Shown: piece after piece, positions 1 through 64,000 of the stretch | Layout of the letters: the number at the start of each line of letters is the position of its first letter | Numbering within the stretch: the stretch's first letter is position 1 | Assembly (NCBI GenBank): GCA_964392785.1 | Contig: CAYMRH010000005.1 | Span: 4,778 to 68,777, forward strand | Direction of reading: 5' to 3' | Length of the DNA: 64,000 nt | Origin: an uncultured Brevinematales bacterium | GTDB taxonomy: Bacteria; Spirochaetota; Brevinematia; Brevinematales; JAOACQ01 | The notes under the pieces: model-generated | The model's database searches: none | The model's input: the letters and a program-made list of their open reading frames with translations, nothing else | What the model was told of the DNA's origin: nothing | Made by a program: the position numbers and the translations under genes

Positions 1-1
1 C

Positions 2-250
2 AACGTGATCGGATGCGGACAGCAGCTGGGTTACACGGAGCACTACCGCGGGGCGGAGTACGAAATCAACCTGCTGAAAAAGGTCCGTTTCGAGATCGCG
101 GTGAACGACAAGTTCGTGAAGCCCACCATAGACGCGATCATCAAGGGCGCGCGGACCGGCAACATCGGGGACGGAAAAATCTTCGTCCTGCCTCTGGAAC
201 AGTGCATCCGGGTCCGGACGGGCGAGGAAGGCAGCGAAGCCATCGGTTAA
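2..250 (+). CDS. glnB: P-II nitrogen regulatory protein (5' part outside window)
   Basis: G.G.Q.G...YRG.EY T-loop; [10 protein letters not shown] and IRVRTGE motifs. Confidence 0.93.
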
Positions 251-278
251 ACTTCATCAGGAAATACCCCCCATCGCG

Positions 279-309
279 CGGGGCCGGGATTACCCGGCCC
301 CGTTTTTTT
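279..309 (+). terminator. Intrinsic terminator after glnB
   Basis: CGGGGCCGGG-atta-CCCGGCCCCG followed by a T run. Confidence 0.8.
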
Positions 310-324
310 ATTGGGGGCGTTGTG

Positions 325-2193
325 TTACAGGTTGGTCACGCCGTTGTTGGCGGCGGTGGAAGCGCCGGTGTAGGCGGTGTTGTTGATGTTGTTCCAGTCG
401 GCGCCGGATGTGATGTTCGTTTCCCAACCGTTTTCAAAGTCTTGGTAGAGATAGGACAGAGTGTTGGTCAGGAACAGATTGTAGGTCAGGCGATGGTTGT
501 AGGTGTCGGCGCTGTTCTCATAAATTGCATAACCCGTATTGCCGATACTGGAACCCCCGATGATGTTGGAGGTGAAAATAGTGGTAGCCATGTGGCAATA
601 ATCCAGACCGATGGCGGAGTTGTCACCCAGAATTACGTTGTGAATATTGGTCGTGGGGTAGTTGGAATAATAGATGGCGCTACCAAACATTCCCAACGGC
701 TTATTGGTCGCGATGAGGTTGCTCTGGACGAGGGCCCAGCCGTGCATATACATACCGCAGCCGACGGTGGCGGCGTTACTGGTGATGACGTTCTGGACAA
801 TCCTGAATCCCGGTCCGCCGGAAGAGTACAAGCCGCCGCCCATGTAACCAGCCCGGTTACATGTAATGAAATTCGATTCGACCGTCAGGAAGTTGCCAGC
901 TCCGGTCAGGAGATTCGCTATACCGCCTCCGTAATAGGCTGTGTTGTTGGAAATCACGCAGTTTCGGATTTTTATTCCCGTGGGAGTTGATTGAGCGTGT
1001 ATGGCTCCGCCGTAAGCGGTATAACCGCTCGTCGCGACGGACAGATTGTTGGCAAACTGGCAGTTGAACACTGTTGTATTGAAACCCTGGATGTAAAGGG
1101 CCCCGCCGTATGTATGTTGCGTATTGTTGGATACCGTGTTGTTGAGAAAAACCGAGTTGGAGACCACACAGTCAGGGTTAAAGATAAACACCCCCCCCCC
1201 TTTTTGGGCGGCAAAGTTATTGGAAAATACACAATTCAGGACAATGGCTCTCAGGTCATACAGGGCCAGTCCGCCACCTACCATGCTCTCAGTCCGGTTG
1301 GCTGTAAAAACGCAGTTGGAGAAGACATTGTCTTTGCCGTAAATCATCGCGATGCCTCCGCCGTCTGCGTTGCAGGAATTGCCCGTGATCTGACCCGTGA
1401 TCAGGTTAGTGTTGGCATCGACCATATAAATGCCTCCACCGCCGTTCGGGGCAGCACAGTTCATGATTATAACCGCCAGATAGTTTCTGTTCGCGCCAGC
1501 ACCCATATAGATGCCGCCGCCAAGACCTCCGTAAATATTTGTGGTAAACGTGGCGTGAATCAGGTTCTGCGAAGAGTGAAGCATACCCAAGCCACCGCCG
1601 TTCCACCCCCTGTTGTTGGTCATGACGCAGTTGCTGATGGCGCAGTAATGGGAATTAGTCATGAAGATACCGCCGCCTGTGGGTGAGGCCGGATCCGGTC
1701 CCGAGGCGTAACCTCCCATGACCACAAAACCGCTCAAACGCAAATTCGTGGCGTCCTTGATCTCGATAACATGGTCGGGTTTGTTAGACCGGTTCAGGAC
1801 GCTGTAATGGCCCGATTGCGGATCGAAAGTTCCGGCGTCGCAACCGCCGTATAGCGCCAGGTTGTGGTTGCTGACATGAACGCCGCTGTTTGTCGATCCA
1901 TCGCTGTTGGTCCAGGGGAGCAGACCGAAACCGTTGGTGTAAAGTCCTTCGGCAACGTAAACATTCGCCAGCCCGTTAGACACGGCTTTCATGATCGCGA
2001 TCTGGATGGTGAGCACCGGCGCGGCTTTGTCCGTTCCCGCGTTCGCGTCGCTGCCGGTCGTGGAAACGTAAATGCCTGCGGGCCAGGGTGAAGGTGTTCC
2101 GCCTCCGCCGCCGGTCGTATCGCCGCCGGATGGCGCCGAGGAACAGGACAGGACCAGCAGGGAGACAGAGAGCAAGAGGATCAGGCGTTTCAT
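325..2193 (-). CDS. Lipoprotein with right-handed parallel beta-helix (pectin lyase-like / polymorphic membrane protein repeats), copy 1
   Basis: AGGAG RBS before ATG 2193; lipobox VLSC; Gly/Thr linker; repeated N.A..GGG(I/L)Y and F..N motifs. Confidence 0.8.
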   Translation of the reverse strand: MKRLILLLSVSLLVLSCSSAPSGGDTTGGGGGTPSPWPAGIYVSTTGSDANAGTDKAAPVLTIQIAIMKAVSNGLANVYVAEGLYTNGFGLLPWTNSDGSTNSGVHVSNHNLALYGGCDAGTFDPQSGHYSVLNRSNKPDHVIEIKDATNLRLSGFVVMGGYASGPDPASPTGGGIFMTNSHYCAISNCVMTNNRGWNGGGLGMLHSSQNLIHATFTTNIYGGLGGGIYMGAGANRNYLAVIIMNCAAPNGGGGIYMVDANTNLITGQITGNSCNADGGGIAMIYGKDNVFSNCVFTANRTESMVGGGLALYDLRAIVLNCVFSNNFAAQKGGGVFIFNPDCVVSNSVFLNNTVSNNTQHTYGGALYIQGFNTTVFNCQFANNLSVATSGYTAYGGAIHAQSTPTGIKIRNCVISNNTAYYGGGIANLLTGAGNFLTVESNFITCNRAGYMGGGLYSSGGPGFRIVQNVITSNAATVGCGMYMHGWALVQSNLIATNKPLGMFGSAIYYSNYPTTNIHNVILGDNSAIGLDYCHMATTIFTSNIIGGSSIGNTGYAIYENSADTYNHRLTYNLFLTNTLSYLYQDFENGWETNITSGADWNNINNTAYTGASTAANNGVTNL

Positions 2194-2210
2194 TCGGGCG
2201 CTCCTTTTAA

Positions 2211-4073
2211 TCATATATTCGTTACTCCGTTGAACGCCGCGGTGGCGGCGCCGGAATAGGTCGTGTCGTTGATGGTGTTCCAGGCCGTCGCGCTGTTCGT
2301 CACAACATGGATGCCGTTAAAGTCGTAATAAAGCGGCCCCAGCCTGTTCGTCAGGAAAAGGTTGTAAGTCAAAATGTGGCCCGTCGTGTTCTCGTAAATA
2401 CTTTCGTTGAAACCGTATCCCGTATTGGCCGCGCCCGCGCCGCCGATGATATTCGAGGAAAAGACGGTGCCGTTCGCGTTTCTGAGACCGATGACGGACA
2501 GGTCGCCCAGAAAATAATTCTGAAGATTGGTCGCCGCGCATCCTTCGACCCACAACGCGCTTGCGTAACTGTTGCCGCCGTTCGACGCGATGACGTTGCT
2601 CTGGATCAATGCCCAGCCGTAAAGGAAGACGCCGGACGCGACGGAACCGGTGTTGTTGCCCGAGACGAGATTCTGGAGTATGCGGATCCCCCCGGTTTGG
2701 GAATAAATAGCCCCGCCGAACTCATCGGCGTAATTTGAGACGAAAACATTGGATTCCACGGTCGTGAAATTGGCGCCCGCGGGAGGACTGTTGGCCAACG
2801 CTCCGCCGTATTGGGCGGAATTGTTGGAAAAGAACGAGTTCATTACGCGGATGCCGTCGTTTTGAGTCGCGTAGATCCCGCCGCCGAAACTGGTCAAACC
2901 CGTGGAGATCGCGCGGTTATTGACGAAATGGCAGTGGAACGCCACTCCGTTCAAGGCCTCGAGATAAAGACCTCCTCCGAATGTATCGACAGACCCGTTC
3001 GAGACCCAGTTGCCAGCGAACACGGTGTTCGATACGGCGCAATACGCGCCCGACAGAACGGCGCCTCCGCCGGATAATCTGGAGGAATTATTGGAGATAA
3101 ATGAATCGATCAGAATGTTCCATTGGTCGGAGATCACGATACCCCCGCCGTAATTTCCCAACGTGCTGTTGGATACGATCACGCAATTTGTAAAGACGTT
3201 ATACGACCCCGCATTAAGGGCAATCCCGCCGCCCCCGTTGCCCATGCTGGAATTCATCGCGAACAGACCGGAGATCGTGTTGCTGGAGGCGTTTTCGATC
3301 CAGATTCCGCCGCCCATATTGATGACGACATGGCCCGTGATGATGACGCGGATGTCATTCTCGTTGGCCCCGGCTTCCAAGGCGATCCCGCCGCCGTAAC
3401 CGCAATTCTGATTGCCGGCCAGGGTGGCGTGGATCCGGTTGTTGCGCGAATGCATGAGCCCCATGCCCGCGCCGTACCACGACCGGTTGTTGGTCAGGAA
3501 GCAGTTGGTGACGAGGCAGGAGTGCGCGTTCGAGAGGAACAGGCCGCCCCCGAGGAGCATTCCGGCAGGATCCGGAGTTTGGGCGTAACCGCCCGTGAGG
3601 ACGAAATTCGCCAGCGTGACGTTGGTGGCGTTCCGCATTTCGACCACATGGTCGGGATCGCCGCCCCTTGACAGGATGCTGTAACGCCCGGCCTGGGGAT
3701 CGAAGGTGTTCGTGTCGCAACCGCCGTAAAGAGCCAGGTTGTGGTTGCTGATATAAACGCCGCTGTTCGTGGTGTCGTCGCCGTTTGTAAACGAAAGAAG
3801 ACCGAACCCGTTGGTGTAAAGCCCTTCTGCAACGTAAACATTCGCCAAGCCGTTGGACACGGCTTTCATGATCGCGATCTGGATGGTGAGCACCGGCGCG
3901 GTTTTGTCAGTCCCGGCGCTGGCGTCGCTACCGGCTGTGGAAACGTAAATGCCCGCGGGCCAGGAGGAGGGCGTTCCGCCCCCGCCGCCGCCCGTTGTTT
4001 CTCCGCCCGAGGGCGCCGAGGAACAGGACAGGAACAGGACGGTGAACGCCATGAGGAATATCATGTTTTTCAT
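2211..4073 (-). CDS. Lipoprotein with right-handed parallel beta-helix, copy 2 (paralogue of 325-2193)
   Basis: Lipobox FLSC; first ~100 aa nearly identical to copy 1; GGG(I/L) and F..N repeats. Confidence 0.82.
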   Translation of the reverse strand: MKNMIFLMAFTVLFLSCSSAPSGGETTGGGGGGTPSSWPAGIYVSTAGSDASAGTDKTAPVLTIQIAIMKAVSNGLANVYVAEGLYTNGFGLLSFTNGDDTTNSGVYISNHNLALYGGCDTNTFDPQAGRYSILSRGGDPDHVVEMRNATNVTLANFVLTGGYAQTPDPAGMLLGGGLFLSNAHSCLVTNCFLTNNRSWYGAGMGLMHSRNNRIHATLAGNQNCGYGGGIALEAGANENDIRVIITGHVVINMGGGIWIENASSNTISGLFAMNSSMGNGGGGIALNAGSYNVFTNCVIVSNSTLGNYGGGIVISDQWNILIDSFISNNSSRLSGGGAVLSGAYCAVSNTVFAGNWVSNGSVDTFGGGLYLEALNGVAFHCHFVNNRAISTGLTSFGGGIYATQNDGIRVMNSFFSNNSAQYGGALANSPPAGANFTTVESNVFVSNYADEFGGAIYSQTGGIRILQNLVSGNNTGSVASGVFLYGWALIQSNVIASNGGNSYASALWVEGCAATNLQNYFLGDLSVIGLRNANGTVFSSNIIGGAGAANTGYGFNESIYENTTGHILTYNLFLTNRLGPLYYDFNGIHVVTNSATAWNTINDTTYSGAATAAFNGVTNI

Positions 4074-4275
4074 GACGGGCCTCCATGTTATTCGGGATAT
4101 CCGGCCGTACGGCCGGGCCGGAACAGTTTACGCCCCGGTAGCGGCAATGTCAAGGCCGGTGCGCAACGGTCTGGGCCGGAAAAAATTCCGCTCCGGAACG
4201 CTCTTTGGCTTTGCGTTTCGGACGGACCGCGTTAAAATGGGAAAGGATCGTTTGAAGAAATGCAGGAGGATGATC

Positions 4276-4962
4276 ATGAATCAGGACTTGAAAAAATTCT
4301 TCGCGGAAATGATCGGGACCTTCGTGCTGGTCCTGGGCGGGTGCGGGAGCGCCATCTTCGCCGGCAAGTATATCGGGTTTGCCGGCGTGTCGGCGGCTTT
4401 CGGGCTTTCGCTGTTGGTTATGGCGTTCGCCATCGGGAATATTTCCGGCTGTCACGTGAACCCGGCGGTGAGTTTGGGCATGATGATCGCGAAAAAAATC
4501 TCCCCAAAAGAATTCGGATATTACGCGGCGGCTCAGGTGATCGGCGGGATCGCGGCCGGCGCTGTTCTGTACTGGATCGCTTCCGGCGCGCCCGGTTTCA
4601 ACGTTGCGAAAGGGTTCGCCGCCAACGGTTTTGGCGCCTATTCCCCGGCCAAATTCGGGATGGTTTCCGCGATCGTGGCGGAAGTGGTCCTGACCGCGCT
4701 GCTCATGTTCACGGTCATGGGGACAACGCATTCGCGTTTTCCGGCCGGGATGGCGGGAATCCCTGTCGGCCTGGTCCTGATGCTGATCCATCTGATATCC
4801 ATCCCGATCACCAATACCTCCGTGAACCCGGCCCGCAGCATAGGCGTGGCGGTATTCCAGGGCGGCTGGGCGATCCGGCAGTTATGGCTTTTCATTGCGG
4901 CTCCGCTGGCCGGCGCGGTTCTGGGCGTATTCGGATACAAACTGGTAGGCGAGAAAAAATAG
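4276..4962 (+). CDS. aqpZ: Aquaporin Z (MIP family)
   Basis: Two NPA motifs (HVNPAVS, SVNPARS), AE..GTF.LV; AGGAGG RBS at 4264-4269. Confidence 0.92.
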   Translation: MNQDLKKFFAEMIGTFVLVLGGCGSAIFAGKYIGFAGVSAAFGLSLLVMAFAIGNISGCHVNPAVSLGMMIAKKISPKEFGYYAAAQVIGGIAAGAVLYWIASGAPGFNVAKGFAANGFGAYSPAKFGMVSAIVAEVVLTALLMFTVMGTTHSRFPAGMAGIPVGLVLMLIHLISIPITNTSVNPARSIGVAVFQGGWAIRQLWLFIAAPLAGAVLGVFGYKLVGEKK

Positions 4963-4988
4963 GGCCATAATCTTTCGGATGTTTCACG

Positions 4989-5030
4989 ACACCGTGTCCC
5001 GGCCGGGAAAAAGCCGGGGCGCGGTGTTTT
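4989..5030 (+). terminator. Probable terminator after aqpZ
   Basis: ACACCGTGTCCCGGC...GCCGGGGCGCGGTGT hairpin followed by TTT. Confidence 0.55.
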
Positions 5031-5139
5031 GATAAAACATACATGAAAAGCTATTCAATTCACGGCGTCTCCACAATTCATTAGCATGTTATTTACAGAT
5101 CGGACTGAGATTATTTTTATATTTGCGCCAAAAAGCGTC

Positions 5140-5168
5140 TTGACAAACTGCAGGCTAAATTCTAAAAT
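5140..5168 (+). promoter_or_regulatory. Sigma70 promoter of the GH94 gene
   Basis: TTGACA-17 nt-TAAAAT. Confidence 0.8.
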
Positions 5169-5217
5169 ATTGCATCGTAAAGAATTAGTCGATTTATCCT
5201 TTTCGGAGGACTAAAAA

Positions 5218-7959
5218 ATGAAAAAAAAACCCCTAAAAGGGTTTGAATTTATAGGAAAAAACGGGGATTTTAAGCTTAAAAACCCTGAAAACAGCAGTTA
5301 TTTGTATTTCCCTTTGGCAAATGAAGCCGGTTTAATGAGTTCCATCACTCCCGCGCTGAACGGGGATGTCAAAACGGGTCAAAACTCGTTTCTGACTGAG
5401 CCGGTATCTTCAGAGAACCTTCATAACAACCGTTCGTCCCGTAATTTCTGGTTTTTTGTCCACGGCCGGAAGACCGCGTGGTCCGCGGCGGGGGAATCCG
5501 CCGCGCAGAAGGCCGCCCGCGTGCCGGGAGACGGAAAATCCGGAGAACAGGCCGTTGTGGAAGCGGGCATGCTCTGGCACGAGGTGACCCGGGAAAACAG
5601 GAAACTGGGCTTAAAGGCCCAGATCGAAAATTTTGTACCTGTATCTCAGGACACCGTTGAACTGATGCGCGTGACGGTCACCAACACCGGGCGCAAATCC
5701 GTGAAACTCACCCCCACCGCGGCGGTCCCCCTCTACGGCCGTTCCGCGGACAATATCCGCGACCACCGTCACGTGACGTCTTTACTGCACAGGGTCCGGA
5801 CAGTGAAAAACGGAGTGGCCGTCACTCCCACCATGTGTTTTGATGAACGCGGCCACACGGTGAACGGGATCACTTACGGGGTGTACGGCGCGGAAGGCGA
5901 CGGGACGCTCCCCGCGGGTTTCTTTCCGGTGACGGAGGACTTCATAGGCGAGGGCGGGTCATTCGACTGGCCGGAAAAAATTGTCGTGAACGCTCTGGAC
6001 GTGATGCCGTCCGGAAAACGGTTCGACGGGTTCGAGGCCATGGGCGCCATCCGGTTCCGGGACGTTGTTCTGCGGCCGGGCCAGAGCCGTTCGTACGTGC
6101 TGGCGCTGAGCGTGGAACAGCCCGGCCGCAAGGCCCCGCTGAAATACCTGGACGACCGCGCTTTTGAGAAGGCGCTTTCGGACAACAAAAAATTCTGGTC
6201 CGCCAAAACGGACAGCCTGACTTTTTCGGGGGCAGACCCCGACTTTGACAGCTGGCTGAAATGGGTGACCGTCCAGCCGGTCCTGCGCCGGATCTACGGC
6301 TGTTCGTTTTTGCCCCATCACGATTACGGCCGCGGCGGCCGCGGCTGGCGGGACCTCTGGCAGGATTGCCTGGCGCTCATTGTCATGGAACCCGAAGGCG
6401 TGCGCCAGATGCTTCTCAACAACTATGGCGGCGTGCGGCTGGACGGGTCCAACGCCACCATCATCGGTTCGGCCCCGGGGGAATTCATCGCGGACCGGAA
6501 CAATATTTCCCGCGTGTGGATGGACCACGGCGCCTGGCCGTTTCTGACCACCCGGCTTTATCTGGACTGGAGCGGGGACCTGAAGTTCCTTCTGGAACAG
6601 CAGTCCTATTTCAAGGACCGCCAGTTCGGGCGTTCCCGAACCCCGGACGAAAACTGGACGCCCGAGTACGGCAACCGCCAGAAAACCGCATTCGGCGGGA
6701 TCTATACCGGGACCGTCCTGGAACATATCCTGATCCAGAACCTGGCGCCTTTTTACCATGCGGGCGAACACGGCAACATTCTGCTGGAAGGCGCGGACTG
6801 GAACGACGCGCTGGACATGGCGCGCGACCGGGGCGAAAGCGTGGCATTCACCTGCTTTTACGCCTGGAACCTGGCGGAAATCGCGAAGCTGCTCCGCGAG
6901 GCGCACAGCCGCCTGGGCCTATCCGGGATCGAGGTGGCGCGGGAAATGGTGCCGCTGTTCGATACGCTGGACAGGAAGATCGATTACGCCAGCGTGAAGG
7001 AGAAACGCGGCCTGCTGTCCCGTTATTTTGAATCCTGCCTGCACCGGGTGTCCGGGGAAAAAGCGGAACTGAATATCCTCTCGGTCGCAAAGGACCTGGA
7101 GGGCAAAGCGGAATCCCTCATGGAACAGGTCCGCAAAAACGAATGGGTCACGGACGCGCGCGGCAACGGATGGTTCAACGGCTATTACGACAACTCCGGG
7201 GCGCGCGTGGAAGGCGTCCGGGATTCCGGAAAAGTCCGGATGACGCTGACCGGACAGGTGTTTGCCGTGATGGGCGGCGTGGCGACCGGAGACCAGGCGG
7301 AACGGATTGTCCGGTCCGTGAAAAAATACCTGAAAGATCCCGCCATCGGCGGTTACCGCCTGAATACGGACTTCGGGGAGATCAAGCCCGATTTCGGGCG
7401 CGCCTTCGCGTTCGCGTTCGGCCACAAGGAAAACGGCGCCGTGTTTTCCCACATGGCGGTGATGTACGCCAACGCCCTGTACCGGCGCGGATTGGTCCGC
7501 GACGGGTGGGACGTTTTAAAATCGCTATACGACCTGTCTTCGGACTTTCCCCGCGCCCGTATCTATCCCGGTCTGCCGGAATATTTCAACGAAAAGCGCC
7601 GCGGGATGTACCACTACCTGACCGGTTCGGCCAGCTGGCTGGCGCTGACGGTCCTGTCGGAAACGTACGGCGTGAGGGGAAAACTGGGGGACCTGGAGCT
7701 GGAGCCGAAACTGCTCCCGGACCAGTTTGACGCTCAGGGGCGGGCCGGTGTCCGGGCGCTTTTCGCCGGCCGGAGGCTGGAGATCGTCTATCATGCGTCC
7801 CGGAAAGCGGGTTCGCGGCGAAACCGGATTGGGGCCGTCCGCCTGGACGGAAAACCCGCCGGGGCGCGGATCGCGGGTCATTCCGCTCTGGTCAGGCGGT
7901 CCGTTCTGGAGCGTCTGGAGCCCGGCCGGTTGCACCGCCTGGATATAGAGCTCGAATAA
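5218..7959 (+). CDS. GH94 glycoside phosphorylase, laminaribiose phosphorylase type
   Basis: SYLYFPL.NEAG, YGRSAD.IRDHRHVTSLLHR, GRGGRGWRDLWQD, GADWNDALD, ENGAVFSHM, YHYLTGSASW; closely resembles the Paenibacillus laminaribiose phosphorylase as I recall it. Confidence 0.88.
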   Translation: MKKKPLKGFEFIGKNGDFKLKNPENSSYLYFPLANEAGLMSSITPALNGDVKTGQNSFLTEPVSSENLHNNRSSRNFWFFVHGRKTAWSAAGESAAQKAARVPGDGKSGEQAVVEAGMLWHEVTRENRKLGLKAQIENFVPVSQDTVELMRVTVTNTGRKSVKLTPTAAVPLYGRSADNIRDHRHVTSLLHRVRTVKNGVAVTPTMCFDERGHTVNGITYGVYGAEGDGTLPAGFFPVTEDFIGEGGSFDWPEKIVVNALDVMPSGKRFDGFEAMGAIRFRDVVLRPGQSRSYVLALSVEQPGRKAPLKYLDDRAFEKALSDNKKFWSAKTDSLTFSGADPDFDSWLKWVTVQPVLRRIYGCSFLPHHDYGRGGRGWRDLWQDCLALIVMEPEGVRQMLLNNYGGVRLDGSNATIIGSAPGEFIADRNNISRVWMDHGAWPFLTTRLYLDWSGDLKFLLEQQSYFKDRQFGRSRTPDENWTPEYGNRQKTAFGGIYTGTVLEHILIQNLAPFYHAGEHGNILLEGADWNDALDMARDRGESVAFTCFYAWNLAEIAKLLREAHSRLGLSGIEVAREMVPLFDTLDRKIDYASVKEKRGLLSRYFESCLHRVSGEKAELNILSVAKDLEGKAESLMEQVRKNEWVTDARGNGWFNGYYDNSGARVEGVRDSGKVRMTLTGQVFAVMGGVATGDQAERIVRSVKKYLKDPAIGGYRLNTDFGEIKPDFGRAFAFAFGHKENGAVFSHMAVMYANALYRRGLVRDGWDVLKSLYDLSSDFPRARIYPGLPEYFNEKRRGMYHYLTGSASWLALTVLSETYGVRGKLGDLELEPKLLPDQFDAQGRAGVRALFAGRRLEIVYHASRKAGSRRNRIGAVRLDGKPAGARIAGHSALVRRSVLERLEPGRLHRLDIELE

Positions 7960-7974
7960 CGGCAGGAGGAACCG

Positions 7975-8412
7975 ATGTCAGTTCCCAAAAGCATGCTGGA
8001 AATCACCGAATACAGGGGCAGCGGTTACAAGCCCGTGTACCGTTTCCAGAAGTGGCGGACGGCGGTCCTGAACCACATCGGCGAACTGGAACCGAACAAG
8101 ATCAAAAAAATCCAGAAACACACCAAAACCGACGAGGTCTTTGTCCTGGTCAAGGGGAAATGCATCCTGTTTCTGATCGAGGTGGAGGGAAACAAGGTGG
8201 CCAAGATCACCCCCATCGACATGGAGACGGGCCGGATTTACGTGGTCAAGAAAAACACCTGGCACACCCATACGGTGTCCCGGGACGGCATGGTGTTCAT
8301 CGTGGAAAACGACGACACCGCGCTGAAAAATTCGCCGGTGAAGCTCGTCGGAAAGAAGGAACGCGAGGAATTCACCCGGTACACTAAAGCGCTCTGGGAA
8401 ACGTTCTATTGA
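7975..8412 (+). CDS. Cupin-fold protein, unknown function
   Basis: H.KTDEVFVLVKG and G.IYVV...TWH cupin motifs; AGGAGG RBS; 15 nt after the GH94 gene. Confidence 0.7.
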   Translation: MSVPKSMLEITEYRGSGYKPVYRFQKWRTAVLNHIGELEPNKIKKIQKHTKTDEVFVLVKGKCILFLIEVEGNKVAKITPIDMETGRIYVVKKNTWHTHTVSRDGMVFIVENDDTALKNSPVKLVGKKEREEFTRYTKALWETFY

Positions 8413-8452
8413 AGCGCCGCTTGGCCGGCATCAGCGCTGAATTTCTGGGTTT

Positions 8453-8481
8453 TTGTGAAATTCGCGTGAAAATGCTATAAT
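8453..8481 (+). promoter_or_regulatory. Sigma70 promoter with extended -10, upstream of GH161
   Basis: TTGTGA-17 nt-TATAAT with TGn immediately before the -10. Confidence 0.7.
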
Positions 8482-8518
8482 ATTTTTCAACCTGAAGTGA
8501 GAAACCAGGAGGAAGCCG

Positions 8519-11500
8519 GTGTCCAAGAAAGCAGACGAGGCGCTCTTCGATTACGAGATCGCGGAGAACGGCAGTTTCGTCATTAAAAATTACAACCTCT
8601 CCAGTTCGTTCGCCAGTTTCCTGCCCGGGATCGCGGGCGTTGCCGGGATTCCCATGTGGGTCTTTTACGTGAACCGGGGCCAGTGTATTTCCAGCCTGGG
8701 CGTGGACAACAAGGACAAGGCGATCGTGGAATTCTTTTCCGCCAACCGGGCCTACCAGCTCACGCCGACCACCGGGTTCCGCACGTTTTATAAGATCGAC
8801 GGGCGCGATTTCGTGGAGGCCTTCACGAAACCCCGCCTGGCCAACGCGGAAACCCTGCGGCAGGAAATGGAAATCTATTCCTCCGGCGTCACCATCCGGG
8901 AGCAGAACCTGCGGCACGGCATCGCGACCACCGTCACCTACTTTACGGTCCCGAACGAACCGCTGGCCGCGTTCGCCCGCAAGGTGACGGTGCAAAACAT
9001 CGGCAAGAAGACCGTGGACCTGGAAATTCTGGACGGACTGCCGCAGATCGCGACCTACGGCCTGTCCCACGAACTGCTGAAAAGCCTGACCTATCTGACC
9101 GAGGCCTGGGCCACGGTGGAAGGCATTCACCAGCGCACGCCGTTCTACAAGATCAAGGTGGCGGTGAAGGACACGCCGGACGTGGAGCTGGTCCAGAGCG
9201 GAAACTTCTTCTTCTCCAAAATGACCGACAGCTCGGATTTTTCCGAGGTGATCGTGGACCCGAAACTCATTTTCGGGGAGGACGAGGCGTTCATATACCC
9301 GGAAAAATTCGCGGACCTGGAAAACTTCAAGGTCCCGTTCGAGCAGCGGCACATGAACCTGTTCCCCTGCGCGTTCGCGTACCGGCAAATGACGCTCAAG
9401 CCCTTCGAGGAAATCGGGTTCGCGAGTTTCGTGGGCAACGCCCGCACGCCGGAGGCCTTCGAGAGTTTCCGCAACCGCGTGGCCCGCGTTCCGGATTACG
9501 CCGCGCGGAAATTCGAGGAAAACAGGCGGATCATAGACGGCATCCAGGACAGGGTCCTCACGGTCTCCTCGGACAAGCGCCTGGATTTTTACGCCCGGCA
9601 GAATTACCTGGACAACGTCCTGCGCGGCGGCATGCCCTGCCAGCTGGACCCCCAGGACCCGAAAACCCTGTTCTACATCTATTCCCGCAAACACGGGGAC
9701 ATGGAGCGGGACTACAATTTCTTCCGCATACCGCCCTCGTATTATTCCCAGGGAAACGGAAATTACCGGGACGTGAACCAGAACCGCCGCAACGACGTGA
9801 ACATCTATCCCGAAGTGGGCGATTCCGTGATCAAGACCTTCCTGAACCTCCTGCAGCTGGACGGTTACAACCCGCTCCTGCTCATGGGGACCAAGTTCTT
9901 CATTGACGACGAGGACAAGATCCGGAACATCCTGTCCCGCCACGTGAAGGACGGGGAAAAAATCATCCCCCTGATCAAAAACGGTTACATGCCCGGGGAG
10001 CTGCTGGTCACTTTGGAAAACGAAAAAGCGGCCTACAAAACCGACCGGGAGGATTTCATCCGGGATCTGGTCGGCGCCTCTGAACGTTATGAAAACTCCG
10101 AATTCGGCGAAGGTTACTGGACCGACCACTGGCATTACAACCTGGACCTGATCGAATCCTATCTGTCCATCTACCCCGAAAAGGAAAAAGAGCTGTATTT
10201 TGAAGACAGGACCTACCAGTATTTCGAACCCTACGCGAGCGTCGCGCCCCGGACCAAAAAGTATTTTCTCACTCCGCGCGGCATCCGCCAGTATAACAGC
10301 ATCCGCGAGGACAAGGACAAACGGAAACTCCTGCAGAAGCGCGAACGCAATCCTTACGCCGTCAGGACCCGCTACGGTCAGGGGGAGATTTACCGGACCA
10401 CCCTGTTCGCCAAACTCGTGATCACGGCGTTGAACAAAATGGCGACTCTGGACCCGGCCGGCGTGGGCGTGGAATTCGAAGCCAACCGGCCCAACTGGTA
10501 CGACGCCCTGAACGGGCTGGCCGGCATGCTCGGGTCCTCCTCCAGCGAGACCTACGAACTGCGGCGTCTGGTCCTCATGCTCAGGAAAGCCCTGGACAAC
10601 TGCCGGATCGGGGATGCCCTGCCGCTCTTTCTGCCCCGCGAGGCGTCCGATTTCCTGAAGCAGCTCCGGGACATTCTGGCGGACCAAAAGCTGGACGCGT
10701 TCGGGCGTTGGCAGAAATGCGGGCCCGTCAAGGAACAGTACCGCGAAACGGTTTATAACGGAGTGGACGGCGCGGACGACGCCGTGCCGGCCGGTGATTT
10801 CCGGAAGCTGTTCGATCTCATGCTGGAACGGCTGGACGAAGGCCTGGCGCGCGCCATCGACCAACGCAGCGGCCTGCCCAACACCTATTTCATAAACGAA
10901 GTGACGGAATACGACGTGATCGAGGAAACCGAAGGGCACACCCCGCGGGTCATGCCCAAATCGTTCCGCCAGACGCCTTTGGCGCTGTTTCTTGAGGGCG
11001 TCGTTCATTCCCTGAGGACCAACGGGCCCGACCCCAAAAAGACCCTGGAAACGCACAAGGCCGTCCTGAAAAGCGATCTTTACGACAAAAAACTCCGCAT
11101 GTTCAAAGTGGACGCGTCTCTGGAAAAGGAAAGCCTGGATATCGGGCGGACCAAGGTGTTCCCGGCCGGCTGGCTGGAAAACGAATCGGTCTGGCTCCAT
11201 ATGGAATACAAGTATCTTCTGGAGCTTCTCAGAAACGGCTGTTACGAGGAATACTTCACGACCATGAAGGACGTGCTGGTCCCCTTCCTGGACCCCAAAA
11301 CGTACGGGCGCAGCACCCTGGAAAATTCATCCTTCATCGTGTCCAGCGCGTATTTCGACAAGACCCGTCACGGCCGCGGCTTCTACGCGCGTCTGTCGGG
11401 TTCCACGGCGGAATTCATCAACATGTGGGTTTGCATGACGGCCGGGCCCAAGCCGTTCAGCGTTCTGGAAAACGGAGAACTGGCCCTGCGCCTGCGTCCG

Positions 11501-11818
11501 GTGATACCCGGGGAATTCTTCACCACCAAGACGGAAAAGGTGGTCTGCTCCTGCGGCTACGGCGGCAAGCAGCGCGAAATTATAATTCCCCGCGACAGCT
11601 TCCTGTTCAATTTCCTGGGCGGCATACCCGTGATCTACGTCAACCCGCACCGCTTTGACACCTGGGCGGAGCAGGCCGCGATCGAAAGGATCCGGATTTT
11701 CAGCCCGGCCGGAGAACTTCTCAAGGAAGTGTTCGGGGATACGGTGGCCGGGGAATGGGCGGAGCGGATCCGCGCCCACCGGGACATCGGGACGATCGAC
11801 GTGCACTTCAAGTCGTAA
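8519..11818 (+). CDS. GH161 beta-1,3-glucan phosphorylase (probable)
   Basis: FASFLPGIAG..GIPMWVFYVNRGQ, YSRKHGDMERDYN, GNYRDVNQNRR, GEGYWTDHW.YNLDL, GWLENESVWLHMEYKY, RLSGSTAEF; GTG start with AGGAGG RBS. Confidence 0.82.
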   Translation: MSKKADEALFDYEIAENGSFVIKNYNLSSSFASFLPGIAGVAGIPMWVFYVNRGQCISSLGVDNKDKAIVEFFSANRAYQLTPTTGFRTFYKIDGRDFVEAFTKPRLANAETLRQEMEIYSSGVTIREQNLRHGIATTVTYFTVPNEPLAAFARKVTVQNIGKKTVDLEILDGLPQIATYGLSHELLKSLTYLTEAWATVEGIHQRTPFYKIKVAVKDTPDVELVQSGNFFFSKMTDSSDFSEVIVDPKLIFGEDEAFIYPEKFADLENFKVPFEQRHMNLFPCAFAYRQMTLKPFEEIGFASFVGNARTPEAFESFRNRVARVPDYAARKFEENRRIIDGIQDRVLTVSSDKRLDFYARQNYLDNVLRGGMPCQLDPQDPKTLFYIYSRKHGDMERDYNFFRIPPSYYSQGNGNYRDVNQNRRNDVNIYPEVGDSVIKTFLNLLQLDGYNPLLLMGTKFFIDDEDKIRNILSRHVKDGEKIIPLIKNGYMPGELLVTLENEKAAYKTDREDFIRDLVGASERYENSEFGEGYWTDHWHYNLDLIESYLSIYPEKEKELYFEDRTYQYFEPYASVAPRTKKYFLTPRGIRQYNSIREDKDKRKLLQKRERNPYAVRTRYGQGEIYRTTLFAKLVITALNKMATLDPAGVGVEFEANRPNWYDALNGLAGMLGSSSSETYELRRLVLMLRKALDNCRIGDALPLFLPREASDFLKQLRDILADQKLDAFGRWQKCGPVKEQYRETVYNGVDGADDAVPAGDFRKLFDLMLERLDEGLARAIDQRSGLPNTYFINEVTEYDVIEETEGHTPRVMPKSFRQTPLALFLEGVVHSLRTNGPDPKKTLETHKAVLKSDLYDKKLRMFKVDASLEKESLDIGRTKVFPAGWLENESVWLHMEYKYLLELLRNGCYEEYFTTMKDVLVPFLDPKTYGRSTLENSSFIVSSAYFDKTRHGRGFYARLSGSTAEFINMWVCMTAGPKPFSVLENGELALRLRPVIPGEFFTTKTEKVVCSCGYGGKQREIIIPRDSFLFNFLGGIPVIYVNPHRFDTWAEQAAIERIRIFSPAGELLKEVFGDTVAGEWAERIRAHRDIGTIDVHFKS

Positions 11819-11842
11819 AGCCGTTCAGAGTTTTGGAATATC

Positions 11843-11868
11843 GGGCCGGCCGGAAGGCCGGCCTGTTT
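11843..11868 (+). terminator. Hairpin terminator after GH161
   Basis: GGCCGGCC-ggaa-GGCCGGCC-TGTTT. Confidence 0.6.
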
Positions 11869-11869
11869 C

Positions 11870-13339
11870 TCAGAAGTTAAACACCCACCATTCGTCGCAG
11901 CCCCGGCAGAGGGGCGGGTCGGAGTAATCCCCGGCCCATTGCCGCTCATAATGCGCGGCGAGACGCTCCCAGCATTTTTCCAGTCCGTCCTTCAGGACGT
12001 TGCCCGCCGGGAATTTTCCGTTCAGGTCCTGGCGGCAGAGCGGCACCGTGCCGTCGTGAAACACGACCAGATCGTGCTTCAAATGATGGCAGGGCCAGCG
12101 CTTCACGGGGGACAAATCCACCACGCGGAGGGCGTCCAGTTCTCCCCCGAAGGTGTCGATCTTGCGGATCACCAGCCTGTCCGGCGGTACAAAATCCCGC
12201 CACCGTTCGTAAAAGGCCGCCAGTTCGTTCTCGTTTTCCGTGGAGCGGGTCAGCTGGATGTAAAGATTTTCTGATCGGGGCAGTTTGCGGATTTTTTCCT
12301 CCAGGGCCCGCAGGCCTTCGAACGGCAGGAGAGGGTCGGCGGGCTTTTTCCCTTGGGCAAAGGCGTCGGGATTGGCGAAACTCACGTCCAGCAGGATCTT
12401 CGCGTTGGGGAGTTCCAGGGCCGATTCCAGCGGGCGCGGGTCCGTCCACAGGCAGCGGCTCTCAAACAGGAATTTCATTTTCGGGAATTCCCTCAGGACG
12501 CCCAATACGCCCGGAAATTCCGGGTGCGTGAACGGTTCCCCGTACAAGCCCAGACTGACCCAGGGGTCCCGCGAGAATTCGCTTGCCTGTTTCAGCGTCT
12601 TTCGCAGGGTGTCCGGAGACATGCGGCCCGAACGCGTCAGGCGGGATCCCGCGAAAAAGACGCCGGACTCGCGGTCGGTGGTCAGTTCCAGTTCGAAATA
12701 GGTGGGGCGTTTCCGGATCAGGGACGGCCGGGAGCGCACCAGGTCGCCCAAAGACTCGATGGTGAAACCGGAACCGTGATGGTCCAGAATGTCCCGGGTG
12801 ACCAGAAAATCGTTGTAGGTGTCGGGAAGAAAATTGACGCGGAACTTGGACAGGTCGCTCTCGCTGACGAACAGATTGCAGTCGTAGGAGCTGATGTCGC
12901 GTTCAAAGACCTCGCGCACGGAACCCGGGAACATGGGCATTTCTTCGGGGACAGTATGCCGGATGAATTCCGCCACCTCCCCCTCCAGCAGTTCGGGCAT
13001 CAGGCCCTCCGGAAGGTTTTCCGGAAAGGTGAAATCAAAAACGTGCGCCTGGTGATCTTCGATCATTTCGCGCGCGGAGGCCTCGTCCATCAGGGGGGCG
13101 TAGGCGGACAACAGCATGACGGTGCGCTTGGAAAAATTCCGGCTCAAAAATTCCAGGAATTCCCGGGTTTTGGTGAAATGACAGGTTTTCAGGCCGAAGG
13201 TGTTGGCGCGTCCGGCGGTGAAGAGGTGAATATCGTCCGTAAAACGGCGGACTTTGGCCAGAGTGGTTTCCAGAAACCGGTCCAGGGCCTCCGGATCGCC
13301 GGCGCCCGGCCGGTCAAACAGGATGGCGGCAACGCTCAT
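11870..13339 (-). CDS. spiro-SPASM protein (cytidylyltransferase-like N-terminus, degenerate radical SAM core, SPASM domain)
   Basis: C-terminal PC..L...LVVF.DGTVPLC.QD...GN...C.GC; radical SAM fold segment (LELT...GLYGEP) lacking CxxxCxxC. Confidence 0.75.
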   Translation of the reverse strand: MSVAAILFDRPGAGDPEALDRFLETTLAKVRRFTDDIHLFTAGRANTFGLKTCHFTKTREFLEFLSRNFSKRTVMLLSAYAPLMDEASAREMIEDHQAHVFDFTFPENLPEGLMPELLEGEVAEFIRHTVPEEMPMFPGSVREVFERDISSYDCNLFVSESDLSKFRVNFLPDTYNDFLVTRDILDHHGSGFTIESLGDLVRSRPSLIRKRPTYFELELTTDRESGVFFAGSRLTRSGRMSPDTLRKTLKQASEFSRDPWVSLGLYGEPFTHPEFPGVLGVLREFPKMKFLFESRCLWTDPRPLESALELPNAKILLDVSFANPDAFAQGKKPADPLLPFEGLRALEEKIRKLPRSENLYIQLTRSTENENELAAFYERWRDFVPPDRLVIRKIDTFGGELDALRVVDLSPVKRWPCHHLKHDLVVFHDGTVPLCRQDLNGKFPAGNVLKDGLEKCWERLAAHYERQWAGDYSDPPLCRGCDEWWVFNF

Positions 13340-13626
13340 CGGGAACTCCGTCCGGACATCCGCTCTAGTGCGCGCGACGCCCGTTTTTTTTCCGCGGAAA
13401 AAATCCTGTCCAGTTTACGGTACTGACCCCGGGTCACGAACACCCTGTGGACTCCGGCGCGGCCGGATTCCTCTCCCCGCAGCAGATGCCGGTCGGCAAA
13501 ACCCCGCCGCAGGATTCTGCGGGTCCTGACGTCCACGTCCAGGAAATATCGGGTGTCGGGATTTTCCTGTATTGCCATAAGCGAATCCTGGCCGCCGGAT
13601 ACGGATGTTTTCCCGTTGCGGTTCAT
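13336..13626 (-). CDS. Small hypothetical protein (start may be 13578)
   Basis: Stop overlaps the spiro-SPASM start (ATGA); fills the gap between co-oriented genes. Confidence 0.5.
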   Translation of the reverse strand: MNRNGKTSVSGGQDSLMAIQENPDTRYFLDVDVRTRRILRRGFADRHLLRGEESGRAGVHRVFVTRGQYRKLDRIFSAEKKRASRALERMSGRSSR

Positions 13627-13679
13627 TGATTATATACGCCGTCGGGAGATAATTCAAACAGGCCGTTCCCCGGGGCCGG

Positions 13680-15065
13680 TCAGCGGGCCAGGAAGGCCAG
13701 GGTCCTGTTCGGGGATCCGTCAAACCGCATCTTGAGCTGGAATTTGGCGTAATTGATTGCGGCCCGCCAGATTTCGTCGATCAGGATGGCGAGCATGAGC
13801 CCGGGAAGCCCCATCCCCATCCGGTTCACGAACACGTGCGCCATTCCGATGATGAGCACCGTTCCCACGGCCTGCGTGTAGAGCATCCAGCGCGTGTTCC
13901 CCGTGGCGCGGATGGAGTTGGCGGACACGATATTGACGGCCTTGGGGAACATGATGAACACCAGCAGGGTGAGAAGCGGCGTCACCTGCGCCACGGCGTC
14001 CGGGTCGCGGGTAAAGACGCCCACCACGCCCCCGGGGTTGACGAGGAACAGGACGCCCACTGCCACGCACACGGCTAAAGAATAAAGAAAGCAGAGGTTC
14101 GCCGCCCGGCCGGCATCCCGGGTTTTTTTGGCGCCCCAGGCCTGCCCCACGAGCGTCAGGGCCGCCGTGCTGATGCTCCAGTATATGTGTACGGACAAAT
14201 TCAGGATGGTGTTCAAGAGACTGAAATACCCGGCCGAAAGCGGGTTGAACCGGTTCATGATGGACAACAGCGCCGTCTGAGACCCCGCCCAGAGCATGTT
14301 CTCCGCGCTGACAGGCACGCCCACTTTCAGGATGCGGGCGAAAATCCCGCGGTCGGGTTTCAGGATCCCGCGGCGGCTCATGGGCAGGTCTTTCTGGCGG
14401 AGCGCCCAGACGATCACCAGAATCTGGCCCGCGAGTTCGGCGATCAGCGTGGCAATGCCGGCGCCGATCACGCCCAGCCGCGGGAAGCCGAGACGGCCGA
14501 AGATCAGGACCCAGGACAGCGCGACCGCCAGGACGGTCTTGATCAGGGATCCGAAGAAGATCGGTACGGGTTTGCCCACGCCCAGAAAAAGCGAATGGGC
14601 GGCCAGCGTCATCCCGAAGGTGACGTAAATGAAGGAAACGATCCGCATGTAATCCGTCGCCATGGAGAGGATGGGGCCCCGGGCGCCGATCAGGACGAAA
14701 ACCTGGCGCCCCAGGAAAAACCAGAACAGGAGATAACCCAGGGAAATGAGGGTATTGAAGAAGAAAGCCGTTTCCGCGATCCGGGACGCCCGGGCGGTGT
14801 CTTTGGCGCCCACGGCCTGCGCGATCAGGATGGTCGCGCCCTGCGCCAGGGAAAAGAAAATGGTCATGAGCGTGAAATGGGCGCTGGCCACGTTCGCGAG
14901 AGCGGAAAGGCCTTCGGTGCTGTAATGGCCCATGAAAGCGGTGGAGATGGACATGAGCAGGTATTCTGTCAGGTTCTGGAGCATGACAGGCACGGCGATG
15001 ACAAAAATCTTCCGGGTGGTCATTCCGAAAGAAGGCGGGGACAACAATTTGCCGGTGTCTGTCAT
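13680..15065 (-). CDS. MATE family efflux transporter
   Basis: About 12 TM segments; IAVPVMLQN, LAQGATILIAQAVGAK, FGRLGFP.LGVIGAGIAT, VGQ.WGAK. Confidence 0.9.
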   Translation of the reverse strand: MTDTGKLLSPPSFGMTTRKIFVIAVPVMLQNLTEYLLMSISTAFMGHYSTEGLSALANVASAHFTLMTIFFSLAQGATILIAQAVGAKDTARASRIAETAFFFNTLISLGYLLFWFFLGRQVFVLIGARGPILSMATDYMRIVSFIYVTFGMTLAAHSLFLGVGKPVPIFFGSLIKTVLAVALSWVLIFGRLGFPRLGVIGAGIATLIAELAGQILVIVWALRQKDLPMSRRGILKPDRGIFARILKVGVPVSAENMLWAGSQTALLSIMNRFNPLSAGYFSLLNTILNLSVHIYWSISTAALTLVGQAWGAKKTRDAGRAANLCFLYSLAVCVAVGVLFLVNPGGVVGVFTRDPDAVAQVTPLLTLLVFIMFPKAVNIVSANSIRATGNTRWMLYTQAVGTVLIIGMAHVFVNRMGMGLPGLMLAILIDEIWRAAINYAKFQLKMRFDGSPNRTLAFLAR

Positions 15066-15173
15066 AGGGTGAAGCGCTCCAGAGAAAATGATTTTAACGG
15101 AACGGTGCGCCGATGGCAAATCCGGGAAAGGGCGGGCGGCTTGTCCTGCCGGATATCGGGATCCGGATGCCGC

Positions 15174-15935
15174 TCAGAACAGGTAACTGGTGATGTCCAC
15201 CAGCATGTCTTCCAGAGCGTAGCGGACAGCCGGGACCATTTGAACGAGTCCCTCGGGCAGTTCGTACTGGACGACGGCCGTCCCGTCGCGGCCTCCGTCA
15301 ACGGGCCGTCCCGTGACGCGTTCGGCGCCGGAGGATATTTCCTCCAGCGTGGTTTCCACGCCTTCCAGGCAGAGCGCGGTTTTCCCGGCGCCGGACATGC
15401 CGCCGTCGTGATGCGCCAGGAAAGAGAGCAGGTCCCGGTCGTAGATCAGGAAGAACCGGGAGCTTTTACGATAGGCGATTCCCGTGTCGGCGGAGGCGGA
15501 CCGGATGGCCTGGATCAGACGGCCCGGCGGGTTCTGGGAGGCGGACAGGGTATTGCGGGAAATGACGGTGGGCACGTACACCAGGGCGGCCCCGTGGAAT
15601 TCCGACAGCAGCGCCGCGTACTGGTCCAGGATTTTCTGTTTGATCAGAAGTTCGGGCGGCGTGGCGCGGAACGGGTATCCCCGCAGGACGATCAGCCGGA
15701 CGTCCTCCCGGCCTATGCGGTTCAAGTGTTCCTCGTTGTCGCGGAAAGCGGAATACAGGAACGCGGGACTCACCTGTTTCTGGAAGAGGTCGAACGTGAG
15801 GTCCAGGTAAACGAGTTTGGTCAGGCGGGCCATGCTGTCCCGGGCGGACAGCACCGAAAAATCCGGGACGGTCAGGAGCTGGTCCCGGACGCAGCGCAGA
15901 TCGGAAAAATCCGGAATGATGAACGTGGCGGCCAT
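15174..15935 (-). CDS. Hypothetical protein
   Basis: 253 aa ORF with host-like codon usage, in a co-oriented run of genes. Confidence 0.6.
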   Translation of the reverse strand: MAATFIIPDFSDLRCVRDQLLTVPDFSVLSARDSMARLTKLVYLDLTFDLFQKQVSPAFLYSAFRDNEEHLNRIGREDVRLIVLRGYPFRATPPELLIKQKILDQYAALLSEFHGAALVYVPTVISRNTLSASQNPPGRLIQAIRSASADTGIAYRKSSRFFLIYDRDLLSFLAHHDGGMSGAGKTALCLEGVETTLEEISSGAERVTGRPVDGGRDGTAVVQYELPEGLVQMVPAVRYALEDMLVDITSYLF

Positions 15936-15951
15936 GGCGGTCGGGTCCGGG

Positions 15952-16479
15952 TCAGCCGAACAGAGAGCGGCCCGAAGCGTCGAATGCGACGATGGCCGGG
16001 AAATCCCTGACGGTCAGTCTGTAAACGGCTTCGGGGCCCAGTTCGGGGTACGCCGCCGTTTCCTGCCGCTCGATGGTTTTGGCGAGATACGCTCCGGCCC
16101 CGCCGAACGCGACCAGATAAACGGCGTTGAAGGCCCGGCAGGCATCCAGGACTTCGGCAGAACGGTTTCCCTTGCCGATGGTGCCGCAAAGACCCGCGGC
16201 GTAAAGCGCGGGCGTAAACGGGTCCATGCGGGCGGACGTGGTGGGTCCGGCGGAACCGAACAGCCCGTCGGCCCGGGGCGGCGTGGGCCCGCAGTAGTAT
16301 ATGAAGTTCGCCTCAAGAGGAAATGGCGGGGAACCTCCGTTACCCATGGCCGCGGCGATGCGCTTGTGGGCCTGATCCCGGGCGGTGAACAGCGTTCCCG
16401 AGATCAGGACGGTGTCCCCGGCCCGGAGCCGGGACAGTTCCGGTTTTTCTGCCAAAGGAAGGACGAGACGATGTTCCAT
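15952..16479 (-). CDS. Fe-S hydro-lyase (class I fumarate hydratase / tartrate dehydratase) beta subunit
   Basis: GD.VLISGT.FTARDQAH, YYCGP, GPTTSARMD, IGKG, LGPEAVY motifs. Confidence 0.9.
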   Translation of the reverse strand: MEHRLVLPLAEKPELSRLRAGDTVLISGTLFTARDQAHKRIAAAMGNGGSPPFPLEANFIYYCGPTPPRADGLFGSAGPTTSARMDPFTPALYAAGLCGTIGKGNRSAEVLDACRAFNAVYLVAFGGAGAYLAKTIERQETAAYPELGPEAVYRLTVRDFPAIVAFDASGRSLFG

Positions 16480-16629
16480 GACGGTTCCGCCTATGAAAAG
16501 ATTTTACGGAGCAACCGGAAAAAAAACAATTCGCGGGGCGGCAACCGCCGTGCCGGGACGGAGCGCCTTACCGGCGCGGCAATTTGCGCGCGTCCGGCCG
16601 GTTCCTTAAAATAACCCCGGGGAAAAATC

Positions 16630-17223
16630 ATGACCAGACTCCTTCTCCAGACCTGCTGCGCGCCGTGCCTGACACAGTGCGCCCTGGTGCTTGCCGGGCG
16701 CGAACCCTGGGAACGCGCGCTGACCGAAGCGCCGGATTTTTCCGTGACGGTTTTTTTCGACAATCCCAACATTGATCCGCCGGAGGAGTATGACAGGCGC
16801 CGCGGGGAAGTGGTGAAGTTCCTGGAAGCGGTGTCCGGGGAGGCGCCCATGAATCTTCTGGAGGACCGTTCCGCGTCCCGGCGGGCCGGCTGGAATGAGG
16901 GCGCGTTTCCGTTCCGGGATGAACCCGAACGCGGAAAACGCTGTTCCTTCTGTTACGGATACCGGCTGGAGGAAACGTTCCGGGCGGCCCGGGAAGGCGG
17001 GTTTGACGCCGTGGCCACCACGCTCACCCTGTCCCCGCTGAAAAATACGGCGGAGATCAACAGGATCGGGCGGGAACTGTCCCGTCAATACGGCATCCGG
17101 TACGTGGAGACCGATTTCAGGAAAAACAACGGGTTCCAGAATTCCGTCAGACTCTGCGGGCGCTACGGGATTTACCGGCAGTCCTATTGCGGATGCGCGT
17201 ACTCCCGTTCGCGGGTCAAATAG
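16630..17223 (+). CDS. queH: Epoxyqueuosine reductase QueH
   Basis: CCAPC, NPNI.P.EEY..R, EPERG.RC..C...RL, TTL..SP.K, YRQ.YCGC. Confidence 0.92.
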   Translation: MTRLLLQTCCAPCLTQCALVLAGREPWERALTEAPDFSVTVFFDNPNIDPPEEYDRRRGEVVKFLEAVSGEAPMNLLEDRSASRRAGWNEGAFPFRDEPERGKRCSFCYGYRLEETFRAAREGGFDAVATTLTLSPLKNTAEINRIGRELSRQYGIRYVETDFRKNNGFQNSVRLCGRYGIYRQSYCGCAYSRSRVK

Positions 17224-17227
17224 AAAA

Positions 17228-17271
17228 CCCCTTGCCGGTTTGCCGGAAAAAACCGGCATACGGGCAAGGGG
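17228..17271. terminator. Hairpin between convergent queH and STAS genes
   Basis: 19 bp imperfect stem (CCCCTTGCCGGTTTGCCGG / CCGGCATACGGGCAAGGGG), A6 loop. Confidence 0.6.
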
Positions 17272-17295
17272 CCAAGACCCGGGTCAAATCCCGTT

Positions 17296-17604
17296 CTAGT
17301 ACTGGTAATCCACGAAGGTCAATTCCGCGTTGTCAATGATCCGTTTCACCACGTCCGTGGGCTTCTTGATGATGAGCCGGCTGCCCTTGGAGTCGTTGTA
17401 CTTTCCCGCCATGATGAGCAGGCTGATGGCGGCGGAATCGATGTAGCTCACCCCGGCCATGTCGAACATGAAGTGGGCGGTTTTCCCGCTCGCAATATCT
17501 TTCTCGATATCCAGCTTGATGTTGTTCAGGAAAAAAATGGTGAAATCCCCGCTGATCGAGTACTGCACAACGCTGTTGTCCAAAAATTTGCGCGTGTACT
17601 GCAT
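17296..17604 (-). CDS. STAS-domain protein (anti-anti-sigma factor-like)
   Basis: FDMAGVSYIDSAAI with the conserved Ser; AGGAGG RBS. Confidence 0.88.
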   Translation of the reverse strand: MQYTRKFLDNSVVQYSISGDFTIFFLNNIKLDIEKDIASGKTAHFMFDMAGVSYIDSAAISLLIMAGKYNDSKGSRLIIKKPTDVVKRIIDNAELTFVDYQY

Positions 17605-17704
17605 GGGGGACCTCCTTTGCTGGCCGTTTCTATTATACAGGTGCGCGTCCTAATATTTCAAGTCTTTTATCGGTTCCGTTGGGCCCCGGACTTGACCGGC
17701 GGGG

Positions 17705-18982
17705 CTACCGGCTGTCCCGTATGGTTTCCGCGGGGTAGTAGGGCCGCAGGGCTTTCGGGATTTCCACGGAACCGTCTTCGTTCTGGCAGTTTTCCAGGAT
17801 CGCCACCAGCGTCCTGCCCACGGCCAGGCCGGAGCCGTTCAGCGTGTGGACGAACTCGGTCTTTCCCGTGGATTCCCGGCGGAACCGGATGCCCGCTCTC
17901 CGGGCCTGGAAGTCCAGGCAGTTCGACACCGATGAAATTTCCTTGTAGCCGTTCAGGCTGGGAATCCAGACCTCGATATCGTAACACTTGGACGCGGCAA
18001 AACCCATGTCTCCCGCGGACAGCACGATCACCCGGTACGGCAGTTCCAGAAGTTGGAGGATCCGTTCCGCGTCCGCGAGCATGGATTCGTGTTCGGCCGC
18101 CGATTCCTCGGGCCGCGTGAACTTGACCAGCTCCACCTTGTTGAACTGGTGCTGGCGGATAATGCCGCGAGTATCCTTGCCGTAACTGCCGGCCTCCCGG
18201 CGGAACGAGGGCGCATAGGCCGTGACCCGCAGGGGCAGGTCGCTTTCCTTCAGGGTTTCGTTCTGGAACATGTTGGTCAGGGGGACTTCCGCCGTGGGGT
18301 TCAGGTAGAGGTTTTCCCCGTCCACCCTGTAAAGGTCCTCCTGGAACTTGGGCAGTTGTCCCGTGCCGCGCAGGGATTCCCCGGTCACCAGGAAGGGGAC
18401 GAATTGTTCCCGGTAGCCGTTGGCCGCGTGCGTGTCCAGCATGAAGTTGATCAGCGAGCGTTCCAGACGGGCGGCCGGGCCGTGGTACAGCGTGAACCCG
18501 CTGCCGGAAATTTTCGCCCCGCGCTCGAAATCCAGGATCCCCAGTTTTTCGGCGATCTCGAAATGCGTCTTGGGTTTGAAGGAAAAGGACCCGGGTTCCC
18601 CCCAGCTTTTCACGGGCCGGTTTGCCGTTTCGTCCGCCCCTTCGGGCACGCCGTCCTGGGGCAGGTTGGGAACGTACAGGAGCAGGTTTTCCAGGTCCCC
18701 GTTCAGTTCCTTTTCCCGGGTTTCCAGGGCCTCCAGCCGGCCGCCGATCTCCTGGCTTTGGGCGAACAGTTCGTCCGCGTTCTGTCCTTTGGATTTCAGG
18801 ATGCCGATTTCCCGGGACACGTCCTTCTTCCGGTGGCGGAGATCGTCTGCCTCTTTCTGGGTTTTCCGGCGTTCCGCCGCCGCGGCCTCGATACGGTCCA
18901 GAAGAGAGGCGTCTTTCAGGCGGTATTGGAGTTTCTGACGGACCAGTTCTTTCTGTTCCGCGATCAGTTTGGGATCGATCAT
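17705..18982 (-). CDS. serS: Serine--tRNA ligase
   Basis: LIPTAEV-like motif (LNPTAEVP), FRREAGSYGKDTRG.IRQHQF.KVE, EISS.SNC.DFQARR, HTLNGSGLAVGR. Confidence 0.97.
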   Translation of the reverse strand: MIDPKLIAEQKELVRQKLQYRLKDASLLDRIEAAAAERRKTQKEADDLRHRKKDVSREIGILKSKGQNADELFAQSQEIGGRLEALETREKELNGDLENLLLYVPNLPQDGVPEGADETANRPVKSWGEPGSFSFKPKTHFEIAEKLGILDFERGAKISGSGFTLYHGPAARLERSLINFMLDTHAANGYREQFVPFLVTGESLRGTGQLPKFQEDLYRVDGENLYLNPTAEVPLTNMFQNETLKESDLPLRVTAYAPSFRREAGSYGKDTRGIIRQHQFNKVELVKFTRPEESAAEHESMLADAERILQLLELPYRVIVLSAGDMGFAASKCYDIEVWIPSLNGYKEISSVSNCLDFQARRAGIRFRRESTGKTEFVHTLNGSGLAVGRTLVAILENCQNEDGSVEIPKALRPYYPAETIRDSR

Positions 18983-19076
18983 GGGGCACCTCGGGACGGG
19001 AATGGGAATATTATAAAGGGCGGGCGGGATTATCGCCTATTTTTTCCTGCCGGGATTTTTCGGGGCGCGCCCCGGT

Positions 19077-21731
19077 TTATTCCTCGAAGCGTTCGATCAC
19101 CAGTTCCACGTAGGCGCGGGACAGTTTCAGGCTCTTGGAAATGTCCTCCACCGTCCAACCCTGTTCCTTCAGGCGCAGGATGTTCTTGGCGGTGTCTTCG
19201 TCGTTCGCTCGTTCCGCGGCGGCCGTCCGTTTGGGGCCCAGTTGCCCCTCCTGGGTTTCGCGCACGCGCTCGAGCTGGGTTTCCAGCTTGGCCACCCATT
19301 CGCGCATCTTCTGGACTTTCTTGGATTCCTCGTCAATGTGGATGAGCAGGTTCTCGATGTCCGCGATCTTGTCCACCGCCACGCCGATGCGGTCCTGGTC
19401 GCTGAACAGCCGGGAAATGTTGGACTGGGCCGTCTTGACGTCCTCTTCCACCTTGCGGGAGATCTTGTTCATGGTGGTGACCTTCTCCTCGATCAGGGCC
19501 ACCTTTTCGTCCATGACCTTGATGTCGTCGCGGGAGGAGTCCACGGAGTTGATCAGGCTGTTGATGATGTCCCGCTTCTTTTCCGCGTCCGCGATCCTTT
19601 CCTTGATCTCTTCGTAGATCTTGAGCGTTTCCAGCAGCACGGCCTTCACGTCCTCCACCTTGCCGGACTGCTTGTCGATGATGGACAGGATTTCCTGGGC
19701 GTCCTTGACCTTGTCCAGGGCGGCTTTGGCGGTTTCGTGTATGGCCAGCGTTTCCTTGCGGGAGGCGGCGATATTCAGCAGGAGCCCGTCCAGCGCCTTG
19801 TGCTCGGTTTTGACGGTGTCCAGGCTCTTCATGGCTTTTTCGATGTCTTTTTTCCGGTCTTCCAGTTCCTTCAAAAACTGCGTGATCATCTTCACGTTCT
19901 TGCCGGACTTTTCCGTGAGCGTTTCGGCCTTGTCCAGGATGGCGCTTTTTTTGACCAGGCCGTCGTATCGGGTCTCGATTTCCTTGGTGCGTTTGTTCAG
20001 GTCCTTCAGGTCGGACAGCACCTGCTCCTTGAGCTCCTTTTTCTCCGCCGCCACGTCGCGCTGGATGGCCTGCAGGTCCGCTTTGGCGTTGTCCAGAGTG
20101 TTTTCCAGTTCTTCCTCCGTCTTTTTGACGTAGCCGTCAAAATTGTTGGTGATTTCGTTCACGCGCTTGGTGAATTCCGTGTCCAGGGAAGCCGCCCGGT
20201 CCTGGATGGACGCCGCGGCCTCTTCTTCGATCTGCTTGAACTGGCGCGTCAGTTCCCGGATCTTTGCGGCCACGCTTTCGTATTCCGCGGCCGACGCGGC
20301 CACGTATTTTTCAAATTCCTTGCTGAATTTTTCCTGGAATTCCGAGAGCTCCTCGTTCAGGCGCTCCTCGCTTTCCGAAGCGGCCCGCGCGGCGATTTTC
20401 CGGAATTCCTCCTCCAGGTCCTCCAGCCGGCCGGTGTGGGTCTTGTAGAATTTCTCCAGTTCCTTCTCCCGGGCCGCCATGGCGCTTTCCAGCTCCTTTT
20501 CCCGGGCGGCGGCCGCGGAGGCCAGGGATTTTTCCCCGGCGGCAATGGAGGCGGAAAGCGATTTCTCCTGGGACGCGATGGCGTTCTCCAGTTCCTTCAT
20601 GCGGCGGGTTTCGTCCGTCAGGTCTTTTTTCAGGTCGGACAGGCCCGTTTTGAGTTCGTCGATCTCCCCGAGGGCGCTTTCCTTCACTTTTTCCACGGTG
20701 GCGCGGATGGTGTTCCTGAGGTTTTCTATTCCGTATTCTTCCTTTTCCATGAGTTCCTTGGTGGTCTGGTCGAACTTTTTGCCGATGATGTCGCGGATGT
20801 TGTCCATTTTTTCCTGCGCGTCGTCCAGGCTGTCTTCCAGGGCTTTTTCCTTGTCCTGGATCTTGCGGACCACGGCGTCCAGCGACTCGCGGCCCACGGT
20901 CTTGATGTCGTCCACGGCCTGGGAGAGGTCTCCCTGCAGCTTCTGGATCATGGTCTGGAGGGATTCTTCTTTTTTGGCCACGGAAGCGACGAATTTCTCC
21001 GCTTCGTTTCCGGCGCCGGCCTTGACGGACGCCAGTTCGGACTTGAACTTGTCGGTCACGTCCTTGATGAATTTCCCGAGCCGGGCGTTCATGTCCTGGA
21101 GCGCGCCGGAATGGGCCGTGATCTTGTTCTGGAGCGAGTCCACGGCCGCCTGCTTTTTGGAGATGTCCTCCTGCAGGGCGCGGATCTGGTCGGCGGACTC
21201 GCTTTTCTGGAGCGCGATGTCGTCCAGGGTCTTTTTCATGGCGTCGTGGATGTTGTCCTCGGCCCAGACCTTGGACTGGTCAATGTCCGACTGGATCTGC
21301 CTGGCGTCCTTCTGGGCGTCCGCGATCTCCTTTTTCAGGGCGTCCACTTCCGTGGCGGCTTTGGAGATTTCCAGGAGCTTGGTCCGGACCTCCGCCATGT
21401 TGCGGTTGAAGTCCGCCGCTTCCCGGAGCTCGCCCGTCAGGGCCTGGCGGATGGCCGTGATCTGCTTGATGCTCCCGCCGATCTCCCCCATTTTGTTGTT
21501 GATGAAGGCGCTGGCCTTGTCCAGTTTTTTGAGGGCGATGTCCAGGGAAATGGTCTTGTCGCGCAGTTCCTTTTCTTTTTCCTGGAACAGGCGGTTCAGG
21601 TTCGAGACGGACGTGTTGATGAAATTCTTCAGCGTCTGCAGCTGGGTGTTGCGCTTGTCGCGCCGGCGGAAGAAGAGGATCAGGAAAACGGATATGAGGA
21701 TGGGCAGGACGATGCTGACAAAATTGACCAT
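19077..21731 (-). CDS. Membrane-anchored long coiled-coil protein (SpiroCoCo-like) with C-terminal HTH-like tail
   Basis: N-terminal TM helix, ~800 aa heptad-rich E/K/L/Q region, tail LKEQGWTVEDISKSLKLSRAYVELV. Confidence 0.75.
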   Translation of the reverse strand: MVNFVSIVLPILISVFLILFFRRRDKRNTQLQTLKNFINTSVSNLNRLFQEKEKELRDKTISLDIALKKLDKASAFINNKMGEIGGSIKQITAIRQALTGELREAADFNRNMAEVRTKLLEISKAATEVDALKKEIADAQKDARQIQSDIDQSKVWAEDNIHDAMKKTLDDIALQKSESADQIRALQEDISKKQAAVDSLQNKITAHSGALQDMNARLGKFIKDVTDKFKSELASVKAGAGNEAEKFVASVAKKEESLQTMIQKLQGDLSQAVDDIKTVGRESLDAVVRKIQDKEKALEDSLDDAQEKMDNIRDIIGKKFDQTTKELMEKEEYGIENLRNTIRATVEKVKESALGEIDELKTGLSDLKKDLTDETRRMKELENAIASQEKSLSASIAAGEKSLASAAAAREKELESAMAAREKELEKFYKTHTGRLEDLEEEFRKIAARAASESEERLNEELSEFQEKFSKEFEKYVAASAAEYESVAAKIRELTRQFKQIEEEAAASIQDRAASLDTEFTKRVNEITNNFDGYVKKTEEELENTLDNAKADLQAIQRDVAAEKKELKEQVLSDLKDLNKRTKEIETRYDGLVKKSAILDKAETLTEKSGKNVKMITQFLKELEDRKKDIEKAMKSLDTVKTEHKALDGLLLNIAASRKETLAIHETAKAALDKVKDAQEILSIIDKQSGKVEDVKAVLLETLKIYEEIKERIADAEKKRDIINSLINSVDSSRDDIKVMDEKVALIEEKVTTMNKISRKVEEDVKTAQSNISRLFSDQDRIGVAVDKIADIENLLIHIDEESKKVQKMREWVAKLETQLERVRETQEGQLGPKRTAAAERANDEDTAKNILRLKEQGWTVEDISKSLKLSRAYVELVIERFEE

Positions 21732-21822
21732 GACCCCCTCCGGTTATGACAACGACATTTTAAGGAAAAGGAAGCGGGAAAGCAATAGAAAACGGGGGAA
21801 AATGGGGATTTTCAGGAGGAAG

Positions 21823-21988
21823 CCGCGGAGGCGCGGAGAACGCCAGGGGCCGTCATGCCGCGGCGCTTCGCGGCATACTGAATTTTCCCGGTGTTTCTTC
21901 GTGGCTTTGTGGCGGCGCCTGCTCCGAGCGCCTCGACGGTTCGGCCATGCTCAACGCAGGCTCTGCTCGGGACAGGCTCTGTCGAGGG
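21823..21988. repeat. Cluster of palindromic mini-repeats (left flank of AT-rich gene)
   Basis: CGCGGAG-periodic unit; GTCATGCCGCG..CGCGGCAT hairpin (21852-21876); CCTCGAC (21931)...GTCGAGG (21981) enclosing TTCGGC.GCTCA..CTCGGG. Confidence 0.7.
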
Positions 21989-22017
21989 TTATCAGGTGTT
22001 TGCCATAACTGTGCACA

Positions 22018-22965
22018 TCATTCCCTTATCTTTCTAAGTCTGAAAAGTGCATACAGCTTTTTGAAATTTGGTTTATCATAATCTCCTTTTATGACAACCC
22101 AACGAAAATATATATCGCCCTCCGGTTTTACGATGAAGCTTCTGATTTTAAAACCAGTAATGTATGGCGCAATATTTGCAATAGCAGGAATATCATTTAT
22201 GGTAATCAATCTGTATTCATCGTTCTTATAAACATTATGCTCGGCGTCCTCTTGGAAATCCGAAAGATATTTATTCTTAAATTTTAAAACAATATCCTTG
22301 GTCTTCTCATCTTCAATAGAATATTCTTTATAATTAGTATTAACCAAATTATATATATATGTAACATTTCCATCACCGAATAAAATTTCAGACTTATTTT
22401 TATCAAAATTGAAGTAACCATAGGTTGAAAACCAGCCCTTATTAAAGATTTGAAAGTTTGTGTTTTTTGTAAATTTGACAAGATTTCCCAGCGGAATCCA
22501 AGCGTTGCCTTCATCGTCAACATCAAAACTATATGGGTAGTGAAATATTCCACTATTTTCACTATATAAAAAATTGCTGGTCTTAACCATAGGCTCCAGA
22601 ACATACTCATATCCATTCGGCAATCTGCCAATATAAAGCCTTTCGCCCACATTAAAACTGTCTACAAAATTATATATATTGTTATAATAGACATCCCTTG
22701 TTTTCCAGGTACGACCCGAGCCCACCCCTTTCTCCCATTGTTCGTTATAAATCCTGAATTCCCTTTTCCCTTCGAACTTCTGAACCTCGCTGCTTTTTAC
22801 ACTTGTTAATATCTTTTTATCTCCAAGCGCTTTATAAACCTTGATCGCCTCATCCGTCGTCAGCTCTTCCTTGGGCAACTTTAATAGCACGGACAAATCG
22901 CGCTCTTCAGCGCTCCAGGCGTTGACGCAAATCAGCAGGAGTAAAATGGCGGTCATTCTGGTCAT
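22018..22965 (-). CDS. Secreted hypothetical protein, AT-rich
   Basis: Signal peptide MTRMTAILLLLICVNAWSA; body about 30% GC by spot counts. Confidence 0.75.
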   Translation of the reverse strand: MTRMTAILLLLICVNAWSAEERDLSVLLKLPKEELTTDEAIKVYKALGDKKILTSVKSSEVQKFEGKREFRIYNEQWEKGVGSGRTWKTRDVYYNNIYNFVDSFNVGERLYIGRLPNGYEYVLEPMVKTSNFLYSENSGIFHYPYSFDVDDEGNAWIPLGNLVKFTKNTNFQIFNKGWFSTYGYFNFDKNKSEILFGDGNVTYIYNLVNTNYKEYSIEDEKTKDIVLKFKNKYLSDFQEDAEHNVYKNDEYRLITINDIPAIANIAPYITGFKIRSFIVKPEGDIYFRWVVIKGDYDKPNFKKLYALFRLRKIRE

Positions 22966-23010
22966 AACATGCCCCCTTTTTGGCAGTAGATTGGGTTTTA
23001 TGTGCTTTTG

Positions 23011-23287
23011 CCCGGCCCTTCGATACACGGCCCGGTGGCTGAGTGCCCAGCTCCTGCGTGCAGGGGCTGGGTGTATCGAAGCCCGGGCCGCACACAGCCA
23101 CCGGGATTTTGCAGCGGCCTCGACTTCGGCCCCTCGGTAGTGCTGCTGGACGAGGAAGCCGTAAACCCGTTCGGCTGAGCTCAGGGCATCGCTCGGGGAC
23201 CGAAGTCTCGGCCGAACCGGTCGTCGAGTTCACCGCTCCCTGCTTTGCCGGACTACCGAGACGCCGGTGAGGCCGAAGTTGAGGCCG
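23011..23287. repeat. Cluster of nested and interleaved REP-like palindromes
   Basis: CTTCGATACAC/GTGTATCGAAG (23018/23071), CCCGGTGGCTG/CAGCCACCGGG (23031/23095), and triple-nested inverted repeat 23115-23287. Confidence 0.85.
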
Positions 23288-23530
23288 TCATTCACTTCTT
23301 CAAATAATATATCCTTTTCTTCTTCGCTTTCAATTTCAATTCTGCTTCATTCTCCTCTATCAGGGCTTTCTTCTTATCGTGACTCCAACCCTGAACCTGC
23401 TTCTCTCTTTTAAAAGCTGTCTTTATTGATTGATAATATTCCCAATAAACCAATTTTACCGGTCTTCGTTTCGCAGTATATCGGGCACCTCTGTCTTCAG
23501 AAGTTTCAACCCCTTTTCTAAAAACCAGCG

Positions 23531-23577
23531 CGGTCCCTGAGTGATTTTCCGCGTCAGCGGAAAATTGTATCGAAGGG
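23531..23577 (-). repeat. REP-like element inserted in frame in the GIY-YIG gene
   Basis: Minus strand CCCTTCGATACA-ATTTTCCGC-tgac-GCGGAAAAT-CACTCAGGGACCG. Confidence 0.85.
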
Positions 23578-23621
23578 CCGCCATTATGCTCCTCGAGACG
23601 TCTTTCCAAATCCCTGTCGGT

Positions 23622-23641
23622 CCCTGAGCGGAGTCGAAGGG
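23622..23641 (-). repeat. 20 nt REP-like element causing the GIY-YIG frameshift
   Basis: Minus strand CCCTTCGACTCCGCTCAGGG directly after codons YTG. Confidence 0.85.
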
Positions 23642-23760
23642 GCCCGTGTAATATGACCCGTCTGAGCATTCCACTATGTACATATACGGCATATCATCCT
23701 CTTACTAATTTTGTGCCGCCTGATCAAGCTTAAGTAGTTGGGAAAACCGCGGCCAAGCCG

Positions 23761-23864
23761 TCGCCCTGACGGTTCGACGAAAGCGGTTGGTGAGCCTGTC
23801 GAACCACACCGCGGCGGCCGTGTCGAAGGGTCGAAGCGGTCGAGGGGCGCTGCGTCTCCGTGGC
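23761..23864. repeat. Nested REP-like cluster upstream of the GIY-YIG gene
   Basis: CCCTGA (23764)...TGTCGAAGGG (23821) enclosing GGTTCGAC/GTCGAACC and GGTGAGCCTGTCGAACC. Confidence 0.8.
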
Positions 23865-23869
23865 AGCCA

Positions 23870-24322
23870 TCAAACCAGCCTGACGATCACCGCCACAAGT
23901 GCGCCCCACGCGCCGCCGGCAACCACTTCCAGGATGGAGTGTCCCTTGAACTGCGGGATGTTTTTGGGAACGGGGATGCGGTTCTTTTTGGCGAGCGCCC
24001 GGGTGAGGGTGATGTTGATCTCCACCGTCTTGCGGAGCTTGATGATGTCGTAGATCAGGATGCCGGCCATGACCACGGCCAGGCCAAAGAGCGAACTGGA
24101 AAAACCCGATTCCAGGCCAATGCCCACCGTCACGCCCGTGATGAAGGCGGTGTGCGCGGACGGGATGTCCCCGTAATCCGCGAACTTCCGGATGTCCGGC
24201 GGCTTGCCCCGGAACACGGGCAGGAAAATCTTGAAAACCTGGGACGACACCTGCGCGATGATCGCCGCCAAAAAGGGTTTGTTCAGGAGAACTTTGAATA
24301 CGTTGAAATCCGTGCCGTTCAT
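23870..24322 (-). CDS. Divergent PAP2 family (DUF212) membrane protein
   Basis: G.IPSAHTA, ILIYD...LR, GH...EVVAG. Confidence 0.85.
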   Translation of the reverse strand: MNGTDFNVFKVLLNKPFLAAIIAQVSSQVFKIFLPVFRGKPPDIRKFADYGDIPSAHTAFITGVTVGIGLESGFSSSLFGLAVVMAGILIYDIIKLRKTVEINITLTRALAKKNRIPVPKNIPQFKGHSILEVVAGGAWGALVAVIVRLV

Positions 24323-24397
24323 GCGCGCCTCCGTGGGAAGGTGTAAAAGTATAAAGCCGGGCGGGACAAAAACGCAATTCGCGCGGGCCGGTACCGC

Positions 24398-25234
24398 TCA
24401 GAACTTCCAGCGGGTCAGGATCGTTTCCCGGGAAAACACCTTCACGGTGGCGCGGAGAAGGATGACATTCAGAACGGCCAACACGCCGGACAGAACCAGC
24501 GGAATGGCCAGGCTGTAAGCGACCAGCCCCGTGAAACTCAGGCCGACCACGCCGAAAAGCGGCAGGATCAGGATGCCGAACACGCCCTGGGCGTTCTTGG
24601 CGTCCCGCGCGCGGCTGGAGGCTATGACTCCCAAAAGCGACGCCAGCAGTCCGGTGAGCGGGACCAGTGCCGCCGCGAAAACCAGCCAGTATTCCGCTCC
24701 CGTTGTGTATTTCATGAAGGCGGGCCGGAACAGTGCGGCCGCGCCGACGAACAGGGCCCCGCAGAACCAACTCACAAGCGTGGCAGGCAACATACCCGAG
24801 AGCGCCTTGGCCAGGAGGATTTCCCATGTCCGGGCGGGAGTGGCCAGGAGCGGTTCCAGCGTGCGGTTCTGTTTCTCCTCCACAATGGAGAAAGTGACGG
24901 TGATCCCCGCGATCATCATCGGTATGAGGAGCATATACACGGGAAACTGCAGGTAGGACAGAAGCTGGAACTTTTCCGTGGAAGAGAGCGACGCCAATCC
25001 CGGATGGGCGGCCAGGGATTCTGAAAATTTCCCGATGGCGGAACGGATCAGCGGGTTCTGCAGGTCCTCGGGGCGGGTGCTTGTGGCGAGTCCGGCGAAA
25101 ATCCCGACGGATTGTCCGGTGAGGATCAGCGGCAGCAGAGTCACCATGAGAAACGTGTTGAGATTGGCAAAGGAGTTCTTCCATTCATGGCGCAGCACGT
25201 TCCAGACCGTGCGCCAGGACGACCGGCGGGTCAT
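24398..25234 (-). CDS. ABC-2 type transporter permease
   Basis: SIVEEKQNRTLEPLLATP, ILL.K; ATGA overlap with the ATPase gene. Confidence 0.88.
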   Translation of the reverse strand: MTRRSSWRTVWNVLRHEWKNSFANLNTFLMVTLLPLILTGQSVGIFAGLATSTRPEDLQNPLIRSAIGKFSESLAAHPGLASLSSTEKFQLLSYLQFPVYMLLIPMMIAGITVTFSIVEEKQNRTLEPLLATPARTWEILLAKALSGMLPATLVSWFCGALFVGAAALFRPAFMKYTTGAEYWLVFAAALVPLTGLLASLLGVIASSRARDAKNAQGVFGILILPLFGVVGLSFTGLVAYSLAIPLVLSGVLAVLNVILLRATVKVFSRETILTRWKF

Positions 25235-26181
25235 GGCCGCCTCCCCGCGGGGGCGTCCGTTCCGTTGTCGTCGCCCACCAGGTTCAGGTAAACGTCCTCC
25301 AGGGTGTGTTCCATTTCGGACAGGGACCGCACGCGTCCGCCCGCGTTCACCGCCGCGGCCACGAGGTCCGGCACGGAGTCCCCGTCCGGGTCCGCGAGTT
25401 CGATCACGCAACGGCTTTTGTCATATTCAAAATGCCGGACGAACGGAAGCCGGGAAATCCTTTCCAGGACGTCCGGCCCGGGCGTGTCCAGTTGCAGCAC
25501 GAACTGGCGGGTAAACAGCGCGCGCCGCAGGCGTTCCGGGGTGTCCAAGGCGATCAGGGAGTTTTTGATCACGGCGATCCGGTCGCAGACCTGTTCGGCC
25601 TCTTCCAGGGTATGGGTGCACAGCAGGATGGTCCGCCGTTCGGAACGCAGCTGACGGATGATGTTGCGGACCTCAATGCGAGCCTGCGGATCCAGTCCCG
25701 ACGTGGGTTCGTCCAGAAAGAGCACTTTGGGTTCGTGGAGGAGCGCCCGGACCAGGGCGAGTTTCTGTTTCATGCCCTTGGAATAGCGGCCTACGCGTTC
25801 CTTCCGCCGTTCCCAGAGTCCGACAGGTTTGAGATATTTCTCGATCTGTTTTCCGGCATCCACACCCGGGTAAAACCGGGCAAAATAGGACAGGTTGTCC
25901 GCGGCCGTCAGCCGTTCGTAAAAACCCGGGACCTCGGTCAGAAGACCGATATTGCCGTGAACGCGCTCGGGATGCTCGTCCGTCCGGACTCCGTCCAGCA
26001 CGGCATAGCCTTCCGAAGAGCGGATCATGCCGGCGATCATGCGGACGGTCGTGGTCTTTCCCGCGCCGTTCGGCCCGAGAAGACCCAGAACTTCCCCTTC
26101 CCGGACCTGAAGATCCAGCGCGCTGACCGCCGCCGCGGCCTCGAAGCGTTTTGTCAGGTTGACGGTTTCGATCACGGTCAT
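25231..26181 (-). CDS. ABC transporter ATP-binding protein
   Basis: GPNGAGKTT, YSKGMKQK, LFLDEPTSGLD, CTH. Confidence 0.95.
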   Translation of the reverse strand: MTVIETVNLTKRFEAAAAVSALDLQVREGEVLGLLGPNGAGKTTTVRMIAGMIRSSEGYAVLDGVRTDEHPERVHGNIGLLTEVPGFYERLTAADNLSYFARFYPGVDAGKQIEKYLKPVGLWERRKERVGRYSKGMKQKLALVRALLHEPKVLFLDEPTSGLDPQARIEVRNIIRQLRSERRTILLCTHTLEEAEQVCDRIAVIKNSLIALDTPERLRRALFTRQFVLQLDTPGPDVLERISRLPFVRHFEYDKSRCVIELADPDGDSVPDLVAAAVNAGGRVRSLSEMEHTLEDVYLNLVGDDNGTDAPAGRRP

Positions 26182-27293
26182 TCCCTCGCGTAGATCCGCC
26201 CGGGGAACTGCCGGACGGCGCCCTTCAATTCCATCCGGGTGAGCAGGTGAGTCAGACGCGGAAGTTCCAGGTCGGAGTCGCGGGCCAGGTCGTCTATGTA
26301 TTTTTCGGTTTGCAGAAAAGAAAGAATCTTTTTTTCGTCTTCGTCCAGATCCGCGACGGCGGTTTTGGCCGTGGCCGGCGACGGGATGTGTCTATGAACG
26401 GCCGGGGTTGCTTCAGCGCCCGCGGGGACGGCCGGGAGGTCCCGGAGAATGTCCTCGGGCCTCAGCGCCATTTTCGCCCCTTCCTGGATCAGGCGGTTGG
26501 TTCCGGCGTTCAGCGGGTCCGTGGGGTTTCCGGGAACGGCGTAAACGTCCCGGCCCTGAGCCGCGGCGTAGCGCGCGGTGATGAGGGCGCCGGATTTCTC
26601 GGGCGCCTGGACCACGAGCACCGCGTCGGAAAGACCGGAGATGATGCGGTTGCGCAGGGAAAACTGGAACGGAAGGCCCCGGGCGCCGGGACCGTATTCG
26701 GAAAACACCGCGCCCGTTTCCGCGATGCGCCGGTAAAGCCGTTCGTACTCGGGCGGGAACACCACGTCAATGCCGGTTCCCAGGACCGCCGCCGTGTAGC
26801 CGCCGCATTCCAGGGCGGTGTTCTGGGAGATGCCGTCGTGACCGAGCGCCATGCCGCTCACCACGCCCGCGCCGTGCTCGGCGAACACCCGGGAGAAATA
26901 CTCGGTTACGGACGCCGCGTCGGGCGTGGCCCGGCGCGTGCCCACCACCGCCACGGTCCGGGAGGGGAGTTCGGGACGGCCCAGAACAAACAGGGCGAAG
27001 GGGGCGTCGGGAATGGTCCTCAGGCGCGCGGGGTATTCGGGTTCGTCGGCGGAAATCAGGCGGATGGATTTTTTTTCGCAGGTCCTCAGGGCGTTCTCCG
27101 CGTTGCGGCGCATGGTCTCGAAAATTTTCCGGTGCGACAGATGGTCCGGGTCCAGGCGCAGGAAGGCCATCTGGTCCTTGACGGAGAGATCCAGGAACCC
27201 GGCGGGGTCGGGAAACGCCCCGCGAACGGCCGCGAAACGCCGCGGGCCGATCAGGGGATTGACCGCGAACGCGGCCAGGGTCGGTTTGTCCAT
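26178..27293 (-). CDS. dprA: DNA-processing protein DprA
   Basis: YP..LR.IPDAP..LF, AVVGTR, VVSG.ALG.DG, F..RNRIISGLS, SGALITA..A..QGR.VYAVPG; C-terminal winged helix. Confidence 0.95.
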   Translation of the reverse strand: MDKPTLAAFAVNPLIGPRRFAAVRGAFPDPAGFLDLSVKDQMAFLRLDPDHLSHRKIFETMRRNAENALRTCEKKSIRLISADEPEYPARLRTIPDAPFALFVLGRPELPSRTVAVVGTRRATPDAASVTEYFSRVFAEHGAGVVSGMALGHDGISQNTALECGGYTAAVLGTGIDVVFPPEYERLYRRIAETGAVFSEYGPGARGLPFQFSLRNRIISGLSDAVLVVQAPEKSGALITARYAAAQGRDVYAVPGNPTDPLNAGTNRLIQEGAKMALRPEDILRDLPAVPAGAEATPAVHRHIPSPATAKTAVADLDEDEKKILSFLQTEKYIDDLARDSDLELPRLTHLLTRMELKGAVRQFPGRIYARE

Positions 27294-27300
27294 GGCGGTT

Positions 27301-28044
27301 CTACTTCGCGAGGGATTCGGAGATGATCCGCAGATTGCGGCTGACAATCATGTGTTTAGGATCGTCTTTGGGAAGAATGGTCTGGAGCTTCAAATAAATT
27401 TTCTGGGCTTTTTCCAGTTCGCCGGAATCGTAGTATAGGCGGCCAACGGCGAACAGCGTGTTCGGTTCGTCCGGATGGGATTGAAGAATGCCCAGAAAGA
27501 GGGGGAGCGCCTCGGAAAAAACGCGGTCCTGGTAATGGATCAGCCCCAACAGATAGCGGGCGTCCACGTTTTCGGGAAGAAGTCCGTTGGCGGTTTCCAG
27601 GTGTCTCAGGGCTTTGGTCCGGTAGTCCTGGCGGAGCGCGGGGGATTTTTCCGCACTGAGCAGGTTGAAATACACCAGCCCGAGATGGAACTGAACGCCG
27701 TAGTCGGCCGGTTTGATGGATTTGGCGATTTCCAGGTATTTGAGGGCGTCAGGGTAGTGTTCGTATTTGATCAGGATGTTGGCGAGAGAAAGGGCGATGA
27801 TCTGGAGTTCCCGGGAATTCTGGGCGTATTTGAAAGCGTAGTCGTTCAGCTCCTTCTGGCTGGTCAGGATCGCCACGGCCTCCTTCTTTTGTTCGATCCC
27901 GCGTCGGGACAATTCCTGGGCTTTTCTCAGGGCCACCGTCATGGGGTCGAACGAGCGGGACGCCACGAATCCGGCAAACCCCGCGGCCAGAAGCGCGCCG
28001 GCAAACACCAAAACCGGAATATTGATTTTCTTCATAAGAAACAT
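27301..28044 (-). CDS. Membrane-anchored TPR protein
   Basis: N-terminal TM helix and several TPR-like helices (F.LG..Y, YLLG.I.Y, F.VG.LY). Confidence 0.8.
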   Translation of the reverse strand: MFLMKKINIPVLVFAGALLAAGFAGFVASRSFDPMTVALRKAQELSRRGIEQKKEAVAILTSQKELNDYAFKYAQNSRELQIIALSLANILIKYEHYPDALKYLEIAKSIKPADYGVQFHLGLVYFNLLSAEKSPALRQDYRTKALRHLETANGLLPENVDARYLLGLIHYQDRVFSEALPLFLGILQSHPDEPNTLFAVGRLYYDSGELEKAQKIYLKLQTILPKDDPKHMIVSRNLRIISESLAK

Positions 28045-28064
28045 GTCGGTTCTCCGCGCGGTAT

Positions 28065-28454
28065 TCAGGATTTCGTGATTTCCAGGCATTTCCGGATGGA
28101 CTCGAAAAGTTTGTCCATGACAACGGGTTTCAGGACGAACTGGCACACGCCCACGTCAATGCATTCCACAAGCAGGTCCGTGTCGTTGTAGGCGGTGGCG
28201 ATGATGACCGGGATTCGCCGGTCGGTTTTGCGGATTTCCCTGACCATTTCCAGGCCGTCCATGACGGGCATCTTGATGTCCGTAATGATCAGGTCGATTT
28301 TGGAACGTTGATAGGCTTCCAGGCCTTCCCGGCCATCCCTGGCCGTGACCAGTTCCCGGACCCGGAGACGCAGGGAGTCGGCCACGCCATCCAGAGTTTC
28401 CTCGTCGTCTTCCACGTATAGAACCGATACGTTGAATTCCACGTCAGAAGACAT
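28065..28454 (-). CDS. Single-domain response regulator
   Basis: LYVEDD, ITDIKMP.MDGLE, TA, LKP. Confidence 0.92.
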   Translation of the reverse strand: MSSDVEFNVSVLYVEDDEETLDGVADSLRLRVRELVTARDGREGLEAYQRSKIDLIITDIKMPVMDGLEMVREIRKTDRRIPVIIATAYNDTDLLVECIDVGVCQFVLKPVVMDKLFESIRKCLEITKS

Positions 28455-28661
28455 AGGGTTCCTCCTGTCAAAACAACACTTGAGGCAGTCCGTCCATATT
28501 AAATCAACGCCGTTCTTTTGTAAAGCGGCCGGGCGGAGGGAATTTTCTTTCCATTTTTCGGTGTTTTCGCTATACTATCCGCGCCGGTTTTTATTCCGGC
28601 CGGGCGCCCGGTTTTCCCGTTCCGGAAAATTTCAAACCGATTCACGACGGAGATTTTTTTT

Positions 28662-30599
28662 ATGCCCAAAATCGAGATCGGCAGCGGGTCCATTGAGGCC
28701 GCGGCCGCGGAAACGCTCCAGGACGTCCTGAAGAAACTTCGCGACAACCGCGACCTGGCCAAACAGCTCGGTCAGAACGCCGTCATCGAAAAGGCGGTCG
28801 CGGCCGTTTATTGCGGCGAACCGGCGGACCTGTCGCGGCCGGTCGGTAACGGCGGGACGCTGGAGTTCCTGACGGCGGATTCGGAAAAGGGGTTGAACGT
28901 TCTCCGCCATAGCGCGTCCCACGTCATGGCCCAGGCGGTCCTGCGTCTGTATCCCGGCGCGCAGTTCGGCGTGGGGCCGGCCATCCAGGACGGGTTCTAT
29001 TACGATATCGGACTGCCCGCCGGTTCGCAGATCACGGACGCGGACCTCCCCCGGATCGAGGAGGAGATGGAAAAAATCGTCCAGGCCGATCTGCCCGTGA
29101 TCCGGGAGGAGATGGCCAGGGACGCGGCCATGGCGTTCTTCCGGTCAGCCGGCCAGACGTACAAGCTCGAACTGATTTCCGAAATCCCGGACGCGACCGT
29201 GAGCGTGTACCGTCAGGGCGAATTCGCCGACCTGTGCCGCGGGCCGCATCTGCCGTCCACGCGCAAGCTTCAGGCCTTCAGGCTGTTGTCCGTGTCCGGC
29301 GCGTACTGGCGCGGAAGCGAAAAGAACGCCATGCTGACCCGCGTTTACGGCACGGCGTTCGCGGACAAAAAAGCCCTCAAGGACCATCTCGCCATGATCG
29401 AGGAGGCGAAAAAGCGCGACCACCCGAAACTGGGGCGGGAACTGGATCTGTTCAGCTTTCACGAGGAAGGCCCGGGTCTGGTGTTCTGGAAACCGAAAGG
29501 CCTCGCGGTCAAGAACCTCCTGATCGAATTCATGAGGGGAAAGCACGCCGAACTGGGTTACGTGGAAATCGAGACCCCCACCATCATGCGGGACCAGCTC
29601 TGGAAAACCTCCGGCCATTGGGACAATTACCGCGACAACATGTTTTTCACGGAACGCGACGAGGAAACCTACGCCATCAAACCGATGAACTGTCCCGGCG
29701 GCATGCTGGTGTACCGGGAAACCATGCATTCCTACCGCGAACTGCCGCTCAAGGTGGCGGAATTCGGCAAGGTGCACCGGTTTGAACGGTCCGGAGTCCT
29801 TCAGGGGCTGTTCCGCGTCCGGGGATTCACCCAGGACGACGCGCACATTTTCACCGATGCGGAGCGGCTGCAGCAGAGCGTGATCGAGGTGATCCGTCTG
29901 GTGGACGGCGTGTACAGGGCTTTCGGTTTCGAGTACAAGGTGGAATTGTCCACCCGCCCGGAGCAGTCCATGGGTACGCAGGAGGAGTGGGATATCGCCA
30001 CGGCCGGCCTGAAAAACGCCCTGGACGAGCTGAAGCTGGATTACAAGATCAACGAAGGCGACGGCGCCTTCTACGGTCCCAAGATCGACTTCCACCTGAA
30101 GGACGCCATAGGCCGCACCCACCAGTGCGGGACCATCCAGCTGGACATGAAACTTCCCGAACGCTTCGATCTGACCTACGTGGGCGAGGACGGCAAGGAG
30201 CACCGCGTCATCATGCTGCACCGGGCCATTCTCGGGAGCCTGGAGCGTTTTATCGGCATCCTGATCGAGCATTACGGCGGTAAATTCCCGGTGTGGCTTG
30301 CTCCCGTCCAGGCGGTGATCCTGCCGGTTTCCGACCGTTTCAACGCTTTGGCCGGCCGGTTGCAAAACCTTCTGCGGAACGCGAAAATCCGCGTGGAATC
30401 GGATCTTTCCAACGAAAAACTGGGGTATAAGATCCGTCAGGCCCAGATGGCCAAGGTACCCTATATGCTGGTCGTGGGAGAAAAGGAGGAGGCGGACGGC
30501 ACGGTGAGCGTGCGTCACCGCGAACAGGGGGACCAGGGGAGCCTGACCCCGGAAGCGTTTGCCGCCCGGGTTGCCGAGGAATCGGCCCGAAGGGAGTGA
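28662..30599 (+). CDS. thrS: Threonine--tRNA ligase
   Basis: HSASHVMAQAV, DLCRGPH, KRDH..LG, KPMNCP, GLFRVRGFTQDDAH, YGPKIDF, HRAILGSLERF. Confidence 0.98.
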   Translation: MPKIEIGSGSIEAAAAETLQDVLKKLRDNRDLAKQLGQNAVIEKAVAAVYCGEPADLSRPVGNGGTLEFLTADSEKGLNVLRHSASHVMAQAVLRLYPGAQFGVGPAIQDGFYYDIGLPAGSQITDADLPRIEEEMEKIVQADLPVIREEMARDAAMAFFRSAGQTYKLELISEIPDATVSVYRQGEFADLCRGPHLPSTRKLQAFRLLSVSGAYWRGSEKNAMLTRVYGTAFADKKALKDHLAMIEEAKKRDHPKLGRELDLFSFHEEGPGLVFWKPKGLAVKNLLIEFMRGKHAELGYVEIETPTIMRDQLWKTSGHWDNYRDNMFFTERDEETYAIKPMNCPGGMLVYRETMHSYRELPLKVAEFGKVHRFERSGVLQGLFRVRGFTQDDAHIFTDAERLQQSVIEVIRLVDGVYRAFGFEYKVELSTRPEQSMGTQEEWDIATAGLKNALDELKLDYKINEGDGAFYGPKIDFHLKDAIGRTHQCGTIQLDMKLPERFDLTYVGEDGKEHRVIMLHRAILGSLERFIGILIEHYGGKFPVWLAPVQAVILPVSDRFNALAGRLQNLLRNAKIRVESDLSNEKLGYKIRQAQMAKVPYMLVVGEKEEADGTVSVRHREQGDQGSLTPEAFAARVAEESARRE

Positions 30600-30639
30600 A
30601 AACAGGGCGGGCGGGATTGTTTTGCGTGTGCGATCAAAA

Positions 30640-30668
30640 TTGCGAGTTTTTGCCTTCGCCTTTAAAAT
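30640..30668 (+). promoter_or_regulatory. Promoter of infC-rpmI-rplT
   Basis: TTGCGA-17 nt-TAAAAT. Confidence 0.55.
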
Positions 30669-30758
30669 AATCGGCGGAAAAATGGACCTTCGGGCGGGAT
30701 GACGACCGGGCCTGACCGGCCGGTGTGTCCCTGTCCGGGGAAGCGACAGGAGGCCCCC

Positions 30759-31283
30759 ATCGCTATCATAAGGGAACCCGAACACCGGATCAACGAACAG
30801 ATCCGGGCCGCGGAAGTCCGGGTCATCGGTGAGGACGGCGAGCAGGTTGGCGTATTGACGCTGGCGGACGCCATCCAGAAAGCCCAGGAATCGGGAGTGG
30901 ACCTGGTGGAAATTTCCCCCGACGCAAGTCCGCCGGTTTGCCGGATCATCGAATACGGAAAGTTTTTATATCAGAAGGAAAAAAAGCTCAAGGAAGCCAA
31001 AAAGAAACAGAAGGTCATCGAGGTCAAGGAAATGAAATTCCGGCCCAAGATCGATGACCACGATTTTGACTACCGCATCAAGCGGATCCGCGAATTCCTG
31101 GAGGAAGGCGACAAGGTCAAGATCACCGTCCGGTTCCGCGGTCGCGAACTGGCGCATTCCCAGCTGGGGTACGACCTGGTCAACCGGATCGTGGAAAAGA
31201 TCCAGGACATCGCCGAACCGGAGAGAATGCCCAAGTTTGAGAACAGGAGCATCGGAGTGGTGATCTCCCCCAAGCACAAGTAG
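30759..31283 (+). CDS. infC: Translation initiation factor IF-3 (non-canonical ATC start)
   Basis: RINEQIRA.EVRVI, DLVEISP, KE.KFRPKID.HD, GDKVK; AGGAGG followed 5 nt later by in-frame ATC. Confidence 0.93.
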   Translation: MAIIREPEHRINEQIRAAEVRVIGEDGEQVGVLTLADAIQKAQESGVDLVEISPDASPPVCRIIEYGKFLYQKEKKLKEAKKKQKVIEVKEMKFRPKIDDHDFDYRIKRIREFLEEGDKVKITVRFRGRELAHSQLGYDLVNRIVEKIQDIAEPERMPKFENRSIGVVISPKHK

Positions 31284-31315
31284 GACAAAACGAAATAACC
31301 CGGAGGACAAACGCC

Positions 31316-31513
31316 ATGCCCAAGATCAAAACCAATAAATCCGCCGCCAAGCGGTTGTATAAAACCGGCAAGGGCAAGATCATGAGGAACAAGGCCTACA
31401 AGCGCCACCTCATGAAGAACAAGAGCCCCAAGCAGAAACGCGGTTATGACGGCAAGGCGCCGGTTTTCGCCGGAGACGTCTGGCGGATCAAAAAGCTGAT
31501 TCCCTACGCGTAA
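31316..31513 (+). CDS. rpmI: 50S ribosomal protein L35
   Basis: MPKIKTNKSAAKR..KTGKGK; position in the operon. Confidence 0.96.
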   Translation: MPKIKTNKSAAKRLYKTGKGKIMRNKAYKRHLMKNKSPKQKRGYDGKAPVFAGDVWRIKKLIPYA

Positions 31514-31543
31514 GCGGCGGAACGGAACAAAAGGAGCCCACAC

Positions 31544-31897
31544 ATGAGAGCACGTTACACGGTCGCGAGCCGCAAGCGCCGCAAGAAAGTCCTCAAACTG
31601 GCCAAGGGATACCACGGCGCCAGGAGCATCCGCATCAAGGCGGCCAAGGAAGCGCTCCTGCACGCCATGACCTATCAGTACCGGGACCGGCGGAACCGCA
31701 AGCGCACATACCGGAACCTCTGGGTGACGCGCATCGGCGCCGCGGTCAAACCGCACGGGATCAGCTACAGCCGGTTCATCAGCGGGCTGACCAAGGCCAA
31801 GGTGGCCGTGGACCGCAAGGTGCTGTCCAATCTTTTCATCGAGGATCCGGATACCATCCTGAAATTCGTCGAGATCGCGAAGGCCCACCAGAAGTAG
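31544..31897 (+). CDS. rplT: 50S ribosomal protein L20
   Basis: RRKKVLKLAKGY.G, Y.YRDRR.RKR..R.LW..RI.AA, SYSRFI.GL. Confidence 0.97.
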   Translation: MRARYTVASRKRRKKVLKLAKGYHGARSIRIKAAKEALLHAMTYQYRDRRNRKRTYRNLWVTRIGAAVKPHGISYSRFISGLTKAKVAVDRKVLSNLFIEDPDTILKFVEIAKAHQK

Positions 31898-32797
31898 ATG
31901 TTCCCGGTTTCCGCAGTCCGTGCGGCGCGGTCTCGCGCCGTAAAAAAAGCGGGCCTGTTCATCTTCGCCTTGTCCCTGTCCGGGGGGCTGTTTTTTACGC
32001 TGTCCGGAATTCCGCGACTGCACGCCGCCCGCTTCAGGACGGCCAACCCGTATTTCCTCAAAGGCAACGGCGTGTTCCTGGGCCTGGAGGCGGACATGAC
32101 CGGGCTTTCGCCGGATGGCGCGCTCCTGACGCGCTTTGAGTTGGCCCTGGATTACGGCATCAACGAAAACGCGCTCGCGGGAGTCATGCTGCCCTACCTG
32201 TTTGTGGGCGGGGCGGAAGACGGCGGAACGCTGGGCGATATCCTGATTTACGGAAAATTCCTGCTCTACCAGCCCGCCGACCTTCTCTGGAGAATCGTCT
32301 TCGAACTGCCGCTGCGGATCCCGACAGGTCTGATCCGCGAGGATTCCTTCCGCCGGGTGGACGGGGTCCAGGTTTCCTATTATCCCTTTGTGTCCGGAGC
32401 CGCGGGTTTGGCCCCGGCCCTGCAGGGGTCCGTATTCCTGGGCGGATTCATGGCGTTACTGCGGGCCGCCTACGTTTCGGAAAACCAGCCCGGAGAGAAC
32501 GTCCTCGATTTCAACGTCCTCCAGGACCGGGTGGATTTCCAGCTGTCCGTTGACCATCTCTGGAAATTCGAACTGGCCCCGAATATCACCCTCTATGAAA
32601 AACCGTCATTGGCCATCCTTTACGGCCTCAACCTGTCGCCTTCTCCCATGGTGCCCGACACGCTCCTGATTGTCCTGGAAAACCAGCTCAAGCTGAACGA
32701 CGAATGGAGGATCAGGGCTTCTTTTGTCCTGCCTGTCATTGCGTTGCGGGAGTGGTTCAGGTATAATGTAGCCGTTCAGTTGGGCCGATATTTTTAG
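31898..32797 (+). CDS. Hypothetical exported protein, possible beta-barrel
   Basis: Signal-like N-terminus, alternating hydrophobic strands, C-terminal Phe. Confidence 0.5.
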   Translation: MFPVSAVRAARSRAVKKAGLFIFALSLSGGLFFTLSGIPRLHAARFRTANPYFLKGNGVFLGLEADMTGLSPDGALLTRFELALDYGINENALAGVMLPYLFVGGAEDGGTLGDILIYGKFLLYQPADLLWRIVFELPLRIPTGLIREDSFRRVDGVQVSYYPFVSGAAGLAPALQGSVFLGGFMALLRAAYVSENQPGENVLDFNVLQDRVDFQLSVDHLWKFELAPNITLYEKPSLAILYGLNLSPSPMVPDTLLIVLENQLKLNDEWRIRASFVLPVIALREWFRYNVAVQLGRYF

Positions 32798-32851
32798 GAA
32801 TCCCGAAATCATTTCCGCTTTGGGCCCGAAGCGGTCGCTCCAGGGGAAACC

Positions 32852-33457
32852 ATGGGTTTTTCTGAAATGTCAGAATCCGAAATCATGGGAAAGATCCGCG
32901 ATCTGAGCGCGGAAGGCGACGCCCATCTGGACGTTGTGAAACAGTATTTCCAGGAAATATATTCCCGCTATTACTCCCAATGCTATAACATATCCCGTTA
33001 CTATGGATTAAACCGCCAGGACGCCGAAGACGCCGTCCAGGAGGCTTTTATCCGGCTGTTAAAACAGGTTACGGTCAGGACGTTTGATCCGGGCCGGCCT
33101 TTCAAACCCTGGTTTTTTAAAGTGGTCCTGAATTCCGTGAAAGACCGATATAAAGACATTCTCCGCCACCGCTACACGGATATCGAATACGCCAAGGACC
33201 AGCCCGGTCTCGAGCAGGAAAAAATCTTCGAGGAATTTCACTTACGCGACGTTTTTCGGAGTATTATCATCAGGCTGCCGGAGAAGCTGAAGGCGGCCGT
33301 GATCCTCCGGAATTACACGGACATGGGTCTGGACGCCATCGCGAACGCCCTCCAGTTGAGCGTCCGCCAGCTGCACAACCGCCTGAATCAGGCCTATTCC
33401 GTGATGAAGAGGGACCTGGGGGGAAAGGGGAATGCCGATGGAAACGCCGGTGAATGA
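32852..33457 (+). CDS. ECF-type RNA polymerase sigma factor
   Basis: AEDAVQEAFI, F.PWF..V..N region 2; LPE..K..V.LR region 4. Confidence 0.88.
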   Translation: MGFSEMSESEIMGKIRDLSAEGDAHLDVVKQYFQEIYSRYYSQCYNISRYYGLNRQDAEDAVQEAFIRLLKQVTVRTFDPGRPFKPWFFKVVLNSVKDRYKDILRHRYTDIEYAKDQPGLEQEKIFEEFHLRDVFRSIIIRLPEKLKAAVILRNYTDMGLDAIANALQLSVRQLHNRLNQAYSVMKRDLGGKGNADGNAGE

Positions 33458-35777
33458 CATTGAACTGAAACTGAGACAGCACGCTTACACGGACGGCGCG
33501 CCGGATTTTGACGGCGTGTGGTCCCGGTATCTTCAGCGAAGAGGTCAAAAGGAGGCCCATATGCCCGAGAGCAGAGGGACTGTGAAGGTCCTGGCCTGGC
33601 TGGCCGGATTCCTCGTGATCGTGGGAGTCGGCTGGTTCGGTCTCACGAAGTTTGCCGCAATCAAGAAGGCCGACAAAATTGAAAAAGGAGAGGCGATCGT
33701 CGTGACGCTCATCGTCGGCGACGCCCAGGTTAAAAAGATGGGGTCCACGCAGTGGCGCGCCCTGGCCGTGGAAGACGCGCTCCAGATGGGCGACGCCGTC
33801 AAGACGTCCCGGGAGTCCTACTGCGAGATCCAGATGGTGAAACGGGGCATTTTCCGGGTGGAAAGCGCCACGGAAGTTTATCTGGCCAAACTCGTGAACG
33901 AAGACGACAAGGTCAATTCCCGAATGAAGCTGGACCAGGGCGGGCTCACGCTCAAACCCGGCAAGCTCAAGACGGGTGAAAACTTTGAGGTGGAAACCTC
34001 CACGGCCGTGGCGGCCGTGCGCGGGACCAAATTCAGCGTGAACGTGGACGAGGGCGGAAACACCCGCGTGGCCGTTGACCAGGGTAAAGTGGCGGTCCGG
34101 CCCAACATCAAGTCCATCGAAAAACTGACCGAGCAGGGCGTGGTGGAGAAAGACGCGACCGCCGCCCTCCAGGACCAGATCGTGAAACCGATCGAGGTCA
34201 CGCCGGGCCAGCAGGCCAATCTGGAAACGAAGAAAGTGGAAGCGCTCGACCAGGCCATCGGAAAAGCCATCGAGAAGGTGGCGGAGAAGAAAGGTCCGAT
34301 TACGGCGGAACAGGTGGGCGTGAAACCGGCTGAAGACACACCGGTAACGCCCGACACCCCCGCGGTTCCTGTCGTGGCCCCGGAGACGACCGCCATCTCG
34401 GCCTCCATCATCCAGGAAGTCAAGCAGGAAGTCCGGATGGCCCCTTCCGCAAGCCGGGAAGGCCTGCCGATCACGGCTTCCGTGGTCCTGAAAGAAAAGA
34501 TTTCCGAAGAAGCCAAGAAACAGCTGGACCAGCTTTCCGAAGAGCGCCTGATCGAAAAGGTCCAGGACCTCATCAAGATCCGGATCAGCTCCCGGCCGGA
34601 AGGCGCGGAAGTGTTCGTGAACGGGTCGAAAGCGGGCGTCACGCCCCTGGATCAGGTCGTTTCCAAGGGCACGAAAATGTCCGTGAGGATCCTCATGGAG
34701 GGGTTCGTCGATTTCGAGAAGGAATTTGAGGCGGACCAGGGCGCCGGATTGAACGCGGAACTGGCCAAGATTGAAGTGCCCGTGGTGGAAAAGAAACTGC
34801 CCGGGCAGCTGGAATGGGAAAAACCCGTGACCGTGCGTTCCGGTTCGATCGATCACGAGGTGCTGATTTCCCGCGGCCGGATATACGCCACCGCCGGCAA
34901 CCGGTTCCTGATCCTGTCCACCGAGGGCAAGGTGATCAAGAGCGTGGGCGTGGTGGAGGACGGTTACCGTCTGACCCGTCCCGTGGCCAGCGACGGCCTG
35001 ATCTACATGGGTTCGGACAACGGCGGAATTTTCGCCTACAATCCGTCGGGCGAACTGGCCTGGAAGGCCGACGCGGGCAGCCAGAAGTACGGCGCGTCCC
35101 CGGCCGCCGGATTCGGCATCGTGGCCGTTCCGTCCATCGACAAGGGGATCATGGTTTACAGCAAGTCCGGCGAACTCAGGGAAGCGATCGAGGTTTCGGC
35201 CCCGATTTATTCCACGCCGCTTATCCTGAGCGGAGGCACGGTCCTGATATACGCGACCGAAAGCGGCGATATCGTAGCCTACGATCTGGCCGCCAAGGCG
35301 AAAAAATGGACCAAGACCTACAACGAGCGTTTCCTGTATCCGCTCGTGGGTGAAAAGACCGTCATTACGCTGGTCCGCAACAGCGGCAGGGTGCTGGGCA
35401 TCAATCCGGCCGACGGCGCGGTGCTCTGGAGCGCGCAGTTCCCGGAGATCGTGAAGACCAAACTGAACCCGCAGTACAGCGACGGCCGCGTGATTCTGGC
35501 CAACAGCGGCGAAAAATCCACTGTCATTGTCCTGAACGCCGCGAACGGCAGCGTGATCGCCAAAACGCAGATTTCCGACTCGATCGGGATTCCGTTCGTC
35601 GCGGGAGATTCCATCGTGATGGGTTCGCGTTCGGGAAAGATCTATTCCTACAACTTCAGCCTCAAGAAAAACGACTGGACGTACGCGTCCTCCGCCAAGG
35701 CCATCTCGATGGTGGCGGCGGACCGCGACGGGATTTACGCGGTGTCCCCCACGGCCATGTACAAGATCGCGAAGTAA
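33432..35777 (+). CDS. FecR-domain anti-sigma-like protein with PEGA and PQQ-type beta-propeller domains
   Basis: Short cytoplasmic N-terminus, TM helix, VETSTAVAAVRGTKF (FecR), ISSRPEGAEVFVNG...GVTP (PEGA), W-docked propeller repeats; overlaps the sigma gene. Confidence 0.8.
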   Translation: MPMETPVNDIELKLRQHAYTDGAPDFDGVWSRYLQRRGQKEAHMPESRGTVKVLAWLAGFLVIVGVGWFGLTKFAAIKKADKIEKGEAIVVTLIVGDAQVKKMGSTQWRALAVEDALQMGDAVKTSRESYCEIQMVKRGIFRVESATEVYLAKLVNEDDKVNSRMKLDQGGLTLKPGKLKTGENFEVETSTAVAAVRGTKFSVNVDEGGNTRVAVDQGKVAVRPNIKSIEKLTEQGVVEKDATAALQDQIVKPIEVTPGQQANLETKKVEALDQAIGKAIEKVAEKKGPITAEQVGVKPAEDTPVTPDTPAVPVVAPETTAISASIIQEVKQEVRMAPSASREGLPITASVVLKEKISEEAKKQLDQLSEERLIEKVQDLIKIRISSRPEGAEVFVNGSKAGVTPLDQVVSKGTKMSVRILMEGFVDFEKEFEADQGAGLNAELAKIEVPVVEKKLPGQLEWEKPVTVRSGSIDHEVLISRGRIYATAGNRFLILSTEGKVIKSVGVVEDGYRLTRPVASDGLIYMGSDNGGIFAYNPSGELAWKADAGSQKYGASPAAGFGIVAVPSIDKGIMVYSKSGELREAIEVSAPIYSTPLILSGGTVLIYATESGDIVAYDLAAKAKKWTKTYNERFLYPLVGEKTVITLVRNSGRVLGINPADGAVLWSAQFPEIVKTKLNPQYSDGRVILANSGEKSTVIVLNAANGSVIAKTQISDSIGIPFVAGDSIVMGSRSGKIYSYNFSLKKNDWTYASSAKAISMVAADRDGIYAVSPTAMYKIAK

Positions 35778-35794
35778 TTCGGACTGCACGAAAC

Positions 35795-35830
35795 AAAACC
35801 CCGTCTGCCCAGGGCAGACGGGGTTTTTTA
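35795..35830. terminator. Bidirectional intrinsic terminator
   Basis: AAAACCCCGTCTGCCC-a-GGGCAGACGGGGTTTTT between convergent genes. Confidence 0.88.
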
Positions 35831-35845
35831 TTCGGGCAGGGTTTG

Positions 35846-36433
35846 TCAGATTTTCCAGGTCGCCATCGCACCGATCGTCCAGCCCAATGCGGGTGTCCTC
35901 CAGCTGGCTGAAGCCCCCCCTTCCAGGTTGACGCTTATAAAACTGTCCCGGAACAGTTCCATTCCCACCCGGCCCAGGAACACCGCGCCGGTCTGATAAC
36001 CGAACGACGGATTGAGATTGGGGTAATCGATATCGACAATGACCGGATAGCGGAGGCGTCCGGACAGGTACAGGGCCAGATACGGCGTGACGGCCATGTC
36101 CAGGATCACGGCGCCGCCGAACGCGATATGGGTGGACGCGGAGATTTCCGCGTCCAGCGTGATGGAGAGCGGCGTTTTCAGAAAAAGGTATTTCAGGTCC
36201 GCGATAAAACCGGCCCAGAAGAGTTTCAAGCCCAGGTCCAGGTTTCCGGGCAGGCCCACGCGCGCCCCGATATCCGCCACGGTCAGGATGTTCGTGTCGT
36301 AGAAGGGATTGACGCTCGCGTTGACGGCAAACCGGCCCGGTTCCAGAACGGACCCGCCCATGATCGAGGTGACGGAATAACCGGACAACGGCAAACAGGC
36401 GGCCAGGGCCAGAACGGCAAGAATCTTTCGCAT
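35846..36433 (-). CDS. Hypothetical exported protein, probable small beta-barrel
   Basis: Signal peptide MRKILAVLALAACLPLSGYS; amphipathic strands; terminal TWKI. Confidence 0.6.
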   Translation of the reverse strand: MRKILAVLALAACLPLSGYSVTSIMGGSVLEPGRFAVNASVNPFYDTNILTVADIGARVGLPGNLDLGLKLFWAGFIADLKYLFLKTPLSITLDAEISASTHIAFGGAVILDMAVTPYLALYLSGRLRYPVIVDIDYPNLNPSFGYQTGAVFLGRVGMELFRDSFISVNLEGGASASWRTPALGWTIGAMATWKI

Positions 36434-36505
36434 CGGCAATATTTTACAGCAAGACGGGGAACAATTCAAAGAACGGGCGGAAGGCCGCCGGGCGTCCGCG
36501 GCGGG

Positions 36506-37228
36506 TCAGTGTTCGATCATCTTGTAGCCGACGCCGAACACGGTCTTGATGAACCGGGCCCTGCGGCCCACGTCCCCGATCTTTTTGCGGATGGAGACCA
36601 CGTTCGTGTCGATCACGCGCTCCGTGATATAAACGTCAGAACCCCAGATTTCCTTCATCATCATTTCCCGGGACACGACCTTGCCGCGGTTCCGGTACAG
36701 GAGCCGGATAATGCCGAGCTCCTTGGGGGTCAGCGCGTGTTCCGTCTGGGGGGTGCGGGCCACCATTTTATCCATGGAAACCAGGGCGTCGCCCACCCGG
36801 ATGGACACCGGTTCGTAACCGGGATAATGGCCGGCCGACGGGACGGTGGAGCGGATGTGGCTTTGGCGGCGGAGCTGGGAACGGATGCGGGCCACCAGGA
36901 CCATGATGGAAACGGGTTTGACCAGGTAATCGTCCGCCCCGGAATTGAGGGCGTACACAAGATCTTCTTCTTTTCCCTGCTCCGCCAGCAGAAGAATGGG
37001 AATGTCCTTGCGGACTCTGCGGATTTCCTTGAGGACGGAAAGGCGTTCACCGGCGGGGGTCCCTTTGGGTTCTTCCAGCAGGATGGCGTCGAACGTTTCG
37101 TCCAGAGCGCGCTTCTGACCCTCGGAACCGTCAACGCACAGAATGGTCTCAAAACCTTCGTAATCCAGGCCGTCTTTTATGGATTGCGCGACGGCCCGGT
37201 CGCTTTCAATGATCAGAACCCTGGTCAT
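36506..37228 (-). CDS. OmpR/PhoB-family regulator with atypical (Asp-less) receiver domain
   Basis: GADDYLVKP; winged helix LTPKE...R.GKVVSRE...IW...RVID..V..IRKKI...IKTVFGVGY; phospho-site reads ILLEE. Confidence 0.88.
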   Translation of the reverse strand: MTRVLIIESDRAVAQSIKDGLDYEGFETILCVDGSEGQKRALDETFDAILLEEPKGTPAGERLSVLKEIRRVRKDIPILLLAEQGKEEDLVYALNSGADDYLVKPVSIMVLVARIRSQLRRQSHIRSTVPSAGHYPGYEPVSIRVGDALVSMDKMVARTPQTEHALTPKELGIIRLLYRNRGKVVSREMMMKEIWGSDVYITERVIDTNVVSIRKKIGDVGRRARFIKTVFGVGYKMIEH

Positions 37229-37461
37229 GTTTACCCCCCTGATTGTTCACTCAATGGGTCTTTTTCATTTCATTTTATTGTCGCATTAACGGCTTAAATT
37301 GTCAATATATTATGGGGAATTTGCCGGATATCATATTGTCGCGGTTCCTGTCAGAATCCGTTTTTTGAGACGGCTTTCCCGACGCGGGTCGATAAAAAAT
37401 CTCCAAAAAACCCCTGAATTCCGGGTAAAAGAGTCTGTTTCGTCATGTAGCGGGCCGGGAT

Positions 37462-37490
37462 TTGCCATGAACGGGAATATCCGTTAAAAT
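37462..37490 (+). promoter_or_regulatory. Promoter of rnhC
   Basis: TTGCCA-17 nt-TAAAAT. Confidence 0.6.
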
Positions 37491-37563
37491 ATATGAGGCC
37501 GGTTCTTTATTCCGGGTCAGACCACTTCCTCAAGGCCGGCTTTTTGACTTCAAGAGGGCGCGC

Positions 37564-38403
37564 ATGAATTCAAGCAGCTTGAAAATGACTCCCGAAAAAG
37601 AAAAGTCGGTCAAAAAACTTTTGGACGCGAAGGGTTTTGAATTTTTCGGCCAGGATCACGCATTCTGGCACGCCCGTTCGGGCGGCGTTCACGTGATATT
37701 TTACCGGAGCGGTTCCGTTGTCATCCAGGGTTCCCAAGGAGAGCGGGAAATCTGGGCGGGCAGGATCTCGGGAGATGCGGCCGTCAAGGTTATGCCCGCC
37801 GCAACCGTCCTGGGCCTGGACGAATCCGGCAAAGGGGATTATTTCGGCCCCCTGGTCCTGGCCGGCGCGGTCGTGAGTCCGGAAAACGAGGAAGCGGTCC
37901 GGATGTCCGGCGTGCGCGATTCGAAAGTGCTGTCCAACGACGCCGTGACCAAGGCGTTCCTGAAAATCCAAAACGCGCTCCCCAGCGTGGCCCGGGTCAT
38001 AGAACCCGAGGAATACAACGCCCTCTATCTCAAACACGGAAACGTTACCCGTCTTCTGGTGGCGGAGTACGACGGAATTATCCGGAAGCTGAAAAAGGAA
38101 AAACCGGGCCTGGTCATCCTGGACCAGTTTCCCATGACGCACGATCAGAAGGAGAAACTGCGGCGGGACCACCCCGAAATCCGGATCGAGACCAAGGCGG
38201 AAAAATACCCGGCCGTGGCCTTGGCGTCCGTGATCGCGCGGCACCATTTTATCCACTGGCTGAATCAGGCGACCCGGACTTACGGGTTGGACCTTCCGTT
38301 CGGCTGCGGCCCCCGCGCGGCCGCCCTCTTTTCCCGGCTGAAGAAACAAAAAGCGCCCTTCTTCCATCAGGTCGCCAAAACCCATTTCCGCGAACAGGAC
38401 TGA
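37564..38403 (+). CDS. rnhC: Ribonuclease HIII
   Basis: TBP-like N-terminus (IFYRSGSVVIQG); GLDESGKGDYFGPLV, GVRDSK, DQF, KAE..YPAVALASVIAR. Confidence 0.9.
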   Translation: MNSSSLKMTPEKEKSVKKLLDAKGFEFFGQDHAFWHARSGGVHVIFYRSGSVVIQGSQGEREIWAGRISGDAAVKVMPAATVLGLDESGKGDYFGPLVLAGAVVSPENEEAVRMSGVRDSKVLSNDAVTKAFLKIQNALPSVARVIEPEEYNALYLKHGNVTRLLVAEYDGIIRKLKKEKPGLVILDQFPMTHDQKEKLRRDHPEIRIETKAEKYPAVALASVIARHHFIHWLNQATRTYGLDLPFGCGPRAAALFSRLKKQKAPFFHQVAKTHFREQD

Positions 38404-38615
38404 GAGCGTCCTGCGCTGCCAGGGATGGTAAAAGCGCAGGGCGACGAGCAGGCTCTGATCGCTTCAAGCTGCAGAGTCGCGGAGAGGATCGTCCTGATTG
38501 CCGCTGTATTTCAAACACGTCTGTCATGCCCGCGAAAGCGGTCATCTCTTAATATGGTAGAATCCCGCAGACTCCAGAATTTGCGGAAGTGACCGTGCCG
38601 GATTTGATATCCGGG
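38404..38615. repeat. Structured intergenic region with REP-like hairpins
   Basis: CCTGCGCT/AGCGCAGG stem; GTCATGCCCGCGAAAGCGGTCAT at 38523; short motifs shared with the 21.9 kb and 60.7 kb clusters. Confidence 0.5.
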
Positions 38616-38641
38616 ACAATTTCCTGTAAACTGGTGATCCC

Positions 38642-41503
38642 ATGACGGCCAGACTTTTCCTCGCTCCGTTTGCGGCGCTGATGCTTTTCCTGCCCGTTGT
38701 CATCCATCCGTTCGGGAAAAACAAGGTGGTCTATCACTCCCACGACTGGTCGGTGCTGGAGACGGCGCATTTCCGGATCTACCTGACCGCGGAGACCGCC
38801 CCGCAGTCCAACAGGATCGCGGACCTGTCGGAGAATATTTTTGACCGTTACGCGGTCCTTCTGGAATTCACGCCGCGGGACAAGATCCGCCTGATGATCT
38901 ATCCCAACCCCGTGGATTTCCAGCAGAACAACATCGTGGACTGGATCGGGCCCGGCACGGGGGGCTTTACGGAATTCGTCAAGGGTCGCGTGGTCCTGCC
39001 GTATTCCGCCCACGCCACGGATTTTGAACACGTCCTGTCCCACGAGATCCACCACGCGTTCCAGGGGCATATCTGGGGGCGCGGGGTTTTCTCGGTGTAC
39101 ACGGTGCGGGACATTGCCATCCCGCTCTGGATGATCGAGGGCATGACGGAATACAATTCCATTGGCGTGGACCCGGAAGCGGAAATGGTGGTGGCCGACG
39201 GCGTTCTGAACGGCGTCCTGCCCTCGCTCATGAAACTGTCCTACCTGGGGCTCCTGGCGCGCGAGGATTATTTTTACGTCTATAAACAGGGTCAGCTGTT
39301 CTACGACTGGATCACGCGCGAATACGGCCAGGACGTCATGGCCCGGCTGAACCGGTCCATAGCGGAACTGCGTGAAATGGACGCCGTGCTCACGAACGTG
39401 TTCGGGAAAACGCTCCCGGAATTGAACGCCGGCTTTTTTGACCACCTGCGCAAGCGCTATATGCCCGGCATTTCCAACCTGGTGTCCGTGGAACTGGCGG
39501 CGGAAAAAATCCTGAAAGAAGACAGCGCTTTCAACATGAATCCCGTGAGCCTGGGGTCCAACCGGGTGGCGTTCGTGAGCGACCGCCGGATTTACCCGTC
39601 CGTGCTGATATACGACCGGGACCGGGATTCCCTGGACACGGCCGTGAAAGGCGGTTTTGACGAGGAATTTCTCGAGTTCCAGTACGGGCGCAGAAACCAT
39701 CTGTCCGTGAGCACGAACGGACTTCTCTGTTTCGTGAGCCGCAGCGGGGACCGGGACGCGATCCACCTATACGACCTGAAGAAACGGAGGGCGCGCCGCG
39801 TGGACCTGCCGTTCCGCGTGATCCATTCCCCGGATATTTCCCCGGACGGCCGCCGGATCGTGTTTGCCGCCACCGAAAACGGACGGATGGACATTTTCCT
39901 GCATGACCGCGAAAACGGGAAAACCCTGAAAATTACGGACGACGAATTTTACAACACGCAGCCCCGGTTTTTCGGCTCCAACCGGATTGTCCTGGCTTCC
40001 AACCGGCGGACGGGTTCCGGCAGCGCGGAAATGGACCTGCTGGTTTACGACCTGGAGCGCGGCGAGTTCACGCTCCTTCTGGACACGGGGGCTTCGGAAG
40101 AATATCCGGCCGTGTCGCCGGACGGTAAACTGCTCGCGTTCATCCGGCAGGACGTGCATCCGTCCCTCATGATCTACGATCCGGCGCGGAATATTCTTTA
40201 CCGCGAACTGGTGCCCACGGGCGGAGTGTTCGCGCCCAACTTTACGGAAAAGGGCACGGTCCTTCTGTCCGCCTATCACCGCAGGACCTACAACATTTAC
40301 GAATACAAACCGGAGTACCGCGACCGGTGGACGAATTTTACCGTAACCGCGCGCTTTTCAGCCGCCGCGCCCGCAGCGGCGGCGGTCCCCGCCCCCGCCC
40401 GGACGAACACCGTGACACCCTATTTCCCGGAATTTTCGCTGGACAGTTTTTTCGGCGGTTTCATGCTCAACACGTCCCTGGGCATGGCGGCGCTGGGCAT
40501 GCTCCGGTTTTCGGACATGATGGGGGACCACCGCTTCCAGCTCCTGATGGACACCGCCATCCTTCTCACGGGAAACTTCCTGGAATACCTGAACGCCGAT
40601 CTTTCCTACTTCAACTTCCGTTACCGCCACAATTTCGGTTTCCGCGTTTTCCATTACAGCAATTATTTTTACGAATTTTCCACCTTCCAGGAATTTTATT
40701 CCATGGAACGGGCCTACCATACCACCTACGGGGGCTTCGCGCTGTACGCTTTTCCGTTCACCACGTTTGACAGGATCCAGGCCGAAGTGGGCTACCGCGG
40801 CTTTTCCTACGCGTCCAACGTGGTCTGGACGGGCTCCAACTACACCTACGACCTTTCCTACAGGAGCCGCAGCGTCGTTTCCGCCGCCTACGTTCACGAC
40901 TCCACGCTGAATGACGTGACCGGCCCCGTGGACGGCATCCGCTACGAATTTCTGGCGGTCAAGTCCTTTCCGCTGCTGTCCGATTCCCTGGATTACCAGA
41001 AGTTCGTGATGGATTTCAGGAGTTATTTCCTGATCACGCCCGGGTATTCCGTGGCCCTGCGCGGTGTGGCCGGTTACCAGTTCGGGCCGGACCAGGCGGA
41101 AACGCCTTTCTACGTGGGCGGCTTCAACTCCGTGCGCGGTCACGATCTGTGGGGCAGCCGCGGGGACGCCATGTTTCTCTTCAACTTCGAACTGCGCGTG
41201 CCGTTCATCCGGGACTGGACGCTCGGGTTCCCTTTCCCGATCCGTCTGCCCACGGTGTGGGGAGCGCTGTTCTGGGATTTTGGAAGCGCGTGGCAAACGG
41301 ACCGGCCGTACGTGTTCGGGGAACCGGGTCCCGACGAAATCTGGCGGTTCCGGGATTTCAAGAGCGGTTTCGGATTCGGGTTCCGGCTGGTGCTTTTGCC
41401 CGGCATCAAGTTCATGGTGGACCTGGCCGCGCCGTTTGACGGCGCCGTGTTTCCCGACACCTCAAGATGGAAGAGCTTCTGGTTTATCGGGATTGATTTT
41501 TAA
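38642..41503 (+). CDS. Omp85-superfamily protein with N-terminal zinc peptidase (MA-like) and TolB/PD40 propeller domains
   Basis: HEIHH and P.WMIEG.TEY; SPDGRRIVF/SPDGK repeats; C-terminal barrel with FYVGG..SVRG and G.GFR, ending in Phe. Confidence 0.82.
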   Translation: MTARLFLAPFAALMLFLPVVIHPFGKNKVVYHSHDWSVLETAHFRIYLTAETAPQSNRIADLSENIFDRYAVLLEFTPRDKIRLMIYPNPVDFQQNNIVDWIGPGTGGFTEFVKGRVVLPYSAHATDFEHVLSHEIHHAFQGHIWGRGVFSVYTVRDIAIPLWMIEGMTEYNSIGVDPEAEMVVADGVLNGVLPSLMKLSYLGLLAREDYFYVYKQGQLFYDWITREYGQDVMARLNRSIAELREMDAVLTNVFGKTLPELNAGFFDHLRKRYMPGISNLVSVELAAEKILKEDSAFNMNPVSLGSNRVAFVSDRRIYPSVLIYDRDRDSLDTAVKGGFDEEFLEFQYGRRNHLSVSTNGLLCFVSRSGDRDAIHLYDLKKRRARRVDLPFRVIHSPDISPDGRRIVFAATENGRMDIFLHDRENGKTLKITDDEFYNTQPRFFGSNRIVLASNRRTGSGSAEMDLLVYDLERGEFTLLLDTGASEEYPAVSPDGKLLAFIRQDVHPSLMIYDPARNILYRELVPTGGVFAPNFTEKGTVLLSAYHRRTYNIYEYKPEYRDRWTNFTVTARFSAAAPAAAAVPAPARTNTVTPYFPEFSLDSFFGGFMLNTSLGMAALGMLRFSDMMGDHRFQLLMDTAILLTGNFLEYLNADLSYFNFRYRHNFGFRVFHYSNYFYEFSTFQEFYSMERAYHTTYGGFALYAFPFTTFDRIQAEVGYRGFSYASNVVWTGSNYTYDLSYRSRSVVSAAYVHDSTLNDVTGPVDGIRYEFLAVKSFPLLSDSLDYQKFVMDFRSYFLITPGYSVALRGVAGYQFGPDQAETPFYVGGFNSVRGHDLWGSRGDAMFLFNFELRVPFIRDWTLGFPFPIRLPTVWGALFWDFGSAWQTDRPYVFGEPGPDEIWRFRDFKSGFGFGFRLVLLPGIKFMVDLAAPFDGAVFPDTSRWKSFWFIGIDF

Positions 41504-41583
41504 GGGCGCGGCGCGGCGGAATCTGATCAATTGGAAAAGCGAAATCATGAAACGGGCCGCGTTGTTAAGGAAATGAGGTGAAT

Positions 41584-42651
41584 ATGAGAAGAGTGTTTCT
41601 TTCCAGTCTGGCCGCGATGATTTCGATTACATCCTGTATTCACGCGGAAGAACAGGCCAAGGAAAAGTTTGACAAGGAATTGACCCAGTTGTTTGAAAAA
41701 GAAGCGCAAAAAAGGAAAGGCATGGTCTATTTTGGCAAACACGCCAGGTATTCTGAAGACGGCAGATATATCGTATTTCAGGTTGTCAGGAATAATAAGG
41801 AAATATTGTGTCTCTTTGATTATAAGGCAAATCGATTGATTCGATATTTTTCTGGCACATATGATAGGTTAAGGTACCCAATATTTAGCAGGTCTGGAGA
41901 AATATTGTTTAATGCAAGTTATTTAATTGAGCAGGGGCGGCCCGGAAAGGGTATAACGTTTATTAGAACAATTGATATGCAGGCAAGTAATATAAGGACG
42001 ATTATGAAAAAGACAAATACGGCGATTATATCACCAACAATTTATGCAGATGGTAAAAGTGTTATTTCTATTCAGTACAATAACGAGAACCCTGAACGGA
42101 TATTTGAATACGATCTTGTTAATGGTCGTGAAAGAATGGTGTTAGACAAGGAGTTAGGCGAAATCTCGGAACTTGTTGCGTTGAATGACAATAGAACCAT
42201 CCTGTTTACAGCCGGCGGGAGCCGGGCGTTTGGGGGAGGGGAGTTGTACTCTTATAGCCTGAATACTGGCCAATTGAAAAAAATCCGAGAATTTGCCAAG
42301 TTGGTATATTCGAATAAATATTCAAACGAAATACTGATATACGATTATGATCAGGAATCAAACGCGGGATTATATCGGTTAAATATTCAAAATGGGCGCA
42401 GCAAGAAGGTGTGTAATATTACAAATCGCGGCAATTGGTTTTATGATTTCAGTCTTTCCCCGGACGGGAAAAAGGTGATGTATATCAGCGCCATCAGCAT
42501 CAGCATGGCCAGCAAGACAAATCTGATCATGGAAATGAATCTGGACGGCAGCGGTCTCCGCTCGCTGCCCGTCGATCTGGGAAAACTGGATCAAGTCCCG
42601 GTCGTCAATATCGATCAGGGCCTGGATATCGACAAGTATATCAAGCAGTAA
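41584..42651 (+). CDS. Exported TolB-like beta-propeller protein, AT-rich core
   Basis: Signal peptide; YSEDGRYIVF, P.FSRSG, LSPDGKKVMY repeats. Confidence 0.72.
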   Translation: MRRVFLSSLAAMISITSCIHAEEQAKEKFDKELTQLFEKEAQKRKGMVYFGKHARYSEDGRYIVFQVVRNNKEILCLFDYKANRLIRYFSGTYDRLRYPIFSRSGEILFNASYLIEQGRPGKGITFIRTIDMQASNIRTIMKKTNTAIISPTIYADGKSVISIQYNNENPERIFEYDLVNGRERMVLDKELGEISELVALNDNRTILFTAGGSRAFGGGELYSYSLNTGQLKKIREFAKLVYSNKYSNEILIYDYDQESNAGLYRLNIQNGRSKKVCNITNRGNWFYDFSLSPDGKKVMYISAISISMASKTNLIMEMNLDGSGLRSLPVDLGKLDQVPVVNIDQGLDIDKYIKQ

Positions 42652-42743
42652 TGGGTTTTATTCATCCGTTTTGCCATACAGTGATGGCAATACACTGACA
42701 CCCCTCGTGGCTCGGGTCGGGCCCCGGTTCCCCTCGGAATCTG

Positions 42744-42772
42744 TTGACTTTTTCCCCCCTCAAAAATAGAAT
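42744..42772 (+). promoter_or_regulatory. Promoter of the CvpA-like gene
   Basis: TTGACT-17 nt-TAGAAT. Confidence 0.65.
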
Positions 42773-42805
42773 AAAGCAGTCAGGATTACTTGCCCGGAGG
42801 TTGGT

Positions 42806-43261
42806 ATGTCATCGTCCCAGGTCATTTTCCTGCTGGTGTTTATCGTCGTTTTGTCTGTTTTCGCCTATATCAATACGCGGGAAGGGTTTCTCCGTTCGCT
42901 CAGTTCGCTTTTGCGGCTGGTGATCCCGATGCTTTTGTCCGGCATCATCGTGAAGATTTCCCAGCTGATCTCCCGGGTGGAACTGGTGTCCTACATCATC
43001 GGCGGCATCGGGACCGTGATCTTTTTCCTGGTGCTGAAAAACGCGATCAAAAATCCCGAGAAAAAGAAGGTCAACATCGTGGGCCACTTCCTGGGTTTTC
43101 TGGTGGGCATTGTGGAAGGCTGGCTGGTGAGCGGCGTGATCGTGCTTTACCTGGACTTTTTCAAGGTGCCGGAACTGAGCAAAATTCTGGCGCCGGCGTT
43201 CTACCAGTCCATTGTCCTGCCCGTGAAGTGGATCCTGTTCCTGGATTTTATCAGGTTCTGA
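42806..43261 (+). CDS. CvpA (colicin V production) family membrane protein
   Basis: GFLRSL.SL; 4 TM helices; LGF.VG..EG. Confidence 0.65.
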   Translation: MSSSQVIFLLVFIVVLSVFAYINTREGFLRSLSSLLRLVIPMLLSGIIVKISQLISRVELVSYIIGGIGTVIFFLVLKNAIKNPEKKKVNIVGHFLGFLVGIVEGWLVSGVIVLYLDFFKVPELSKILAPAFYQSIVLPVKWILFLDFIRF

Positions 43262-43513
43262 TAGCGGTTATTGGCCTGGGGTATTCGTTTAGACTGGATA
43301 ATTTTCGGGTTCGATATCCAGACCTTTGGGATTCCGATCTCTGTATGGAATTGCTTTTTTGGTCCTCCGGCCGCTTGCGGCCGGGCCGGACGCAGGAGAA
43401 CAGGAAGTACGGGTACGAATCCCGCCTTGTCATTTGGGACCGGAAAAACGGTTCTGACGGTACCCCGGGTTTGTTTTTATCCGGTTGTCTGGCGATTGTC
43501 CCCGGAGGAATGA

Positions 43514-43807
43514 ATGCCCATTGACCACGCCGCGGTTGCGAAAATGTATATCGATGCGGTCAAAGGGAACGCCATAGAAGCGTCGGTCCTGACCAAACTC
43601 CCGGAACTGGTGACCTGCAACGACTGGACGCGGGTGGAAGTGATCGGTTCCGTGGATTACCTGTCAGAACGGACCAAGATCGTCTACAACGGCATGATCG
43701 TCAAGTATTCCGGCGGCCTCTATTATATCCGCAAAAAACTGGCCGACGCTCTCGGGGAATTCGACCGCCGGTTCAAGAACGTCCGCAATTCCGTGCGCGT
43801 GAGCTGA
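43514..43807 (+). CDS. Conserved hypothetical protein
   Basis: GGAGG RBS, host-like codon usage. Confidence 0.7.
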   Translation: MPIDHAAVAKMYIDAVKGNAIEASVLTKLPELVTCNDWTRVEVIGSVDYLSERTKIVYNGMIVKYSGGLYYIRKKLADALGEFDRRFKNVRNSVRVS

Positions 43808-43827
43808 CCCCGCCCGGCGGGCTCCGG

Positions 43828-45174
43828 TCAGAGACCGTTCACCGCTTCCTTGAAAACCCTTCCGCGTTCCTCGTAGTTTTTGAACATGTCGAAACTGGCG
43901 CAGCCCGGGGACAACAGAACCACGTCTCCCGATGCCGCCTTCTGCCGCGCGGTCGCGACGGCGTCCGCCATGTCCGCGGCCCGGACGGCCGGCTGGAACC
44001 CCGTTTCGCGGCCTATTTTTTCCGCGGCTTCGCCGATCAGGACGAGCGTTTTCAGTTTCTTTTTTGCCAGAGACCGGATGGCCCGGAAATCCAGGCCTTT
44101 GTAGCGGCCTCCGGCGATCAGGTGGACGGGCCGGTCAAAACTTTCCAGCGCTTTTTCCAGGGCGTTGACCGTGGTGGATTTGGAGTCGTTGTAATAATCC
44201 ACGCCGTCCAGCGTCCGGACAAATTCCAGGCGGTGTTCCAGCCCGGCGAATTCGGACAGCACTTTTTTGATGGACGCGTCCGTGATGCCGCCGGACTTGG
44301 CCATGAGAATGGCCGCCATGGCGTTTTCCGCGTTGTGGACCCCTTTGAGGAGGATCTCGTCCCGGTTCAGGTACGGTTCCCCGAACAGGGTGACGGTCCC
44401 TTTGTCCAGATAACAGTCGGCGCGCGGGGATTTCCGGCTGAACGTGAGCGCTCGGGACCGCAAGCCCTTTTTCAGTTCGTTATAATGCGGGTCGTCCAGG
44501 TTCAGGACGGCAAAATCGTCCTCCGTCTGGTTGAGAAAGATGCGCTTCTTGGCGGCCAGGTAGCTTTTGACCGAATCGTAGCGGTCCAGGTGGTCCTGGG
44601 CCACGTTCAGAACGGCCGCGATCTGCGCGCGGAAGCGCTCAATGGACTCGAGCTGGAAGCTGGACAGCTCCAGGACCATGACGCTCTCGGGGCGGATTTC
44701 GGAGTAATAGTCGAACACCGGGATTCCCACGTTCCCGCCCAGCTGCGCGTAACGCTCCGTCTTGAACATTTCATGAACGAGCGTGGCGGTGGTGGTTTTC
44801 CCGTCCGTTCCCGTGACGCCCACATACTGGATTTTGGGAAAATTCCTGTAGAAAAGCTCGATATCCCCCACCACGGGGATTTTCCGCTTCCGCGCTTCCG
44901 CGACGATCGGGACGGAGAGGGGCACGCCCGGACTCGGGACCACCATGTCGGGCTGGATCTCGTCCAGAATGCCGGGATCCTGGCGGCCCAGGAAATTCAG
45001 CACGGCCGCGTCGCCGCCGGAAGGAATCGTTTTTTCCAGCTGGAGGACCAAACCGGTTTTTTCCCCGTCAGTCACGGTGTCGGAAACCGCCACGCGGTTG
45101 CCCTGGGCGAGAAGAGTTCTGGCGGCGGAAAACGAGGTCCTGTGGGTGAGTCCGAGCAGCAGAATGGTGTTCAT
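43828..45174 (-). CDS. murD: UDP-N-acetylmuramoyl-L-alanine--D-glutamate ligase
   Basis: SPGVP, GVTGTDGKTT, GGNVG, LELSSFQL, DHLDRY, EHRLE, NDSKST, LLSPGCASFD.F.NYEERG. Confidence 0.97.
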   Translation of the reverse strand: MNTILLLGLTHRTSFSAARTLLAQGNRVAVSDTVTDGEKTGLVLQLEKTIPSGGDAAVLNFLGRQDPGILDEIQPDMVVPSPGVPLSVPIVAEARKRKIPVVGDIELFYRNFPKIQYVGVTGTDGKTTTATLVHEMFKTERYAQLGGNVGIPVFDYYSEIRPESVMVLELSSFQLESIERFRAQIAAVLNVAQDHLDRYDSVKSYLAAKKRIFLNQTEDDFAVLNLDDPHYNELKKGLRSRALTFSRKSPRADCYLDKGTVTLFGEPYLNRDEILLKGVHNAENAMAAILMAKSGGITDASIKKVLSEFAGLEHRLEFVRTLDGVDYYNDSKSTTVNALEKALESFDRPVHLIAGGRYKGLDFRAIRSLAKKKLKTLVLIGEAAEKIGRETGFQPAVRAADMADAVATARQKAASGDVVLLSPGCASFDMFKNYEERGRVFKEAVNGL

Positions 45175-45304
45175 GGATTCCTTCCTGATTCGCTTTTTTC
45201 GTGACGGGAATCAGTATAAGGGCGGAAAACGCAATAATCAAACGCGTTGACACACCGCGCTGCCGCGTGTAACATGATCCCCGGACAAAGCGCGGAGACC
45301 GTTC

Positions 45305-46264
45305 ATGATCCTGGCCGTCACACCCAATCCCTCCCTGGATAAAAGCGGGGAAGTTTCCGAATTCCGTTCTGACGACGTGAACCGCCTTCGCCGCGTGGCC
45401 GTGCGCGCCGGCGGCAAAGGCGTGAACCTGGCCCGCGTCCTGCGTTCGTTCGGGCGGCCGTGCGTTTGCCTGGGATTTTCAGGAGGGCTGGCAGGCGGGG
45501 AAATGGAATCCCTTCTGGCCAAAGAGGGCATCCGGAACGCGTTCACGCGCGTTGGCGGAAACACCAGGACCAACTGGTCCATTATCGAAAAGAAAAGCGG
45601 TCTCCTTTTCAAGATCAACGAACCCGGCCCGTCCGTTACGGCCGCGGAAAGCGGGAAGTTTCTCCGGGACCTGGGCCGCCGTTCGCGGGCCGGCCGCGTC
45701 CGTTCCGCCGTGGTGATCTGCGGCAGCCTGCCTGAAAACCTGGCGGGCGAATTTATCCGGAAGGCCGTTGCGGCCGCGCGTAAGGGCCGGCGCGCCGTTG
45801 TGCTGGATGCGGACGGCGATACCCTCCGCGCCGTGCGGAGTTTTCCCGCCTCCGGCCGGCCGGACGTGATCAAACCCAACCTGTTCGAAGCGGAGAGGTT
45901 TTTGGGCCGTTCCGTCAGGACGGATCAGGACATTGTCCGCGCGTTATCCGACATGAAAAGCGCGGCCGGATCGGCCATCCTGACGGCGGGGCGGAACGGC
46001 GCGTATTTTGAGGATGCGGGAACTGTTTACGGAATGCATTCCGCGAAACGGTCCCGCGTCACGATTCCCGGGGCGGGGGATATTTTCCTGGCGGGTTTCT
46101 GCATGGGGCGGGAAGACGGCCTGTCCGTGCCGGAAAGCGTCAGGCAGGGCGTGGCGATCGCTTCGGCGTCGTGCTGGAAGGGCGACGTTTGCTCGCCAGA
46201 GGAAGCGAAGGCCTTTCGGGATACGGTGGTGGTCAGGACAATCAGGCCGGGAAAATCCGGCTAA
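45305..46264 (+). CDS. 1-phosphofructokinase-family (PfkB) hexose kinase
   Basis: TPNPSLD, AGGKGVN.AR, ICGSLP, VVLDAD, IKPN..E, GAGD. Confidence 0.85.
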
Positions 46265-46689
46265 CCGCCGGTCCTGACGAACTCTTCAATTTTATTCCGG
46301 ATCTCGTCGCGTACGGCCGCCGTTTTGGCCAGTTTTTCCTCTTCGCTGCCGGTGAAGGAAGACGGATCGGTAAAACCCCAGTGAAGACGGGTCACTTTGC
46401 CCGGAAACAGGGGGCAGCGTTCGCCCGCCTCGGGATCGCAGACGGTGATCACGTAATCGAACACGCGGCCCTGCTTGTACATTTCAAAAACGCTCTTGGT
46501 TTTATTGCCGGAAATATCGATCCCGGCCTGCCGCATGGCTCCCACCACAACGGGATTGAGTTTTCCGGGCTCCAAACCCGCGCTTTCCGCGGCGTAGCGG
46601 CCCTCTCCCAGAAGATTCAGAAACGCCTCGGCCATCTGGCTGCGGGCGGAATTGTGGATGCAGACAAACAGGACTTTTTTCGGTTCCAT
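46261..46689 (-). CDS. arsC: Thioredoxin-coupled arsenate reductase (LMW-PTP fold)
   Basis: [15 protein letters not shown]-loop; VITVCD....RCP.FPG; HW.F.DP. Confidence 0.9.
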
Positions 46690-46800
46690 ATTTTCCTCTC
46701 GCAATTCATGATAGAGGATCCAGTTTAAGAGAAAGTGAAAGGCGTGTAAAGATTGTGTCAAGGGACGCGATCGCGTCTTGTCCGGACCATGGCCTGATAT

Positions 46801-46851
46801 TTGACGCCGCAGGGGGTTTCGGTTTATCATATGTGAATGATTGTTCACATA
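46801..46851 (+). promoter_or_regulatory. arsR-1 promoter with 8-6-8 inverted-repeat operator
   Basis: TTGACG-18 nt-TATCAT, followed by TATGTGAA-tgattg-TTCACATA (46830-46851). Confidence 0.8.
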
Positions 46852-46868
46852 ATAAGCCGGAGGGCGCG

Positions 46869-55607: not shown

Positions 55608-57367
55608 GCGGCTGTCTCCCGGTTTCTCCGGAAGCCGGCCGTGAGTTCCCCGCGGATGAAATCCAGACGCAGGATGACGGATTCCATTTCCGACGCATCC
55701 AGGTCCCGGACGGCCCGGTTCACCCTGCCGGCGATCTCCTCCAGTTCGTCTTTCAGGAATCCCGCCTGGTAAGCCGGCGGGATCACGCGGTCTATTTTGG
55801 ACAGGATCGCGTCGGCTTTGGTTTTCAGGAGCAGCACCGTGTTCAGCGCGCCGCGTTTTTTTAAGTCGTCTTCAAAACTGCGCAGGTGTTCGTCGCGGAG
55901 CCGTTCCAGTTCCGTTTCCGACAGCCGTCCCCGCTGGCTGATGGATACGCTCTGGACGCTCTGGGTGTCCGCGTCCCGCGCCCTCACGCTCAGGATTCCG
56001 TCCACGTCCAGCTCGAAGGTGACCTCGATCCGCGGTTCGCCCTTGGGCGCCGACCGCACGCCCTCCAGCCGGAAATTTCCCAATGACACGTTGTTGGCCG
56101 ACTTCAGGCTTTCCCCCTGGAGGATGTGCACGTCCACGGATTTCTGCCGGTCGCACACCGTGGTAAACACCCGGCGCGCCACCGTGGGAACCGGGCAGTT
56201 GCGTTCGATGATGGGTACGAAATAGCCGTTCTCCACCTCGATGCCCAGGGACATGGGCGTGACGTCCACCAGCACGATCCCGTCCAGTCCGCCCTGAATG
56301 ACGGCGCCCTGGATGGCCGCGCCCCGAGCCACGACTTCGTCCGGGTCGATGCCGGTTTCCGGCTCCTTGCCGAACAGTTTCCTCACCGAATCACGGATGG
56401 CCGGAATGCGGGTGGAACCGCCCACCAGCACGATGCGGTCAACCTGCTTCGCGTCCATTCCGGCGTCTGACAGGGCCAGCCGGCACAGTTCGGTTGACCG
56501 AGCGATGTAATCCGCGATCATCCGTTCGAATTCGGCGCGGGTCAGTTCGAAATCCAGGGACTTGGGACCGCGCGCGTCCGCCGTGATGAACGGGATCCGG
56601 ACACGCGCGCTTTTCCTTTGCGACAGTTCGATCTTGGCCTGTTCCACGGCCTGGGAAAGCTTGACGACGGCCAGGGGGTCGGCGTTCAGGTCAATGCCCG
56701 TTTCTTCCTTGAATTTCTGCGTCACGATCCCGGCGATCCTCCGGTTGAAATCCTCGCCGCCCAGGGAATTGTCTCCCGCGGTGGACAGCACCTCGAAAAC
56801 GCCGTCCCCGACGGACAGGACGGACACGTCGAACGTTCCGCCGCCCAGGTCGTAAACCACGACGGAACGGTCGGCGCCTTCGCCGTCTCCGGATTGGATC
56901 CCGTAGGCGAGAGAGGCCGCCGTCGGTTCGTTCAGGATCCGCAGGACGTTCAGGCCGGCGAGCGAGCCGGCGTTTTTAGTGGCCTGGCGCTGGTTGTCGT
57001 TGAAGTAGGCGGGAACGGTGATCACGGCGTCCCGGACCGTTTCGCCCAGGAAGTCCTCCGCCCGGTCCCTGAGTTTCTTGATGATGTATGACGAAATTTC
57101 TTCCGGGGAATACGCGCGGCCGAACGCGGAATACTGGTGGTCCGTTCCCATTTTTCTCTTGACGCGGCGCAGGGTGGTTTCGGGGTGGGTCAGTTCCGCG
57201 CCGCGGGCCGATTCGCCGGCCAGCACGGCGTCTTCCAGTATGGTGACCACGGAAGGCAGGGTCCTGTTGCCCCGGCGGTCGGGGATCACTTCGGGTGTGC
57301 CGTCGTCTTTCAGGTATGCTACGGCGGAATAGGTGGTTCCCAGATCGATCCCGATGACCCTGGACAT
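55604..57367 (-). CDS. Hsp70 / DnaK-like chaperone (short paralogue)
   Basis: IGIDLGTT, TVPAYFND.QRQAT, NEPTAA.LAYG, DLGGGTFDVS; about 587 aa with a short lid. Confidence 0.9.
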   Translation of the reverse strand: MSRVIGIDLGTTYSAVAYLKDDGTPEVIPDRRGNRTLPSVVTILEDAVLAGESARGAELTHPETTLRRVKRKMGTDHQYSAFGRAYSPEEISSYIIKKLRDRAEDFLGETVRDAVITVPAYFNDNQRQATKNAGSLAGLNVLRILNEPTAASLAYGIQSGDGEGADRSVVVYDLGGGTFDVSVLSVGDGVFEVLSTAGDNSLGGEDFNRRIAGIVTQKFKEETGIDLNADPLAVVKLSQAVEQAKIELSQRKSARVRIPFITADARGPKSLDFELTRAEFERMIADYIARSTELCRLALSDAGMDAKQVDRIVLVGGSTRIPAIRDSVRKLFGKEPETGIDPDEVVARGAAIQGAVIQGGLDGIVLVDVTPMSLGIEVENGYFVPIIERNCPVPTVARRVFTTVCDRQKSVDVHILQGESLKSANNVSLGNFRLEGVRSAPKGEPRIEVTFELDVDGILSVRARDADTQSVQSVSISQRGRLSETELERLRDEHLRSFEDDLKKRGALNTVLLLKTKADAILSKIDRVIPPAYQAGFLKDELEEIAGRVNRAVRDLDASEMESVILRLDFIRGELTAGFRRNRETAA

Positions 57368-57449
57368 AATCGCCTCCGGACGGAAAATTCCCGATATCTT
57401 AATTTTCGGACAGATCGGGATTTTATCAAGAAATCGGAGGGCGGCGCCT

Positions 57450-60293
57450 TCAGTGCGCCCGGCTCCAGTTTGCCCCCGTGCCAATGTCCACCGTGAGGGG
57501 AATGTCCAGCTGATACGCGCTTTCCATGATATTTTTCAGGGCTGACCGAACCTTTTCCGCCTCGTTTTCGGGGCATTCCGCCACCAGTTCGTCGTGGATC
57601 TGGAGGATGAGCCGGGAGCGCATTTTTTCCCGGTCCAGCCAGTCCTGGAAACTGATCATGGCGATTTTTATGATGTCTGCCGCGCTGCCCTGGATGCGGG
57701 TGTTGAGCGCCATGCGCTGGGAGGCGGACATCTGGCCCGCGGCGGTTTCCTTGACCGGTTTGCCGTGCAGGTCCGGAAATTTTCTATAGCGGCCGGACAG
57801 GGTCCTGACCTCCCCGGTTTCGGACACGCCGCGAAGAACCTGTTCCACGAACCCGCGGACCTTCGGGAAACTTTTGAAATAGTTTTCAATGAAAATCCGC
57901 GCTTCCGTGACGGAAATGCCGATCTGCTTTGAAAGCCCGAACGCGGACTGGCCGTAGATAATGCCGAAATTGACCGTCTTGGCGCGCCGGCGCATTTCTT
58001 CCGTCACCTCTTTTTCCGGCACGTCGAACACGAGGGACGCGGTGTGGCGGTGGATGTCCAGGTTTTCAGTGAACGCCTTTTTCATGTTCGCATCGCCGCA
58101 GAAATGCGCCAGCACCCGCAGTTCGATCTGCGAATAGTCCGCGCTCACCAGCACGCATCCGGTGTCCGCCACGAACGCCTCGCGGATGCGGCGGCCGATC
58201 TCGTCCCGCACCGGAATGTTCTGGAGGTTGGGGTCGCTGGAGGACAGCCGCCCCGTGGCCGTGATGGTCTGGTTGAAACTCGTGTGCACGCGTCCGGTTT
58301 CGCCCCGGATCATTTCCGGGAGCGCGTCCATGTAAGTGCCCTTCAGCTTGGCGAGCGAACGGTAGGAGAGGATTTCCGCCGGCAGGGGGTGGACCGATGA
58401 GAGCGCCTGGAGCACTTCCTCGTCCGTGGAGTGCTTGCCGCCGTCGGTTTTTTTGACGCTCTCCAGCCCCAGTTCCTCGAAAAATATTTTTGAAAGCTGC
58501 TGGGGCGAATTGATGTTGAATTCCCGGCCGGCCAGGCGATAGATTTTGGCCTCCAAACCCTGGAGGGTCTTTTCTGTTTCGCCGGAAAGTTTGCCCAGGA
58601 AACCGGTGTCGATCTTCACGCCCGCGAGTTCCATTTTAGCCAGGACCGGCGCGAGCGGCTGTTCAATATTGTAGAGCACGTTTTCCAGCCCGTTCGGGGC
58701 GATGAGCGGCTCCAGTTTGTTTTTCAGCCGCAGGGCGGCGTCCGCGTCCGCGCAGGCGTATTGCGCGACGGCCTCAACCGGGACGTCCAGCAGCGTCATG
58801 TCTTTGGGTTTTTTGTCGCCCGCGTGTTCTTTCAGGATGTCGGTATAGGTGTTTTTGGCCGCGCCCAAATATTCCTGCACCAGGCTTTCCAGGTTGTTGT
58901 GCGTGCGGGTGGGGTTCAGAAGATAAGCCGCGAGCATGGTGTCAAAACCGATTCCGGAAAACGCGATCCCGATCTTCCCGAAAACCGCCGTGTCGAATTT
59001 CACGTTCTGGCCTGTTTTTTTTATGGATGGGTCTTCCAGCACGGGCTTCAGGGTTTTCAGCACTTCTTGGCACGAAAATTCCGTTTTCACGTCGTGCAGG
59101 AGGGGAATGTAAAACGCTTCGCCTTCCTTGAGACAGACGGAAATCCCGACAATGTCCGCCACAGCCGGGACGGTGGAAGTGGTTTCGGTATCGATGGAAA
59201 GAAATTTTTGTTTTTTGATTTCCGAAATAAGTTCTTCCAGTTCGGACCGCTTGGTCATGATGCGGTAATTGCCGGTGAAATCCCCGGCGGGTTTGGCCGG
59301 CGCGGGGGCTGTGTCCTCAAACAGGTTCTCGCGATGTGTTTTTACGGAGGCTTTTGCCGGAGCGGCCGATGTCGTGTCCCCGGAATCCGGCTTGCCGGAA
59401 GCAGGCTTCGCAGAGGCCAGCTTCTTCATGTCGTTGATGAGGGAAGTGAGCTGGTAATATTCCAGTTTATCCGTCACTTCCGGGTTGAGGAACAAAGACG
59501 GCTGGACCGGTTTTTCCACCTCGTCGTCGGGAATGTCCAGATCGCGGCGTATGACGGCGAGTTTTCTTGACAGATAGGCGTTGTCCCTGCTTTCGATGAG
59601 CTTTTTCTGGGCCGCGCCTTTTATGGCGTCGATGTGGGCGTAGATGTCGTCCAGGTCCCTGTACTGGCTTAACAGCGCCTGCGCGCCCTTGTCGCCTATG
59701 CCTTTCACGCCCGGGATGTTGTCGCTGGAGTCACCCGTAATGGCCAGGTAGTCTGCCACCTGTTCGGGCGTGACGCCCAGGGTTGCCTTCACCCCGTCCC
59801 GGTCCACGAGGTTGATCTCGGAAATCCCGTGCTGGGGACGGATGGCGAGAACGGTCCTGTCAACCAGTTGGAGCAGGTCCTTGTCTCCGGAGACAATGTA
59901 AACATCGTCGCTCTTTTTCCATTTTTCGGCCAGCGTGCCGATGATGTCGTCCGCTTCAAAATCCGGCATTTCGAGCACGGGGATGCCCATCTTGCGAACC
60001 AGGTCGATAACGATCGGGATCTGGGCTTTGAGATCCGGCGGGGTTTCCTGCCGCTGGGCCTTGTATTGTTCATAGATTTTTTTGCGGAAGGTGTCCCGGG
60101 ACAGGTCAAAAGCCGCCACCAGCACGTCGGGCTGGAAGTCGCGGATGATCTGGAGGAGGACTTTCAGAAAGCCGAAAATGGCGGAGGTGTTTTCCCCGCG
60201 CGTGGTGGTGAGGGGGCGGGATATGAAGGCGTAATACCCCCGAAAAATGAGGCCGGAACCGTCCAGAAGGAGGATTTTTCTGCGGGTCGGCAA
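57450..60293 (-). CDS. polA: DNA polymerase I
   Basis: 5'-3' exonuclease (LLDGS....R.Y, EADD.IG, GDSSDNIPGV), 3'-5' exonuclease (IDTETT), polymerase motifs (DYSQIELR, RR.AK..NFG..YG, QIHDEL); TTG start with AGGAG RBS. Confidence 0.97.
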   Translation of the reverse strand: MPTRRKILLLDGSGLIFRGYYAFISRPLTTTRGENTSAIFGFLKVLLQIIRDFQPDVLVAAFDLSRDTFRKKIYEQYKAQRQETPPDLKAQIPIVIDLVRKMGIPVLEMPDFEADDIIGTLAEKWKKSDDVYIVSGDKDLLQLVDRTVLAIRPQHGISEINLVDRDGVKATLGVTPEQVADYLAITGDSSDNIPGVKGIGDKGAQALLSQYRDLDDIYAHIDAIKGAAQKKLIESRDNAYLSRKLAVIRRDLDIPDDEVEKPVQPSLFLNPEVTDKLEYYQLTSLINDMKKLASAKPASGKPDSGDTTSAAPAKASVKTHRENLFEDTAPAPAKPAGDFTGNYRIMTKRSELEELISEIKKQKFLSIDTETTSTVPAVADIVGISVCLKEGEAFYIPLLHDVKTEFSCQEVLKTLKPVLEDPSIKKTGQNVKFDTAVFGKIGIAFSGIGFDTMLAAYLLNPTRTHNNLESLVQEYLGAAKNTYTDILKEHAGDKKPKDMTLLDVPVEAVAQYACADADAALRLKNKLEPLIAPNGLENVLYNIEQPLAPVLAKMELAGVKIDTGFLGKLSGETEKTLQGLEAKIYRLAGREFNINSPQQLSKIFFEELGLESVKKTDGGKHSTDEEVLQALSSVHPLPAEILSYRSLAKLKGTYMDALPEMIRGETGRVHTSFNQTITATGRLSSSDPNLQNIPVRDEIGRRIREAFVADTGCVLVSADYSQIELRVLAHFCGDANMKKAFTENLDIHRHTASLVFDVPEKEVTEEMRRRAKTVNFGIIYGQSAFGLSKQIGISVTEARIFIENYFKSFPKVRGFVEQVLRGVSETGEVRTLSGRYRKFPDLHGKPVKETAAGQMSASQRMALNTRIQGSAADIIKIAMISFQDWLDREKMRSRLILQIHDELVAECPENEAEKVRSALKNIMESAYQLDIPLTVDIGTGANWSRAH

Positions 60294-60445
60294 TGGGGCG
60301 CTCCTGAATGTTGTTGGTTTCATGTTAGCATGGAACGGGGGTTTTGGCGAGAGTATGCCAACCACTAAGCCACACAGGCACAGAGAACACAAAGGTTTAA
60401 TATGAATGAGGAAGGTATTGCGGTGGGCGGCAGGAGCCCCAGTCC

Positions 60446-60660
60446 CTATCCCCCGACCCTCGCTTTCAGTTCGCTCGCGTTCAGGCCGGCGGTGTCATAC
60501 AGGTTCTTGTAGCGGGCGTAGTAGGAGAGGATCTTCTTCAGGTAGTCGCGGGTTTCGGCGTAGGGGATGATCTCCAGGAGTTCCAGTTCGTTGGGAGGGG
60601 AGAAGCGGCGGTCCGTTTTGCGGATAATGCCTATGCCGCCGTTGTAGGACGCGAAGACAC
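60446..60660 (-). pseudogene. 3' fragment of a soluble lytic transglycosylase
   Basis: ASYNGG...IPYAETRDY.KKIL SLT C-terminal motifs; no catalytic N-terminal half or start upstream. Confidence 0.75.
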
Positions 60661-60684
60661 AAAGAGTTGGGAAGTGGATTGGTA

Positions 60685-60747
60685 AGAGTCGCAGAGGGCC
60701 CTCGGCCCGGCTCAGGCTCACTCTCGGGGCAGGCGCCGAGAACGCGG
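60685..60747. repeat. REP-like unit nested in a CGCAGAG-periodic repeat
   Basis: AGAGTCGCAGAG-[GGCCCTCGGCCCGGCTCAGGCTCACTCTCGGGGCAG]-GCGCCGAGAACGCGG. Confidence 0.6.
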
Positions 60748-60786
60748 AAATATTTTGGGTGGGAAGTAAGCGAAAAGGAGGTTTTC

Positions 60787-61782
60787 GTGCATATCGACAT
60801 GCTGGGCAAGAGCCTGGAAGAATTTTTACGGGACTTGACTGCACAGGGGGTTTCGGACCGTACGGTCAGGATCATGCGTTCCAGCGTCGGTCAGTTTATC
60901 GGATTCTTACGGAAGCGGGGCTTATCAGAAGCGTCCGGAATAACGCGGCAGGATCTTTCGGAATTCAGTTTCGGACTTTTGTCCCGTCAGGCGCGGAGGG
61001 GAAAATCCGTGGTTGCGGTTCCGTTCAGCGCCGCCAGCCGATGCAGCGTGCTTTGCGCCGTTAAGAGGTTTTTCCGGTTCCTGAAGATGACGGGTACGAT
61101 AGGAGAAAATCCGGCGTTGGACCTGCCCTTGCCGCGTATCAACAAAAAGATACCGCGAGAGACATTAACGCCGCAGGACGTGGAACAGATCGCGGATGCG
61201 GCAGACCGGAACCGGAAAATCGGTTTGAGAGACCGGGCCATCATCCTGACTCTTTATGCGACGGGGATCCGGTCGCCCGAACTGGCCCGTCTGAAAATTG
61301 ACGACATCGATTTTACCGGCCGATTTGTGACCGTCAGAACGGGGAAAAACGGGCGTTCCCGGACCGTGCCGATTTCCAGAACGGCGCTGGATGCTCTCGG
61401 GACATACCTGCGGCGGGCCCGACCACGCTTTTTAAAGAAAAGCGAGGCCGACGCCGGATTTGTCTTTCTGTCCATACGGAACACCGCGACAACCGGGACG
61501 CCGCTCGGAATAACGGCCATACTGGGACTGGTCCGTACGGTGGCGAAGAAAGCCGGCTTCCGGAAACGGATCGTGCCCCACAGTTTCCGCTACGCCTGCG
61601 CCACGCACATGATGCGAAACGGTGCGGACATCCGGTTTGTCCAGGAAATGCTGGGGCACAAGAGCCTGATGGCCACGCAGGGATACACGGAGGTCGTTAA
61701 AGGGGATTTGAAACGCGCGATCGCCCGTTATCACCCGCGAAACGACCGTCCGGCGGAGGGAAGGAGCGCCGTCCATGACTGA
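60787..61782 (+). CDS. Tyrosine recombinase (XerC/D-like) 1
   Basis: AAAGGAGG RBS and GTG; YATGIR, GK, PHSFR, LGH, TQGY catalytic set complete. Confidence 0.92.
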   Translation: MHIDMLGKSLEEFLRDLTAQGVSDRTVRIMRSSVGQFIGFLRKRGLSEASGITRQDLSEFSFGLLSRQARRGKSVVAVPFSAASRCSVLCAVKRFFRFLKMTGTIGENPALDLPLPRINKKIPRETLTPQDVEQIADAADRNRKIGLRDRAIILTLYATGIRSPELARLKIDDIDFTGRFVTVRTGKNGRSRTVPISRTALDALGTYLRRARPRFLKKSEADAGFVFLSIRNTATTGTPLGITAILGLVRTVAKKAGFRKRIVPHSFRYACATHMMRNGADIRFVQEMLGHKSLMATQGYTEVVKGDLKRAIARYHPRNDRPAEGRSAVHD

Positions 61783-62794
61783 AGGTTTTGAAACCATGCT
61801 GTCCGTTTATCTGCGCAACATGCGGGAGCGAAACCTGAGGGAAGCGACACGGGAAAAAGCCCGACAGGACCTGGCCAGGCTGTTTCCGTATCTTGAACAC
61901 ACTCTGGGGTTACAGGACCTCCGCTCGGTGAACGGCGGGCACCTGACGGCGTTCCGGGAACATCTTGCGAACGCGTTTCAGCGGCGCGTATTCCGAAACG
62001 GCATCCGCAGGCGGCTCAGCCGGAGGACGCAGACCGTCACTCTGGCCGAGACGAAGAGATTTTTCCGTTTTTTGGCCGGGCAGGGGCTTCTGGCCGCCAA
62101 TCCGGCGGAGGACCTGGAGATCCGCCGCGACCGGAACAGGATCCCGAGGAAAATCCTGACCGAATCGGAAGCCGGGAGGATCCTGAACAGGGCGGCATCG
62201 CGAAGCGTAAGGACCAGACACGGGATACTCCACCGGGCCATCCTAGAGCTTTTGTACGGAAGCGGGATCCGGAGTTCGGAACTGCGATTTTTGAAAATTT
62301 CCGACGCGGACCTGGAAAACGGACTGCTGTTTGTCAACGGAAAGGGGGGACGGGACCGTGTCGTGCCGATGACCACGCCTGCCCTCGTGGTCCTGAAGGA
62401 CTATTTATCCGGAGAGCGGAGGGAAATGGCTTCGCGAAAACCGGCGGAGGATAGGTTGTTTCTCATGGAAAACGGGAGGCCGTTGAAAAAATGGTATCTG
62501 GGCCGGATGATCGCCAAATACGCCAGAGCCGCCGGGATCTCCGATCCGGTTTCGCCGCATTCCTTCCGCCACGCCTGCGCGACGCACCTGCTGGCCCGCG
62601 GCGCCGCTCTGAGATACGTCCAGGAACTTCTGGGGCACGCCTGGATCTGCACCACGGAAATTTATACACACGTGTTTTCGAACACGTTGAAGGCGGTTTA
62701 TGAGAAAACCCATCCTCATTGCGTCAGCCGGAAGAAGCCGAGATCCGGCCGTCCGGGCGACGATCGACGACGGAAAACGGATGCGCAAAAATAA
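61775..62794 (+). CDS. Tyrosine recombinase (XerC/D-like) 2
   Basis: YGSGIR, GKGG.DR.VP, PHSFRH..ATH, LGH, TTEIY; 8 nt overlap with recombinase 1. Confidence 0.93.
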   Translation: MTEGFETMLSVYLRNMRERNLREATREKARQDLARLFPYLEHTLGLQDLRSVNGGHLTAFREHLANAFQRRVFRNGIRRRLSRRTQTVTLAETKRFFRFLAGQGLLAANPAEDLEIRRDRNRIPRKILTESEAGRILNRAASRSVRTRHGILHRAILELLYGSGIRSSELRFLKISDADLENGLLFVNGKGGRDRVVPMTTPALVVLKDYLSGERREMASRKPAEDRLFLMENGRPLKKWYLGRMIAKYARAAGISDPVSPHSFRHACATHLLARGAALRYVQELLGHAWICTTEIYTHVFSNTLKAVYEKTHPHCVSRKKPRSGRPGDDRRRKTDAQK

Positions 62795-62949
62795 CAATCA
62801 GTCCGTTTTACAAACGGTCCAACATCAGTTTAAAATGATGGCGGTCAACGGTCATAGGACTTGTGTGAAAAAGCCGGGATTTTCATCGCGTTTTCGCTGA
62901 AAGGCAACTCTCGGCATGGCCTGCAGTTAACCGGCCTGTAATTCAGGAC

Positions 62950-64000
62950 TGGTGGACCGGACATTATCGGGACCAGGAATCCAACCTCTATTACGCGAGA
63001 GCACGATACTACAACCCCGAAACCGGACGGTTCATTACCAGCGATCCCATAGCCGACCCGGAGAAGCGGTACTCACCCGCCGGACTCAACAGGTATATTT
63101 ACGGGTTGAACAACCCCACAGTATATTGGGACCCGAATGGGTTGTTCAGCATAGGATTCGGGCTTGTTCTCAGTTGGGACCCGGACCACGGATTTGGGAT
63201 AGGCGTCGGGATAGCGTTCAGTCTTTCCAAAGAATTCGGCGTGGAACTGTACGGCGGATATAATTTCGGCGACCAGTCTTACTCATTTAACGCCGGCGTC
63301 AACGTTAATTTGAATCTGTTTAATTATGTCAGTGTCAAGGTAGGATTGGGTTACGGGTATAATTCCGAGGACGGGCATAAATTCAACGCGTCCCTCGGGG
63401 CCAGCATCGTTAATTTCGGGGCTGAGATTGGAACGGAACAGACATGGTATGCGGACGGGTCGTACCGCGGGGGTTTGTCATACGCCAAGGCGTTCATAGG
63501 AAGCACCCAAATGCATGTGGGAGGTGGTTACCAGATCGGAACCGGGGTGTACTCGGGAGATACCGGATGGTTCATGGAAGGGAAAGTAGGCGGGCTTTCG
63601 GCCAAATTCCAGGAAAACGGGAAAATGACGTTTGGGGCGTTCGGGGTGAACGCTCAGGTTTACCAGGGTCAGTTCGCTCTGACGGGATTCAGGACCGAAG
63701 TGGGATACCGGTACGACTCCGGGAGCGGGCAAGGCGGCCTTTATTCCTCGACATGGAACAGCGTCATGGAGACTTATGAAACCCTGGTTTCCGCTTACAA
63801 ATACCTGACCAGAGATGCCGTGGCGAAGAAAATGACTGAAGAGCGGGTCAGGCCGAAATTGAGGAAGGATTACGAACAGGAAGCGTGGCGTAAAACCCTT
63901 GCGGAAGCGTATTACAGAGACTATATGACGGCCATGTGGCAGAGTCATACCGAACAGGAACGTCAAACTTACATGGCCGACAGGAGATTGCAGAAGGAAT
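62950..64000 (+). CDS. Orphan Rhs repeat-associated core plus C-terminal (toxin) extension; no start codon, runs off the window
   Basis: Frame +1, hand-translated: WTGHYRDQESNLYYARARYYNPETGRFITSDP...NRYIYGLNNPTVYWDPNG; no stop up to 64000; upstream in-frame TGA at 62866 with no ATG, GTG or TTG before the core. Confidence 0.88.

What the first reader, a model, noticed from the sequence alone, without database searches (positions are those of the whole stretch)
21823..23864. Mini-repeat hotspot: three palindrome clusters bracket an AT-rich foreign gene and a GIY-YIG nuclease
Seen: the layout is repeat cluster - AT-rich secreted gene - repeat cluster - GIY-YIG gene - repeat cluster. Outside a few other intergenic spots, the window lacks such repeats. 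A shared sub-motif (T/C)TCGGC-nnn-GCTCA-n(8-12)-CTCGGG occurs at ~21940, ~23170 and 60701. Inference: a cassette-like locus in which REP-like palindromes act as integration or recombination points, with the small nuclease as a candidate cognate enzyme, analogous to RAYT/REP systems but with a GIY-YIG fold.
Basis: partly seen in the sequence, partly recalled or inferred. Interest (0 to 1): 0.7.

Follow-up and report, generated by a model that had tools for sequence, protein, structure and literature searches.

The report
Broken hairpin-repeat nuclease module in island
A 1.9-kb block found only in some strains carries a small GIY-YIG nuclease gene with its own family of DNA hairpin repeats, two of which have jumped into the gene and broken it; the pairing resembles the Ssn nuclease/repeat system published in 2025 but uses a different hairpin.

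Summary
Three GC-rich palindrome clusters bracket a low-GC secreted ORFan (22018-22965, -) and a low-GC GIY-YIG gene (23292-23692, -). The underlying unit is a hairpin with a covarying stem and an invariant loop, TTCGAC-N2-3-GCTCA. A long form, TTCGATAC-[extra stem-loop]-YACTCA, also exists.

- Two hairpins (20 nt and 42 nt) sit inside the GIY-YIG ORF. The 20-nt one shifts the frame, so the gene is a pseudogene.
- Across 80 homologous GIY-YIG loci from many phyla, 76% have such a hairpin within 500 nt and 50% have one on both sides. The figure is 0 of 54 for control loci.
- Most hairpins found by motif search (116 of 120 tiles) have no nuclease gene nearby and lie outside genes. This is a REP-like pattern.
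- Related strains in other sludge metagenomes lack the whole block (joints 21826|23762 and 21868|23748).

The closest known system is Ssn/NTS-SRM (Chenal 2025): single-domain GIY-YIG nucleases that cut single-stranded DNA and are flanked by hairpin repeats. The published SRM pattern does not match here, and the protein scores nearer to UPF0213. I read this as a decayed copy of a new variant of a known kind.

The parts
21827..23761 (.). Strain-variable 1935-nt block holding the ORFan, the GIY-YIG pseudogene and repeat clusters 1 and 2. The X10 joint gives the alternative limits 21875-23753.
   Evidence: Contigs of X6, X7 and X8 join 21826 to 23762. X10 joins 21868 to 23748 with 6 nt (CGCGGC) fitting both sides. 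AAGCCG stands at 21820-21825 and at 23755-23760. X1-X3 contigs span both junctions of the filled form.
21850..21880 (+). Degenerate CGTCAT-type (NTS/SRM-like) hairpin: CCGTCATGCCGCGGCGCTTCGCGGCATACTG.
   Evidence: Read. It fails the published SRM pattern only in its 3' tail (by hand). The cassette junction of the X10 allele lies in its 3' arm.
21941..21971 (+). Degenerate hairpin-derived repeat.
   Evidence: Exact match to the pattern. Not reported among the covariance-model matches up to E 10.
22018..22965 (-). Low-GC (36%) ORFan, 315 aa, with a signal-peptide-like N-terminus. Function unknown.
   Evidence: No Pfam family. Only two distant homologues among 5.8 billion proteins: P0122 (47%, YARHG domain) and P0123 (37%).
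23013..23028 (+). 5' half of a long-form hairpin (CGGCCCTTCGATACAC), interrupted by the next element.
   Evidence: Its first 15 nt are identical to the 5' end of the 42-nt insert in the GIY ORF.
23031..23087 (-). Long-form hairpin: CCCGGGC-TTCGATAC-[12-bp extra stem-loop]-CACTCA-GCCACCGGG.
   Evidence: The fold shows the inner helix.
23127..23270 (.). Long imperfect palindrome of about 144 nt, repeated elsewhere in this genome. A homologue lies directly 3' of the closest GIY-YIG relative (P0001, locus L081).
   Evidence: Inverted repeats I5, I7, I8 and I13. Fold z-scores of -4.6 and -5.6. 31 of 33 nt and 37 of 42 nt match L081. Loose ends at 23127 in five runs, and a paralogue on a 6631-nt X6 contig.
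23162..23191 (+). Degenerate short hairpin nested in the long palindrome. It is absent from the L081 copy.
Evidence: Covariance model gives 12 bits, E 0.7. Comparison with L081.
23292..23692 (-). GIY-YIG nuclease pseudogene of the UPF0213/Ssn-like single-domain type, 42% GC without the inserts. The only lesions are the two hairpin insertions.
   Evidence: Two frames. Removing 20 + 42 nt gives one 112-aa ORF that hits PF01541 at E 2.5e-13. Alignment A1. PDB 1ZG2 at E 1.4e-20.
23535..23576 (-). 42-nt in-frame long-form hairpin insertion in the variable loop after EHNGG.
23622..23641 (-). 20-nt short-form hairpin core (CCCTTCGACTCCGCTCAGGG) inserted between the codons for YTG and T. It shifts the frame.
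   Evidence: The full hairpin at 23617-23646 scores 34.3 bits, E 3.4e-7. The 25-mer at 23617-23641 is identical in three Geobacter-group loci.
23783..23811 (-). Well-formed short hairpin CGGTGTGG-TTCGACAGGCTCA-CCAACCGC. It is kept in the strains that lack the cassette.
   Evidence: 26.5 bits, E 5.4e-5. Empty-site contigs cover 23762-23820. The 38-mer 23791-23828 has about 2.4 times the neighbouring depth in X8.
23820..23847 (-). Three tandem left half-sites: CCCCTCGAC-CG-CTTCGAC-CC-TTCGACAC.
   Evidence: Read. Similar stacked half-sites occur in other genomes (L275, L213).
60702..60728 (+). Solo degenerate copy of the local repeat variant, 37 kb away, downstream of the polA start region.

Best explanation
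The locus is a decaying copy of a selfish or domesticated module, set in a strain-variable insertion in the spacer between the coiled-coil gene and the DUF212 gene of an uncultured sludge Brevinematales bacterium. The module is a single-domain GIY-YIG nuclease gene plus its cognate DNA hairpin repeats.

Shown:
1. The repeats are stem-loops with a covarying stem and an invariant loop, TTCGAC-N2-3-GCTCA. A long form carries an extra helix between TTCGATAC and YACTCA.
2. This hairpin class accompanies this GIY-YIG clade across bacterial phyla, closely and usually on both sides of the gene. Most copies elsewhere in genomes are solo and extragenic.
3. Hairpin units move. One 20-nt copy and one 42-nt copy interrupt the nuclease ORF, and one sits inside a long palindrome whose homologue elsewhere lacks it.
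4. The whole 1.9-kb block is present in some strains and absent in others.

Inferred by analogy with Ssn/NTS (Chenal 2025):
- An intact nuclease of this clade binds the hairpin when it is extruded in single-stranded DNA, reads the loop, and nicks in or beside it.
- That nick seeds copying or insertion of hairpin units and keeps the gene embedded among them.
- Both intragenic inserts lie in the middle of CGG..|..ACCG, so that host bases extend the stem. This suggests insertion into short palindromic targets.

In this window the enzyme is dead because of the frameshift. Any activity would have to come from another copy in the genome.
For: - Hairpin structure: 93-96% pairing at the three inner stem positions, with many pair types. 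Covariation score 0.646 against 0.205 for shuffles, with 0 of 500 shuffles reaching it, and slid controls at 0.17 or below.
- Association: 61 of 80 loci have a hairpin near the gene and 40 of 80 have one on both sides, against 0 of 54 controls. Loop-only motif gives 189 hits in 388 kb of GIY loci against 1 in 1.24 Mb of control. The covariance model finds 0 control hits. Density is 2.7 per kb near the gene and 0.061 per kb further out. The nearest hairpin lies a median 54 nt upstream and 61 nt downstream.
- Solo and extragenic copies: only 4 of 120 motif-selected tiles hold a GIY gene. 24% of hairpins are covered by a 600-nt or longer open frame, against 78% of random positions.
- Insertions.
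- Polymorphism.
- Precedent: single-domain GIY-YIG nucleases that cleave ssDNA next to flanking hairpin repeats, with 71% of loci having a repeat and 42% having repeats on both sides (PMC11893778).
- Homology to an SRM-flanked Ssn-type protein: hhalign probability 98.9%, 37% identity.
- A Sphingomonas plasmid gene of the window's type is flanked by TTCGACTTCGCTCA hairpins, while a Shinella plasmid gene of Ssn type is flanked by SRMs.
Against: - No biochemical data exist for this clade. Cleavage of single-stranded DNA and reading of the loop are inferred only.
- Hairpin orientation relative to the gene is not fixed: 22 inverted pairs against 18 direct pairs.
- The link between nuclease subclade and hairpin subclass disappears after allowing for host phylum: 0.666 identity for same class and different phylum, against 0.656 for different class and same phylum. 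Co-evolution is therefore not shown.
- In the 64-kb window the well-formed hairpins occur only at this locus, so genome-wide spread in this organism rests on loose ends of contigs.
- The two empty alleles have different joints, each with 6-nt microhomology. This also fits independent deletions rather than one insertion.
- The origin of the ORFan and its link to the module are unknown.
Confidence: 0.72

Rival explanations
1. The GIY-YIG gene is a free-standing homing-type selfish gene that uses the hairpins only as landing sites. The hairpins are spread by some other process, such as another transposase or replication slippage.
For: - The gene nearly always sits among hairpins.
- Most hairpins have no nuclease gene nearby.
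- Tandem arrays and stacked half-sites look like slippage.
- The cassette lies 21 nt from a hairpin that the empty-site strains keep.
Against: - The same pattern of few genes and many solo repeats holds for RAYT/REP and Ssn/SRM, where the enzyme acts on the repeats (PMC11893778).
- No other candidate enzyme recurs in the flanks.
- Homing endonucleases normally destroy their own site on insertion, yet intact hairpins flank the genes on both sides.
Confidence: 0.15
2. The hairpins act as RNA elements, such as terminators, mRNA stabilisers or a T-loop-like fold. Their closeness to the nuclease gene would reflect regulation of that gene, not a DNA substrate.
For: - Stem covariation fits RNA as well as single-stranded DNA.
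- The hairpins are extragenic.
- The loop starts with TTCGA, which is the sequence of a tRNA T-loop (my own recollection, not tested).
Against: - Both orientations occur on both sides of the gene.
- No Rfam family matches.
- Copies insert into ORFs and into each other.
- The related Ssn enzymes do not bind RNA (PMC11893778).
- No RNA runs hold the locus, so this was not tested directly.
Confidence: 0.07
3. The clusters are ordinary GC-rich palindromes or terminators of the host that piled up in a recombination hotspot. Their closeness to the GIY-YIG gene is coincidence, or the block is an assembly chimera.
For: - The composition contrast (36-42% GC genes in a 58% GC genome) could suggest a chimeric contig.
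Against: - Three independent runs assemble both junctions identically.
- Identical 20-25-nt hairpin sequences flank GIY-YIG genes in Geobacter, Nostoc, Gemmatimonas and others.
- There are 0 hits in 1.24 Mb of control DNA.
Confidence: 0.02

Closest known systems
Ssn nucleases with NTS/SRM hairpin repeats (Chenal et al., Nat Commun 2025, PMC11893778)
   Same: - Single-domain GIY-YIG protein of about 95-110 aa.
- The gene is flanked by 20-50-nt hairpin repeats, often on both sides: 76% and 50% here, against 71% and 42% published.
- Hundreds of solo, mostly extragenic copies are possible.
- IS-like repeat-gene-repeat layout.
- Clear homology to an SRM-flanked member (hhalign 98.9%).
   Different: - The published SRM search pattern finds nothing within about 600 nt of any of the 80 genes of this clade and nothing in this locus.
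- Here the loop is invariant and the stem is free to vary. In NTS the flanks and stem are conserved and the loop is dispensable.
- The protein scores nearer to UPF0213 proteins than to the Ssn-type protein: 79.9 and 67.7 bits against 64.8 bits.
- Activity is untested.
- This copy is a pseudogene.
REP/BIME repeats with RAYT (REPtrons), and CGTC-tagged REPs (PMC2817692, PMC3733652)
   Same: - Short extragenic palindromes.
- The cognate gene is flanked by its repeats.
- Doublets resembling REPINs occur, for example in Leucothrix.
- Arrays with regular spacing.
   Different: - The enzyme is a GIY-YIG nuclease, not a HUH/Y1 transposase.
- There is no GTAG or CGTC tag.
- Conservation lies in the loop.
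UPF0213 proteins (B. subtilis YazA, E. coli YhbQ; PDB 1ZG2, 1YWL)
   Same: - Closest solved relatives: E 1.4e-20 and 5.5e-17.
- Same motifs: CxDGSxYTGxT..RR..H and GAKYT.
   Different: - YazA and its Listeria orthologue sit in the conserved trmNF-yazA-rsmI operon without hairpins.
- The Cupriavidus YhbQ-like gene also lacks them.
Rickettsia palindromic elements and cyanobacterial small dispersed repeats (Elhai 2008)
   Same: - Very small palindromic units that insert into other sequences, including in frame into protein genes (the 42-nt insert here).
- Nesting of one unit inside another.
   Different: - Different sequences. RPEs are CGTC-tagged (PMC3733652).
- The Elhai paper could not be read, so identity with any SDR family was not tested.

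Membership tests
GIY-YIG superfamily (PF01541) | Domain match above the curated cut-off | tested here: met
   50.6 bits against a cut-off of 22.6, E 2.5e-13, on the insert-free reading.
GIY-YIG superfamily (PF01541) | Conserved core residues: the two Tyr, Gly, Arg, His and Glu | tested here: met
   Y5, Y15, G17, R33, H37 and E98 are invariant in alignment A1, which includes the window sequence.
GIY-YIG superfamily (PF01541) | Intact reading frame (a functional gene) | tested here: not met
   A 20-nt insert between YTG and T shifts the frame. It is confirmed in independent contigs.
Ssn / SRM system | Single-domain GIY-YIG protein of about 90-110 aa | tested here: met
   The reconstruction is 112 aa, and the closest homologues are about 93-113 aa (e.g. 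P0001 103 aa, P0002 100 aa). Some ORFs read on through 3' hairpins to 130-226 aa.
Ssn / SRM system | Gene flanked by hairpin repeats on one or both sides | tested here: met
   In the window, hairpins lie at 23031-23087 and 23783-23811, plus two inside the ORF. Across the family, 61 of 80 loci have a hairpin and 40 of 80 have one on both sides.
Ssn / SRM system | Repeats fit the published SRM search sequence HGTCWY N0-2 YYVSBRH N0-5 WNVSBRG N0-2 RNCYNB | tested here: not met
   0 matches within about 600 nt of the 80 genes, and background rates elsewhere. The single window match, at 14625, is unrelated. The positive control works: four SRMs flank the Shinella gene.
Ssn / SRM system | Member of the cd10448 clade | not testable with these tools
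   No CDD search was available. Indirect evidence: the family profile scores BH0048 at 79.9 bits, EF2693 at 67.7 bits and the Ssn-type Shinella protein at 64.8 bits.
Ssn / SRM system | Site-specific cleavage of ssDNA only, next to the hairpin | not testable with these tools
   This needs a purified intact homologue and oligonucleotide substrates.
REP / RAYT (REPtron) | HUH/Y1 tyrosine transposase flanked by GTAG-tagged REPs | tested here: not met
   The gene is a GIY-YIG. The conserved part of the hairpins is the loop, and there is no terminal GTAG tag.
UPF0213 (YazA / YhbQ) | Sequence similarity to solved UPF0213 proteins | tested here: met
   1ZG2 at E 1.4e-20 and 1YWL at E 5.5e-17.
UPF0213 (YazA / YhbQ) | Housekeeping context without repeats (trmNF-yazA-rsmI in Bacillota) | tested here: not met
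   The window gene lies in a strain-variable low-GC block amid repeats. The YazA loci have no hairpins.
Insertion sequence / MITE | Terminal inverted repeats plus a target-site duplication at the ends of the mobile unit | tested here: inconclusive
   6-nt direct repeats lie at both alternative cassette joints: AAGCCG and CGCGGC. No convincing terminal inverted repeats of the cassette were found. In 22 of 40 loci the gene-flanking hairpins are inverted.

The most novel reading that the evidence does not exclude
This GIY-YIG clade, closer to UPF0213, may be a second and independent family of hairpin-directed single-stranded-DNA nucleases. It would read an invariant 13-14-nt loop rather than the stem and flanks. 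Its hairpin core (3-bp stem plus loop, 20 nt) would itself be the mobile unit, copied into the centre of short palindromic targets (CGG|CCG). That would make it one of the smallest mobile DNA elements known, spread through most bacterial phyla.
Probability: 0.3. Interest if true: 0.8.

Novelty: new variant of a known kind. Interest (0 to 1): 0.58.

Why it matters
If the inference holds, four things follow.

1. **More enzyme/site pairs.** The set of small nucleases paired with hairpin sites in single-stranded DNA gains a second recognition logic, in which the loop is read rather than the stem. The Ssn authors proposed such pairs as tools for single-stranded DNA, so this bears on that use.
2. 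**An explanation for a common repeat.** A very common, pan-bacterial extragenic repeat gets a candidate cognate enzyme. As a side effect this repeat extends or pollutes many predicted proteins.
3. **Direct sequence evidence that the hairpins move.** The evidence is a 20-nt insertion in a conserved motif of an ORF, nested copies, and filled and empty strains. The Ssn paper raised such mobility only as a hypothesis (PMC11893778).
4. **Annotation of this genome.** The locus is a strain-variable island, and its nuclease gene should be annotated as a pseudogene.

Tried and rejected
- **Known RNA families.** Rfam at gathering threshold on the window, and at E-value thresholds on the locus and on 12 hairpin-rich loci, gave nothing relevant. 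I also compared the complementary strand by eye with the hammerhead core (CUGANGA...GAAA); it does not fit.
- **Empty site in reference genomes.** The DUF212 query found no relatives. The SerRS query found only Brevinematales at 64-68% identity, where SerRS-coiled-coil synteny holds but DUF212 is not nearby. The empty site came from read and contig laying instead.
- **Exact-protein look-ups** of window proteins found nothing on record.
- **The long palindrome.** Its 19-mer gave only chance hits, in coding regions, in genome contigs and metagenome contigs. What it is remains open.
- **Co-evolution of nuclease subclade and hairpin subclass.** The raw signal is significant (0 of 2000 permutations) but host phylogeny explains it.
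- **Literature.** No paper text holds these hairpin sequences or links GIY-YIG with REP. Elhai 2008 and a 2026 preprint that mentions SsnA could not be opened.
- **RNA evidence.** No RNA runs hold the locus.
- **Phage origin.** Phage and plasmid tblastn gave only distant GIY-YIG hits of 44% identity or less. 26 IMG/VR contigs hold the hairpin, none with the gene.
- **ORFan neighbours.** The contexts of its only homologues show no GIY-YIG gene.
Full report
**What is in the sequence.**

The window is a bacterial chromosome segment of 58% GC. Its closest reference genomes are Brevinematales (Spirochaetota) MAGs at 64-68% SerRS identity. The DNA occurs in sludge and bioreactor metagenomes.

All the genes below lie on the minus strand:
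- the coiled-coil gene at 19077-21731;
- a GC-rich spacer;
- a 36%-GC ORF for a 315-aa protein with a signal-peptide-like start and no Pfam match (22018-22965);
- a second GC-rich spacer;
- a 42%-GC GIY-YIG gene (23292-23692);
- a third GC-rich spacer;
- the DUF212 gene at 23870-24322.

Its sub-motif TCGGC-NNN-GCTCA-N8-12-CTCGGG matches exactly at 21941, 23171 and 60702, and no shuffle gave a match.

**The nuclease gene is broken by its own kind of repeat.**

The GIY-YIG reading is split over two frames. Fifteen homologues align as YYTG-STxDLERRL...EH..G..GA.YT. Against them the window gene carries two inserts:
- 20 extra nucleotides, CCCTTCGACTCCGCTCAGGG (23622-23641), exactly between YTG and the next residue. 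This shifts the frame.
- 42 extra nucleotides, CCTTCGATACAATTTTCCGCTGACGCGGAAAATCACTCAGGG (23535-23576), in frame, in a loop whose length varies among homologues.

Removing both gives a single 112-aa ORF with all invariant residues and a Pfam GIY-YIG hit at E 2.5e-13. The limits of the inserts can slide by up to three bases, so 20 nt is the reading that keeps the family's spacing. Contigs from independent runs cover the inserts without any difference, so this is not a sequencing error.

**What the repeat is.**

I fetched 80 loci that encode relatives of this protein from species-representative genomes. They include Geobacter, Nostoc and other cyanobacteria, Chloroflexota, Fibrobacter, Bacteroidota, Actinomycetota, Gemmatimonas, Methylobacter, Alteromonas and Spirochaetota. 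The window's 20-mer, or near copies of it, lies next to these genes again and again. The 25-mer at 23617-23641 is identical in three Geobacter-group loci.

The short form has two parts:
- The loop TTCGAC-N2-3-GCTCA is invariant.
- The flanking 6-8 nt form a stem of almost any sequence, for example GTTCCC/GGGAAC, GGTCAC/GTGACC, GTTGGC/GCCAAC and GCTCGT/ACGAGC.

The three inner stem positions pair in 93-96% of 174 distinct copies, with several pair types each. On 65 copies the covariation score is 0.646 against 0.205 for shuffles. No shuffle out of 500 reached the observed value, and all slid controls scored 0.17 or less.

A long form places a second, covarying helix between TTCGATAC and YACTCA. 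It occurs in the window's 42-nt insert, at 23031-23087, and in Alteromonas, Fibrobacterota, Bacteroidota and Spirochaetota loci.

In the window a covariance model finds significant short hairpins only at 23617-23646 and 23783-23811. A weak one lies at 23162-23191. Counting the two long forms, there are four well-formed hairpins, all on the gene's strand.

**Association with the nuclease, tested both ways.**

Starting from the gene:
- 61 of 80 loci have a hairpin within 500 nt, and 40 of 80 have one on both sides, against 0 of 54 SerRS loci.
- The loop motif alone gives 189 hits in 388 kb, against 1 in 1.24 Mb of control DNA. The covariance model finds none in the control.
- Within the same loci the density is 2.7 per kb near the gene and 0.061 per kb beyond it. 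Only one hairpin lies inside a coding region.
- The nearest copy lies a median 54 nt upstream and 61 nt downstream. Orientation is not fixed.

Starting from the repeat:
The 120 tiles came from many phyla, including CPR bacteria, and only 4 of them hold a GIY-YIG gene.
- The hairpins avoid genes. 24% are covered by an open frame of 600 nt or more, against 78% of random positions.

Few genes sit among many solo, extragenic repeats. This is the pattern known for RAYT with REP.

**Evidence that the units and the block move.**

- The two intragenic inserts.
- A 144-nt palindrome at 23127-23270 has a homologue directly 3' of the closest relative's gene (L081; 31 of 33 and 37 of 42 nt identical). The homologue lacks the degenerate hairpin that is nested in the window copy.
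- Contigs in several runs share 23127-23275 or 23791-23828 and then diverge. The 38-mer 23791-23828 has about 2.4 times the neighbouring depth, so the composite repeats exist at other places in this genome.
- Contigs of X6, X7 and X8 join 21826 directly to 23762, and X10, from another study, joins 21868 to 23748. X1-X3 and X14 carry the block.
- The two joints are flanked by 6-nt direct repeats, AAGCCG and CGCGGC. This fits a nested series: a small hairpin unit inserted first, then the cassette inserted into its arm. It also fits two independent microhomology deletions. I cannot decide between these without a strain tree.
- The empty-site strains keep the hairpin at 23783-23811, which lies 21 nt from the joint.

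**Comparison with what is known.**

Rfam has no matching family.

The closest published system is Ssn (Chenal et al. 2025, PMC11893778). Its features are:
- single-domain GIY-YIG proteins (cd10448, about 94 aa);
- cleavage of single-stranded DNA next to hairpin repeats (NTS/SRM);
- genes flanked by these repeats, with 71% of loci having one and 42% having them on both sides;
- an IS-like repeat-gene-repeat layout, which the authors themselves compare with RAYT/REP.

The membership tests separate this locus from Ssn proper:
- The published SRM search sequence finds nothing within about 600 nt of any of the 80 genes. It correctly finds four SRMs around a Shinella plasmid gene of Ssn type.
- In NTS the flanks and stem matter and the loop can be removed. 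Here the loop is invariant and the stem is free.
- The protein family is homologous to the Ssn-type protein (hhalign 98.9%). It scores somewhat higher against the solved UPF0213 proteins BH0048 and EF2693.
- Housekeeping UPF0213 genes, namely B. subtilis yazA, its Listeria orthologue and a Cupriavidus YhbQ-like gene, have no hairpins.
- A Sphingomonas plasmid gene of the window's type is flanked by TTCGACTTCGCTCA hairpins.

I could not assign CDD subfamilies, and the supplementary tables of the Ssn paper are not held. The authors may therefore have seen this class without describing it in the text. No held paper text contains these sequences.

**Most likely mechanism.**

The shown steps are the hairpin structure, the pairing with this nuclease clade, the mobility of the units, and the strain polymorphism.

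The inferred steps come from the Ssn precedent:
- An intact enzyme binds the hairpin in single-stranded DNA and nicks in or next to it.
- The nick drives copying of hairpin units.

Both intragenic inserts sit between CGG.. and ..ACCG, so that host bases extend the stem. The outer stem consensus of the family is cGGT...ACCG, with weaker pairing than the inner three pairs. This suggests, but does not prove, that the mobile unit is the inner stem plus the loop, and that it lands in short palindromic targets.

The window's copy is dead. The low-GC ORFan has only two distant homologues and no demonstrable link to the module.

**Verdict.**

The locus is a decayed member of a hairpin class and nuclease clade that differ from the published Ssn/SRM definition. 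I classify it as a new variant of a known kind.

Noticed in passing
window 21850-21880: CCGTCATGCCGCGGCGCTTCGCGGCATACTG looks like a degenerate CGTCAT-type (NTS/SRM-like) hairpin. Other loci of the genome carry composite units of the form CCGTCATGC-[copy of 23791-23828]-CATGACGG, seen as loose ends of contigs. A second repeat class, of Ssn type, may therefore coexist in this genome.
   Followed up: partly
window 21820-21874 and 23748-23761: There are two different empty alleles. X6-8 join 21826|23762 with AAGCCG on both sides. X10 joins 21868|23748 with CGCGGC on both sides. Together with the filled allele they can be ordered as a nested-insertion series or read as two independent deletions.
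   Followed up: partly
window 41578-42651 (+): A PD40-repeat gene has third-position GC of 0.47, against about 0.75-0.8 in its neighbours. It looks like another foreign gene.
   Followed up: no
window ~62900-64000 (+): The DNA reads ...ARYYNPETGRFITSDPI..., which resembles the end of an RHS/YD-repeat core followed by a variable C-terminal domain (a polymorphic-toxin-like arrangement). I recognised this by eye and did not test it.
   Followed up: no
L176, L193, L205, L257, L270, L284, L291 (Leucothrix mucor MAG): A unit of about 90 nt holds two inverted hairpins: CCCTTCGACTCCGCTCAGGGAGCTGTACCCTGAGCGGAGTCGAAGGG. It recurs with conserved flanks in at least nine copies, as a REPIN-like doublet.
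   Followed up: no
L293 1992-2312 and many loci of L093-L172: Annotated or open GIY-YIG reading frames often run on through the 3' hairpin. For example, the Sphingomonas protein ends ...ALRLRSGRTRE, and some ORFs reach 130-226 aa. The repeats therefore add recurring junk peptides to predicted proteins.
   Followed up: partly
L081 1-70, L084 5303-5363, L296 1-66: Logan contigs that carry the closest GIY-YIG homologues, and the ORFan homologue, all end within 60-70 nt of the gene in several samples. This is what repeats that break assemblies would produce.
   Followed up: partly
L001-L006 (Brevinematales loci): The long coiled-coil gene (DUF6115 plus an HTH-like C-terminus) next to serS is conserved in Brevinematales, often with a second paralogue upstream. 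DUF212 is not nearby in those genomes.
   Followed up: no
L306-L331 (IMG/VR contigs): 26 viral or proviral contigs hold the hairpin, some with 2-5 copies. None has a GIY-YIG gene nearby.
   Followed up: partly

Follow-up and report, generated by a model that had tools for sequence, protein, structure and literature searches.

The target bound by SsnA of Neisseria meningitidis, a 94-residue GIY-YIG protein (CDD family cd10448), is NTS, a hairpin repeat with a defined orientation, immediately upstream of which the enzyme cleaves single-stranded DNA (Chenal et al. 2025, PMC11893778). SsnA is inactive on duplex DNA and on RNA, tolerates removal of the loop and extension of the stem, and is programmable in trans by split stems (PMC11893778). 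Here we describe repeat units that surround, and have entered, a small GIY-YIG nuclease gene in a 64-kb window (C5:4778-68777) of the draft genome G000 (2.46 Mb, 57.7% G+C, 94.5% complete). The nuclease clade of the window and its units look like a sister system to Ssn that may work in a similar manner. As in the Ssn/SRM pairs, hairpin repeats with a defined orientation stand on both sides of a small single-domain GIY-YIG gene and are also scattered elsewhere in tens to hundreds of copies, short fixed bases lie 5' and 3' of the hairpin, and the loop is dispensable and the stem extendable.

The units also resemble the REP/REPIN-RAYT systems (Bertels and Rainey 2011, PMC3116915), in that dispersed hairpins flank one enzyme gene and doublets are common; unlike in those systems, the enzyme in the window is a GIY-YIG hydrolase, not a Y1 transposase, and the units are without the 5' GTAG. 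No earlier description of the core sequence defined below, or of a GIY-YIG gene with such repeats, was found in the searchable literature. Integron attC sites have conserved ends around a middle that is paired but free in sequence, and a tyrosine recombinase reads them in folded, single-stranded form; our units show the same architecture of ends and middle but differ in sequence and in the type of enzyme. Rickettsia also has palindromic elements, hairpin repeats that sit in frame within genes as some of the units described here do; the two bear no sequence relation. The small dispersed repeats of cyanobacteria described by Elhai et al. in 2008 are reportedly mobile, 21-27 nt long, and form compensated hairpins nested in themselves; no partner enzyme is said to have been proposed for them, an RNA intermediate being reportedly favoured. 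Compensated hairpins and self-nesting are shared with the present units, many of the cyanobacterial loci that we sampled carry the present core, and the two families may overlap. UPF0213/YhbQ-like GIY-YIG proteins, to which the nuclease of the window is similar, are very common and their structures have been solved; we know of no accepted function for them. A DNA partner conserved across phyla would make such a function directly testable.

A fixed junction separates two helices of free sequence

In the units, a fixed junction, TCGA / CTC, separates two complementary helices of free sequence, an outer P1 and an inner P2. P1 terminates in an N:N' pair (T:A or C:G) beside the asymmetric junction 5'-TCGA / CTC-3'. 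In the short form, P2 is shrunk to C-NNN-G and the core is closed as a loop by P1; many short-form stems have only three perfect pairs and are unstable without protein. The first-pass annotation had proposed recognition of constant ends plus a structure, a proposal that we retain in a narrower form: what is recognised would be a short fixed sequence in a sequence-free, compensated frame that comprises both helices.

We examined P1 in a pool of 219 units from G000 and from 80 homologous loci. Positions 1-3 were Watson-Crick paired in 91-95% of the units, compared with 38-54% when partners were shuffled; more than 20 different complementary triplets were used, and many stems reached 6-10 bp. The outermost bases of the core also covary (T:A 70, C:G 21; 94/97 Watson-Crick). 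Since its terminal T and A covary, the core is invariant and unpaired only in 5'-TCGA(C) facing (G)CTC-3'.

Searching for the ends together with P1 near GIY-YIG homologues revealed long units of the form TTCGA-TAC(A)-[stem-loop]-(Y)A-CTCA, observed in Bacteroidota, Spirochaetota, Anaerolineales, Fibrobacterota, Cyclobacteriaceae and Alteromonas, along with the sister types TTCGA-CGC-[..]-TTG-CTCA and TTCGA-CTAC-[..]-TCCG-CTCA. For P2, a slice of a species-genome collection was scanned for TTCGATAC-N10-35-TACTCA only, which yielded 133 matches; in a database of that size most hits are due to chance. In the matches bearing a P1 of at least 3 bp (n = 40 unique), P2 positions 1-3 were paired in 93-100%, with G:C and C:G swapped in near-equal numbers, whereas in those without P1 (n = 59) the predicted P2 positions were paired in 22-34%, which is chance level. 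When 38 long units were aligned, with P1 but not P2 as a selection criterion, 85% of the cells paired and the covariation score was 0.883 against 0.249 in shuffles, a score reached by 0/500 of them; slid registers of the alignment scored 0.07-0.28. The covariation of collected copies, which the first-pass annotation had suggested examining, thus favours its observation, and extends to both helices. Since the arms covary, pairing takes place within one strand, as opposed to a duplex site for a protein dimer.

The 10-mer CTTCGATACA occurs at 23018-23027 (+), 23072-23081 (-) and 23566-23575 (-). With one mismatch allowed, it has 3 matches in the 64 kb against 2.4 expected, which is not above chance and would agree with a mere resemblance among GC-rich palindromes. 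This explanation is rejected by the two-ended pattern CCTTCGA...CTCAGGG, with 2 matches in the window (23535-23576 and 23622-23640, both -) against 0.05 expected, and by the core TTCGAC-N2-3-GCTCA, with 55 copies genome-wide, where six permuted controls gave 0-9 and the reversed pattern 0-1, as well as by the pairing of P2 and the covariation score of the long units; we regard its probability as negligible. About three-quarters of the 55 cores are closed by at least three perfect pairs, the sequence of which varies from copy to copy, and short-form copies are numerous in G000.

Units and nested units in the window

All three sequences quoted in the first-pass annotation are present in the 64-kb window where it had placed them. 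Its central claim, that constant ends enclose unrelated, compensated inner stems, depended on the existence of further copies with conserved ends and variable stems; these were found at C7:5023-5054, C7:5090-5132 and C12:3383-3425 and in many other phyla.

The long-form unit at 23029-23089 (-) has a P1 of GGCCCGG (23089-23083) and CCGGGCC (23035-23029) with a closing C:G pair. Its core comprises TTCGA (23080-23076) and TACA, followed on the other side of P2 by CA, CTCA (23043-23040) and G, while P2 itself (23071-23046) reads CCCAGCCCCTGC-ac-GCAGGAGCTGGG, with one C-A mismatch. This P2 family recurs at C7:5090-5132 and C12:3383-3425 with a compensated C-G to G-C swap, and the C-A mismatch is conserved in the P2 common to C5, C7 and C12. 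The whole unit lies within an outer one of opposite orientation at 23010-23105 (+), composed of CCCGG-cc-C-TTCGA(23019-23023)-TACA-C, the inner unit 23029-23089, and G-CA-CACA(23093-23096)-G-cca-CCGGG. The outer unit has CACA in place of CTCA (one mismatch), and its "P2" is the entire minus-strand unit. Accordingly, the 5' half CCCGG-x-CTTCGATACAC is found on both strands (23011-23028, +; 23089-23071, -), as is the 3' half CAC(T/A)CAGCCACCGGG (23091-23105, +; 23045-23031, -).

Two crossing inverted-repeat pairs had been noted here and are indeed present (A, 23018-23028 / 23071-23081; B, 23031-23041 / 23095-23105, with 11 perfect bp). A plus-strand unit that encloses a minus-strand unit, which in turn encloses the hairpin 23046-23071, accounts for this A-B-A'-B' arrangement, so the pseudoknot-like topology proposed for 23011-23105 is replaced by inverted nesting of units. 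In the minimum-energy DNA fold predicted for 23010-23105, only pair A and the inner hairpin form (-28 to -30 kcal/mol; z = -2.7 and -4.1). Nesting is not confined to this site. P2 can be a complete unit, which makes the grammar recursive: in sphingomonads, long units of the form TTCGATAC-GGCAT-TTCGACTTCGCTCA-ATGCC-TACTCA have a short unit for P2, and unit-in-unit composites occur in G000 at C1, C3, C9, C27 and C28.

Upstream of the nuclease gene, a short-form unit at 23788-23806 (-), tgg-TTCGACAGGCTCA-cca, is reverse-nested in a CGG-TTCGAC...CCG unit, and this composite recurs at C71:2491. A GC-rich block of degenerate sister modules (23115-23287) lies between the stop codon of the nuclease gene and the nested units. 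The adjoining gene at 22018-22965 (-), located between two repeat clusters, has 36% G+C, begins with a signal-peptide-like stretch and matches no Pfam family; from a promoter-like site at 23333-23306, the nested units would be transcribed as part of its 5' leader.

The nuclease gene and the distribution of its clade

The gene at 23292-23692 (-) encodes a small GIY-YIG nuclease (Pfam PF01541, 8e-13) of low G+C content, belonging to a UPF0213-like group that we term clade A. Among solved structures, its product is closest to the UPF0213 proteins 1zg2 (1e-16) and 1ywl, and homologues are about 60% identical. An intact clade-A paralogue is present in G000 at C71:6033-6335. Its frame is broken once, by a short unit after the codons for YYTG that adds a net 20 nt relative to the homologues; removing 20 nt restores YYTG-TDR-DLERR. 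This unit (23622-23641, -), ccc-TTCGACTCCGCTCA-ggg, had been described as a hairpin-less form and is in reality a hairpin; in this form a variable stem, of 3-10 bp among the copies, closes the core TTCGAC-NNN-GCTCA as its loop. Its sub-family (GGCCC...GGGACCGA) recurs at unrelated loci, and since the 3' arm GGGACCGA is thus found elsewhere, a small deletion of the target may have accompanied the insertion.

A second, long-form unit at 23530-23581 (-) lies in frame in the same gene, where its 45 nt add PSIQFSADAENHSGT to the loop between EHNGG and GARYT. Specifically, P1 pairs GCGGCCC with GGG-a-CCGC, and encloses TTCGA (23574-23570), TACA, the P2 ATTTTCCGC-tgac-GCGGAAAAT (23565-23544), CA and CTCA (23541-23538); the predicted DNA fold has -15.2 kcal/mol (z = -3.5). 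The same surface loop independently holds units in two other lineages (three in all), in both orientations: a '+ -' pair of short units in the first and, in the second, a reverse-oriented long unit with a covaried C...G variant of the core. In many homologues the repeat is translated into a tail or an insert, for example SLSGVE and PELVEG, and such repeats would be a source of spurious peptide tails on predicted proteins. The copy of the gene in the window would be a horizontally acquired, low-G+C gene disabled by a 20-nt unit and carrying a second unit in frame.

To follow the clade beyond this genome, we sampled 80 homologous loci from at least ten phyla, covering Chloroflexota, Cyanobacteriota, Bacteroidota, Spirochaetota, Desulfobacterota, Gammaproteobacteria, Gemmatimonadota, Acidobacteriota, Actinomycetota, Fibrobacterota and Margulisbacteria. 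The exact core was found at 51/80 loci, in 164 copies located within ~500 bp of the gene and on both sides of it. Across 41 relatives, with clade-A genes called at E of at most 1e-30, at least 20 cores were present in 9/10 genomes with clade A and in 2/31 without it (Fisher p = 1.5e-6, uncorrected for relatedness). One of the two core-rich genomes scored as lacking clade A, G005, has a split clade-A gene. G011 has 30 cores and a weak nuclease match (6e-14), and G017 has clade-A genes and only 4 cores. Comparison with an empty site found no congener in the collection, and family-level relatives share just the downstream gene. Flanking of the nuclease gene on both sides, together with a repeat load that tracks the presence of the gene, is a trait that the window units have in common with Ssn-like repeats.

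Some of the sampled loci show further particularities. At the Geobacter-like loci L027, L029, L209 and L210, a GGCCC-TTCGACTCCGCTCA-GGGACCGATTGA unit sub-family contributes the final codons and the stop codon of the gene lying upstream, and at L209 a type I restriction S-subunit (Methylase_S) gene lies downstream of the nuclease cassette. Within G000, a tandem array of variant units at C1:51400-51850, GCCGTTGCC-TGAGCGGAGCCGGA, with a period of ~23 nt and partly masked as N in the assembly, follows an intact clade-A gene.

The bracketing of nuclease genes by clusters could also arise if the repeats were landing sites, that is, if the nuclease were a homing-type selfish gene entering pre-existing clusters of other origin. 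The position of the gene inside repeat clusters, and the units being preferred targets of further insertion, agree with this. The reading is weakened by the arrangement at the gene, which is flanked by whole units or doublets and not by the two halves of a split unit; moreover, a unit sub-family travels with the gene across phyla, and no other candidate enzyme was found, Y1/RAYT being absent from G000 and uncorrelated. We therefore judge it unlikely. A nuclease gene inside one split unit, the signature of homing, was seen at none of the loci examined.

Being short, GC-rich, clustered and mostly intergenic palindromes, with a doublet between two genes on C7, the units might alternatively be taken for REP/BIME elements driven by a RAYT (an IS200/IS605-type Y1 transposase) or for intrinsic terminators. 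The Y1 transposase (PF01797) is, however, absent from the 94.5%-complete G000, and its presence does not follow unit number (p = 0.36, 41 genomes). No unit has a trailing T run, and none was called a terminator in 21700-24000. Both identities are very improbable. In an Alteromonas MAG (L066), the '+' and '-' units around the nuclease gene are two sub-families with unrelated P1 and P2; because the stems of this doublet are unrelated, its members cannot pair and form no single long REPIN hairpin. As for MITE traits, the terminal arms (P1) differ between copies and are not conserved inverted repeats. The two in-gene inserts, whose boundaries are ambiguous by 3 nt, show no target-site duplication.

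Putative function of the units and comparison with Ssn-type pairs

Our preferred reading, held with moderate confidence, is that the units are the cognate single-strand DNA hairpin sites of clade-A GIY-YIG nucleases (UPF0213/YhbQ-like), which would constitute a second Ssn-like family. The first-pass annotation had envisaged either an enzyme or an RNA-binding protein; its first option agrees with the small GIY-YIG nuclease as a likely DNA enzyme, whereas the second finds little in its favour.

A conserved internal loop between two helices that both covary is, it is true, what would be expected if the units were a structured RNA, such as a cis-regulatory element, a processing site or a small ribozyme, bound by an RNA-binding protein. 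Use of the promoter-like site at 23333-23306 would make the nested units part of the 5' leader of the AT-rich gene. In addition, stems with a single mismatch, read on the TTCGA strand, have 8 A-C against 2 G-T, which would give G-U pairs on the complementary strand; these are too few to be significant, and the bias favouring TGAG...TCGAA as the folding strand, to which the C-A mismatch conserved on C5, C7 and C12 also points, is a weak hint. The stems show no excess of G-T, with 2 G-T against 4 A-C among 200 pairs at P2 positions 1-5, and 9 G-T against 12 A-C at P1 positions 1-3. A search of Rfam 15 matched no unit, the only hit being U7 at E = 0.77, a chance-level value elsewhere in the region. 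Furthermore, units stand in both orientations around and inside genes and reading frames, only one member of a '+ -' doublet could be sense RNA, and the partner gene encodes a DNA nuclease. A role as RNA is accordingly quite improbable. Hammerhead, kink-turn, loop-E and T-loop junction readings, compared by eye, misfit the core and have no Rfam match.

If the units are nuclease sites in DNA, the analogy with SsnA and NTS suggests that a clade-A nuclease would bind the folded single-stranded unit, read the junction bases and the helical geometry but not the stem sequences, and nick in or near the motif. Whole hairpins would be copied to new places. Identical units at unrelated loci, in other units and in the nuclease gene itself suggest that nicks made by the nuclease seed this spread. 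GIY-YIG enzymes cut DNA by hydrolysis and lack joining activity, which leaves the pasting step without a known catalyst. More speculatively, and with considerable doubt, the unit could be a single-strand DNA element that is recursive and targets itself, and with its 20 nt perhaps the smallest mobile DNA known, with the nuclease cutting the TCGA/CTC junction and new units being laid there. Insertion at this junction would, if true, generate the Russian-doll grammar.

Several consequences would follow from the pairing of units with nucleases. With only the junction read and both helices free, the enzyme could be programmable in trans by split stems, as SsnA is, and would then represent a second, orthogonal family of guided single-strand DNA cutters; the design may give new sequence- and structure-specific single-stranded DNA tools. 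A 4-nt/3-nt fixed junction between free helices would also account for a type of GC-rich repeat that is scattered through many genomes, and Ssn would become one of several parallel nuclease-repeat pairs, with at least three side by side in G000.

We compared the units with the published SRM pattern, HGTCWY-N0-2-YYVSBRH-N0-5-WNVSBRG-N0-2-RNCYNB. It matches none of the window units and gives 26 matches genome-wide against 18-32 in shuffles. The sole two clear SRM matches in the genome, TGTCATACCCGCGAAAGCGGGTATCTCT and TGTCACTCCCGCGAAAGCGGGGTCTGT, flank the GIY-YIG gene C26:16913-17182 on both sides. In layout, the SRMs of G000 (GTCA-TAC..stem..TA-TCTC) resemble the window units (TCGA-TAC..stem..TA-CTC). 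Unlike in NTS, an additional outer helix encloses the fixed bases of the window units within an internal loop, and unlike in Ssn, the stems vary freely and the units nest recursively. The window nuclease also lies nearer to 1zg2/1ywl than to the Ssn-type genes of G000, with which its clade shares 36-40% identity. Given this identity and the UPF0213 affinity, we keep the window clade outside the published Ssn family.

Other GIY-YIG genes of the genome have repeats of their own. Clade-B genes are flanked by CCCCTCGTCTCCGCTCGGGG, and a third small GIY-YIG clade, represented by C71:1894-2172 and C9:12269-12547 (motif ...HNNDEDTRHYT...), is flanked by CCCCTCGTCTCCGCTCGGGGTGAC. That one genome has at least three nuclease clades with a separate motif for each speaks for cognate pairing. 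The CCCCTCGTCTCCGCTCGGGGTGAC repeat has the same design as the window units, with a TCGTC...GCTCG core. The region C26:16818-17285 is a bona fide Ssn-type locus, with NTS-like hairpins, TGTCA-(T/C)(A/T)CCCGCG-AAA-GCGGG..TCT, on either side. At C4:61424-61729, a second Ssn-like gene carries an in-frame TAA and is surrounded by a different repeat containing CGTCATTTCGATT.

Follow-up and report, generated by a model that had tools for sequence, protein, structure and literature searches.

The nuclease locus in the window (the whole stretch of DNA analysed, 64,000 nucleotides long) is probably a decaying Ssn-like cassette, a reading to which we assign a probability of roughly 70%. It comprises a UPF0213-like GIY-YIG gene and cognate hairpin repeats, and the gene has been hit by its own repeat units, a short one (insert 1) and a long one (insert 2). 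The features of the locus, with the basis of each assignment, are as follows.

23014..23028, plus strand: inverted half-unit GGCCCTTCGATACAC, partner of 23071-23081 (inverted repeats I6, I13)
23028..23090, plus strand: 3'-flank long-form unit (covariance-model match at 23039-23081, 23.9 bits, E 5e-4; DNA fold)
23108..23290, no strand: GC-rich imperfect long palindrome directly 3' of the gene (inverted repeats I3-I5, I8, I14; L327 alignment)
23292..23692, minus strand: disrupted GIY-YIG (UPF0213-like) nuclease gene (ORF list, translation, PF01541, homologues)
23692 to 23642, minus strand: frame a of the gene, MPYMYIVECSDGSYYTG
about 23617 to 23292, minus strand: frame b of the gene, ..DLERRLEEHNGG..RGARYTAKRRPVKLVYWEYYQSIKTAFKREKQVQGWSHDKKKALI..
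23493..23576, minus strand: whole extra in-frame loop of 28 aa / 84 nt, PSIQFSADAENHSGTALVFRKGVETSED (protein and DNA alignments)
23530..23581, plus strand: insert 2 core, a canonical long-form unit (covariance model, DNA fold, exact core-pattern match)
23610..23617, minus strand: presumed 1-nt deletion site ACAGGGAT, with a T missing between 23615 and 23614 (alignment)
23618..23641, minus strand: insert 1, a 24-nt short-form unit, CCCTTCGACTCCGCTCAGGGACCG on the sense strand and CGGTCCCTGAGCGGAGTCGAAGGG on the plus strand (DNA alignment with L327 and L329)
23622-23641, minus strand: the 20-mer of the initial annotation, part of insert 1
23697..23703, minus strand: ribosome-binding site AAGAGGA, 4 nt upstream of the ATG at 23692 (read from the sequence)
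23764..23847, plus strand: 5'-flank degenerate units (direct repeats D1, D2, D5; read from the sequence), namely
23764-23779, plus strand: CCCTGACGGTTCGACG
23785-23810, plus strand: GGTTGG-TGAGCCTGTCGAA-CCACACC
23820-23847, plus strand: GTGTCGAAGGGTCGAAGCGGTCGAGGGG

The carrier genome is that of an uncultured Brevinematales bacterium, and the nuclease gene in it is AT-rich. The gene encodes one domain of about 98 aa, which matches PF01541 with an E value of 8e-13 (48.9 bits against a cutoff of 22.6). The GIY and YIG strands, the helix 1 arginine and the catalytic glutamate that characterise the GIY-YIG superfamily are all present, and the invariant columns of the homologue alignment contain Y5, Y15, G17, R25, H29 and E90 of the nuclease. 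Intact homologues of about 95-103 aa are 52-66% identical to it. Among PDB entries, phmmer finds the UPF0213 proteins BH0048 (1zg2, E 7e-15) and EF2693 (1ywl, E 3e-13), and both this search and the clade profile place the protein with the small UPF0213-like GIY-YIG proteins (CDD cd10456); no NCBIfam model matched the repaired nuclease protein. As initially annotated, the ribosome-binding site and the C-terminal region (AFKREKQVQGW) are intact. A homing endonuclease of the I-TevI type was considered and rejected: the nuclease is single-domain, with no separate DNA-binding domain, and its viral relatives are distant. Viral contigs yield 34 such relatives, at most 43% identical over the full-length match, with any unit at five of those loci. 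A phage origin was dropped, since the viral contigs yield distant relatives only.

The Brevinematales bacterium acquired the gene horizontally, since the GC content of the gene body is 37-38% and that of the host about 59%. Around the ThrRS gene in the nearest relatives (67% identity), synteny is kept only on the far side of the cassette, and there is therefore no empty site for comparison.

Relative to the homologue consensus YYTGSTxDLERRLxEHxxGxGANYT, the reading frame is broken after Y-Y-T-G by a net gain of 20 nt. The initial annotation explained this as a 20-nt insert after Y-T-G. The net gain and the frame break hold, but the DNA alignment with L327 and L329 fits better with a unit that is 24 nt long and takes the place of the conserved Ser codon; with the presumed loss of one T beside it, the result is a net frameshift of +20 nt. 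Removing only the 20 nt gives G-TDR-D, which does not match the nearly invariant S-T-(W) of the homologues. At the deletion site the homologues read ACA TGG GAT (Thr-Trp-Asp; in L329, GGA AGC ACA TGG GAT TTA), and when the T is put back in ACA(T)GGGAT, the N-terminal frame reads YYTG-PFDSAQGP-TWDLERRL. The same 24-mer is found identically in the 5' flank of the gene for the homologue P0007. Because insert 1 and the 1-nt loss break the frame, the window copy is most simply read as a decaying pseudogene. Note that the frameshift hangs on one base, for which an assembly error may be responsible; both inserts would then be in frame and the ORF unbroken.

For the identification of units, a covariance model was built from 70 unrelated family members, with insert 2 excluded, and the 64-kb window was searched. 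The model gives exactly three matches, all at the nuclease locus. The strongest is insert 2 (23525-23587, 51.7 bits, E 6e-11), followed by the 3'-flank unit and, more weakly, insert 1 (23612-23651, 14.5 bits, E 0.11). Insert 2 consists of an outer stem GCGG/CCGC, CCCTGAGTG, an inner hairpin ATTTTCCGC-GTCA-GCGGAAAAT, and TGTATCGAAGGG. Its core is antisense to the gene, its in-frame reading is GPSIQFSADAENHSGT, and its DNA fold has an energy of -15.8 kcal/mol (z -4.0); the short unit of insert 1 does not fold significantly where it now lies (z about 0).

The second unit had been described as lying between HNG and GARYT, and it is indeed in frame, in the same orientation as the first and about 40 nt downstream; the stretch between these motifs is, however, 31 residues long rather than 16, the shorter figure having omitted ALVFRKGVETSEDR, and the extra loop itself is 28 aa. 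This loop sits between EEHNGG and RGARYT and comprises the long unit, which is 52 nt with its outer stem (23530-23581), and about 35 nt of AT-rich sequence. Its 3' end (..TSED-R) resembles the extended loops of the homologues P0003, P0002 and P0004 (..TED-R, ..LED-R). The loop at this site has three residues in 102 of 113 homologues and is extended in the other 11. At the DNA level, the loop segments of P0002, P0004 and P0007 are repeat units of the type found in the local flank, in either orientation, and that of P0017 is a degenerate remnant only. In the AlphaFold model of P0004, the insert lies between helix 1 and strand 3 with pLDDT below 50, against more than 90 for the core. The closest intact homologue, P0001, has neither segment, so both inserts are derived insertions; as to the possibility, raised at the outset, that intact homologues natively contain the segments, some do carry segments at the second site, namely the 11 with an extended loop.

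The inserts belong to the gene's own flanking repeat family, as was initially noted, with further units on the 3' side (23039-23081) and degenerate ones on the 5' side (23764-23847). In the 3'-flank unit, an outer stem GGCCCGG/CCGGGCC encloses CTGAGTG, a GC-rich inner hairpin and TGTATCGAAG; it folds as DNA at -22.8 kcal/mol (z -3.5) and has the orientation of both in-gene units. The inverted half-unit beside it is the remnant of a doublet. The 5'-flank degenerate units are comparable to consensus short forms such as CTGAGCCTGTCGAAG. The long palindrome has the arms CTCGGTAGTGC../..GCACTACCGAG and GGTGAACTCGACGACCGG/CCGGTCGTCGAGTTCACC, with additional CTGAG/CTCAG material midway. It is kept 3' of the closest homologue's gene, as the L327 alignment shows, and among the loci searched its motif occurs only in L327, L328 and L070.

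Each unit of the family consists of a variable outer stem, CTGAG, a variable inner hairpin and TCGAAG, which together form a two-helix DNA junction. Short-form units often have no more than C-GNA-G as inner hairpin and are then 24 nt long; in long-form units the inner hairpin spans 10-40 nt. The C-GNA-G triloops, which are common among the units, belong to a class of unusually stable DNA mini-hairpins. Inner-stem covariation is 0.315 against 0.118 in shuffles (none of 500 shuffles reaches 0.315), and each of the seven inner-stem pairs varies on both sides. In 53% of units, against 4.7% with shuffled partners, the outer stem forms four or more Watson-Crick pairs, for which 42 different 4-mers are used. 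The inner hairpin is closed by C-G or G-C in 163 of 168 units.

The 24-mer CCCTTCGACTCCGCTCAGGGACCG occurs exactly in more than 120 genome stretches, where a calculation predicts about 0.004, and no conserved sequence was found outside the 24 nt in these matches. The long-core pattern, which insert 2 matches exactly, has more than 120 exact genome matches across phyla (about 8 expected by calculation), mostly intergenic and in unrelated phyla. The 21-24 invariant bases are common to Bacteroidota, Cyanobacteria (Nostoc, Halotia, Nodosilinea and others), Chloroflexota, Spirochaetota, Fibrobacterota, Dependentiae, Patescibacteria and Proteobacteria, and some genomes, for example Dehalococcoidia and Babeliales MAGs, carry units at many separate sites. 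Searches with Rfam 15, hammerhead, twister, pistol and HEARO included, matched nothing in the window at gathering thresholds and nothing on 22900-23950 at E values up to 10; on 14 unit-rich loci they matched tRNAs only. A full-text literature search by sequence found no paper containing the short-form 16-mers, and 8-12-mers gave chance primer matches only.

A survey of GIY-YIG genes for flanking repeats, which the initial annotation had proposed, shows that the pairing of nuclease and repeat is real. Counts were made with the CTGAG..TCGAAG pattern and shuffle controls, because the long-form covariance model matched few of the 86 homologue loci, where short or variant forms predominate. Units occur within 300 nt of the gene in 60 of 80 homologous loci and are absent from this range in 20. 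Altogether, the 80 loci contain 258 units against 6.4 in shuffles, and their density is 4.3 per kb in the 100 nt next to the gene and 35-fold lower, 0.12 per kb, at distances above 2 kb. Upstream, the unit closest to the gene is plus-oriented in 35 of 48 loci; downstream, the closest is minus-oriented in 30 of 42. At one locus (L063), the gene is exactly bracketed by inverted long units. The GIY-YIG protein is the only one that recurs beside the units in different lineages. The nuclease gene is present in 4 of the 120 tiles carrying the 24-mer and in 4 of the 120 carrying long-form units.

Units also reside inside other protein-coding genes. A unit corresponds to eight codons and is open in five of six frames, and 30 of 109 24-mer copies lie inside long ORFs. 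Units are found in frame in an NAD synthetase, a PLP decarboxylase (in two Geobacteraceae MAGs), a NuoG-like protein and the linker of an ABC exporter; the enzymes carrying the unit peptide are real by Pfam, and the units inside genes occur in both orientations.

We suggest the following course of events. By analogy with Ssn/NTS, the nuclease may recognise the folded unit on single-stranded DNA and nick nearby; both recognition and cleavage of ssDNA would then be properties of this clade. We infer that, as they spread, the units build up chiefly in the 300 nt or so next to the nuclease gene, where an inverted pair frequently encloses it in the manner of an insertion sequence. The gene would occasionally be struck itself, because it is placed in the densest patch of units. 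Strikes in the surface loop from helix 1 to strand 3 (EHxxG^xGAxYT) would be tolerated and persist, as in insert 2, P0002, P0004 and P0007. In the order of events that we infer for insert 1, a strike in the tight, conserved YYTG-ST turn, together with the 1-nt loss, would ruin the reading frame. The earlier idea that self-insertion is a self-limiting off-switch finds no support: an in-gene unit is seen at none of the 80 genome loci, the L063 pseudogene has no internal unit, and the window contributes a single locus in 64 kb.

Two alternatives call the inserts or the frame break into question. That the segments are native, lineage-specific protein loops is suggested by the extended loop that 11 of 113 close homologues have at the second site; the window loop ends in TSED-R, resembling P0003, P0002 and P0004, so that part of it may be inherited. 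Against this stand the three-residue loop of the other 102, the lack of both segments in P0001, and the frame disruption by insert 1. Moreover, the long unit exactly matches a mostly intergenic core of unrelated phyla and scores 51.7 bits on an independent model, and the inserts of P0002, P0004 and P0007 differ in sequence and orientation, each resembling its own flanks. We therefore regard native loops as highly improbable. An assembly or sequencing artefact, such as a chimeric join through the repeats or a miscalled base that conceals an intact or in-frame gene, deserves somewhat more weight and is still unlikely. The contig is metagenomic, repeats may mislead assemblers, the frameshift comes down to a single missing T on the 24-nt reading of insert 1, and the proteins of the window have no record elsewhere, which leaves no second copy for comparison. 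Gene order and sequence, however, follow those of the homologues to either side of each unit, an order that a chimera would not reproduce, and the same type of in-gene unit occurs in independent assemblies of other samples. The inserts themselves are unlikely to be artefacts; the single-base loss may be one.

Other alternatives accept the units and differ on what they are or what moves them. That they are RNA elements acting in transcripts (a ribozyme, a k-turn-like protein-binding motif or a regulatory hairpin) is suggested by the strong stem covariation, by the usual sense orientation of the nearest upstream unit, and by a plus-strand junction that, judged by eye, may form CCCU/AGGG with tandem G.A/A.G pairs, like a k-turn or C/D-box. 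Yet no Rfam family matches at E values up to 10, downstream of the gene the nearest units mostly point the other way, both orientations occur inside genes, the loops are mostly of the DNA-typical C-GNA-G kind, and the protein found specifically beside the units is a DNA nuclease, with relatives that act on ssDNA only (PMC11893778). We consider this reading very unlikely. Resemblances to hammerhead, k-turn and T-loop, likewise noticed by eye, were dropped in view of the mixed unit orientation and the DNA-typical loops.

It is quite possible, though short of probable, that another trans-acting enzyme (a Y1/HUH RAYT-like transposase, or the recombination or replication machinery) spreads the units and that the GIY-YIG protein merely uses them, for example in restricting incoming ssDNA as SsnA does. 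In the literature, mobilisation by Ssn has the status of a hypothesis; the majority of units are remote from any nuclease gene, and the inverted doublets of long units are REPIN-like. On the other hand, no second protein family recurs beside units across lineages, and the densest clustering is at the nuclease gene, which fits local seeding by the cassette and does not by itself identify the enzyme. Rather doubtful, and offered tentatively, is the broader proposal that the UPF0213-like clade and the CTGAG/TCGAAG element form an undescribed cross-phylum system parallel to Ssn/NTS and RAYT/REP. In such a system the nuclease would recognise the folded ssDNA junction and itself copy the 24-60-nt units, which would colonise housekeeping genes in frame as well as the permissive loop of their own gene, with joint inheritance as the outcome.

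For the window itself the consequence of a decaying cassette is small: the gene would be a broken passenger in a horizontally acquired patch. More generally, if the clade does recognise its units, they would provide a second, sequence-distinct recognition motif for site-specific ssDNA nucleases, and the unusually strong conservation of the motif across phyla would supply ready enzyme-substrate pairs. Insertion of units would also account for junk peptides in translated metagenomic ORFs (..RSLSGVEG.., ..PFDSAQGP.., ..LRLRSGT..), including the C-terminal tails of many annotated GIY-YIG proteins and eight-residue inserts in real enzymes. Filled and empty sites of the 24-nt element in conserved genes would make it possible to ask how tiny repeats move, a question that also concerns REPs, RPEs and cyanobacterial SDRs.

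Among known systems, the UPF0213 proteins (BH0048, PDB 1ZG2; EF2693, PDB 1YWL) are the best structural and sequence relatives, with 43-48% identity, the same size and a single domain. They differ in one motif: REKQ[VI]QGW of the clade, like REKRIKNW of the SsnA-like protein, corresponds to (W/A)E..(V/F)K in the two UPF0213 structures. We know of no reported repeat association for UPF0213.

REP/REPIN sequences with RAYT share short palindromes with variable stems and conserved single-stranded parts, inverted doublets, and clustering at a single-copy nuclease or transposase gene in addition to dispersed copies. Here, however, the protein is a GIY-YIG nuclease rather than a Y1 HUH transposase, and the units lie in frame within genes as well, whereas REPs are extragenic. 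Outside the loops of the unit consensus, the GTAG motif carried by REPs is not conserved. Since GIY-YIG is the sole recurrent neighbour and GTAG is lacking, we did not retain assignment to the REP/RAYT systems.

The likeness to Rickettsia palindromic elements (RPEs), drawn in the initial annotation, is apt, because units sit in frame inside real protein-coding genes elsewhere; as with RPEs, palindromic units are tolerated in such genes, a likeness judged by behaviour. RPEs are roughly 100-150 nt long, whereas the units here are 24 nt or about 45-60 nt and cross-phylum. Rickettsia is among the SRM-rich genera of the Ssn paper, the SRM being another motif (PMC11893778). Units of the CTGAG/TCGAAG family also occur in cyanobacteria, which invites comparison with the SDRs of that group, by their description only. 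Elhai et al. reportedly described these in 2008 as mobile repeats of 21-27 nt in Nostocaceae, with a hairpin core and nested in other repeats. Neither a link to a GIY-YIG nuclease nor a range beyond Nostocaceae has been reported for SDRs (PMC5861425).

The closest parallel is Ssn (N. meningitidis SsnA, CDD cd10448). The statement in the initial annotation that no mechanism is characterised for such a pairing is outdated, since Chenal et al. (2025, Nat Commun 16:2388, PMC11893778) showed that these small single-domain GIY-YIG proteins, with genes arranged as NTS-ssnA-NTS, bind and cut their own flanking hairpin repeats, and do so only when these are ssDNA; that Ssn mobilises its repeats is put forward there as a hypothesis only. 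Our clade shares with Ssn the single GIY-YIG domain of about 95 aa, the bracketing of the gene by hairpin repeats of 20-50 nt, often on both sides and IS-like, the additional dispersal of these repeats in many copies across phyla, and a hairpin that is given orientation by a conserved single-stranded part. For Ssn, an 81% association of the repeats with presence of the nuclease has been reported. The motif is different: CTGAG/TCGAAG at a two-stem junction, not GTCWY-hairpin-RNCY. The SRM pattern HGTCWYN(0-2)YYVSBRHN(0-5)WNVSBRGN(0-2)RNCYNB (PMC11893778) has no match in window positions 22900-23950 and none within 300 nt of the gene in the 80 clade loci, against three in the control L264. In addition, NTS rarely lie in genes (2%, PMC11893778), whereas 30 of the 109 24-mer copies lie in long ORFs. 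The clade protein is 27-31% identical to the NTS-flanked SsnA-like protein of L264 (E 1e-9 to 1e-10), in a comparison that is pairwise only because the NTS scan of 120 tiles yielded one NTS-ssnA-NTS locus, too few for a tree. The clade profile scores this protein at 49.8 bits and the two UPF0213 proteins at 81.7 and 68.6 bits. The pairing of nuclease and repeat thus looks like a variant of the Ssn system, spread over many bacterial phyla and set apart from the published Ssn because the clade is nearer to UPF0213 than to the SsnA-like protein and its units fail the SRM pattern.

The small GIY-YIG gene of the window is preceded by a ribosome-binding site, and its reading frame falls into two pieces among the window ORFs: the piece at 23692-23456 begins MPYMYIVECSDGSYYTG and is nonsense thereafter, and the piece at 23669-23292 contains ..DLERRLEEHNGG..RGARYTAKRRPVKLVYWEYYQSIKTAFKREKQVQGWSHDKKKALI... 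The GC content is 37-38% in the gene body, 63-70% in the immediate flanks and about 59% in the remaining window. The threonyl-tRNA synthetase encoded 5 kb from the gene shares 67-70% identity with Brevinematales/Brevinematia proteins, which places the host among the uncultured members of the spirochaete order Brevinematales. The gene and its surroundings are as follows.

23292-23692, minus strand: small GIY-YIG gene (PF01541, E 8e-13)
4 nt before the ATG at 23692, minus strand: ribosome-binding site AAGAGGA (window sequence)
23108-23290 (383-520 in L327): imperfect GC-rich palindrome, about 140-180 nt long, adjoining the 3' end of the GIY-YIG gene
22018-23028, minus strand: ORF of about 315-336 aa with a signal-like N-terminal stretch, likely start ATG at 22966, 23-39% GC
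19077-21731, minus strand: 884-aa coiled-coil protein with a DUF6115/HTH-like C-terminal end

The palindrome is kept at the locus of the closest homologue (L327), which comes from a different sample. It does not belong to the CTGAG/TCGAAG units, and a search for terminator-like sites gave none. The ORF at 22018-23028, which has no match in Pfam or NCBIfam, directly adjoins the nuclease-repeat cassette and probably belongs to the same horizontally acquired patch or to a neighbouring one. The strand opposite the coiled-coil gene is wholly open, which is an artefact of GC-rich codons. A second GC dip (45-51%), at window 41001-43000 around a PD40-repeat ORF (41578-42651), may be another acquired segment.

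The repaired protein has 2659 homologues in the database (E up to 0.001), typically of about 93-103 aa. The 29 best aligned of these are 52-66% identical to it and give the consensus MPYMYILECxDGSYYTGSTxDLERRLxEHxxGxGANYT.., in which the S and T behind YYTG are nearly invariant. Relative to this consensus, the window gene has a net gain of 20 nt behind YYTG, as the initial annotation stated; removing that 20-mer, which was thought to restore the normal spacing, leaves G-TDR-D, matching none of S-T-(W). The junctions were taken from a DNA alignment with the two closest intact genes (L327, encoding P0001, and L329, encoding P0003), in which the homologue GGA AGC ACA TGG GAT TTA aligns to the window GGC [CCCTTCGACTCCGCTCAGGGACCG] ACA -GG GAT TTG. 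A better reading, judged from this alignment, would be that a 24-nt unit at 23618-23641 replaces the Ser codon (+21, in frame) and that one T has been lost; putting the T back gives YYTG-PFDSAQGP-TWDLERRL in the N-terminal frame. Insertion into this conserved turn behind the YIG strand, combined with the 1-nt loss, would end the reading frame. That the 24-mer is real is seen from its exact copies: more than 120 genome stretches of many phyla contain one (about 0.004 calculated by chance), with no conservation outside the 24 nt across these copies, and the gene for the homologue P0007 has one in its 5' flank.

The two units inside the gene and one in its 3' flank have CTGAG..TCGAAG in common, all in one orientation, and their inner hairpins are entirely different. 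A covariance model made from 70 long units, used to scan the whole window with filters off, gave only three hits; no Rfam family matches the units.

23525-23587: insert 2, the long unit in the gene (51.7 bits, E 6e-11)
23039-23081: unit in the 3' flank (23.9 bits, E 5e-4)
23612-23651: insert 1, the short unit in the gene (14.5 bits, E 0.11)

The exact pattern CCCTGAGTG-N10-40-TGTATCGAAGGG is found in at least 120 genome stretches, about 8 being calculated by chance, and the long-core matches listed come from Dependentiae, Dehalococcoidia, Fibrobacterota, Bacteroidota, Proteobacteria, Actinobacteria, Armatimonadota and others. Among these matches are 118 distinct inner segments, 95 of which form at least 4 base pairs, versus 1.7% of shuffles. 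In the alignment of the 70 long units, all seven inner-stem pairs vary on both sides, and the covariation score of the inner stem is 0.315 versus 0.118 when shuffled, a value reached by 0 of 500 shuffles. Folded as single-stranded DNA, both long units form an outer stem, an internal loop and an inner hairpin (z -4.0 and -3.5). Short forms follow the same plan, namely outer stem, CTGAG, a closing pair around 2-3 bases, TCGAAG and the complementary stem. The outer stem is variable (42 different 4-mers), with at least 4 Watson-Crick pairs in 53% of units versus 4.7% of controls; the closing pair is C..G or G..C in 163 of 168 units, and the most frequent short-form centres are CGGAG, CGAAG and CGTAG, that is, C-GNA-G.

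Long units are frequently paired head-to-head as inverted doublets, 40-100 nt apart with their ccgctcg/ccgcatg ends inward (L005, L014, L017, L022, for example at 4363-4483, L101 and L109), a REPIN-like arrangement without a gene between the two units. In a Bacteroidia MAG (L084 1111-1167), a long unit shares the inner stem ATTTTCCGC...GCGGAAAAT base for base with the long unit inside the window gene and has a longer loop, a likeness that hints at a shared recent source.

The second in-frame insert is present as initially annotated, but is longer than the 16 residues stated: 31 residues lie between EEHN and GARYT, a site where 102 of 113 homologues have a loop of three residues. The extra sequence amounts to 84 nt (23493-23576), and the canonical long unit including its outer stem (23530-23581) fills part of this region. 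Homologues with an extended loop directly behind EHxxG also have units there at the DNA level (P0007, P0002 and P0004; P0017 has a degenerate remnant only). The P0007 loop has a degenerate 24-mer copy and cgttccCTGAGCGGAGTCGAAGggaacaatg, a pair of units that its 3' flank has too; the loops of P0002 and P0004 contain GGTCATYGAGTAG-hairpin-CGTATCGAGATGACC, the variant present in their own flanks, in the orientation opposite to the window's unit. AlphaFold models the core of P0004 with a pLDDT above 90 and the insert (residues 33-51), between helix 1 and strand 3, with one below 50.

At least 591 genome loci were confirmed to encode homologues, and we analysed 80 of them. These 80 loci contain 258 CTGAG-N2-45-TCGAAG units versus 6.4 in shuffles, at a density of 4.3 per kb within 100 nt of the nuclease gene versus 0.12 per kb beyond 2 kb. 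A unit lies at most 300 nt from the gene in 60 of the 80 and inside it in none. The upstream unit closest to the gene is sense in 35 of 48 loci, and the closest downstream one is antisense in 30 of 42; the nuclease gene has an inverted, IS-like bracket of units. In L063, a frameshifted GIY-YIG pseudogene without an internal unit (6590-7021) is bracketed exactly by two inverted long units; no other example of the cassette is as clearly IS-like. GIY-YIG is the sole protein recurring beside long units across different lineages among the matches listed, with its gene in 4 of 120 listed tiles with long units and 4 of 120 with the 24-mer, counts that are lower bounds because the tiles are fixed at 8 kb. 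Viral contigs gave only 34 distant relatives, the majority at loci without units. Many clade proteins have long C-terminal tails (..LSGVEG.., ..PEPVEG.., ..LSRAVEG..). At the DNA level, the tail of P0007 is read-through into flanking units, and by peptide likeness to it the annotated ends of P0005, P0015, P0017, P0018, P0044 and P0071 are probably wrong.

The initial annotation proposed that self-insertion would be a self-limiting off-switch; no evidence for a regulated off-switch was found. The simplest reading of where the hits lie in the nuclease gene is survivorship: a gene sitting in the densest patch of units would be hit, and hits in the loop behind EHxxG would be tolerated and kept, those elsewhere in the gene not.

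Inside other genes, the 24-mer, which equals 8 codons and is open in 5 of 6 frames, lies within long ORFs in 30 of 109 evaluable copies versus 65% of random positions. Real genes confirmed by Pfam carry RSLSGVEG, PFDSAQGP or LRLRSGT in frame:

L387: NAD synthetase
L409 5778-6944 and L443 2300-3502: PLP decarboxylase (Orn/DAP/Arg decarboxylase-like)
L452: NuoG-like protein
L433: ABC exporter linker
L469: UvrA-like protein

The 24-nt unit (RSLSGVEG) occupies one shared position in the decarboxylases of L409 and L443, MAGs of two Geobacteraceae species, which points to an inherited and tolerated insertion. These in-frame units support the comparison made earlier with Rickettsia palindromic elements, which likewise occur within real protein-coding genes.

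The exact Neisseria NTS core (CGTCATTCCCGCG-N3-GCGGGAATC) is found far beyond Proteobacteria, in Dehalococcoidia, Bacteroidota, Planctomycetota, Nitrospirota and Verrucomicrobiota, often in close inverted pairs (L207-L326).

The pairing of nuclease and repeat, initially said to have no characterised mechanism, has a characterised precedent, since Chenal et al. (2025, PMC11893778) described Ssn, 94-aa single-domain GIY-YIG proteins (CDD cd10448). Hairpin repeats (NTS, or degenerate SRM) flank their genes and also number in the hundreds; SsnA binds this repeat in its folded form and cuts on the upstream side, in ssDNA only and on one strand only. The same authors noted the IS-like NTS-ssnA-NTS layout and the parallel to REP/RAYT, mobilisation not being demonstrated (PMC11893778). 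One true NTS-ssnA-NTS locus was recovered (L264), whose protein is 27-31% identical to the window protein (E 1e-9 to 1e-10). With the clade profile it scores 49.8 bits, below the UPF0213 structures BH0048 (81.7) and EF2693 (68.6). The published SRM pattern has 3 sites around the L264 gene, none near the window gene and, in the 80 clade loci, none up to 300 nt from the gene. The architecture is thus that of Ssn, a nuclease gene with flanking hairpin repeats, but the protein clade and the repeat motif are others; by analogy we file the cassette as working like an Ssn and do not claim Ssn membership.

Follow-up and report, generated by a model that had tools for sequence, protein, structure and literature searches.

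The window (the whole 64,000-nt stretch of DNA analysed here) ends in two overlapping tyrosine recombinase genes followed, on the same strand, by a piece of an Rhs gene that has no start codon. A truncated gene lies on the other side of the pair. The features are as follows:

60446..60658, minus strand: slt remnant (soluble lytic transglycosylase), last ~70 codons only, from phmmer against PDB sequences
60659..60786, plus strand: rec1 leader of 128 nt, with two TGGGAAGT motifs (60668–60675 and 60760–60767) and the Shine–Dalgarno sequence AGGAGG of rec1 (60776–60781)
60787..61782, plus strand: rec1, A-type tyrosine recombinase, GTG start, 331 aa, intact (PF00589, E 7e-41)
61775..62794, plus strand: rec2, B-type tyrosine recombinase, ATG start, 339 aa, intact (PF00589, E 2e-39)
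62795..62952, plus strand: putative P arm (element side), from rec2 to the Rhs junction, read from the sequence
62953..63144, plus strand: start-less Rhs core-end fragment, TGHYRDQESNLYYARARYYNPETGRF...NNPTVYWDPNGL (TIGR03696, E 1.4e-17)
63106..63108, plus strand: TTG at which the public gene call P0001 begins, 8 codons ahead of the cleavage motif
63145..64000, plus strand: toxin tip, with no stop inside the window and an end 783 nt past it

Both recombinases carry the R-K-H-R-H/W-Y residues of the tyrosine recombinase superfamily. The catalytic set (R, K, H-x-x-R, H and Y) reads GIR, GK, HSFR, LGH and GYT in rec1 and GIR, GK, HSFR, LGH and IYT in rec2, and the catalytic columns are invariant in the recombinase alignments A1 and A2. 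The two genes overlap by 8 nt, and their products share 32% identity. At the family level, both are closest to XerC/D, yet they stay under the NCBIfam equivalog cut-offs: the pair scores 218 and 232 bits with the XerD model (cut-off 329.6) and 198 and 227 bits with the XerC model (cut-off 335). An identity as a recombinase-in-trio (RIT) or gamma-mobile-trio (GmtY/Z/X) system was rejected, as only two recombinases are present and the GmtY model gives 25 and 16 bits against a cut-off of 340. In the element descriptions below, recA and recB denote the first (A-type) and second (B-type) tyrosine recombinase genes. The product of rec1 is 38–47% identical to the first recombinase of four related loci (L026, L027, L033 and L117) and ~30% identical to their second recombinases, and the A-type and B-type proteins are kept as separate lines in the window's clade. 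The nearest homologues of rec2 are P0013 (51% identity), P0014 (44%) and P0015 (39%), each the second gene of an overlapping pair; all close rec2 homologues occupy this second position and are followed by an N-terminally truncated Rhs part.

The Rhs core-end match begins 158 nt after the rec2 stop and covers positions 19–76 of the 76 positions of TIGR03696 (Rhs_assc_core). Its reading frame opens past a stop at 62866–62868, and no in-frame ATG, GTG or TTG lies between this stop and the TTG at 63106, which has no Shine–Dalgarno sequence upstream and is probably not a real start. The autocleavage motif DPNGL (63130–63144) lies within NNPTVYWDPNGL, and the fragment has the PxxxxDPxGL-bearing core end of the C-terminal part of Rhs/YD-repeat polymorphic toxins. 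Profile A6, built from the tip and related sequences, hits the core ends of the TccC3, YenC2, Tse5 and Rhs structures in the PDB. No YD repeats are found elsewhere in the window, which also holds no YD-repeat shell, N-terminal delivery domain or start codon of a complete Rhs gene; by these features, the piece is an orphan fragment. Homology to the full-length Rhs fragment P0002 begins at TGHY, and the Rhs pieces of L026 and L090 share the 5' edge of the window's fragment (about 62953–62985), a candidate crossover site.

The reading frame of the tip is intact over 636 codons. The public gene call P0001 (558 aa from TTG 63106), made on a contig of 70,785 bp, runs for 260 codons past the window end, and the Rhs frame is missing from the ORF list because ORFs running off the window end go unlisted. 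The first-pass annotation had described two overlapping XerC/D-like genes with complete R-K-H-R-H-Y sets and, ~155 nt past them, an Rhs core without a start codon or ribosome binding site that crosses a DPxG motif, stays open to the window end and is absent from the ORF track. The PF00589 matches and motifs, the measured 158 nt, the unsupported TTG as the earliest in-frame start, the DPNGL motif and the continuation of P0001 agree with each part of this description. Within the tip, a Gly-rich module (63148–63615) is predicted to form a transmembrane-beta-barrel-like sheet, followed by a predicted helical linker; Foldseek gives weak matches of this module to invasin, intimin and OprD barrels (E about 7e-3). 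Full-length Rhs proteins, for example P0254 (3475 aa), have the same module in their tips. The toxin domain proper (P0001 aa ~305–558) lies beyond the window and has no match among Pfam, NCBIfam and PDB sequences. The AlphaFold model of P0001 has a pLDDT of 80–94 for aa 15–160 and above 85 for aa 290–558.

The arrangement of a recombinase pair and an Rhs fragment recurs beyond this locus. About 150 Xer-like loci from metagenomes and genomes (25 tandem pairs and 125 single recombinases) were surveyed for a same-strand Rhs core-end fragment at most 1.5 kb downstream. Such a fragment follows 15 of the 25 tandem pairs and 2 of the 125 single recombinases (Fisher p 2e-12). It was found at none of 80 dnaG control loci (1.29 Mb covered), which are the host dnaG matches that dominated a genome scan with a primase profile. 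The adjacency is beyond chance, and the survey of pairs beside Rhs cores that the first-pass annotation had put forward gives enrichment. The adjacency recurs among recombinases that are only 30–50% identical, from Spirochaetota, Acidobacteriota and unclassified metagenome contigs, and at every locus the Rhs fragments lie on the recombinase strand.

The family to which these loci belong is defined here by overlapping A-type and B-type recombinase genes and, within ~70–850 nt downstream on their strand, an Rhs core end without a start codon. When complete, an element has, besides recA and recB, a primase-replicase (domains PF01807, PF08275, Toprim and PF27228) and an oppositely oriented XRE repressor; in many cases it also encodes ParA and a toxin–antitoxin pair. 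The backbone of opposite-strand XRE, small ORF, primase, recA and recB is kept in 19 of 27 neighbourhoods, and a profile of the backbone primase retrieved 463 relatives. The mobile unit in these relatives is replicon-like, measures 6–10 kb and is inserted within the final ~70 codons of giant Rhs genes. There, the Rhs shell continues in frame into the element's own tip with its immunity gene, whereas past recB the old tip is found without a start; Ank, TPR or small ORFs lie directly downstream of the tip. For instance, the left part of L197–L202 comprises a giant Rhs (3200–3300 aa) with a phospholipase-like tip, Ank immunity, RHH/ParE, XRE and ParA, and the right part comprises primase, recA, recB and an orphan Tox-REase-7 tip with its immunity gene. 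The shell and phospholipase tip of L198 form a single 3257-aa ORF, and in the tandem copy of L198 the phospholipase tip appears again, start-less past recB. An Rhs core end is found at both ends of the element in L102 and L090. Serial tips with a repeated short common core (O) occur in L077, L198–200 and L206, and in L294 two consecutive start-less tips follow a recombinase, each opening with the same 23-nt junction GGTGTGGCTGACTACCTATACCG. L117 and L118 (Spirochaetota), like the window, have no upstream Rhs, a point against the element explanation given below. L203 and L204 have the same backbone and no Rhs fragment at all; the backbone family is therefore broader than Rhs targeting.

The joints themselves were mapped by comparing loci. 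In the L197 lineage, the attL, attR and attP-like junctions share a 38-nt common core, GATGGCCAAAACTGGTATGCTTATGTGGGGAATAATCC, which encodes DGQNWYAYVGNNP and has unrelated flanks on both sides. L077 has two junctions with an identical P arm that diverge right past GYRFY, which gives a joint of 20 nt or less. In the relatives, the pair is located at the junction where the new tip replaced the old one, with recB always ~70–300 nt from the joint, and conserved P-arm blocks are found within clades. The 5' edge of the Rhs piece varies by clade, lying at profile positions about 3–9, 17, 21–25 or 47, or 100–330 codons further upstream. The identity blocks reach 44 nt or more in L102 and 126 nt or more, at 100%, in L090, and these would also allow RecA-dependent recombination. 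L090 and L077 were rejected as circular contigs, as their terminal repeats are offset or diverge past the joint; neither a circular form nor an empty site was seen among the loci compared.

The window's copy has the pair and the start-less core end of the primase–recA–recB elements, and it has no XRE repressor or primase-replicase upstream of rec1: a tblastn search of the whole window with 36 backbone proteins gave no match, and among the best 120 of the 463 primase relatives none lies on a contig of 70,785 bp. Its element sequence ends 128 nt ahead of rec1 at the truncated slt, which adjoins polA upstream of the pair. The slt remnant matches residues ~510–575 of Slt70-type enzymes (6fpn, 5o1j and 1sly; E about 8e-4) from a codon near 60658, the rest of the window has no SLT catalytic motif, and the remnant is, on this match, the left break of an inserted or rearranged segment. 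The rec1 leader is, judged by its motifs and position, the counterpart of the primase–recA spacer of complete elements; reiterated (C/G)TGGGTA-type motifs are found at the equivalent spot in L026, L027 and L033. On the other side of the pair, the P arm has a putative promoter, a sigma-70-like site at 62807–62836 that matches the consensus only, and a block AACCGGCCTGTAATT (62930–62944) that resembles AGCCGGGCTATAAAT of L026 and L027, a weak piece of evidence. No tRNA, Rfam match or attC-like or dif-like repeat was found near the pair, and no attC-like inverted repeat in 60200–64000; the sole inverted match (60278–60297 against 63046–63065) is at chance level (E 1.1). A comparison of polA synteny for an empty site gave no usable synteny, the nearest relatives being only ~50% identical. 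As far as can be read from the sequence, the window holds recA (rec1), recB (rec2), the P arm, O and an intact tip, and the left half is gone. This is not the canonical integrated form and counts against a complete element. The copy would be what is left of an element after truncation or relocation, with its recombinases and tip ORF preserved intact, because repressor, primase and upstream Rhs (no Rhs shell is found in the window) are missing and it ends at the truncated slt by polA.

We consider it reasonably probable that this segment is the right end of one member of a widespread family of integrative elements, small and plasmid-like, that attach inside the Rhs core. The attachment site would fall in the conserved stretch of ~70 codons with which Rhs genes end, and the circular element would bear, right after recB, its own start-less module of core end, toxin tip and immunity gene. 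Recombination at O, presumably catalysed by the two recombinases, would fuse this module in frame to the resident Rhs shell and leave the resident tip start-less past recB, in the order recB, P arm, O and old tip. The episomal stage, the order of these events and the history of the window's copy are proposed from the comparison of loci. The balance of evidence tips slightly towards a more specific proposal, in which a self-replicating mini-element uses its tandem tyrosine recombinases to exchange Rhs tips site-specifically and in frame, acting as a dedicated vehicle for delivery of new toxin–immunity modules. Used repeatedly, it would give rise to the orphan arrays of Rhs loci and would leave remnants of recombinases plus an orphan tip like that of the window, perhaps still able to re-mobilise the tip. 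The first-pass annotation had suggested that the recombinases mobilise toxin tips, and this gains support from the enrichment and from the junctions of new and old tips in relatives.

Homology could instead drive the integration. The element would then be a small replicon that uses its Rhs piece as an arm for RecA-dependent Campbell integration, and the recombinases would be only Xer-like multimer resolvases or excisionases of the episome. ParA, the primase-replicase and the toxin–antitoxin pairs are replicon features, the identity blocks of L090 and L102 have the lengths given above, the 5' edges of the Rhs arms differ among clades, and L117 and L118, with backbones 98% identical, have ~500 nt of Rhs sequence in common before they diverge. 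However, the joints of L197 (38 nt) and L077 (20 nt or less) have unrelated flanks and do not exceed the length that RecA needs to recombine efficiently, recB lies ~70–300 nt from the joint as integrase genes adjoin attP, and P-arm blocks are conserved within clades; we regard the homology-driven explanation as unlikely.

It is less likely still that the recombinases work in an integron-like manner, excising and inserting backbone-free cassettes of O, tip and immunity gene such that arrays of silent tips could be moved onto an expressed Rhs. The first-pass annotation had drawn the analogy to an integron, which is partly supported: junctions are repeated and tips serial (the two tips of L294 with their shared 23-nt junction, and the repeated O of L077, L198–200 and L206), and directly repeated O sites would permit excision of the intervening DNA. 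The rest does not carry over, as the mobile unit is a replicon-like 6–10 kb, most loci have a complete backbone and not a bare cassette between successive tips, attC-like structured repeats are absent, the integron-integrase model TIGR02249 gives only 100 and 106 bits against a cut-off of 265, and no array is visible within the window; L294 is equally explained by serial integration followed by backbone loss. The likeness to a shufflon that was drawn alongside is only partly supported, and with all fragments co-oriented the system is not a shufflon. Least probable of all, to the point of being hardly credible, is a functionless arrangement in which a generic island integrase pair came by chance to lie beside a decaying Rhs pseudogene. 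The window has neither Rhs shell nor primase, its neighbouring gene is truncated, and the sole available start is the unlikely TTG. Conversely, neither recombinase is broken, nor is the 636-codon tip frame, and the adjacency is repeated across divergent recombinases and phyla and absent from controls; the survey disfavours the functionless reading.

If the site-specific attachment to the Rhs core is real, this replicon-like family would provide tip acquisition with the vehicle and the enzyme that its explanation has lacked, and the fixed core positions at which orphans start would be explained. The exchange of toxin tips would be open to direct tests by att substrates, by detection of circles and by competition assays. 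Because such elements occur in Spirochaetota, Acidobacteriota and Planctomycetia, as well as on numerous metagenome contigs without classification, they may be a general way in which bacteria renew the weapons they use against one another.

No integrase, primase element or att site directed at Rhs was described in the literature searched; the coverage of this search is incomplete, and novelty is unproven. Integrative elements that target the 3' ends of tRNA and tmRNA genes bring a replacement 3' end, and their attP adjoins the integrase gene. By analogy, the Rhs-attaching elements would carry a copy of the target's 3' end, regenerate an intact gene and leave the displaced partial copy at the other end. 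Unlike tRNA and tmRNA elements, they would target a gene that codes for a toxin protein and bring a 3' end that encodes a different toxin, such that function is changed and not preserved. With XerC/XerD chromosome-dimer resolvases, the pair shares two paralogous, catalytically complete subunits; it differs in its scores (198–232 bits against cut-offs of 330–335), in its tandem overlapping genes on a mobile backbone and in that no dif-like site was found. As in integrons and shufflons, a tyrosine recombinase lies by promoter-less modules that are expressed only once joined to a fixed expression site. Unlike in integrons, attC sites and an IntI-specific signature are lacking, and the mobile unit usually includes replication genes. 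Unlike in shufflons, the modules are all co-oriented without inversions, and neither inverted sites nor segments in both orientations were found.

Recombinases have also been described beside polymorphic-toxin genes in other bacteria. In the recombinase-associated acquired interbacterial defence (rAID) systems of Bacteroidales (summarised in PMC12247911) and in polyimmunity loci beside XerC/D-like genes (Zhang et al., 2012, PMC3482391), a tyrosine recombinase adjoins co-oriented orphan polymorphic-toxin genes with conserved intergenic motifs. As far as that summary describes them, rAID systems have a single recombinase, short immunity-gene arrays, no primase backbone and no in-frame Rhs-core joint; one recombinase is followed by at least two short co-oriented low-GC immunity genes, whereas the window has two recombinases followed by a tip of >630 codons. 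Steele et al. (2017, PMC5727410) noted Rhs-associated integrase-like genes in Snodgrassella and Gilliamella, and a mobile T6SS module, Aux3, is known in Vibrio cholerae (Santoriello et al., 2020, cited in PMC8285248). Integrases near Rhs or T6SS effector loci are suggested to aid toxin-gene transfer, and no Rhs-core joint, tandem pair or primase backbone is given in these reports. A close parallel is the displacement of Rhs C-termini with orphan rhs-CT/immunity modules (Jackson et al., 2009, PMC2935791; for bee-gut symbionts, PMC5727410), in which, as here, a start-less tip keeps a piece of the core, lies downstream of the expressed gene with its immunity gene, and is displaced by new tips. 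That model rests on homologous recombination, so far invoked with hypothetical episomal circles to explain tip acquisition, and no integrase was known to accompany Rhs (PMC2935791). Unlike in the displacement model, a dedicated recombinase pair and a replicon-like backbone are found here exactly at the joint.

The first-pass annotation described two overlapping XerC/D-like genes with full catalytic sets, followed by an Rhs core that begins abruptly and start-less, passes a DPxG motif and stays open to the window end; all of this is borne out by the following features.

60446 to about 60658, minus strand: slt remnant, encoding only the C-terminal ~56-70 residues of an Slt70-type lytic transglycosylase
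60787-61782, plus strand: rec1, GTG start, AGGAGG 5 nt upstream
61775-62794, plus strand: rec2, ATG start, 8-nt overlap with rec1
From 62953, plus strand: Rhs-associated core end, final 58 positions of TIGR03696, E 1.4e-17
63148-63615, plus strand: Gly-rich module, aa 15-170 of P0001 (the public gene call for the Rhs tip), directly after the DPNGL cleavage site
Beyond the window end: toxin C-terminal domain, P0001 aa ~305-558

The phage-integrase catalytic domain is recognised in both recombinases (E 7e-41 for rec1 and 2e-39 for rec2), which carry the complete R-K-H-x-x-R-H-Y set and share 32% identity. Their top family-level models are XerC, XerD and XerA, at 198-232 bits and thus under the equivalog cut-offs (~330); models for integron integrases, invertases and GmtY give much lower scores. 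Two copies of TGGGAAGT lie upstream of rec1 (60668-60675 and 60760-60767). In related loci, (C/G/T)TGGG(T/A)A motifs, some inverted, are reiterated in the spacer between a primase gene and recA, the A-type recombinase gene (L026 1-400, L027 700-900, L033 150-380). These motifs may function as iterons, operators or arm-type recombinase sites.

The Rhs reading frame opens after a stop at 62866-62868, downstream of the rec2 stop, and its core-end fragment reads TGHYRDQESNLYYARARYYNPETGRFITSDP...NNPTVYWDPNGL. No in-frame ATG, GTG or TTG occurs ahead of TTG 63106, which lacks a Shine-Dalgarno sequence. P0001 starts at this TTG and has 558 aa; its contig is 70,785 bp long, and the frame extends 260 codons beyond the window end. 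A candidate sigma-70-like site between rec2 and the Rhs core end (62807-62836; consensus match only) could drive transcription toward the tip and an immunity gene expected beyond it. YD repeats, tRNA genes and Rfam matches are absent from the 64-kb window. P0001 is modular, with the DPNGL autocleavage motif, the Gly-rich region, a helical linker and the C-terminal domain. The Gly-rich module is predicted with high confidence to form antiparallel hairpins and is modelled as a transmembrane-beta-barrel-like sheet; Foldseek matches it weakly to transmembrane beta-barrels (E about 7e-3). It recurs in many Rhs tips with differing toxin domains, including those of full-length Rhs proteins such as P0254 (3475 aa), and may have a role in membrane insertion or translocation. 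Neither Pfam nor PDB contains a sequence relative of the C-terminal domain, and relatives of the domain share the motif L.H......WN.S.GC......DY, which may resemble the His/Cys motif of YkuD-type L,D-transpeptidases.

The arrangement is conserved in other genomes. The closest rec2 homologues (P0013, 51% identity; P0014, 44%; P0015, 39%) are each encoded second in a pair of overlapping genes, and each pair is followed on the same strand by an N-terminally truncated Rhs part. This part begins at the TGHY/TEHY block in L026, as in the window, starts ~110 codons earlier in L027, where a TPR protein comes next, and retains ~330 codons of YD repeats in L033. The survey of recombinase pairs beside Rhs cores proposed in the first-pass annotation was performed by scanning collections of metagenomes and genomes with a rec2-clade alignment, scoring loci by local HMMs for the recombinase and a 71-position Rhs core end, and counting only those with 400 nt or more of downstream sequence. 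An Rhs core end lay within 1.5 kb downstream on the same strand in 15 of 25 tandem pairs (none in 10) versus 2 of 125 single recombinases (none in 123; Fisher's exact test, p = 2e-12), the loci being partly non-independent since L029-L036 represent one element and L117 and L118 one genome. Of the 10 negative pairs, four lie on short contigs of the L027 and L033 elements that end ahead of the core; L063 and L096 are the two positive singles, and the partner in L096 would fall off the contig. Among 80 dnaG control loci (1.29 Mb), neither an Rhs core end nor a tandem pair was found. The survey thus rules out chance adjacency of the pair and the Rhs fragment. The junction is seen in about 16 distinct element types.

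In relatives, the pair forms part of a larger backbone, in which an opposite-strand XRE repressor is followed by a small ORF, a primase-replicase, recA and recB (the B-type recombinase gene); this backbone occurs in 19 of 27 clustered neighbourhoods. The primase-replicase (520-1450 aa) combines a zinc ribbon with DNAG_N, Toprim and PF27228, the last of which bears the name of an archaeal plasmid protein. The clearest case is provided by long contigs reached via the primase (L197-L202), three of which (L197, L201 and L202) are organized as follows.

Left part: giant Rhs of 3200-3300 aa, phospholipase-like tip, ankyrin immunity protein
Middle: RHH/ParE, XRE, two 91-aa ORFs, ParA, primase, 52-aa ORF, recA, recB
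Right end: start-less Tox-REase-7 tip and its own 200-aa partner

In L198-L200, the YD-repeat shell and phospholipase tip form a single 3257-aa ORF, and the phospholipase tip occurs again, start-less, after recB, heading a second tandem element copy. An Rhs core end lies at each end of the element in L102 and L090, and L206 holds two chained elements with different tips; in L206, one Omp85/POTRA protein and one TIR-domain protein are present as cargo between an Rhs tip-immunity pair and the backbone (3897-7702). L203 and L204 (ENA ERZ25039480) carry the XRE-ParA-primase-recA-recB backbone without any Rhs fragment, beside reverse transcriptases, toxin-antitoxin genes of the PIN, YoeB and MqsA types, and unknown proteins. 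The backbone family is therefore broader than Rhs targeting, and other kinds of cargo or polymorphic-toxin scaffold may also rely on the backbone. In a Spirochaetota MAG (CAWIGG010000004.1; L117/L118), two copies with 98-100% identity are placed head to head at a distance of 1.7 kb; their downstream tips differ, and there is no upstream Rhs and no Rhs shell between them. The tip region there contains a second inverted repeat of 2.1 kb. The arrangement reflects either a genuine palindromic rearrangement or an error of assembly.

Comparison of junctions locates the joint. A stretch of exactly 38 nt, GATGGCCAAAACTGGTATGCTTATGTGGGGAATAATCC, is common to attL, attR and the attP-like tandem junction of L197 and L198 and encodes DGQNWYAYVGNNP immediately ahead of DPxGL. 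The left flanks of this core are unrelated (Rhs sequence versus the P arm, the element DNA between recB and the Rhs junction), as are the right flanks (phospholipase versus Tox-REase-7 tips). At attR of L197 (15011-15040), the displaced Tox-REase-7 tip is 1 nt out of frame with the common core, so there would be no read-through even were translation to enter it. Two junctions in L077 share a 100% identical P arm and GGGTACAGATTTTAT (GYRFY) and split directly thereafter (SPELGRW versus DPLLGRW), which places the joint within at most 20 nt at the ARYYDP motif. Five elements of another clade all start with L*(N/Y)LIGARYYDP, preceded by two conserved blocks, ATAGNAYCTAATYGG and, in the P arm, TCTTTGAAA. 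The joint lies ~70-300 nt from recB in loci where it is mapped, and its position inside the ~70-codon core end varies by clade. Such short joints with unrelated flanks close to recB are hallmarks of integrase-mediated recombination.

Integration could instead be driven by homology, the recombinases acting only as resolvases. Identity blocks are long in L102 (at least 44 nt, ending ...EETG, with 75% identity beyond) and in L090 (at least 126 nt from PGQYYD, the position of the TGHY of the window), arm edges are variable and the elements have replicon features; against joints of 38 nt and at most 20 nt, this explanation is unlikely. The first-pass annotation had proposed that the pair may mobilise toxin tips in an integron-like manner, an interpretation that finds partial support. 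Mobilisation agrees with the position of the joints at tip junctions, and L294 (IMG/VR contig, 1348-2700), where two consecutive start-less Rhs tips after a recombinase gene each begin with the identical 23-nt junction GGTGTGGCTGACTACCTATACCG, is a small cassette-like array suggestive of such a mode. However, the whole backbone is kept between tips in most loci, which makes movement of backbone-free cassettes quite improbable. Comparison of these loci rather suggests that the pair belongs to an integrative element targeting the Rhs core end: the element would integrate at the conserved end of the polymorphic-toxin gene and, in doing so, exchange the toxin of its target.

The window fits the right-hand junction of this integrative element, with recA, recB, a 158-nt P arm, the TGHY junction and an intact tip. 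For the left half, the window contains no backbone-protein match and no upstream Rhs shell, from which we infer a truncated or relocated copy. Its tip would be either the element's own (attP-type junction) or a displaced resident (attR-type junction). Since rec1, rec2 and the 636-codon tip frame are all intact, either the truncation is recent or the remnant is maintained. The slt remnant (matching PDB 6fpn, 5o1j and 1sly; E about 8e-4) is preceded on its left by polA, an Hsp70/DnaJ pair and ordinary chromosomal genes, and the catalytic part of slt is absent from the entire window. The recombinase and tip segment therefore starts ~128 nt before rec1, at a rearrangement break inside slt. An inverted match of 18/20 nt between the first polA codons (60278-60297) and the Rhs fragment (63046-63065), CCCATAGCCGACCCGGAGAA, is probably due to chance, because its BLAST E value over the window is 1.1. 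Elsewhere in the window, AT skew is strongly negative (-0.33) at 18-22 kb, where an 884-aa minus-strand ORF matches DUF6115, and GC falls to 0.46 at 22-24 kb over a 336-aa ORF without a Pfam match.

A primase and tandem-recombinase element with an attachment site in the Rhs core was not found described in the (incomplete) literature searched. Integrase-like genes associated with Rhs have been mentioned, not analysed, in bee-gut symbionts (PMC5727410). XerC/D-like genes adjoining polyimmunity loci (PMC3482391) and the rAID system (PMC12247911) have been described; in both, recombinase genes lie beside toxin-system genes. The model of Rhs C-terminal displacement explicitly operates without an integrase (PMC2935791), whereas in the window and its relatives a recombinase pair is located at the joint.
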